From a virus: DNA of 32,000 bases. Shown here in pieces: positions 1 through 32,000 of the stretch. The position numbers and the translations under genes are program-made. Position 1 is the stretch's first letter, and each line of letters begins with the position of its first letter. The notes beneath the pieces are model-generated. The model was not told where the DNA came from and ran no database searches. It saw nothing but the letters and a program-made list of their open reading frames with translations. Location: positions 12,478-44,477 of the IMG/VR virus record IMGVR_UViG_3300045970_000175; one strand, given 5' to 3'.

Positions 1-20
1 AGTACAACAATTGGTGTGTT

Positions 21-230
21 TTGAATAAGCTACCTGTCGTAAAAGACCTTGATAACAGAGCCATGAAAACATCAAAGTACAAAAAATTCTTGGCTGCTAT
101 GGCTGCTATGGCTGCTGAGGATGAACCAAGAGCTGATCCTCTAGCAAATAAAACGCACGATGCACCCTCACAGCTTGCTTTGCCTATCAAAAATAAGCCC
201 TATCAGATGAAACTTGGTAATACAGGCTAA
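21..230 (+). CDS. hypothetical protein, probably the 3' end of a CDS that begins upstream of the window
   Basis: The frame is open from nt 3 and the only in-window start is TTG at 21. No recognisable motif. The AAMAAMAA stretch comes from a 9-bp tandem repeat GGCTGCTAT (~94-117). Confidence 0.3.
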   Translation: MNKLPVVKDLDNRAMKTSKYKKFLAAMAAMAAEDEPRADPLANKTHDAPSQLALPIKNKPYQMKLGNTG

Positions 231-276
231 TCATTCCTGACAATCAAGATACTCTAGTTCTCAAAAGTGCTCCAGA

Positions 277-867
277 ATGACTAACTACTCCAGAGCCGAC
301 ATTCGTAGGCTTTTCTGGAGCACCATCCCAATGGAGAAGTGGAGCGTTGCGAAGTGTCGGTCGAAAGATGGCGACATTTATTATCTTGCTAACAGACAGC
401 GCACAGTTATAAAAATCTCAAAACGAAATAAAAACTTCGACATTTTGAAACTTCTTGAGAAACTCGAAGAGGTCGGGTTTCCACTCCGCTTTACAAACGG
501 GATCCAGCAAATCAATTTCACAATACTTGGAAAGTCAGACTTTGGCTGGTATCTAGATGACGAGGTCGCTATAGACGTGAAGCGCAAGCGTCGTATGAAG
601 ACACTGGTCGAGTCATTCGTTCATGAGGTAGCACATCACGTAGACTTCTCTCGTACACGCACGATCAGTTACAATCTACACTCTGAGCGCAAGCGCAAGG
701 GTAGATACATTCACAGTATAGCCAGTGAGTCTGATGACGAGTATTTCGCACGAGGGTTTGAGCGCTTCTACTCTCTGGATCACACACAGAAGAGCGATCT
801 ACGCAAGCACAATCCCAAGCTCTATCATGAGATCCTACGCCTGCATAGGCAGTACAAGAGCAGATAA
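277..867 (+). CDS. zincin-type metallopeptidase-like protein (HExxH)
   Basis: ATG start. FVHEVAHHVD is followed about 40 aa later by DEYFARGFERFY, the HExxH...ExFA layout seen in MtfA/M90-like zincins. The related motif FIHEYMHYID occurs in CDS 5655-6410. Confidence 0.45.
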   Translation: MTNYSRADIRRLFWSTIPMEKWSVAKCRSKDGDIYYLANRQRTVIKISKRNKNFDILKLLEKLEEVGFPLRFTNGIQQINFTILGKSDFGWYLDDEVAIDVKRKRRMKTLVESFVHEVAHHVDFSRTRTISYNLHSERKRKGRYIHSIASESDDEYFARGFERFYSLDHTQKSDLRKHNPKLYHEILRLHRQYKSR

Positions 868-985
868 ATACCAGCAGTTTTTTCTTCTTCTTCTTATAAT
901 ACCAATACTCTATGAGGTCTTTAGTTGTTTAGAGATCTATCTATACTAAGCAGTAAAGCAGTAGTAAAAATCAACTCAACCTGCC

Positions 986-1016
986 GAGGGAATGGTCCCT
1001 CATTGGAGATAAAAAC
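986..1016 (+). promoter_or_regulatory. leader hairpin plus Shine-Dalgarno upstream of the SSB gene
   Basis: 6-bp stem GAGGGA/TCCCTC with a 4-nt loop (986-1001) sits 3 nt before GGAG (1005-1008) and ATG 1017. A TATAAT hexamer lies at 895-900 after a (TTC)n run. Confidence 0.3.
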
Positions 1017-1916
1017 ATGGCTACAGTATCTGAAATTCGCGCTAGACTTGCAACATTGAATCGCAAGGGAAACACCAAGAACCCGGACGTTTGGAAGCCT
1101 ACAGATGAGCACGATGTCCGCTGCCTCAGAAACCCACACAACGCTGACCCTATCGAGGAAGTGACTTTCCACTTCAACGTTGGCGATGCACGTGAGTTGC
1201 TGTGCCCCAGACAGTTTGGTGATGTCTGCGTTGTTTGTGACTTTGCAGAGCAGTTGAAAGGTTTCAAGGACGAGAACGGTAACCAGAAGAAGGAGGCCGA
1301 CAAGAAGGCTGACTGGGAAATCTTCAAGAAGATTCAGGCACAGACTAAGATCTTCGTTCCTGTTATCGAGCGCGTCAAGGATGACAAGGGTAACGTCACT
1401 GGCAACTCTGAGCCTGCATGGTGGGGTCTCACCGGTAACCAGTCGCAGCAAGCCCTCACTGTTTGTGCAGAGGGTGACCGTCTTCGGGCTTGTGGTATCG
1501 ACCCTGACGACGATGAGAAGGCTCTGGACGCATTGTTTGGCACCAAGAAGGCTTTCGACCTTCACGTTAGTTCTGCCAAGCCGGAGAACAAGGATGGCAA
1601 GGGTAACACCAAGTCGTTCTACCAGATCACAATCAAGCCTGTCTATCTTCCAAGTTCTCTCACTGGCAACGCTGCCAAGGACGCTGAACTTCTGAAGAAG
1701 ATCAAGCCTATCCGTGAAGTGTTCCCGAAGCTTCCTGCTACTGAGATCGAGGCTGCGCTGAAGAAGTTCATCGGTGGTGGCATGAAGATCGAAGAGAGCC
1801 GCGGAGAGCCGAAGAAGGCTGAAGAGAAGTACGCTGGTGCTGCGAAGGAGAAGGCTGAGAAGGCTGGAACACGCAGCGTCGATGATGCATTCGGCGCACT
1901 GCTCGAAAGCAAGTAA
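1017..1916 (+). CDS. gp32-like single-stranded DNA-binding protein (Zn-binding)
   Basis: FHFNVGDARELLCPRQFGDVCVVCDF matches the T4 gp32 His/Cys3 zinc module (H...C...CxxC). It has an N-terminal basic segment and an acidic/Lys-rich C-terminal tail. GGAG RBS. Confidence 0.8.
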   Translation: MATVSEIRARLATLNRKGNTKNPDVWKPTDEHDVRCLRNPHNADPIEEVTFHFNVGDARELLCPRQFGDVCVVCDFAEQLKGFKDENGNQKKEADKKADWEIFKKIQAQTKIFVPVIERVKDDKGNVTGNSEPAWWGLTGNQSQQALTVCAEGDRLRACGIDPDDDEKALDALFGTKKAFDLHVSSAKPENKDGKGNTKSFYQITIKPVYLPSSLTGNAAKDAELLKKIKPIREVFPKLPATEIEAALKKFIGGGMKIEESRGEPKKAEEKYAGAAKEKAEKAGTRSVDDAFGALLESK

Positions 1917-1950
1917 TCACAAGTCAGTAAAAAGAGCAACTACGTAAAGA

Positions 1951-1990
1951 GGGGGACGCCAATCATTGGGATTGGCTCCCCTCCCTCTTT
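1951..1990 (+). terminator. putative intrinsic terminator after the SSB gene
   Basis: Inner stem GCCAATC/GATTGGC (1958-1976) is extended by GGGGA/TCCCC, then CCCTCTTT. The U-tract is weak. Confidence 0.45.
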
Positions 1991-2004
1991 GGAGCGCTAT
2001 ATCA

Positions 2005-2496
2005 ATGCCTAACTACTTTCGTGTTAAGAATCTCGCAGGTTTCGAAGGTCTAGTAATGAAGACGGAAGATGTAAAAGAAGAGTACGACAACGTTCTTTGT
2101 GTGTTGTCATTCTTTGATACAAGTGATAACTCAGTAGTTGATTTGCCAGATGGGAGCGTGTATATTGCCGCTCGTTTTCTTGAACCTGTAAGCTACTTTG
2201 ACTTTGCTCAACTCGTGCAAGTGCAAGTTAAAAACGACAAGTATCTCTACGAAGGTACGTTTGTCAAGAAGAAGCTCACAGTCGCGTACACAGTGTATGA
2301 AAACTCTATCTCTGTGACGATCTTCGAACTGCACGACAAAAATGTACAAAACACCATTTACACTCAGAACTTCTTTGATGAAAAGATGACAGCACTCAAA
2401 TACATCGAGAATGTTATGAATGAGAAAACAGACCCTGAAGATCTTGTATTTGCGCTGAGAGATCTGAAGGAAAGCGAACTATTAGGAGATCAATAA
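2005..2496 (+). CDS. hypothetical protein
   Basis: The ORF-track start TTG 1966 lies inside the terminator hairpin. ATG 2005 is preceded by GGAG; ATG 2057 is also possible. No motif recognised. Confidence 0.5.
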   Translation: MPNYFRVKNLAGFEGLVMKTEDVKEEYDNVLCVLSFFDTSDNSVVDLPDGSVYIAARFLEPVSYFDFAQLVQVQVKNDKYLYEGTFVKKKLTVAYTVYENSISVTIFELHDKNVQNTIYTQNFFDEKMTALKYIENVMNEKTDPEDLVFALRDLKESELLGDQ

Positions 2497-2497
2497 C

Positions 2498-3853
2498 ATG
2501 GCGAAAAAGAATAGGGAAGTAGAAGTTGAAGATGATACGCCCGTTGAAAAGGAGACTGATGTAGCCAAGTTATCTAAACTTCTCATCAAGGCTTTCAACA
2601 AGGACGAAGCAAAGACAGGTAAGGTCGCTTGGAACCTTGCTTCAGACGACAATCCGACTGACGTCAAGGAGTGGATCAGCACGGGCAACACTCTTCTCGA
2701 CTACTGCATCTCTAACAGACGCAATGGTGGTTTGCCAGTTGGTAAGTTGGTTGAGATCATGGGTGAAGAAGCGTCTGGTAAATCTCTTATGTGTGCAGAG
2801 ATTGCAGCTGAAACGCAGAGACGTGGTGGCATCGTTGGTTACCTTGACGCAGAAAACGCGATGAGCCCAGAGTTCGCCACGCAGATTGGCGTCGATCTTC
2901 GTAAGATGATCTATCTTCAGCCAGGAACTGTCGAAGAGGCGGGTGAGCAGATCGAGAAGATGATCTTGATGACCAGACAGAAGGCTCCTGATCAGCTTGT
3001 GACGATTATCTGGGACTCGACCGCGCAGACACCAACTCAGGCTGAAATCGAAGGTGACTACGAAATCAACATGAACGTGCAGATGGAGAAGCCTAAGGCA
3101 ATGGCTAAGATGATGCGGAAGCTTACGCAAACTCTAGGCCGCGAGCGTATTCTTCTTGTCTTCACAAACCAACTGAAGTTCAAGCCTGGTGTTATGTATG
3201 GCGACCCGCTGTTCGCTCCTGGTGGGAAGGCTGTTCCCTACGCTGCTTCTGTCCGCATCAAACTTACTCGTGGCAAGACTGCTAAAGAGGGCGATGATGT
3301 CAATGACACTGACAAGGATTACGCTGCCTCTGATGAAAATGTGATGGGAGTTCACACTAAGGTTTCCATCGTCAAGAACCGCTGTGGTCCGCCGCTTCGT
3401 AAGTGCAAGTTCTTCATCAGTTTCGCTCACGGTATTGAAGACGAGCAGTCATGGTTCCAGTTCCTCCATGACGAGAAGGTGATGTCAAAGAACAATGGAT
3501 GGTGGACATTCGAAGAGTTCCGTCCTGTGCTTGCAGCAAACTACAAGGAAATCGCTGCTGACGCAGAGGCAACTCTTGAGAAGGCAAAGACCGAACTCGA
3601 CAAGGAAAAGGAGAAGGTTGCCAAGAAGCAGCTCAAGGAAGTTGAAGAGCTCATTGCAAAAGCAGAGGGCTGGCAGTTTAGAACTTCAGATTGGCCTGCT
3701 GTTCTTGATAATACAGCGGGTCTCAGGAAGTGGGTCGAAGACAAGCTGGAACAGCTGCTCGTTATCAAGTACGGTGACAAGCTTCCACTGCCAGATCCAG
3801 AGAGCCTGCTTGAGACAGAGCAGTTTGTTGCTGATCTTGAAGACGGAGAGTAG
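2498..3853 (+). CDS. recA: RecA-family recombinase with N- and C-terminal extensions
   Basis: GKLVEIMGEEASGKSLMCAEIAAETQRRGGIVGYLDAENAMSPEFATQIGVD parallels the RecA core (Walker A GxxxSGKS; FIDAEHAL-like segment). Walker B is LVTIIWDS. About 120 extra C-terminal residues are coiled-coil/acidic. Confidence 0.9.
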   Translation: MAKKNREVEVEDDTPVEKETDVAKLSKLLIKAFNKDEAKTGKVAWNLASDDNPTDVKEWISTGNTLLDYCISNRRNGGLPVGKLVEIMGEEASGKSLMCAEIAAETQRRGGIVGYLDAENAMSPEFATQIGVDLRKMIYLQPGTVEEAGEQIEKMILMTRQKAPDQLVTIIWDSTAQTPTQAEIEGDYEINMNVQMEKPKAMAKMMRKLTQTLGRERILLVFTNQLKFKPGVMYGDPLFAPGGKAVPYAASVRIKLTRGKTAKEGDDVNDTDKDYAASDENVMGVHTKVSIVKNRCGPPLRKCKFFISFAHGIEDEQSWFQFLHDEKVMSKNNGWWTFEEFRPVLAANYKEIAADAEATLEKAKTELDKEKEKVAKKQLKEVEELIAKAEGWQFRTSDWPAVLDNTAGLRKWVEDKLEQLLVIKYGDKLPLPDPESLLETEQFVADLEDGE

Positions 3854-3881
3854 AATGTCTCAGGAAAGATCTAGATAACGT

Positions 3882-4406
3882 ATGAGGTTCGAGCCGGGAA
3901 GCATAATCAGATTTACATACAAACATCAGGACGTCGATGCTAGCACAGGCGATAAGTTCAAGGAAGTCCTTGTTCTGAACCCAAACTGGAATAATAAACT
4001 TCATGCAATAGACCTCAAGCGCCTTTCACCAGCAGAACGAGAGGTGCTTGAGGCTGTTCTTGATCCAGAGCAAAAAGATAAGCCTCACCGCATTCCATTG
4101 GTAAATGACATCAAGAGACGTATGGATCCAATCGAAATGATCAGGAATCCAGTTGCGTTCTACACAAAGTTCGTAAAACCGTTTTTACGGTCGAAAGACG
4201 CATACAGACAATACATCCCATCCTTGATGTCTGGCATAACAAAGATCAAGGACGCAAGCATCAAGACCGGAAAGAAGCCTGTCGCGAATCCACTGTTCGG
4301 CCAGAAGCCAGGGCAAACTCAAACGCAGCAACCCACAGCACAACCAAAGCCGCTCACTGCTATCGATGTAATGAAGCAGAACGCTGCTAATAGGGGTCTC
4401 AAATGA
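3882..4406 (+). CDS. hypothetical protein
   Basis: Long ORF in the operon frame with a Q/P-rich C-terminal part. No motif recognised. Confidence 0.5.
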   Translation: MRFEPGSIIRFTYKHQDVDASTGDKFKEVLVLNPNWNNKLHAIDLKRLSPAEREVLEAVLDPEQKDKPHRIPLVNDIKRRMDPIEMIRNPVAFYTKFVKPFLRSKDAYRQYIPSLMSGITKIKDASIKTGKKPVANPLFGQKPGQTQTQQPTAQPKPLTAIDVMKQNAANRGLK

Positions 4407-4407
4407 C

Positions 4408-4623
4408 ATGTGCTGCAAAAACAGGAAGTATCTAGCAAGAGCAATAAACACAACACTACTATGCGCTGGTGGTTTTTCATTCGGTCGTGACTTTGGCTTG
4501 TGGATTTACGGCAGAAACATGCATGACATCCTCATCACAGGATTTATTGGTGCTGCTTTGTTTTTTGTGTTTAGTATCTGGATGAGAAACACATGTCGAT
4601 GCACTCACAAGTACATACGCTGA
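4408..4623 (+). CDS. small putative membrane protein
   Basis: The ATG is 1 nt after the previous stop. It has hydrophobic segments LLCAGGFSF and ITGFIGAALFFVFSIW. Confidence 0.4.
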   Translation: MCCKNRKYLARAINTTLLCAGGFSFGRDFGLWIYGRNMHDILITGFIGAALFFVFSIWMRNTCRCTHKYIR

Positions 4624-4669
4624 GTGGAATGTGGTACATTAGAGCCCTTATGTATAGTAAGGGAGTTCT

Positions 4670-5665
4670 ATGTACAACAAGGTTTTGATTTTTGACGGAA
4701 CAAATACTTTCCACCGCAACTTCGTAGTCAATCCAACCTCAGACATGAACGGAGAACCTATCGGAGGCGTGATAGGGACAATTCGCTCTGTGAAGTACAT
4801 GGTTGCAGAGACGAAGCCTGACAAAGTAATCTTTGTGTGGGACGGTGACGGCGGTGGAAAGAGACGTCGTGGTATTATCTCAGACTACAAGATGGGTCGC
4901 AAGCCTCGCTTGAATAGAGAAGTTGAAGAAGGCGTGAAAGACAGCCGCCAGAACTTCGCATGGCAGGCTCAAAAGCTCAAACAACTCCTTCCATTTCTTG
5001 GCGTCACTCAGATTGAAGTAGACGACATCGAAGCCGACGACACAATAGGGTACTTAGTTGGTCTGTTAGATCCCTGCGCGAAGGTTGTGGTGTCTTCAGA
5101 TAGGGACATGTGGCAACTCGTAAGCGACACCACTGTAGTTTACTGGCCGACTAAGAAAGTTTTTATAAGCAAGGGAACTTTCAACGAGCATTCTCCGATC
5201 CTTCCTGAAAACTACGTACTTGCTCGGGCAATTGCTATGGGCGACAACTCAGATAACATCAAGGGTATAAAGGGCCTCGGCGAGAAAACGCTTTTAAAAC
5301 TTTTTCCTGTCCTGACTAACACTCCTGTTGATCAAGAAAGACTTAACCAAATCATCCGTGACTGTTTGGCTAGTGATGCCAAAGGCGAGATGGATCCCAA
5401 ACTTACTTCATCACAAAAGAAGTGGTTCCAGGTCGTTTTGGACAACACGGAACTAGTTAGCAAGAACGTAGAAGTCATGCAACTTACGACACCGAACATC
5501 TCCGCTCAGGCAGCAGGTATTATCAAAAACGCTGCTGGACTTGCACAAACTTTCAACATCACTGGGTTCAAGATCGCGCTGCTGAATAACAACATTCAGC
5601 TGACTGATCAAGAGTTGTTCCCAATCTTCCAGCAGTATAAGGCGAGGGCAGCGAATGCGGCTTAA
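4670..5665 (+). CDS. 5'-3' exonuclease / flap endonuclease (Pol I N-terminal domain-like, T4 RNase H class)
   Basis: PIN-like acidic motifs VWDGDGGGKRRR, EADDTIGYL and VVSSDRDMWQL, plus the H3TH motif GDNSDNIKGIKGLGEKTLLKL. AAGGGAG RBS. Confidence 0.9.
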   Translation: MYNKVLIFDGTNTFHRNFVVNPTSDMNGEPIGGVIGTIRSVKYMVAETKPDKVIFVWDGDGGGKRRRGIISDYKMGRKPRLNREVEEGVKDSRQNFAWQAQKLKQLLPFLGVTQIEVDDIEADDTIGYLVGLLDPCAKVVVSSDRDMWQLVSDTTVVYWPTKKVFISKGTFNEHSPILPENYVLARAIAMGDNSDNIKGIKGLGEKTLLKLFPVLTNTPVDQERLNQIIRDCLASDAKGEMDPKLTSSQKKWFQVVLDNTELVSKNVEVMQLTTPNISAQAAGIIKNAAGLAQTFNITGFKIALLNNNIQLTDQELFPIFQQYKARAANAA

Positions 5666-6410
5666 AGATGTCTTCATAATCGAAGGAGCGCAAGACGCAG
5701 AGTTTCGTGCTCAAGCGCAACAGTCTTTCGATACGCTAAGAAAAAATCTCAACAACTCTCCGGCTGCTGCGTGGTTGCCAGAAAAACTTGTTCGCAAGGT
5801 GCATAATAAAGATACGTCTTGGCAGTTTGGACCACCAATCACAAACGGTCTCCCACAAGATCTCGACATACACTTCGCGCTTGTTCCTCAAGGCGAAGGA
5901 TTTTCTGAAGCGACGTACGCTAGACGTGTTCCACCAAAAACTGGCGGCGTCATGTTTATCTTCTTCGAACTTCCTCCACAAAAGTATCAAGAAGTTCTAA
6001 GAGATCCAGGTAAAGCAAAAGAAGTTGCAAGACTTAACGCAGTTAGAATGCTTGATAAGGTTCGTCGTCAGTTTATTCACGAATACATGCACTACATTGA
6101 TAGATCCCGCACTAAGGGAGCTGTCGAACCATCTTCATTAGCAAGACAGAGAGGACAGACAGATTATTACAAGCATCCTCTCGAGATGAACGCTTACATA
6201 CAAGAAATGTCTGATGAAGTTGAGCAAGCAGTCAAGAGAGATCCAAAAGTGCTTGGCAGAAGCGTCACTGAGTTTTACAAAAACTTTATTAGCATCACGA
6301 AGAGAGCAAATCCCGCATTTTATGCCCACATCAGGCAACGCAATGTCCCGAAATTGAAGAAGCGCATTGCGCAACTCTACAACGACCTAAAAGATAAGAC
6401 ATCTGGTTGA
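5655..6410 (+). CDS. HExxH motif protein (putative zincin), distant paralogue of 277-867
   Basis: FIHEYMHYIDRSRTKG is followed by PLEMNAYIQEMSDE; compare FVHEVAHHVDFSRTRT ... DEYFARGFERFY in 277-867. Confidence 0.4.
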   Translation: MRLKDVFIIEGAQDAEFRAQAQQSFDTLRKNLNNSPAAAWLPEKLVRKVHNKDTSWQFGPPITNGLPQDLDIHFALVPQGEGFSEATYARRVPPKTGGVMFIFFELPPQKYQEVLRDPGKAKEVARLNAVRMLDKVRRQFIHEYMHYIDRSRTKGAVEPSSLARQRGQTDYYKHPLEMNAYIQEMSDEVEQAVKRDPKVLGRSVTEFYKNFISITKRANPAFYAHIRQRNVPKLKKRIAQLYNDLKDKTSG

Positions 6411-6475
6411 GCAGTAAGCGGTAAGACACACCACTTATAATCCAACCAACAGTTTTCTTGAGGGAACCAATAAAA

Positions 6476-7135
6476 ATGAGCACAGAGCAACTTGATCCTA
6501 AAGACACATTTAAGGGTCGAAGATTTCATGTTCATTTTTGTGTTGTCTGTAGCGAAAAATTTTTGTATAATAGGCCTCCTGGAAATAAGGCTGCAAAGAC
6601 TTGCTCAAAATTATGCGCGAACATACTTCGCTCAATGAAGACGTCTGGAAAAACTCATACACAACAACATGCAGAAAAGATACGCATTGCACTAACTGGG
6701 AAAAATTATTCTACTGAAAGATGTCTTGCAATAAGTTTAGGAAGAAAAGGCAAGAGTGCTGGCAGTGATCACTGGAATTGGAATGAAGATAGAGGCTTTT
6801 TACTTGCTCGCAAGAAGTCTTCTGGCGCGATGAGAAGCATATTGCGACACACTTTAGATCAACTTGGAGGAAAGAAAAATAGAAAAACAGAAGAGTTGTT
6901 GGGATACACTCACGTTGAGTTGAGAAATCATCTTGAGAGACTGTTTAAACCTGGTATGACATGGGAAAATTATGGATACGGTGATGACAAATGGCACATT
7001 GACCACATCAAGCCTGTGTCGGCGTTTGAAATAGGTGAACATCCTAAAGATGTAAATGCCCTAAGAAATCTTCAACCTCTATGGCAACACGAGAATTTTG
7101 TAAAGGGAAAAAAATGGGAGAAAAGTAATGAGTGA
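6476..7135 (+). CDS. HNH homing endonuclease with N-terminal Cys4 zinc ribbon
   Basis: KWHIDHIKPVSAFE...NLQPLWQHENFVKGKK is an HNH core. The N-terminal motif is CVVCSEKF...CSKLC. ATG 6476 follows GAGGGA; the track start is TTG 6458. Clear paralogue of 12897-13463. Confidence 0.85.
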   Translation: MSTEQLDPKDTFKGRRFHVHFCVVCSEKFLYNRPPGNKAAKTCSKLCANILRSMKTSGKTHTQQHAEKIRIALTGKNYSTERCLAISLGRKGKSAGSDHWNWNEDRGFLLARKKSSGAMRSILRHTLDQLGGKKNRKTEELLGYTHVELRNHLERLFKPGMTWENYGYGDDKWHIDHIKPVSAFEIGEHPKDVNALRNLQPLWQHENFVKGKKWEKSNE

Positions 7136-8510
7136 AAATGTAGAAATAGATCCTAAAGATACTTTTGCAAACTTTGGCCGCGGGTATCAGGAGAAAGTCA
7201 TGCAGGCGATGATTAGCGATAGCCTGTTCGCCGACCAGATGCTAGACGTTCTTAACCCGAAGTTCTTCGACGTAAGTTACCTACAGGAGATTGCAGGAAA
7301 GTTCTTTGACCACAAGCGCAAGTACAAGACATTCCCGTCTGCTGATGTTCTTGAGTTGATGGTGACAAAAGATCAGGCGCTTGAGCAGCAGGTTTCGCTT
7401 CAAGTTAAGGAATACCTAAAGCGTGCTATTGCTATTCCGCTTAACGGTGACCGTGGTTACATTCAAGAGAGTTCTCTCGACTTCTGTAAGAAGCAGACGA
7501 TGAAGGATGCTCTCATTAAAGCCATCGACAAGATGGAGGAGATGAAATTTGACGACATCGCACCTATCATCAAGGACGCACTTGTGGCTGGTGCTCCTCG
7601 CGACCTGGGGCATGATTACGCTGCTGGATTTGCTCAGCGTGCCACTCGTTCTGACGCTAAGCGCATCAGCTCTGGTTGGACTCCTCTTGATAATGTTCTT
7701 AACGGTGGCTGGGAGCGTGGCACAATTACTACGTTCATTGCTCCAACGGGTGCAGGTAAGTCTCACTTCCTTGTTAACGCGGCTGCTTCGGCGATCGAAC
7801 AAGGACTGAACGCTGTATACATCACACTTGAAATGGCAGACTACAAGATTGGTCTGCGTTTCGACAGCTACTACTCTGGCATTGAGTTGAACCATGTGCA
7901 AGAACATGCTGTTAAAGTCGAAGAGGTTGCTAAGTCAAAGGCTAAGGGCCGTCTCTTCATCAAGGAGTTCCCGACAAAGGCCGCAACAGTCCAGACAATC
8001 CGCTCTTATCTCCAGAGACTTCAGGCAATCCACAACTTCGTACCAGACATCGTTTGCGTAGACTATGCTGACTTGCTTCGTGGTGCTCGTGGTTATGCTG
8101 ACAAGCGTTTCGAACTTGAAGGCAACTATGAAGAGCTGAGAGCGCTTGCACAGGAGTTTAGACTGTGTGTTCTCACCGCTGACCAGACAAACCGCTCAGG
8201 ACTTGAGATGGAAGTCGTTACCATTGGTCAGATTGGTGAAAGCTATGCTAAGGCTACAGTCTGCGACCTCATCATGACAGTCTCTCGTACAATGGAAGAC
8301 AAGCAGTCTAACACTGGTCGTCTATTCGTTGCAAAGAGCCGCCTCGGAAGAGACGGAATGATCTTCCCATTCATCATGAACCCTGCCACAGTCAAGGTCT
8401 CACTACTTGCTGAAGGTTCCATGAGCGAAATGTCAGAAGAGGAAGCAGCAAGACAGAAGGAACGGCTCGGTGATAAGTTCCAGAAGTTTATGAATAAGCG
8501 CGAGAAATAA
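7128..8510 (+). CDS. dnaB: DnaB-family replicative DNA helicase
   Basis: Walker A FIAPTGAGKSHF, Walker B IVCVDYADLL, the DnaB-type motif LTADQTNRSG, and an N-terminal helical domain. Confidence 0.9.
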   Translation: MSENVEIDPKDTFANFGRGYQEKVMQAMISDSLFADQMLDVLNPKFFDVSYLQEIAGKFFDHKRKYKTFPSADVLELMVTKDQALEQQVSLQVKEYLKRAIAIPLNGDRGYIQESSLDFCKKQTMKDALIKAIDKMEEMKFDDIAPIIKDALVAGAPRDLGHDYAAGFAQRATRSDAKRISSGWTPLDNVLNGGWERGTITTFIAPTGAGKSHFLVNAAASAIEQGLNAVYITLEMADYKIGLRFDSYYSGIELNHVQEHAVKVEEVAKSKAKGRLFIKEFPTKAATVQTIRSYLQRLQAIHNFVPDIVCVDYADLLRGARGYADKRFELEGNYEELRALAQEFRLCVLTADQTNRSGLEMEVVTIGQIGESYAKATVCDLIMTVSRTMEDKQSNTGRLFVAKSRLGRDGMIFPFIMNPATVKVSLLAEGSMSEMSEEEAARQKERLGDKFQKFMNKREK

Positions 8511-8523
8511 GGAGATAAATACA

Positions 8524-10284
8524 ATGACAGGTTATTACGAGCCAACTGGTTTGGCTCTGGACATTTTCACTCAGCGATACGCTATTCATAAAACAGAGAC
8601 TTTCCACGAGGCTTGTGATCGTGTCGCTTATCACATGGCTCAAGCAGAACAAGGTGAGAACATCGCAAAGTATAAGCAAGAGTTTTCAGATCTCCTAAAG
8701 AAGAACCACTTCTTTCCTGGTGGTCGCATCATGCACGGCTCTGGTCGTCCCAAGGGTCAGTTGCTAAACTGCTTCGTCGTCCCCACTCATGATAGCCGTG
8801 AAGGCTGGGGCAAGTTGGCGTCTGATGTCATTGTCATTTCTGGGTTGGGTGGAGGAGTGGGCACGAACTACTCACCTATTCGTCCTCGTAACTCTATCAT
8901 CAACGGCACTGGTGGTTTCGCAACCGGGTCTGTCAGCCTGATGATGGGTATCAATGGATGGGGGAAGCAGATCAAGGGTGGTGGCGGTCGGCGTGTCGCG
9001 CTAATGATGACACTGGGCTTCTCACACGGTGACATTCAAGAGTTCCTGGACGCGAAGTTGGATCTCAATGAGCTAAATAACGCAAACGTCAGTGTTAACT
9101 TCGATGAAGACCCAGAGGTCTTCTTTGAGAAGGTTAAGAAAGACGAAGAGTATGAACTAAAGCATAATGGCAAGGTCGTTGGCAGGATCTCAGCAAAGAA
9201 GATCTGGTCAAAGATTATCGTCAATGCTCTAAAGGGCGGTGAGCCAGGTATCCTTAACGGCTATCTTGCAAACAAGATGAACAACGTTTGGTACTATGCT
9301 CAGCTTATCTCTACAAATCCATGTGGTGAGATTTGGCTTGCAGAATACGACTGCTGCTGCTTAGGCGCTCTGGTGCTGCCACGGTTTGTTAAGGAAGATA
9401 GTAAGGAGATCGATTGGGATGCGCTGAAGAGGGCCACAACACTTGGAGTGAGGTTCCTAGATAACGTATTAAGCGTCAACAGCTATCCGCTGCCCGAGAT
9501 CAAGGATCAGTGTTCAAATCTTCGTCGTATTGGTCTTGGCGTGACGGGACTTCACGACATGCTTCTCAAGATGGGCTACAAGTATAGCTCGTCTGCTGGT
9601 CTTGAGTTCGTTGATAAGGTAATGGACAAGATCAAGAACTGGGCATACGAAGCAAGCACTGATCTCGCTGAAGAGAAGGGTGCATTCCCCAAGTTTGATC
9701 CTGAGCAGTTCGTCAAGAGTGGTTTCTGCAAGACGCTGAAGCCTTCGCTTCGTGAACGCATCAAGACAAAGGGAATGAGGAACTGTGCTCTACTTACTGT
9801 TGCACCTGTCGGCACTGGTAGTATGGTTTGCGATACATCTTCAGGTATTGAACCAATGTTCGCACCTGCATACAAGAGAAAGTTCCGCAAGGAAGACGTA
9901 CTACAGGAAGAAGTAGTAATCCACCCTCTCTTTGCGCGTTTCATTCTGGATGGCAAGGGCGTCAAGCATTTCCAAGGTGCTCATGACCTGAAGGTTCGTG
10001 ACCACTTCGAGATGCAGCGTACTGTTCAACGCCACATCGACAACGCTGTTAGCAAGACGATTAATCTTCCACCGGGTGTCAAGGAGCAAGAACTTTCTGA
10101 CCTCTACATGGAATACTTCCCAGAGTTGAAGGGCGTCACAGTCTATCCTGACGGAAGTCGTGAAGACCAGCCTCTCACACCCATGGATCTTGACGATGCA
10201 GTCAAGTATGCTAGAGATAATCCTATGGCAACGCTCGGAGCAAGTGGTCTCGACAACTGTCGCGATGGAAAGTGTGACATTTAG
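8524..10284 (+). CDS. nrdJ: ribonucleotide reductase large chain, probably class II (B12-dependent)
   Basis: Finger-loop STNPCGEIWL, TVAPVGTGS, and a C-terminal redox Cys pair CRDGKC. It is 586 aa, and no NrdB-like ferritin ORF occurs anywhere in the window. Confidence 0.8.
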   Translation: MTGYYEPTGLALDIFTQRYAIHKTETFHEACDRVAYHMAQAEQGENIAKYKQEFSDLLKKNHFFPGGRIMHGSGRPKGQLLNCFVVPTHDSREGWGKLASDVIVISGLGGGVGTNYSPIRPRNSIINGTGGFATGSVSLMMGINGWGKQIKGGGGRRVALMMTLGFSHGDIQEFLDAKLDLNELNNANVSVNFDEDPEVFFEKVKKDEEYELKHNGKVVGRISAKKIWSKIIVNALKGGEPGILNGYLANKMNNVWYYAQLISTNPCGEIWLAEYDCCCLGALVLPRFVKEDSKEIDWDALKRATTLGVRFLDNVLSVNSYPLPEIKDQCSNLRRIGLGVTGLHDMLLKMGYKYSSSAGLEFVDKVMDKIKNWAYEASTDLAEEKGAFPKFDPEQFVKSGFCKTLKPSLRERIKTKGMRNCALLTVAPVGTGSMVCDTSSGIEPMFAPAYKRKFRKEDVLQEEVVIHPLFARFILDGKGVKHFQGAHDLKVRDHFEMQRTVQRHIDNAVSKTINLPPGVKEQELSDLYMEYFPELKGVTVYPDGSREDQPLTPMDLDDAVKYARDNPMATLGASGLDNCRDGKCDI

Positions 10285-10309
10285 TTGGTATTTGTAGTAG
10301 AATGGCTTT

Positions 10310-10570
10310 ATGGCACAGAAAAAGTTTAATAGGGTCACAAAACTATACTGCTTTGATGAACAACTCAAAAGCATGGCTAGTGTGTGGCGGTGGGAATGCA
10401 ACTTTTGTTGTGGCGAAGAGCCAGCGCTAGATGCATGGCGTCATAAGTGTAGAGATCTATGCGAGTGTGGCCATGCTACCCACCAGCCGAAGAAGTGTCG
10501 TGGTAAAACATACAGACGGTGGGTCGATGGTTGCCATTGCAACATCCCCGCTCTGACATACGAGATCTAG
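10310..10570 (+). CDS. Cys/His-rich small protein
   Basis: Multiple CxxC/CxC/HxxxxxC clusters (CNFCCG, CRDLCECGH, CHC). No family recognised. Confidence 0.4.
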   Translation: MAQKKFNRVTKLYCFDEQLKSMASVWRWECNFCCGEEPALDAWRHKCRDLCECGHATHQPKKCRGKTYRRWVDGCHCNIPALTYEI

Positions 10571-10577
10571 AAAGGCA

Positions 10578-11063
10578 ATGCGCTTGGATTTTGATTGGAG
10601 AAGACACCTCATTACTGTTGGTAAACCTGGTGTCTGCGTTTTCTGCAATTCTGGGTTTGTTGGTCGCAGTAAATTGTATTGTTCTACTGCATGCTACTGG
10701 AAAAGCAAATCTAAAGGACGTAACATAAGTTATGGCAATAGAACGTGTAAAGGTTGTGATGTTTCTTTTGAAGCTAAAGCGTCTAGACATTATTTTTGTG
10801 ACGAGTGCAAAGAAAGTCCAATACCAACGTGGATCGCACGATACAAAATAACTGGACAACAAATTAGAGAGCTTTTTGAAAAGAGGGATGGTCTTTGCTT
10901 TCTTTGTGACAATGTAGCAAAATACATCGATCATAATCATCAAACTGGTAAAGTTAGAGGTGTGCTTTGCCCTCATTGTAATACTGCTCTTGGAAGAGTT
11001 GATGTTCCTGGGTGGCTTGAAAAGACAAACAAGTATTTGAGTGGAGAAATAAATGGATCTTAG
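10578..11063 (+). CDS. recombination endonuclease VII family protein with N-terminal zinc ribbon
   Basis: CFLCDNVAKYIDHNHQTGKVRGVLCPHCNTALG matches the T4 endo VII signature (CxxC...DHxHxTGxxRGxLCxxCN). The N-terminal CVFCNSGF...CSTACYWKS resembles the N-termini of the two HNH genes. Confidence 0.85.
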   Translation: MRLDFDWRRHLITVGKPGVCVFCNSGFVGRSKLYCSTACYWKSKSKGRNISYGNRTCKGCDVSFEAKASRHYFCDECKESPIPTWIARYKITGQQIRELFEKRDGLCFLCDNVAKYIDHNHQTGKVRGVLCPHCNTALGRVDVPGWLEKTNKYLSGEINGS

Positions 11064-11973
11064 ACATCATCATCTTTTTTCGCATAGTGGTTGCATGGAT
11101 GGCAGCGGAGCTGCTATTTTGTTCAGACACGCCGGTGGAGACCCGAAGAACATTCATTGGACACCCGCAGGACATCTTGGAGAAGTTCTTGCTGAAGCTG
11201 CTGTAACGAAGAACCCTAACATTCCCATCCTTATCGTAGACGTAGCGCCTGAGAATGAAGATGTGGCTGTGTTCCTACACGAGAGAGGAAACTTCAAGGT
11301 TATTGACCATCATGGAAGTGCTGCTCAATTCCATGGTCGTCCTGGATACGAAGTTCCATTGAAGAATGAAGCCTGTGGAACTGAGTTGTTCCGTCGTTGG
11401 CTCGTTGCAAGTGGAATGGGCTTGTTTGCTGATAAGCCGTTTGAGAGACTTGCTCTGATGATTGATGACCACGATCGTTGGGTGCTAGAGAAGCCCATGT
11501 CAATCCAGATGCCTCGCTTCTTCGCATTTACGGGACAGCAGGAGTTCATCGAGAGGTTCATGGACGTAAGAGTTCGTTTCTCAGAAGAAAAAGACTTCTA
11601 CTGGAATGAATTCGAGAAGCAAATGCTCCAGTTGATCGAAAGAGCACAGGCTCGTCGCTTCAGCAAGCTGATGGATAAGTTCATCGTGAAGCCAGTTAAG
11701 TTTGGTGATAGAGAGATTAAGATTGGCTACATAATCTCAGCAGAGGTGAACTGTTCAGAGCTGCTGCACGAGTATCTTAAACTTCACCCAGAAGTTGATC
11801 TATCGTGTCAGATTAACATTGACCTCAGCAAGGTAAGTCTAAGGTCTATTGATAAGGCAGACATCACAGAGTTCGTCAAGCCATTTAAGGGTGGTGGTCA
11901 CAAGAATGCAGGTGGTCACGGATTGCCAGATGGATTGAACGATTTCATAATTCGGAGCACTCATGGCGCGTAG
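11053..11973 (+). CDS. DHH/DHHA1 family phosphoesterase (RecJ/NrnA-like)
   Basis: Motifs HSGCMDGSGAA (I), LIVDVAP (II), VIDHHGS (III, DHH) and the DHHA1 motif GGGHKNAGGH. Confidence 0.8.
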   Translation: MDLRHHHLFSHSGCMDGSGAAILFRHAGGDPKNIHWTPAGHLGEVLAEAAVTKNPNIPILIVDVAPENEDVAVFLHERGNFKVIDHHGSAAQFHGRPGYEVPLKNEACGTELFRRWLVASGMGLFADKPFERLALMIDDHDRWVLEKPMSIQMPRFFAFTGQQEFIERFMDVRVRFSEEKDFYWNEFEKQMLQLIERAQARRFSKLMDKFIVKPVKFGDREIKIGYIISAEVNCSELLHEYLKLHPEVDLSCQINIDLSKVSLRSIDKADITEFVKPFKGGGHKNAGGHGLPDGLNDFIIRSTHGA

Positions 11974-12937
11974 TTTCTTTGGCGAAAACTTCGACGTGTT
12001 GTTTAGTGGCTTGTGCAAGAAAATTGTAGAATTCCCGGATTATACTTGCAAGCCACGCGGTCAAGTCATCAAGGAATTGATTGCTCCCACTCTTACTCTT
12101 ACTAATCCTCGTGCTCGCATCCTTGCTTCTCCAGAGCGTGCTGCAGATTACGGCTTTGGTGTCGGTGAGTTCTTCTGGTATTGGCTCGGCAAACAGGACG
12201 TCGAGTCGATGCTCTACTACAACAAGAGGATGGGTCAGTTCAGCGACAACGGCTTTACACTCAACTCTGCTTATGGGCATCGTACTCGTAAGATGACGTT
12301 TGATGTAGACGGTGTCGACACAGCGTACTCAACGCAATGGGATGCTGTGAAGAGAACATTGTTTGAAGACCCTGATAGTCGTCGTGCTATTCTAATCATT
12401 GGTATGCCACAGGATTACACTGTCGGAGCGTATCAGCCGTCCAAGGACCTACCTTGCACTCTCTCTTTACAGTTCTTCATCAGAGAGAATGAACTTCATC
12501 TTCATACAACGATGCGAAGCAATGATGCTTTCTGGGGTCTCACTTACGACCTCTTTAGTTTCACTCTGCTTCAGGAATGCATGATGCTTGAGTTGCAGGC
12601 TGCTGGGATGACTGACTTGAATCTTGGCATGTATACGCACACCGCAGGGTCACTGCACATTTATGATCGTCACTTTGCACAGGCATCTGCAGTAGCAGAC
12701 ACCTATTTAAAGATAGGGAGCATCTCCGCAGAGCCGATGCTCCCACTCTCCCTTGAGGAACTCGCCTCATTAGCAGAGCAGGAAACGGCATTGCGCACCG
12801 GAAAGGTGGCCGAAATTGGCGAAACTCAGTTCAGTAGCGGGGTTAGATGGATGGCTATTCAACTGAATGCTCATCGTCGTAAAAGAGACGCAGAAAATGC
12901 AAATCAAATGCCAAAATTGTCTAAAGATAACAGATAA
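11963..12937 (+). CDS. ThyA-superfamily pyrimidine deoxynucleotide C5-transferase, closest to T4 gp42 dCMP hydroxymethylase
   Basis: GEFFWYW (catalytic Glu), NSAYG, DPDSRRAILII, catalytic Cys in DLPCTLSLQFFI, MRSNDAFWGLTYD and AGSLHIYDRHF. Asp sits 8 residues after the RSxD Asp, where thymidylate synthases have Asn. About 90 extra C-terminal residues. Confidence 0.75.
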   Translation: MARSFFGENFDVLFSGLCKKIVEFPDYTCKPRGQVIKELIAPTLTLTNPRARILASPERAADYGFGVGEFFWYWLGKQDVESMLYYNKRMGQFSDNGFTLNSAYGHRTRKMTFDVDGVDTAYSTQWDAVKRTLFEDPDSRRAILIIGMPQDYTVGAYQPSKDLPCTLSLQFFIRENELHLHTTMRSNDAFWGLTYDLFSFTLLQECMMLELQAAGMTDLNLGMYTHTAGSLHIYDRHFAQASAVADTYLKIGSISAEPMLPLSLEELASLAEQETALRTGKVAEIGETQFSSGVRWMAIQLNAHRRKRDAENANQMPKLSKDNR

Positions 12938-13463
12938 GAGACGTGGCACTAAATTTTGTTCTCTTGAATGCTATTGGGAAGACAAAGAAGGAAGTTCAGC
13001 GTCACAGTATCACAAGGATGCTATGTCTGCTGGTTTGATTGGCAGGAAACTTTCTGCAGAGCATAAACAAAAACTATCTAGAAGAGGACCTGCTCATTGG
13101 AGATGGAACGACGACAGAGCAGATCAACAAAATAGAAATAGACTAGCAAAAGCGTATAGGACATTAATAGGAAGAACACTTGGGTGGAAAAAGCAGAATA
13201 AGACGAATGTCGAACTGGGATACTCTTCATCTGACTTGAGAATACATCTCGAGAAACTGTTTGTTGATGGTATGAGTTGGAATAATCACGGAAAAGGACA
13301 TGGAAAGTGGCACATAGATCATGTGCAACCAATAAGTTCTTTTGAGTTAGGCACGCCTCCCGACATCGTGAATGCTCTATCAAACTTACAGCCGCTATGG
13401 GAAGAAGATAACTTAAGTAAGGGCGGAGTTGGAAACGGAAATAAGTATGGCAAAACTAAGTAG
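12897..13463 (+). CDS. HNH homing endonuclease, paralogue of 6476-7135
   Basis: KWHIDHVQPISSFELGTPPDIVNALSNLQPLWEEDNLSKGG, with an N-terminal CQNCLK...CSLECYWEDK ribbon. ATG 12897 is preferred; the track start ATG 12867 would overlap the preceding gene further. Confidence 0.85.
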   Translation: MQIKCQNCLKITDKRRGTKFCSLECYWEDKEGSSASQYHKDAMSAGLIGRKLSAEHKQKLSRRGPAHWRWNDDRADQQNRNRLAKAYRTLIGRTLGWKKQNKTNVELGYSSSDLRIHLEKLFVDGMSWNNHGKGHGKWHIDHVQPISSFELGTPPDIVNALSNLQPLWEEDNLSKGGVGNGNKYGKTK

Positions 13464-13938
13464 CGTCGTCGGATTTGATCAGTGGCAGAACGTCTCAACG
13501 AACATCGTAGAAAGAGGGATGCAGAGCGAGAACGACAGGTGGGATCCGGCGACAGTAATCGGGCTCAAGTCGTCTGACAGAGTTCTTGTAGTTGGCAACG
13601 CAGCATTCTTGCCATGGTTGTCTACCATCTTCAACCACAACGAAAACAATCTTGTATCTGTTCGCAAGGTCTCAGAAATCGAGACACGCCTACACGAAGG
13701 TGAGCAGTTTGACAAGGTTATTCTTGCTCGTGAGACATCATACTCTCACGACCATGTTCTTCGTGCTGGTGCTTTCGGTGCTCAACTCATCTATTTCCCG
13801 CAGGATGATGGCTGGCAGTTCGAGCAGTCTGTAGAGTTCTATTACCCAGGTGCCAGAGTGTGGAAGTTTGATAGCACCTTTGGTCAGGTTATCATTGCGG
13901 AGCCTCACGGGGCTTCATGGAGAATACTGCATGGCTAA
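13447..13938 (+). CDS. hypothetical protein
   Basis: ATG 13447 (track start TTG 13429). It has weak Rossmann-like strands RVLVVGNAA and FDKVILA. No confident family. Confidence 0.45.
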   Translation: MAKLSSVVGFDQWQNVSTNIVERGMQSENDRWDPATVIGLKSSDRVLVVGNAAFLPWLSTIFNHNENNLVSVRKVSEIETRLHEGEQFDKVILARETSYSHDHVLRAGAFGAQLIYFPQDDGWQFEQSVEFYYPGARVWKFDSTFGQVIIAEPHGASWRILHG

Positions 13939-14146
13939 GTTCAATGTAGAGTATAAATCTGTTGTTGTTCAAAACGACACAACAACAACTACACAATCAA
14001 AGCGTTGTGTCGACGCAATTGGTCTAGCAGAAATACTTGCTTGGGCAAGAGACAACGAGGGGCTGCAGTTCCTCACCATTCGCAGCGTCCCAGAAAAGAC
14101 GCCGGCGCCAATCAAGACGAACCCAGTTAAGCCGGTGGTCAAGTGA
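13931..14146 (+). CDS. hypothetical small protein
   Basis: ATG 13931 overlaps the previous stop (ATGGCTAA). The track start at 13850 would lie inside the upstream CDS. Confidence 0.4.
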   Translation: MAKFNVEYKSVVVQNDTTTTTQSKRCVDAIGLAEILAWARDNEGLQFLTIRSVPEKTPAPIKTNPVKPVVK

Positions 14147-14589
14147 ACGGCGTAGACCCCAAAAATTCTCCAACGATGGAGGACCTCATGGTCACGCCAG
14201 AGTCAATAATTGACGAAAAGTGGGCACCAGATCGTCTTGAACTTATCTTCCTTAAGCAGCGTGAACTCATGGACCAACTTATTCTTTCTGATAAGCTTCC
14301 TGAGTATCCTGTTGACATCACCAGCAAGCACGGTCAACGTCAGATCAAAGAGTTGACGTGGGCGATGGTCGAGGAAATGGCTGAAGCTAGTTACATCCTC
14401 AAGAACCGTGCTCATCGCTTCACTGACCGCACTGACGTTGATTTTGCACACTTCAAGGAAGAGCTCGCTGACGCTCTTGCGTACTTCATTGAAATCTGCG
14501 TCTTCGCAAACATTTCACCGGCAGAGTTGTTTGAAGAGTATTGCGCGAAGAACATTCTTGTGAAGAAGCGCATTCAGGACAGATACTAA
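14143..14589 (+). CDS. MazG-like all-alpha nucleoside triphosphate pyrophosphohydrolase
   Basis: Paired acidic helices WAMVEEMAEASY and FKEELADALAYFIE (ExxE...ExxD pattern). GTG start overlaps the previous stop (GTGA). Confidence 0.6.
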   Translation: MNGVDPKNSPTMEDLMVTPESIIDEKWAPDRLELIFLKQRELMDQLILSDKLPEYPVDITSKHGQRQIKELTWAMVEEMAEASYILKNRAHRFTDRTDVDFAHFKEELADALAYFIEICVFANISPAELFEEYCAKNILVKKRIQDRY

Positions 14590-14590
14590 C

Positions 14591-14662
14591 ATGGCTGGTA
14601 TAATCATCGTCGTGGGATTGCTAGCGCTTTTCTGGTTGTATGTAGAAAGGGATTGGCCGTAA
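14591..14662 (+). CDS. 23-aa hydrophobic micro-ORF (not in the ORF track)
   Basis: ATG 14591 encodes MAGIIIVVGLLALFWLYVERDWP and fills the only gap between two CDS. Its TAA overlaps the next ATG (TAATG at 14660-14664). Confidence 0.35.
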   Translation: MAGIIIVVGLLALFWLYVERDWP

Positions 14663-14904
14663 TGCCAAAGTTTAGAAAGAAGCCAGTTGTCGTTGAAGCA
14701 GAACAGTTCCTTCCACCTAGCATTGTTCCAACCTGCGTTAGTGAAGCACTTGACGCAAATTTTGAACCTGTCTATTTCATCCCAACTCTTGAAGGTCCAA
14801 TGCAGTGTTCTTACGGTGATTGGATCATCACAGGAGTTCATGGTGAAAACTATCCCTGCAAGCCAGACATTTTTAACCTGACGTACGAGCTGGTCAAAGA
14901 ATGA
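14662..14904 (+). CDS. hypothetical protein
   Basis: ATG 14662 (track start TTG 14653). It begins MPKFRKKPVVVEAEQF and contains YGDWIITG, a pattern common in small phage proteins of unknown function. Confidence 0.5.
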   Translation: MPKFRKKPVVVEAEQFLPPSIVPTCVSEALDANFEPVYFIPTLEGPMQCSYGDWIITGVHGENYPCKPDIFNLTYELVKE

Positions 14905-15191
14905 ATAACGACATGGCGAATTCTGTATTCGAGTTTCTGGGTGCTGTTTTCCAGATCAAGAACACGATGCAGATTTACAAAGACAAGGAAGTCAAGGGCG
15001 TCTATTGGCCGGCCTGGATCTTCTTCACTGCTTGGGGTTATTTTAATATCTGGTACTATCCAAGCCTTGATCAGTGGTGGAGTTTCTCTGCTGGAATCCT
15101 CATTGCCTTAGCCAATACAGTGTGGGTTTCGATGGCCTACTATTATGCCGTTCTGAAGCCCCGGCGCCTCCGTGGCGTCATTCAAAAGTAA
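14901..15191 (+). CDS. small three-TM membrane protein (PQ-loop/SemiSWEET-like pattern?)
   Basis: Three hydrophobic segments. FQIKNTMQIYKDKEVKGVYW...WGYFNIWYY loosely resembles PQ-loop proteins. ATGA overlap with the previous gene. Confidence 0.4.
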   Translation: MNNDMANSVFEFLGAVFQIKNTMQIYKDKEVKGVYWPAWIFFTAWGYFNIWYYPSLDQWWSFSAGILIALANTVWVSMAYYYAVLKPRRLRGVIQK

Positions 15192-15206
15192 AGTGCGGAT
15201 ACACCC

Positions 15207-15238
15207 ATGGCCTGCAGAGACAACCCTCTGCAGGCCAT
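15207..15238 (+). terminator. perfect 13-bp hairpin, possible terminator or processing site
   Basis: ATGGCCTGCAGAG - ACAACC - CTCTGCAGGCCAT sits in the 93-nt gap before the exonuclease gene. The following tract (TCTGCTATCT) is only moderately T-rich. Confidence 0.4.
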
Positions 15239-15284
15239 TCTGCTATCTGGGGGATAAACAGGAAGAGGAAGGCTATTTAGAAGT

Positions 15285-16016
15285 ATGAAGATAACAGAAG
15301 CCACCTGGATGTTTCTTGACACTGAAACCACAGGAATACCCAAGACAGGTGAGCCTGATCCTCGTATCATTGAACTTGGATGGGTTATTATAAAAACATT
15401 GCAGGTTGAAGGTGGTCAAGACTTCCTTATCAACCCTGGTGAGCCCATTCCTGAGAAGGTTGTGCAGATAACACACATCACAGACGAAATGGTTGCAGGC
15501 AAGCCAAAGTTTGATGGTGTTGCTGAGACTTTCTTCAAAGACTTTGAAAGAGTTGATTTCATCGCTGCCTACAACGCAAAGTTTGACAAGCAGATGCTTG
15601 ATTTTGAGTTTGCGCAGATTGGTTCAAAACTTCCTGAGAAGATCTGGCTTGACCCACTCATCTGGTCGAGAACTTTTCTTAAAACAACAGATCACAAACT
15701 CGCCACGATGGCCAAGCAGTTCAATGTCAGCCTAGAAAATGCTCACAGAGCAGACGCTGATGCTGCGGCCTCAGCAGAGATAATGATGAAGTTCTTTAGC
15801 TGGGGCGTAGATGAAGCAAACTTTCCAGACGACGTTGAACAACTCAAAGATTTAGAGCAGGGTTGGCTAAGAGGCAACATGCAAACCATGCGTCTTAACA
15901 AGACAATCAAAAACAACTCAACAGGCACTCCTGGGCAAGTTGCTCAGAATGTCTATGACAACTATAATCGCGATAGACTGATGAAACTCGGCAATCGTGG
16001 GAGATACGGCAAATGA
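15285..16016 (+). CDS. dnaQ: DnaQ-like DEDDh 3'-5' exonuclease (Pol III epsilon-like)
   Basis: Exo I FLDTETTG, Exo II AAYNAKFDKQML, Exo III HRADADAAA. Confidence 0.85.
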   Translation: MKITEATWMFLDTETTGIPKTGEPDPRIIELGWVIIKTLQVEGGQDFLINPGEPIPEKVVQITHITDEMVAGKPKFDGVAETFFKDFERVDFIAAYNAKFDKQMLDFEFAQIGSKLPEKIWLDPLIWSRTFLKTTDHKLATMAKQFNVSLENAHRADADAAASAEIMMKFFSWGVDEANFPDDVEQLKDLEQGWLRGNMQTMRLNKTIKNNSTGTPGQVAQNVYDNYNRDRLMKLGNRGRYGK

Positions 16017-16207
16017 GCATGAAAAAACTCTTCATCATCAAAGAAGGTTACGACTCCTACGAGGAAGCCGTTGAAGCAGAGGTTTCTGCAGATGAGGCTC
16101 GTCGTGAGATAGAAAAGCACGGCCTTGAGTGGCAGGAGTTTCTCAATGACGTTGGAATGAAGGACTTGTACACTGGTCAAGAGGTCCTTGACTGGCTGGG
16201 ATACTAA
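16013..16207 (+). CDS. small acidic protein
   Basis: 64 aa, rich in Asp/Glu, with an ATGA overlap. No family recognised. Confidence 0.4.
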   Translation: MSMKKLFIIKEGYDSYEEAVEAEVSADEARREIEKHGLEWQEFLNDVGMKDLYTGQEVLDWLGY

Positions 16208-16212
16208 ATGTC

Positions 16213-16515
16213 ATGGCACTACCGAATGCGTTGAAAAATATTGATAGCACTTGGAAGTCTATTGGCATTATCTTGGGCATTCTTGGTGCTGGCATCTTTG
16301 GTTGGAACTACACGATGGCGCAGGTCAAAGAGACAGCGCAAACAGAAGTTCAAGCAACTGTCAATAAAGAGATGATCGATGGCGCAAAGAAAGCAGCGAA
16401 GGAAGCTGTCGCTGAAGCCATGGCTGAGCAAAAGGCAGAGATGAAGAAGCTTGTTAAGGAAGCAGCGAAGGAAGCTGCCAAGGAAGTTATCAGGCAGCAA
16501 AAGGACGCGCCATGA
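16213..16515 (+). CDS. membrane-anchored coiled-coil protein
   Basis: N-terminal TM segment IGIILGILGAGIFGW followed by A/K/E-rich repeats (AKEAV, AKEAAKEV). Confidence 0.45.
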   Translation: MALPNALKNIDSTWKSIGIILGILGAGIFGWNYTMAQVKETAQTEVQATVNKEMIDGAKKAAKEAVAEAMAEQKAEMKKLVKEAAKEAAKEVIRQQKDAP

Positions 16516-21750: not shown

Positions 21751-24700
21751 TAAAAGAGTTCTCAAGCCTACATTCACATAGCCACTTTAGCGTAATGGAC
21801 GGTATTGCATTACCTGAAGAGATGGTTCTTGCTGCTAAGAATAAAGGGTTGAAGTCTATTGCCTTCACAGAGCACGGTCATTGTCATTCACATGCAGATG
21901 CTTACATCATGGGTAAACGTCATGGCGTCCGCACCATTTTCGGAGTTGAGGCCTATGTTATCGACAGCCTCCTCGAGTGGCAGATTGCAAAAACAACGAA
22001 GGACACAGCAGAAGACGAGGATGCGACGAACACGGGCGCATTCAAGGCTGCTGGCAAGAAGGGGCATTTGGTGCTCCTTGCGTGCAACAGAGAGGGGTTG
22101 AGCAACCTTTATCAACTTACCTATCTGGCGCATAAGGACGGTTATTATGGCAAGCCCAGAATGGACAAGCGTCTCCTCTCCCTTCATTCGCAAGGACTTG
22201 TGGCATCGTCTGCGTGCATGGGAGGAGTCATCTCCAACAAAATTTGGTCTTTCTCTAGAAGTGAGTGTGGATGGGATGACGTGGTCGCCGAAGCACGTGC
22301 TTACGATCAGATCTTCGGGCGCGGGAGGTTCTTTCTTGAGCTTCAGCTTAACGAATCAGCTTCCCAGCAGTACATCAACGAGGCACTCATCAAGATCCAT
22401 GACGAAACAGGCATACCTCTAACAGTCACTGTAGACAGCCATTACATCAACAAAGAGGATTGGGCTGCACAAGAAATCCTCTACATGCTTCGTTCAAAGA
22501 AGACATTCGCCACGCGTGGTGATGATTGGTCGTTCGACATCAAGCAGCTCTACATCAAATCTCCAGAAGAGATGTGGATGAGCTACCTGCAGTTCGGCAA
22601 GTCTCACATTCCAGAGATGGTTATCATGGAGGCATTCGAAAACACGCTTCTCATTGATAGCCTCGTCGAAGAGTATGACCCCGACATCCACCAGCGTCTT
22701 CCTGCCATCAAGGGCCTCATTGGTGACAGCTTCAAGGACATGGGTGAGCGGTGCATTGAAGCATTGAAGGCAAAGGGACTTCACAAGAATGAACGCTACG
22801 CCAAGCAGCTCATCTACGAGCTCAAGGTCATCAAAGACAAGGGATTTGCCAACTACTTCCTACTTGTGCAAACAATGGTTCAAGAAGCAAAGAAAGAGAT
22901 GCTTGTGGGACCTGGCCGTGGTTCTGCTGCTGGCTCTCTTGTTTGCTACATGCTAGGTATCACAGACCTTGACCCTCTCAAGCATGATCTGATGTTCGAG
23001 CGGTTCCTGGACCCTGACCGCAAAGAGTTGCCAGACATTGACCTTGACTTTGAAGATCCTGAGCGTGTAAAAGCGATCATGGCAAACATCTACGGTGACG
23101 ACAATGTCGCCTCTTTGTCAACATACGGGACTTTCCAAATCAAGGGTCTGATGAAGGACCTTGCTCGTGCTTACGACCTTGATCACAAGGAAGTGAACAA
23201 GATCAACAAGAAGATCGAAATGGAACTCAAGGTCCTATATAATAACCAGGGACCAGACAAGGTGATCAAAGATAAATCAATGATCACTGTCACATTGGAG
23301 GACGTCGAGCGTGTCAGCCCATCATTCCAGGAATTTTGCTCCAAATACCCCGATCCTGCTCGGCATTTTAAGCGGCTCTATGGTCGTAATCGCCACATTG
23401 GTCGTCACGCTTCCGCTATTATCATTGGCGACAATCTCCCTTCTGAAACAGCGATTTTTAAGCAGAAAGACAAAGAGACTGGCGACCTAGTCACACAGAC
23501 GTCATTCACCGAAGGTATTGTCAATAAAAACATCTCAGCAATGGGCTTCGTCAAGTTCGACCTTCTTGGTCTTGCTACTTTGCGTGTTATTCACCACGCA
23601 CTTGACCTCATTGCTCTCAAAGAAGGGACGACATTCCAACATGAGTACGAACGCATCTCGGGCGATAACCTTGACATGGATGATGAAAAAGTCCTCAAGC
23701 ACGTCTTCTGGCAGGGTAACTTCGCTGGTATCTTCCAATTCACCGAAAAGGGCATCCGCAAAGTCGCCAAGGGTATCAAGCCGACAGCCTTCAAAGACAT
23801 CTCTGCAATCGCGGCTCTCTATCGTCCAGGCCCTCTTGGATCTGGGATGCATAAGTTATACGCAGGCAATAAGCGCCTACACGAAAAAGGTGAACTAAAG
23901 TTCGAGCATCCAATCCTCAAGACAATCATGGAGCCGACGTATGGTTGCCTGGTGTATCAGGAGCAGATGCTTTTGATGGGTGGCAAGCTCGGTAAGCTTG
24001 ATGGTAAGGACGTCCAACGTCTTCGCAAACTTCTCCTCAAGAAGGATAAGTCAAAGTCTGACGAATTCCTTGCACAGGAGAAAAAGGAGCTGATGGACAA
24101 GTTCATCGCAGGCGCTGGCGAGAATGACTACCCAGACGGCAAAGAGGCATGGGACATGATGGAGAAGTTCGGTGGTTACGGCTTCAACAAGGCACACTCC
24201 GATGCCTACTCCAAGATCACCATGCAGACTGCTTGGCTTGCTACGTACTATCCTCTAGAGTTCTACGCTGCTCTGCTCACCAAGGGCCAGTCTGGCGAGA
24301 TGCAGGACTACGTCAGCGACATCAAACGTGCCGGTGTGAAGGTTCTTCCGGTTAGCATCAACGAGAGCAAACTGAGTCACACAGTCATGGACAAGGCTAT
24401 TCGGCTATCACTCAAGACAGTTAAGGGTGCTGGCAAGAGTGGTATCGACAAGATTGTAGCCACACAGCCATACGAGGACTGGTTCGATTTCATCCTCAGG
24501 TGCAAGGCAAGCAAGACAGCCATTGAACCGCTTATCGCAGCTGGTGCGTTTGATAGCATCTCTAAAAACATGAAGAATGTTGAGAGATGGTACGAACTCT
24601 GGCAGACAGACAGCAAGTTCAAGTCAAAGAAGTGGAAAGAGTATCAGGAGCAGTGCAATGCTATCGCCGAGGCAAACAAGGATAACGACTACACGATGGC

Positions 24701-25145
24701 AGAGAAGGTTGCTCTTGAAAATGCTCTGATGGGCTTCTCTGTGAGAGGCTCTCCATTCGAGATCCTTGACCGCAAGAAGAAGATCTCTGCAGTGTTCGAG
24801 GACGCCATCGTCACCTACAAGGAGTTCGTTGAAAGTACTGACGAGGTAGGCATGATCCCTGTGTGCATAAAGGACTACAAGGAGCGGCCTCAGCGTAATG
24901 GTCAGATGTTCGCATTCATCAAGTTCGCCACCGATACAGGCGAAGAGTTTGAGGCGCCAGCATTCTCATCAACGTGGAAGCACATCAAAGCAAGCATACA
25001 CAAGGGCGGTGTTTACATCGCGACATTCAACAAGAAACTTGACGACCCAGAGAGTTTCGTTGTTGGGCGTCCAGGATGGGCACAGTCTGCTCACTCTTCG
25101 CAACAGGCTATGATCAACGTTGATAGTATAGATCTCAATGGGTGA
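21747..25145 (+). CDS. dnaE: DNA polymerase III alpha subunit (DnaE-type replicase)
   Basis: PHP domain LHSHSHFSVMDG, palm GPGRGSAAGSLVCYMLGITDLDP, catalytic PDIDLDF, GYGFNKAHSDAY, and a C-terminal OB-like region. 1132 aa. Confidence 0.95.
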   Translation: MIKEFSSLHSHSHFSVMDGIALPEEMVLAAKNKGLKSIAFTEHGHCHSHADAYIMGKRHGVRTIFGVEAYVIDSLLEWQIAKTTKDTAEDEDATNTGAFKAAGKKGHLVLLACNREGLSNLYQLTYLAHKDGYYGKPRMDKRLLSLHSQGLVASSACMGGVISNKIWSFSRSECGWDDVVAEARAYDQIFGRGRFFLELQLNESASQQYINEALIKIHDETGIPLTVTVDSHYINKEDWAAQEILYMLRSKKTFATRGDDWSFDIKQLYIKSPEEMWMSYLQFGKSHIPEMVIMEAFENTLLIDSLVEEYDPDIHQRLPAIKGLIGDSFKDMGERCIEALKAKGLHKNERYAKQLIYELKVIKDKGFANYFLLVQTMVQEAKKEMLVGPGRGSAAGSLVCYMLGITDLDPLKHDLMFERFLDPDRKELPDIDLDFEDPERVKAIMANIYGDDNVASLSTYGTFQIKGLMKDLARAYDLDHKEVNKINKKIEMELKVLYNNQGPDKVIKDKSMITVTLEDVERVSPSFQEFCSKYPDPARHFKRLYGRNRHIGRHASAIIIGDNLPSETAIFKQKDKETGDLVTQTSFTEGIVNKNISAMGFVKFDLLGLATLRVIHHALDLIALKEGTTFQHEYERISGDNLDMDDEKVLKHVFWQGNFAGIFQFTEKGIRKVAKGIKPTAFKDISAIAALYRPGPLGSGMHKLYAGNKRLHEKGELKFEHPILKTIMEPTYGCLVYQEQMLLMGGKLGKLDGKDVQRLRKLLLKKDKSKSDEFLAQEKKELMDKFIAGAGENDYPDGKEAWDMMEKFGGYGFNKAHSDAYSKITMQTAWLATYYPLEFYAALLTKGQSGEMQDYVSDIKRAGVKVLPVSINESKLSHTVMDKAIRLSLKTVKGAGKSGIDKIVATQPYEDWFDFILRCKASKTAIEPLIAAGAFDSISKNMKNVERWYELWQTDSKFKSKKWKEYQEQCNAIAEANKDNDYTMAEKVALENALMGFSVRGSPFEILDRKKKISAVFEDAIVTYKEFVESTDEVGMIPVCIKDYKERPQRNGQMFAFIKFATDTGEEFEAPAFSSTWKHIKASIHKGGVYIATFNKKLDDPESFVVGRPGWAQSAHSSQQAMINVDSIDLNG

Positions 25146-25205
25146 TTTATGTCGCTCTTGAACTTCCTATTTACACTTGCAGGCAAACATCTAAAGGAGC
25201 AACAA

Positions 25206-25511
25206 ATGGCGAAGCCAACGAAGCATGTTGTAAAGTTTGTAGGTGGTGAGTTCAAGCCGAAGCGTCTGGCAAGTGGTCTGGTTGGGTTTAAGGCCCCTCT
25301 TGACATCATCGTCAAGCCGGGTGAGACCGTCATTGTAGATTTCAAGACTGCTTGTGACCACATGCTTGTGTTCGAGAAGAATGCAGTCGAACCAGGCCAG
25401 AACATTGTTGGTCGTCTCACGAACGTCACCACAGAGACACTCAAGTACGAGACGGGTGAAATCATTGCTCGTGCGTACCCGCTCATCGCTTTTGACTTTG
25501 ACATTGGCTAA
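25206..25511 (+). CDS. hypothetical protein (possibly dUTPase-like beta fold)
   Basis: ATG 25206 follows AAGGAG (the track start 25149 is unlikely). GFKAPLDIIVKPGETVIVDFKT and GEIIARAYPLI are weakly reminiscent of dUTPase strands. Confidence 0.35.
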   Translation: MAKPTKHVVKFVGGEFKPKRLASGLVGFKAPLDIIVKPGETVIVDFKTACDHMLVFEKNAVEPGQNIVGRLTNVTTETLKYETGEIIARAYPLIAFDFDIG

Positions 25512-25514
25512 TTC

Positions 25515-26048
25515 ATGTCTGAATACGAATTGACGCATGAAGAGCTCAAAAACATCTATGACGAAGCTCGTTTTGCGCCACTAAAGCCATCACTTCCTGC
25601 GCGTCCATCTTGGGATAGTATCTGGATGGACTTTGCCACTCACCTATCTCTTAGGAGCACTTGCCGAAGGGCCTCCGTAGGGTGTGTGGTGGTTGCAGAA
25701 GACAACTCCATAGTCCTAGGCCTTGGCTACAACGGAGGCCCCAGAGGGCTCAATAACGACTGCCTCTCTGACGAGCCTGGTAAATGTGGTCATCTTCACG
25801 CTGAGATCAATTGTCTCATCAAGACTAATTATCGTGATGCGGCGCCGAAAAAAGTTTATCTCACACTCTCGCCTTGCTACAACTGCTCGGTCGCTCTTAT
25901 CAACGCGGGCGTCCAAGAAGTCATCTACAGAGACGAGTACAGAGACCTCTCCGGTCCAGCGCTCCTCTCGCAAGCCGGTGTCAAAGTACGGCAATTCCCT
26001 GAAAAAAGGGTTCCTGAACGGTATCTACACGAGCCTAAAAACAGGTAA
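25515..26048 (+). CDS. dCMP deaminase
   Basis: Zn motifs HAEINCL and PCYNCSVALINAGV, plus SLRSTCRRASVGCVVV. Confidence 0.9.
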   Translation: MSEYELTHEELKNIYDEARFAPLKPSLPARPSWDSIWMDFATHLSLRSTCRRASVGCVVVAEDNSIVLGLGYNGGPRGLNNDCLSDEPGKCGHLHAEINCLIKTNYRDAAPKKVYLTLSPCYNCSVALINAGVQEVIYRDEYRDLSGPALLSQAGVKVRQFPEKRVPERYLHEPKNR

Positions 26049-26355
26049 ACGTGAGACGTTCGAGAGCTCATACGAGCTACGCCGCTTTCAGGCTCTTGAC
26101 AGCAGTCCTCTTGTTAAGACCTGGGGAAGAGCTAAACTACGTGTTCGCTACAAGGTCGGCAGCAAGAAGCATCTTTACCACCCTGACATCTTTGTTATCT
26201 ACAACGACGGGCGTATCTTCCTGGAAGAAGTAAAAGGTTTTATTTGGAATAAAAAGGTGTTCTTGAAAAAGAAGTTCATGGCAGAATGGCTTTGTAAGCA
26301 ACGCGGGTGGGTCTATAGGGTCCTTTATGAAAAGGACATTGATACAGTTCTCTAG
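25978..26355 (+). CDS. PD-(D/E)xK nuclease, TnsA-N/endonuclease-like; start uncertain
   Basis: ESSYELRRFQALD...YHPDIFVIYNDGRIFLEEVKG gives a D...ExK motif. The frame is +1 relative to the deaminase and overlaps its last ~70 nt. There is no ATG; GTG 25978 is the first plausible start. Confidence 0.45.
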   Translation: MSKYGNSLKKGFLNGIYTSLKTGKRETFESSYELRRFQALDSSPLVKTWGRAKLRVRYKVGSKKHLYHPDIFVIYNDGRIFLEEVKGFIWNKKVFLKKKFMAEWLCKQRGWVYRVLYEKDIDTVL

Positions 26356-26418
26356 AGGTGCCTATTTAGGACTGTAGGCGTTTCCCAACCCGTAGGCGTA
26401 GTATGGAGGCATTATACA

Positions 26419-27021
26419 ATGGCACTTAAGATCAAGAAGCAGATAAAGAACTCTGACGGCACCATCACAGAGCTAGAAGGAACAGAAGCAGAGGTCGAAG
26501 CCTTCCTCAAGAAGCAGAGTAAGAAGGATGAGAGCCTAGTCCAGAAAAAGAAGAACCTTATCCTCGGCAGGGAGATGAGAGCAGCAATACAAGAGATGAT
26601 CGATGATGCTCTCAATAAGACTGCACAGTTCTCGCAGTCTAAAGTCGTAGAGCATCACTGGTACCATAACAATGGCTGGTGGTGGAGACCGACGTGGGTT
26701 GGTGGAAACTACGTCTATCAGGCTACGCAATACGACCCGAATAGATACGCTGTAGCATCAAACAACTGCATTACATGCAACTCAAGCGCTGAGCTTGGAA
26801 GCAACATAGGCGTTAACGAAGGCTTCGTGGTAAATACAGTGGGTCAGGGTGTAAGCAACCTAGTCGGTACAAAAGTTACCGCATCGGATTACGCGTCAAA
26901 TTGGTGTGCGGTAACGAATACTGTCGGTGCTGCTAGCACATACACATGCGACACCAATGCCAATGCTCTTACTCCTGGCAACATCTCGAGCGGCATCATC
27001 AACCTGAACATCAAGAGCTGA
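26419..27021 (+). CDS. hypothetical protein
   Basis: GGAGG RBS. It has a charged N-terminal helix, a Trp-rich segment HHWYHNNGWWWRPTW and an N/S/T/G-rich C-terminus. Confidence 0.5.
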   Translation: MALKIKKQIKNSDGTITELEGTEAEVEAFLKKQSKKDESLVQKKKNLILGREMRAAIQEMIDDALNKTAQFSQSKVVEHHWYHNNGWWWRPTWVGGNYVYQATQYDPNRYAVASNNCITCNSSAELGSNIGVNEGFVVNTVGQGVSNLVGTKVTASDYASNWCAVTNTVGAASTYTCDTNANALTPGNISSGIINLNIKS

Positions 27022-27028
27022 GGAACAA

Positions 27029-27355
27029 GTGGACGAGACAAAAGATCAGCTTCTCACAATACCAGAAGACGATAAGATCGTAGACGCGCGTAAGTCTGCG
27101 ATCATTCGTATTCACAAACACGATCACACAATGCTTAAGGTCATGCTTAAGAAGGACAGGATGTCCTTCCAGAAGTTTGTCCTATTTTGTGTGCGCGCAT
27201 TCCTTGACGGCGACCCAGACATGATCAGAATGTTGAAGTCGTATCGAGAGATGGAGAAGGTTCCACGCGATGTTCAAGATAAGCACATGTTGTCTCATAG
27301 AGAGCGTACAGACATTTTCAGAGAGTTAGAAGCAGCACAGAAAGAGAGATCATAA
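27029..27355 (+). CDS. hypothetical protein
   Basis: GTG start. The stop overlaps the next ATG (TAATG). Confidence 0.4.
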   Translation: MDETKDQLLTIPEDDKIVDARKSAIIRIHKHDHTMLKVMLKKDRMSFQKFVLFCVRAFLDGDPDMIRMLKSYREMEKVPRDVQDKHMLSHRERTDIFRELEAAQKERS

Positions 27356-27630
27356 TGTCAAGAGCATCTAGTCGTAGTATGCTAAAGGCGCAGTACACTC
27401 GTTTTTGCGAGGCGTGGGCAAACGAGAAGAACTATCAGAAGTATCTTCTCGATAAGGGTGAGTCGCTACCAGAAGGACACAACACTCTAACGAAAAAGCC
27501 AACGTTCAACATGTGGATGCAGGCAGTGAAGAACAAGAAACTCGCAGCAGATGTATCTAAGCCACCTCCTGAAGTAGAAGAGAAGCAGCAGACAGAGAAA
27601 CAAGTCGAGGTCGTTGATAAGGAGTGGTAA
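27355..27630 (+). CDS. hypothetical protein
   Basis: ATG coupled to the previous stop. Lys/Glu-rich C-terminus. Confidence 0.4.
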   Translation: MSRASSRSMLKAQYTRFCEAWANEKNYQKYLLDKGESLPEGHNTLTKKPTFNMWMQAVKNKKLAADVSKPPPEVEEKQQTEKQVEVVDKEW

Positions 27631-27811
27631 GACCTCAAGGAGATATACGACATTGCCGACAAAACTAGGAGTGAAGATAGTTCATGGTAAGGTAGAGTTG
27701 AAGACCCATGAAGTGCCGGACCTAGAAGAAGCAAAGAAGCTGTGGATGCAGGGCAAATCTGCTCAATACATCCTTGAGGAAGCAAAGAAGAAAAAGAAAA
27801 AAGTGGCTTAA
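27614..27811 (+). CDS. hypothetical small protein
   Basis: TTG start after GAGG (GTG 27671 is an alternative). Ends in a poly-Lys tail. Confidence 0.3.
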   Translation: MIRSGKTSRRYTTLPTKLGVKIVHGKVELKTHEVPDLEEAKKLWMQGKSAQYILEEAKKKKKKVA

Positions 27812-27834
27812 GCATCTTGTGGACATTAGCGGAA

Positions 27835-27880
27835 GGGGAAGGCTTACCTATACAACGGTAGGTTCTTCCCCTTTCTATTT
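27835..27880 (+). terminator. intrinsic terminator
   Basis: About 14-bp stem GGGGAAGGCTTACC / GGTAGGTTCTTCCCC (one bulge, some G-U pairs) with loop TATACAAC, followed by TTTCTATTT. Confidence 0.7.
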
Positions 27881-27889
27881 GGAGCGTGC

Positions 27890-28627
27890 GTGAAAATAGT
27901 GAAGCCATCAGTTGAGTTGCTCTGGATTACGCCTGAACCATACAAACACATCGAGATGTCGGGTCGCGTATGCTACAAGTCAGAGGACAAGATCACCAAA
28001 GACAGCGCTGTAAAGTTCTGTAGCATGATCAAGCAAAGAGGCCATGAGAGTGTGGTTGAGCACGCTGTTGCAAGTTTCAAGATCATCTGTGATCGTGGTG
28101 TAAGCCATGAGATTGTAAGACATCGTCTTGCTTCTTACAGCCAGGAGAGCACGAGGTATTGCAACTACTCAAAGGACAAATTCGACAATGGCATTTCGCT
28201 GTCGCCGATGATGACAGGATTGAACGACTTCCAGATAGATCGTCGTGTGACGCTCTGGCAGCACATCGAGGACGTGTACCTTGCAGAGATTGCAGATGGC
28301 GTCAGTCCACAGCAAGCCAGAGACAACCTACCCACATGCCTAAAGACAGAGATCGTGATGACTGCCAACTTCCGCGAGTGGATGCACTTCATCAATCTGC
28401 GTACCAGCCCAGCAGCACACCCACAAATCAGGCCTGTCGCTGAAGAGATTAGGTTGATCCTAGCTGAGTACTGCCCGACTATCTTTGTCGCACCAAATCA
28501 TGGGTCAAAGACAATGACATTCACACCTGAGGAAAGAGCTGCTATACTACACGCTCTTAGCATAGACGGAGAGATTAACCCAACAATGGCACCAGCACTG
28601 CTGGCTGCAATGGAGAAAATGAAATGA
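27890..28627 (+). CDS. thyX: FAD-dependent thymidylate synthase ThyX
   Basis: ThyX signature RHRLASYSQESTRY, plus HESVVEH and FINLR. GTG start. Confidence 0.95.
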   Translation: MKIVKPSVELLWITPEPYKHIEMSGRVCYKSEDKITKDSAVKFCSMIKQRGHESVVEHAVASFKIICDRGVSHEIVRHRLASYSQESTRYCNYSKDKFDNGISLSPMMTGLNDFQIDRRVTLWQHIEDVYLAEIADGVSPQQARDNLPTCLKTEIVMTANFREWMHFINLRTSPAAHPQIRPVAEEIRLILAEYCPTIFVAPNHGSKTMTFTPEERAAILHALSIDGEINPTMAPALLAAMEKMK

Positions 28628-29334
28628 GCATGGCAAGCGAGATGGTAAAGCAAATTGAAGATCACGGCTCCTGCTCAATCAGTGGGTCTGTGCAGTATGA
28701 TAAGACGCCTGCTGCACCACTCAAGAACACTGGATATGCTGACCTTGACCTCTTCCTTGACGACTGTTTCAAGACGATGCGTGAGAAGGGCCACGATTAC
28801 CGCCAGGGCAATGACGACGACCTGCTACATAACTTTAGGACTGTCTCTGACAGCGTTGGCATAGACATCACAAAAGTCTGGTATACATACTTCTACAAGC
28901 ATTACTCTGCGATGGTCACTTTCATCAAAGAGGGTGGCCAATCAGAGAGCGAGCCCATTGAGGGTCGCATCAAGGACCAGATCGTCTATCTCCTACTCTT
29001 CTATCGCATGGTTCAAGAGAAGAAGGCCAAGTCAAAAGAGAAGGCAGAAAATCTCACATTCATTCTCAGAAAACTAGACGCCTCGTTTGGTCAAACATCA
29101 GAAGTCGTAGAGAAGGGCTCAGCGGCTGACACTATTTCGTTTGCAGAAAGTCAAAAGAGGAAGAGAATACAGGAACTCGCTGGTATCCCTGATGCTGGTA
29201 TCGTAATCCCTACTGCTTTTGCTGAGCGCGCCACAGAGATTGTCAAAGAGTTGGCTGAGAGAGATGCAGAGCGTGTATCTGATACATCAGTTGCAGTTGT
29301 TGGATACGGAACAGGAGAGGGTGATCATCAATGA
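28624..29334 (+). CDS. hypothetical protein; N-terminal part possibly MazG/DUF1599-like helical nucleotide-binding domain
   Basis: MREKGHDYRQGNDDDLLHNFR...KHYSAMVTFIKEG resembles the K..DYG...NF pattern of such domains (from memory, unverified). Acidic C-terminal half. ATGA overlap with thyX. Confidence 0.3.
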   Translation: MSMASEMVKQIEDHGSCSISGSVQYDKTPAAPLKNTGYADLDLFLDDCFKTMREKGHDYRQGNDDDLLHNFRTVSDSVGIDITKVWYTYFYKHYSAMVTFIKEGGQSESEPIEGRIKDQIVYLLLFYRMVQEKKAKSKEKAENLTFILRKLDASFGQTSEVVEKGSAADTISFAESQKRKRIQELAGIPDAGIVIPTAFAERATEIVKELAERDAERVSDTSVAVVGYGTGEGDHQ

Positions 29335-29987
29335 GAATCGTGGTGGATCAAGACGAAGTCCTAGCTCACTTTGTTGATAGGACACTCGGGCGCTGGAACC
29401 TAGAACATAAGACAAGTTTCACTCGAGAAGACATCAACATGTGGCACATGGAAGACACGCTTGGGGCAGGAGCGTATGAGAAGATCACGCAATGGATTAA
29501 TGAGCGTGATTGGTTTGATAGCCTAGAGCCTATTGCTGGTGCAGTTGAAGGCTTCAACGAACTGCGTAAGGCAGGCCACGATGTAGTTGTCTGCACATCT
29601 ATCGCTGGTGATGTTGAGAATGCCTATGACGGCAAGCGCCGGTGGATGAAGAAGCACTTTCCAGACTTCGACCTCAAGAACTTCTACGTGATGACACGCA
29701 AGGGACACCTCAAGGGTGATGTTCTTATAGATGATGCCGCTCACTACCACGAGGACTGGTTTGCAAACGGAGGGAAGCGTGCTATCGTAATGGACGCTCC
29801 GTGGAACAGACGAGAGAAGAGAGCAGCCAGAGCAGCCAACTGGAAGCAGATCAATCAGATCATCAAGTTCTGGGTTGCACTTGACGAGTATGAAGCAATG
29901 CAAGCAGACTTTGAGCAAAAGCGGATCTTTGCATTGGCAGACACAACATTGAAGCACGTTGATAAAGTAATGAAAGGGTTCAAATGA
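29331..29987 (+). CDS. 5'(3')-deoxyribonucleotidase (HAD superfamily, NT5C-like)
   Basis: HAD motif I VVDQDEVLA (DxDxV), motif II VVVCTS, motif III/IV K...VLIDDAAH. Confidence 0.7.
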   Translation: MRIVVDQDEVLAHFVDRTLGRWNLEHKTSFTREDINMWHMEDTLGAGAYEKITQWINERDWFDSLEPIAGAVEGFNELRKAGHDVVVCTSIAGDVENAYDGKRRWMKKHFPDFDLKNFYVMTRKGHLKGDVLIDDAAHYHEDWFANGGKRAIVMDAPWNRREKRAARAANWKQINQIIKFWVALDEYEAMQADFEQKRIFALADTTLKHVDKVMKGFK

Positions 29988-30328
29988 ACTACTACGTGAC
30001 GTATGATGAGTTGAAGAAGCAGTTGTCTGAGCGCAAGGCTCACCACGAGCAGCGTGCAGAGTATTACACACAGAAGGCCGTCAAACTTGACGAGCAACTC
30101 AAGATTGAGATTGCTGCCGGTGATGTCGAAGAGCAGATGCGCACGAAGGTCAGCAACTCTTACACCAATCAAGGCAGTGAGCGTGACGCAGCCAGAACAG
30201 CAGCGAGAGATCATGCACGCAAGTCTGTGATCTTCAAGTGGAAGCACGACCATTTGCCAGCCGATGGAAGTTTCCTCATCAGCGTTGGCGAAGCAGAAGA
30301 GTTTGAGTTCATCGTTTCAAGATACTAA
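29984..30328 (+). CDS. hypothetical coiled-coil protein
   Basis: ATGA overlap. Heptad-rich charged sequence. Confidence 0.45.
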   Translation: MNYYVTYDELKKQLSERKAHHEQRAEYYTQKAVKLDEQLKIEIAAGDVEEQMRTKVSNSYTNQGSERDAARTAARDHARKSVIFKWKHDHLPADGSFLISVGEAEEFEFIVSRY

Positions 30329-30396
30329 GAAGTCTTCAGTATTTAGAAGCCTTATCTATTATTCAAGTAGTAAAACAACTGAAAAGGAACAACATA

Positions 30397-30699
30397 ATGG
30401 CAACCCGCACACCGAAGTATGAGACGCTACTCAAGACTATGGCCACTCGGCCGATGAACTACACTGAGATCCAGAACTGGCTTGCAAGTCGCTCGGGCGG
30501 AATGGCCTCTGGCACAGAGATGGGCCTGCACAACTTCAGCCTCTATGGCACCGATACTCGCGTCGGTATTCTCCAGCGCTTCTGTCGTAAGAACAACGAC
30601 GGTCGTTGGCAGACAATCCGCAAGGTCGAGGCTCCTTTCACTCCTGTTCGTTACGGCATGGGTGACACCGCCGAAGGCCAGACTGTAATCTTCTGGTAA
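30397..30699 (+). CDS. hypothetical protein
   Basis: AAGGAA RBS, 100 aa. No motif recognised. Confidence 0.5.
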   Translation: MATRTPKYETLLKTMATRPMNYTEIQNWLASRSGGMASGTEMGLHNFSLYGTDTRVGILQRFCRKNNDGRWQTIRKVEAPFTPVRYGMGDTAEGQTVIFW

Positions 30700-30830
30700 G
30701 ATTTGCTCGCCGTGACACCGGGTATCTCGCACGGCTTCTGAGGAAGTATTATGCTCCGTCGCGCGGTAAGGGCCTGTTCCTGAGTCCGCAATACCTTTAA
30801 CAGTTAGGGGAAAAAGCGCTGAGCAACTGT

Positions 30831-30870
30831 GGGCCTCCATACTAACAGGGTATGGAGGCCCTATTTATTT
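30831..30870 (+). terminator. strong intrinsic terminator
   Basis: Perfect 12-bp stem GGGCCTCCATAC / GTATGGAGGCCC (30831-30842 / 30850-30861) with a 7-nt loop, followed by TATTTATTT. Confidence 0.85.
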
Positions 30871-30883
30871 CTGAGGACAAAAC

Positions 30884-32000: not shown

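Follow-up and report, generated by a model that had tools for sequence, protein, structure and literature searches.

What does a thymidylate synthase (ThyA)-like enzyme make in a phage that also encodes the flavin-dependent thymidylate synthase ThyX? This question is raised by an open reading frame (ORF) in the window, as we call the whole stretch of viral DNA analysed here, 32,000 nucleotides long. In databases its product is labelled thymidylate synthase. Our sequence comparisons suggest, with a probability of about 0.7, that this product is a methylene-tetrahydrofolate-dependent dCMP 5-hydroxymethyltransferase, encoded within a conserved phage nucleotide module.

11963..12937, + strand: predicted deoxycytidylate 5-hydroxymethyltransferase, ThyA superfamily, MilA-type long form (324 aa, ATG start)
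12710..12907, + strand: C-terminal helical domain of this protein, about residues 250-315, counterpart of MilA helices alpha9-alpha13

The gene is preceded by a GGAG 5 nt upstream of its ATG, and it shares 11 nt with the gene before it, up to the stop of the latter. The product belongs to the ThyA superfamily, as indicated by the matches to Pfam PF00303 (Thymidylat_synt; E 2.1e-20; 73.4 bits, cut-off 24.3) and to PHROG 5131 (E 2.5e-48). The family is large, with 869 homologues at E<=1e-10 and 2,326 public-data clusters matching at E<=1e-30. The AlphaFold2 (AF2) model has the thymidylate synthase fold (pLDDT 94.3), and a Foldseek search with it matched hundreds of thymidylate synthase, dCMP hydroxymethylase (dCH) and MilA chains. 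The ORF reported in the initial annotation, together with all the motifs quoted there, was recovered: GEFFWYW (residues 68-74), DPDSRRAILII (136-146), DLPCTLSLQF (162-171), MRSNDAFWG (184-192), LTYD (193-196) and GSLHIYDRHF (229-238). The Cys, Glu, DSRR, RSxD and HIY elements named as retained are all there, and the catalytic set (the nucleophile C165, E69 as general acid/base, R140/R141 and R185-S186-N187-D188 for phosphate binding, and H232/Y234 for ribose binding) is invariant in 119 metagenomic homologues. The further claim, that the motif spellings are closer to T4 gp42 than to thymidylate synthase, stood only in part. MRSND (QRSCD in thymidylate synthase) and D-x-P-C-T (L-A-P-C-H) do side with gp42, whereas DPDSRR discriminates nothing, because E. 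coli ThyA spells DPDSRR too.

The nearest characterised relative is not gp42. The best match is MilA, the CMP 5-hydroxymethylase of mildiomycin biosynthesis (PDB 5JNH, 5B6D, 5JP9), with 36% identity in the aligned core and a phmmer E value against PDB of 4.6e-33, compared with 5.9e-11 for gp42. Although T4 gp42 (PDB 1B5E, 6A9A) has the same predicted reaction, it is only 24% identical to the target, no better than the target is to ordinary thymidylate synthases. Moreover, gp42 has 246 aa and lacks the C-terminal helical domain. Foldseek alignments with MilA (5jp9 and 5jnh) reach a TM score of 0.79-0.82 across 313-319 columns, C-terminal domain included, while those with thymidylate synthases and T4 dCH span about 250 columns. 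MilA is thus the closest in both sequence and full-length fold, which identifies the C-terminal extension as the MilA-type helical domain. Such an additional five-helix C-terminal domain has been described for MilA (PMC5175136), so that the extension, initially thought to be without counterpart, does have one. In the MilA-type long form this domain lies apart from the active site. It is conserved family-wide (positions M259, E274, L277, R278, W296, L301, H304, R305, K307 and R308), and the confident helices of the AF2 model cover residues 264-278 and 292-315.

Two phage enzymes share this long form. Bacillus phage G gp319 is the closest homologue in a cultured phage (tblastn 3e-43, 36-37% identity). 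It carries the D/T/M/S/N/D/D signature of the target, its C-terminus is likewise long, and it counts, as does PHROG 5131, among the uncharacterised phage 'thymidylate synthases'. It differs from the target in that the second Arg of DSRR is replaced by Gln, and the two phage lineages are unrelated. Genes for a thymidylate kinase, a putative dCMP deaminase and an alpha-glucosyltransferase lie <=5 kb from gp319. The dUMP hydroxymethylase SPO1 gp29 belongs to the same long-form clade, with 30% identity and a C-terminal extension. Judged by sequence and modelled fold, the enzyme belongs by descent with MilA, phage G gp319 and SPO1 gp29, and not with gp42. The description of the enzyme as gp42-like consequently holds for its active-site signature, and not for its sequence and fold.

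This signature is where the substrate and the product may be read. Four codons carry most of the information:

12446..12448, + strand: codon of Asp162 (E. coli L143 position), the acidic residue taken as the hydroxymethylase mark; 119/119 homologues
12455..12457, + strand: codon of the catalytic nucleophile Cys165 (E. coli C146); 119/119 homologues and all references
12524..12526, + strand: codon of Asp188 (E. coli D169), retained; RB69 gp48 has Asn in the same alignment column
12548..12550, + strand: codon of Asp196 (E. coli N177/T4 gp42 D179/MilA D186), the cytosine-specifying residue; 119/119 homologues

According to the residue rules proposed for this superfamily, N177D leads to dCMP as substrate, L143D/E to a hydroxymethyl product and D169N to a 5-hydroxy product (PMC13326640), and positions 177 and 147 are associated with modified metagenomic DNA (PMC8670742). 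The choice between deoxy- and ribonucleotides is set by Arg/Ser versus Lys/Ala, as shown by the MilA double mutant A176S/K133R, which switches to dCMP (PMC5175136). Asp196 lies 8 residues past Asp188 of the RSND motif, with Gly192 at +4. The proposal that this Asp occupies the N177/D179 position was borne out, since both the MAFFT alignments and phmmer put Asp196 in that column and not off it. In the MAFFT column it stands with T4 gp42 D179, MilA D186 and an Asp of phage G gp319, opposite E. coli N177 and an Asn of SPO1 gp29, and in phmmer it pairs with the Asn of B. subtilis ThyA. Among the 148 nearest representatives of clusters at 50% identity, 146 keep Asp196 and two are gapped at this column. 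In the L143 column, T4 gp42, SPO1 gp29, MilA and phage G gp319 all carry Asp, E. coli ThyA carries Leu and the Xp12 enzyme Asn. The same alignment correctly recovers the D169N and L143E changes of RB69, Asn177 of SPO1 and the Lys/Ala pair of MilA.

The target is identical to T4 gp42 at every specificity and catalytic position compared, namely E. coli positions 58, 94, 126, 127, 143, 146 and 147, as well as 165-169, 173, 177, 207 and 209. All active-site residues thus match those of enzymes making 5-hydroxymethyl-dCMP, and therefore the enzyme probably starts a T4-style cytosine-modification route. The initial proposal of a C5-modified dCMP enzyme is in this way narrowed, by the residue rules, to a hydroxymethyl product and a deoxyribonucleotide substrate. 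This specificity call relies on residue correlations, and the L143 rule itself is correlative.

Several other activities occur in the superfamily and have to be weighed against a dCMP hydroxymethylase. The database name would suit a plain thymidylate synthase, encoded in addition to ThyX, or an enzyme that hydroxymethylates the uracil of dUMP. However, Asp196 is found where thymidylate synthases and SPO1 gp29 have Asn, the residue because of which SPO1 gp29 acts on uracil despite its Asp at the L143 position. The NCBIfam equivalog scores, 20-64 bits, are all far below the cut-offs of 108-427 (64 against 327), and ThyX is already encoded, which makes a uracil-acting enzyme hardly credible. A canonical ThyA was rejected in particular, because Asp196, Asp162 and Thr166 replace Asn177, Leu143 and His147, and because the C-terminus is of the MilA type without a folate-closing tail. 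It is equally hard to believe in a flavin- and O2-dependent 5-hydroxy-dCMP synthase like RB69 gp48, DLP3 gp80 or HY126 AfhB. These ThyA homologues also use dCMP, and feed glycosylated cytosines; they share with the target the Asp at position 177 and an acidic residue at 143, the AfhB structures 9iqc and 9iqu were among the Foldseek matches, and relatives of the phage encode a sugar-mutase-like protein. Yet they carry D169N, whereas Asp188 is kept in the target and invariant across the family of 119 homologues, which argues that the target is not a flavin-dependent 5-hydroxy-dCMP synthase. Furthermore, it keeps Gly173 and Tyr209, where RB69 has Val and Phe.

That the enzyme hydroxymethylates CMP, as MilA and BcmA do, and for a purpose unrelated to DNA, is very improbable. 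MilA is the closest enzyme in solved structure and in sequence, and has Asp at both the 143 and the 177 positions. Its preference for ribonucleotides, though, comes from Lys133' and Ala176, the two residues changed in its dCMP-using mutant, and the target has Arg140 and Ser186 there, as in deoxy-specific enzymes. In addition, MilA belongs to Streptomyces secondary metabolism, whereas the target gene is inside a phage DNA replication and dNTP module. The second thymidylate synthase, the dUMP and CMP hydroxymethylases and the 5-hydroxy-dCMP synthase were thus rejected on diagnostic residues. A dCMP methyltransferase of the Xp12 type would transfer a hydride from the folate and make 5-methyl-dCMP, in a phage with 5mC. 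It has the Asp at the N177 position in common with the target, and engineered N177D thymidylate synthases make 5-methyl-dCMP, as cited in PMC8670742. Such a methyltransferase is nonetheless improbable here. Asp162, Thr166, Met184 and Asn187 are those of hydroxymethylases, while the presumed Xp12 methylase has Asn, Pro, Leu and Ser (positions 143, 147, 165 and 168); the target has the MilA domain and not the C-terminal tail of thymidylate synthases; and the Xp12 gene adjoins one for dihydrofolate reductase (DHFR), none of which was found in the window.

If the enzyme is a dCMP hydroxymethylase, Cys165 would attack C6 of dCMP, with the cytosine ring oriented and protonated by Glu69 and Asp196, and the methylene of methylene-tetrahydrofolate would be passed to C5. 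True thymidylate synthases keep water out by means of a Leu; with Asp162 in its place and an open folate site, water would then add to the exocyclic methylene, yielding 5-hydroxymethyl-dCMP and tetrahydrofolate. The C-terminal helical domain would sit on this core; in MilA it is needed for solubility.

The neighbouring genes suggest how such an enzyme could be supplied with substrate, and how its product could reach the DNA.

11053..11973, + strand: DHH/DHHA1 phosphoesterase, translationally coupled to the hydroxymethylase (phrog_4771, 6.3e-25; Pfam DHHA1, 2.2e-4)
12897..13463, + strand: HNH/EndoVII-type homing-endonuclease-like ORF after the hydroxymethylase gene (phrog_1035, 1.6e-9)
13519..13938, + strand: lineage-restricted 139-aa protein with a class-I methyltransferase-like Rossmann fold (AF2 pLDDT 88.9)
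14143..14589, + strand: all-alpha NTP pyrophosphohydrolase, remote homologue of the T4 gp56 dCTPase/dUTPase (phrog_12184, 6.6e-13)
21747..25145, + strand: DnaE-type replicative polymerase (PHP, DNA_pol3_alpha, finger and HHH_6 domains on an identical product; tblastn to phage DnaE)
25515..26048, + strand: dCMP deaminase, dUMP supply for ThyX (Pfam PF00383, 1.1e-16; HAE...PCxxC motif)
27890..28627, + strand: flavin-dependent thymidylate synthase ThyX (Pfam PF02511, 5.4e-46; RHRxxxxxxxS motif)
29331..29987, + strand: 5'(3')-deoxyribonucleotidase, NT5C family (Pfam PF06941, 1.4e-31)

The DHH phosphoesterase, the ThyA-like gene, the small methyltransferase-fold protein and the gp56 remote homologue form a block that is kept across a lineage of DnaE-type phages. 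In 19 of 21 loci of the lineage, the DHH gene, whose product has visible DHH and GGGH motifs, directly precedes the ThyA-like one. It may act as an oligonucleotide or nucleotide phosphoesterase contributing dNMPs to the pools, or in RecJ-like recombination. The gp56-like protein would convert dCTP to dCMP, so supplying the substrate and removing dCTP. A kinship with gp56 was supported by profile methods only: the protein matches Pfam dUTPase_2 (8.3e-4) and MazG (7e-3) in the same Pfam region as T4 gp56, T4 gp56 cross-matches phrog_12184, the lineage proteins cross-match phrog_173 of gp56, and hhalign extends to a shared C-terminal GY (probability 76%, E 2.3e-5), a remote homology for which BLASTP was marginal (E 0.065). 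Searches of PDB sequences with the gp56-like and DHH proteins gave marginal matches only.

The 139-aa protein has only 26 homologues, and sits between the ThyA-like and gp56-like genes in loci L008-L010 and L014-L021. It matched no Pfam or PHROG profile, and classical SAM motifs are not evident in it; its best Foldseek matches are weak ones to SAM-dependent O-methyltransferases (E about 1e-4, TM about 0.5). The assignments of ThyX and the dCMP deaminase were confirmed by their Pfam matches, and the two would make dTMP in parallel. Their presence is not the special clue that it first appeared to be, because T4 also carries Td and Cd beside gp42. A kinase would finally phosphorylate the 5-hydroxymethyl-dCMP, and the DnaE polymerase of the phage, which would need to tolerate the modified dNTP, would build it into the DNA.

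Compared with T4, the window shares a parallel route of dCMP deaminase and thymidylate synthase, and it encodes a putative, remote homologue of the gp56 pyrophosphohydrolase. It differs in its replicase, which is of the DnaE type, whereas that of T4 belongs to family B, and in lacking a gp1-like kinase and an alpha- or beta-glucosyltransferase. The absence of a dNMP kinase and glycosyltransferase from the window, noticed initially, was upheld: none appeared when about 35 ORFs were compared with Pfam and PHROG, in a Walker-A scan, or by tblastn with queries taken from relatives (the reversibly-glycosylated-polypeptide (RGP), P-loop and GT proteins) and from T4 and phage G (transferases and kinases). 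Neither a kinase nor a glycosyltransferase was found after DnaE in L094, L097 and L098, at the syntenic position in phages that are the same or 85%-related, or in the contigs centred on NT5C, which add about 4 kb with small ORFs and a HAD-like gene. At the edges of the window, the leftmost ORF had no match on record and the rightmost one matched only on a 1.3-kb contig.

In more distant members of the lineage, DnaE is followed by thymidylate-kinase-like, GT75 sugar-mutase-like (UDP-arabinopyranose-mutase-like) and beta-glucosyltransferase-like proteins, and therefore the T4-like gene set is complete in those relatives. A thymidylate-kinase/dNK-like domain is also fused to the enzyme in about 24 of the 148 nearest cluster representatives. 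Our literature search found nothing linking the reversibly-glycosylated-polypeptide (GT75) family to phage DNA modification. The phage has no close cultured relative, as no match was obtained when 12 kb were compared by megablast with 50,697 phage genomes, and the best match of DnaE to a cultured phage was 34% (tblastn).

The composition of the DNA offers a view on the state of its cytosines. AGCT is strongly avoided: it occurs 77 times in the window, compared with 176.7 +/- 10.6 in shuffles, and in the closest relative (L008, 84%-identical) 2 times against 82 expected. In the T4 and RB69 loci AGCT is not avoided, and the DNA of T4gt, which contains 5hmC, resists cutting by AluI (Table S1, PMC7653180). 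This suggests that the shielding of cytosines is incomplete in these phages. AGCT is avoided though 5hmC blocks AluI, and complete cytosine replacement is therefore uncertain; modified cytosine in the virion DNA is a candidate prediction.

It is possible, if unlikely, that hydroxymethyl-dCMP is an intermediate, for example deaminated to hydroxymethyl-dUMP, or that it replaces cytosine partially, so that virion DNA would not be uniformly 5hmC. AGCT avoidance, which shows C-containing sites still under restriction pressure, would agree with this, as would the nearby dCMP deaminase and the window without a dedicated kinase or transferase. However, the conserved gp56-like pyrophosphohydrolase adjoining the gene is what dCTP exclusion would lead one to expect, ThyX would compete with a hydroxymethyl-U route, and the avoidance could also reflect 5hmC-tolerant isoschizomers or modification-dependent nucleases. 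Another reading, speculative and about as unlikely, is that the lineage makes undescribed cytosine derivatives. The GT75-like, thymidylate-kinase-like and beta-glucosyltransferase-like proteins of the distant relatives would add a sugar (a furanose or pentose) to 5hmC. In the sublineage of the window, where these three genes are lacking, the methyltransferase-fold protein at 13519-13938 would modify the hydroxymethyl group, e.g. by O-methylation, and the resulting base would still permit AGCT-specific cutting.

With dCMP hydroxymethylation as the preferred reading, the result is a well-supported annotation more than a surprise, probably of an anti-restriction chemistry of known kind in a new phage lineage. 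To our knowledge, nucleotide-level hydroxymethylcytosine synthesis has so far been characterised mainly in T-even phages, and the MilA-type long form is known biochemically only from antibiotic biosynthesis. If confirmed, this synthesis would extend to a large, entirely uncultivated lineage of DnaE-type phages with genomes of 100-220 kb, and the MilA-type long form would be the common phage form, given the number of matching clusters and the dCMP-hydroxymethylase (D/D/D) signature in 145 of the 148 nearest representatives. The family also provides a ready test set for the DNA-modification residue rules (positions 177, 143, 169 and 133'/176), and flags candidate partners that could broaden the repertoire of enzymes for hypermodification of phage DNA, namely the DHH phosphoesterase, the gp56-like hydrolase, and the methyltransferase-fold and GT75-like proteins.

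The HNH ORF that follows the hydroxymethylase gene is an insertion outside the pathway. It is absent from the same position in L008-L011, and is a paralogue of the ORF at 6458-7135.

The window encodes a ThyA-superfamily protein that, by all the published residue rules applied, reads as a dCMP 5-hydroxymethylase, which we regard as a strong prediction.

11963-12937 (+), predicted dCMP 5-hydroxymethylase ORF, 324 aa, ATG start

This ORF and all the motifs quoted for it in the initial annotation were found in the translation. A GGAG lies five bases 5' of the ATG, and the ORF start overlaps the stop of the upstream gene by 11 nt. The protein matches Pfam Thymidylat_synt (2.1e-20) and PHROG 5131 (2.5e-48), and scores far under the cut-off of every NCBIfam thymidylate-synthase equivalog.

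The protein was aligned to 119 homologues plus a set of reference enzymes, using E. coli ThyA numbering. T4 gp42, SPO1 gp29, phage G gp319, RB69 gp48 and the Xp12 ThyA homologue came from annotated genomes, and MilA, the Streptomyces CMP 5-hydroxymethylase, from its phmmer match; E. coli ThyA was also included. The target is identical to E. coli ThyA at E58, Y94, R126, R127, C146, R166, S167, D169, G173, H207 and Y209, and is changed at L143 (Asp162), H147 (Thr166), Q165 (Met184), C168 (Asn187) and N177 (Asp196); at each position compared, it has the T4 gp42 pattern. As alignment controls, RB69 gp48 showed D169N and L143E, in agreement with the published residues, SPO1 gp29 had Asn at 177, and MilA had Lys and Ala at the ribose-selecting positions.

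Asp177 in phage ThyA homologues is an established predictor of cytosine modification (PMC13326640, PMC8670742). N177D selects dCMP (Lee et al. 2026, PMC13326640), and the two strongest associations with modified DNA in metaviromes are those of positions 177 and 147 (PMC8670742). At 143, an acidic residue correlates with hydroxymethyl rather than methyl products, and D169N is the mark of 5-hydroxy-dCMP synthases that depend on flavin and O2 (PMC13326640). In MilA, Lys133'/Ala176 versus Arg/Ser decides between ribo and deoxyribo preference (PMC5175136). The cytosine-modifying function proposed initially is thus supported by Asp196 in the N177 column and the gp42 pattern throughout, and can be sharpened, by the same residues, to a probable hydroxymethyl product and deoxy substrate. 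We rejected a ThyA, a CMP hydroxymethylase and a 5-hydroxy-dCMP synthase, as the residues defining each were not found in the target. The Xp12 enzyme, a presumed dCMP methylase, shares only Asp177 with the target and differs at 143, 147, 165 and 168. Its gene adjoins a DHFR gene, as expected of a dihydrofolate-releasing enzyme; no DHFR was found within the window.

"Gp42-like", as the protein was initially called, holds for the active site, but not for descent, as MilA (phmmer 4.6e-33) outscores both B. subtilis ThyA (1.4e-12) and gp42 (5.9e-11). The best cultured-phage match was gp319 of Bacillus phage G (3e-43), and SPO1-type dUMP hydroxymethylases came next. The AlphaFold model (74 sequences; pLDDT 94.3, pTM 0.92), confident also at residues 250-315, supports a MilA-type fold. 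MilA was the top Foldseek match (E about 1e-25, TM 0.79-0.82, 313-319 aligned columns), whereas thymidylate synthases and T4 dCH cover only about 250 columns. This full-length match indicates that the C-terminal extension, previously thought to lack a recognised counterpart, corresponds to the five-helix C-terminal domain of MilA, which is distant from the active site and required for solubility (PMC5175136). The domain is kept across the 119-homologue alignment. T4 gp42 is the match in predicted function, and MilA, phage G gp319 and SPO1 gp29 are the structural and phylogenetic ones. In the phage G locus (L003, 1233-5412; phage G 228758-232937), gp319, the closest cultured-phage homologue, carries the cytosine/hydroxymethyl signature, and less than 5 kb separates it from genes annotated as alpha-glucosyltransferase, thymidylate kinase and putative dCMP deaminase, which suggests that phage G may itself have glucosylated hydroxymethylcytosine.

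Public data hold 869 homologues at E<=1e-10, the best 120 of which have 49-100% identity over the full length, none from a cultured organism. Searching 1.84 billion cluster representatives with a profile retrieved 2,326 clusters at E<=1e-30, and 145 of the 148 nearest representatives have Asp/Asp/Asp at 143/169/177. About 24 are natural fusions of a domain bearing the dCMP-hydroxymethylase signature with a thymidylate-kinase/dNK-like domain (P0139, P0145, P0194 and some 20 more, 460-550 aa), tying the MilA-type clade to mononucleotide metabolism.

The window is a phage replication and nucleotide module, all on one strand. It runs from RecA-like, FEN, DnaB-like, class II RNR, EndoVII/HNH, DHH phosphoesterase and hydroxymethylase genes, through an HNH ORF, 139-aa and 71-aa ORFs, an all-alpha NTP pyrophosphohydrolase (14143-14589), an RNase T-like exonuclease, a Pol-beta-like nucleotidyltransferase and two tRNAs, to an MT-A70 methyltransferase, a GIY-YIG ORF, DnaE, dCMP deaminase, ThyX and an NT5C nucleotidase; the ThyX and dCMP deaminase of the initial annotation are thus both present, 3' of DnaE.

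13519-13938 (+), 139-aa protein, confidently predicted Rossmann fold, small SAM-dependent O-methyltransferase-like
16909-18402 (+), conserved 497-aa protein, no Pfam or PHROG family match
18406-18888 (+), minimal Pol-beta-like nucleotidyltransferase, 160 aa, with Pol-beta thumb domain
19481-19556 and 19561-19637 (+), tandem tRNA genes, each called by ARAGORN as tRNA-Ile with anticodon AAT, an unusual one

The gene order RecA-FEN-DnaB-RNR-DHH-hydroxymethylase-(139-aa protein)-pyrophosphohydrolase...DnaE recurs in related 100-220 kb contigs, even where hydroxymethylase identity is as low as about 40%. Across the lineage, the DHH gene is translationally coupled to the hydroxymethylase gene; its product could supply dNMPs from oligonucleotides, or act in RecJ-like recombination. 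The 139-aa protein, which has no obvious SAM motifs, is restricted to this phage lineage (26 homologues), always between the hydroxymethylase and pyrophosphohydrolase genes.

The pyrophosphohydrolase is probably a remote homologue of the T4 gp56 dCTPase/dUTPase. Both match the same end of Pfam dUTPase_2, their PHROG families cross-hit reciprocally, and hhalign aligned them with 76% probability (E 2.3e-5), including a common C-terminal GY. In at least 12 more distant lineage loci (L009 17511-20711; also L010, L011, L016-L019, L022, L024, L026, L027 and L030), a three-gene module lies directly 3' of DnaE. It encodes a GT75/RGP protein (top PDB match UDP-arabinopyranose mutase, 1.4e-12), a P-loop protein that hits phrog_761 "thymidylate kinase" (5e-8), and a GT-B protein with a weak hit to phrog_7922 "beta-glucosyltransferase". 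The distant relatives would thus have candidate counterparts, by remote or weak matches, of gp56, gp42, gp1 and a DNA glycosyltransferase, a T4-like set supporting the pathway reading for the family, and the module could be a new cassette for DNA glycosylation. Our literature search found no paper linking the GT75/RGP family to phage DNA modification. In the window, and in same-phage and 85%-related-phage contigs, the module is absent at the syntenic place, which holds dCMP deaminase-ThyX-NT5C.

The analysis shows the family and fold, the residues for catalysis and specificity, and the conserved neighbourhood; the following steps are what we infer. Asp196 and Glu69 would hold dCMP, Cys165 would add to its C6, the methylene of CH2-THF would pass to C5, and addition of water would yield 5hmdCMP and THF. 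The gp56-like enzyme would deplete dCTP and supply dCMP, a kinase and the DnaE polymerase would bring the modified base into DNA, and dTMP would come from dCMP deaminase and ThyX, with no DHFR required.

Site avoidance complicates this scheme. ATAT is strongly avoided in the window (8 observed, at 1999, 2162, 6839, 15046, 16238, 23237, 27643 and 28734, vs 72.6 +/- 7.9 in shuffles; about 73-89 expected), as is AGCT (77 vs 176.7 +/- 10.6); AATT and GTAC are avoided more weakly. Over the whole locus of the closest relative (L008, 84% identical), observed/expected counts were 2/82 for AGCT, 3/42 for AATT, 15/72 for ATAT and 15/68 for GATT/AATC. Tetranucleotide statistics revealed no AGCT avoidance in distant relatives, T4 or RB69. 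The pattern looks like restriction-site avoidance shifting between close relatives, and we know of no ATAT-specific restriction enzyme.

In T4gt DNA, which contains 5hmC, MluCI (AATT) cuts, RsaI (GTAC) cuts partly, and AluI (AGCT) is resisted (PMC7653180, Table S1). An hmC phage would therefore be expected to avoid AT-only sites, but to avoid AGCT only if some cytosines stay unreplaced, if the host enzyme can cut despite the modification, or if a modification-dependent nuclease exerts the pressure. Given the AGCT avoidance and the lack of a recognised kinase gene in the window, we put the odds of modified cytosine in the virion DNA at roughly even; with this caveat, the pathway-level consequence is an unproven candidate. 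Mildly new are the size that the MilA-type dCMP-signature clade reaches among uncultivated phages, the fixed pairing of the hydroxymethylase with the DHH phosphoesterase and gp56-like hydrolase, the lineage-specific 139-aa protein with its predicted methyltransferase-like fold, and the GT75-like gene in relatives.

Four ORFs (+) resembling homing endonucleases, three of HNH/EndoVII type and one GIY-YIG/NUMOD3, are scattered among the replication genes (6458-7135, 10578-11063, 12897-13463, 21199-21750). The HNH ORF 3' of the hydroxymethylase, whose longest frame overlaps the hydroxymethylase 3' end, is missing in L008-L011. Rfam supports only the first tRNA gene (19481-19556, 48.9 bits), in which, by eye, the stem CCAAG/CTTGG seems to close a 9-nt anticodon loop. 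Between MT-A70 and DnaE, the 104-kb L008 carries an apparent auxiliary metabolic insertion (16696-18709) of 4Fe-4S ferredoxin-type and NrfD-like membrane proteins, which are polysulfide/nitrite-reductase-type subunits. In the same module, the 199-kb relative L011 (GCA_040960095.1) encodes a Cpn10 co-chaperonin (11353-11643), an ART-PolyVal ADP-ribosyltransferase domain protein (13161-13748) and a NADAR domain protein (20066-20530).
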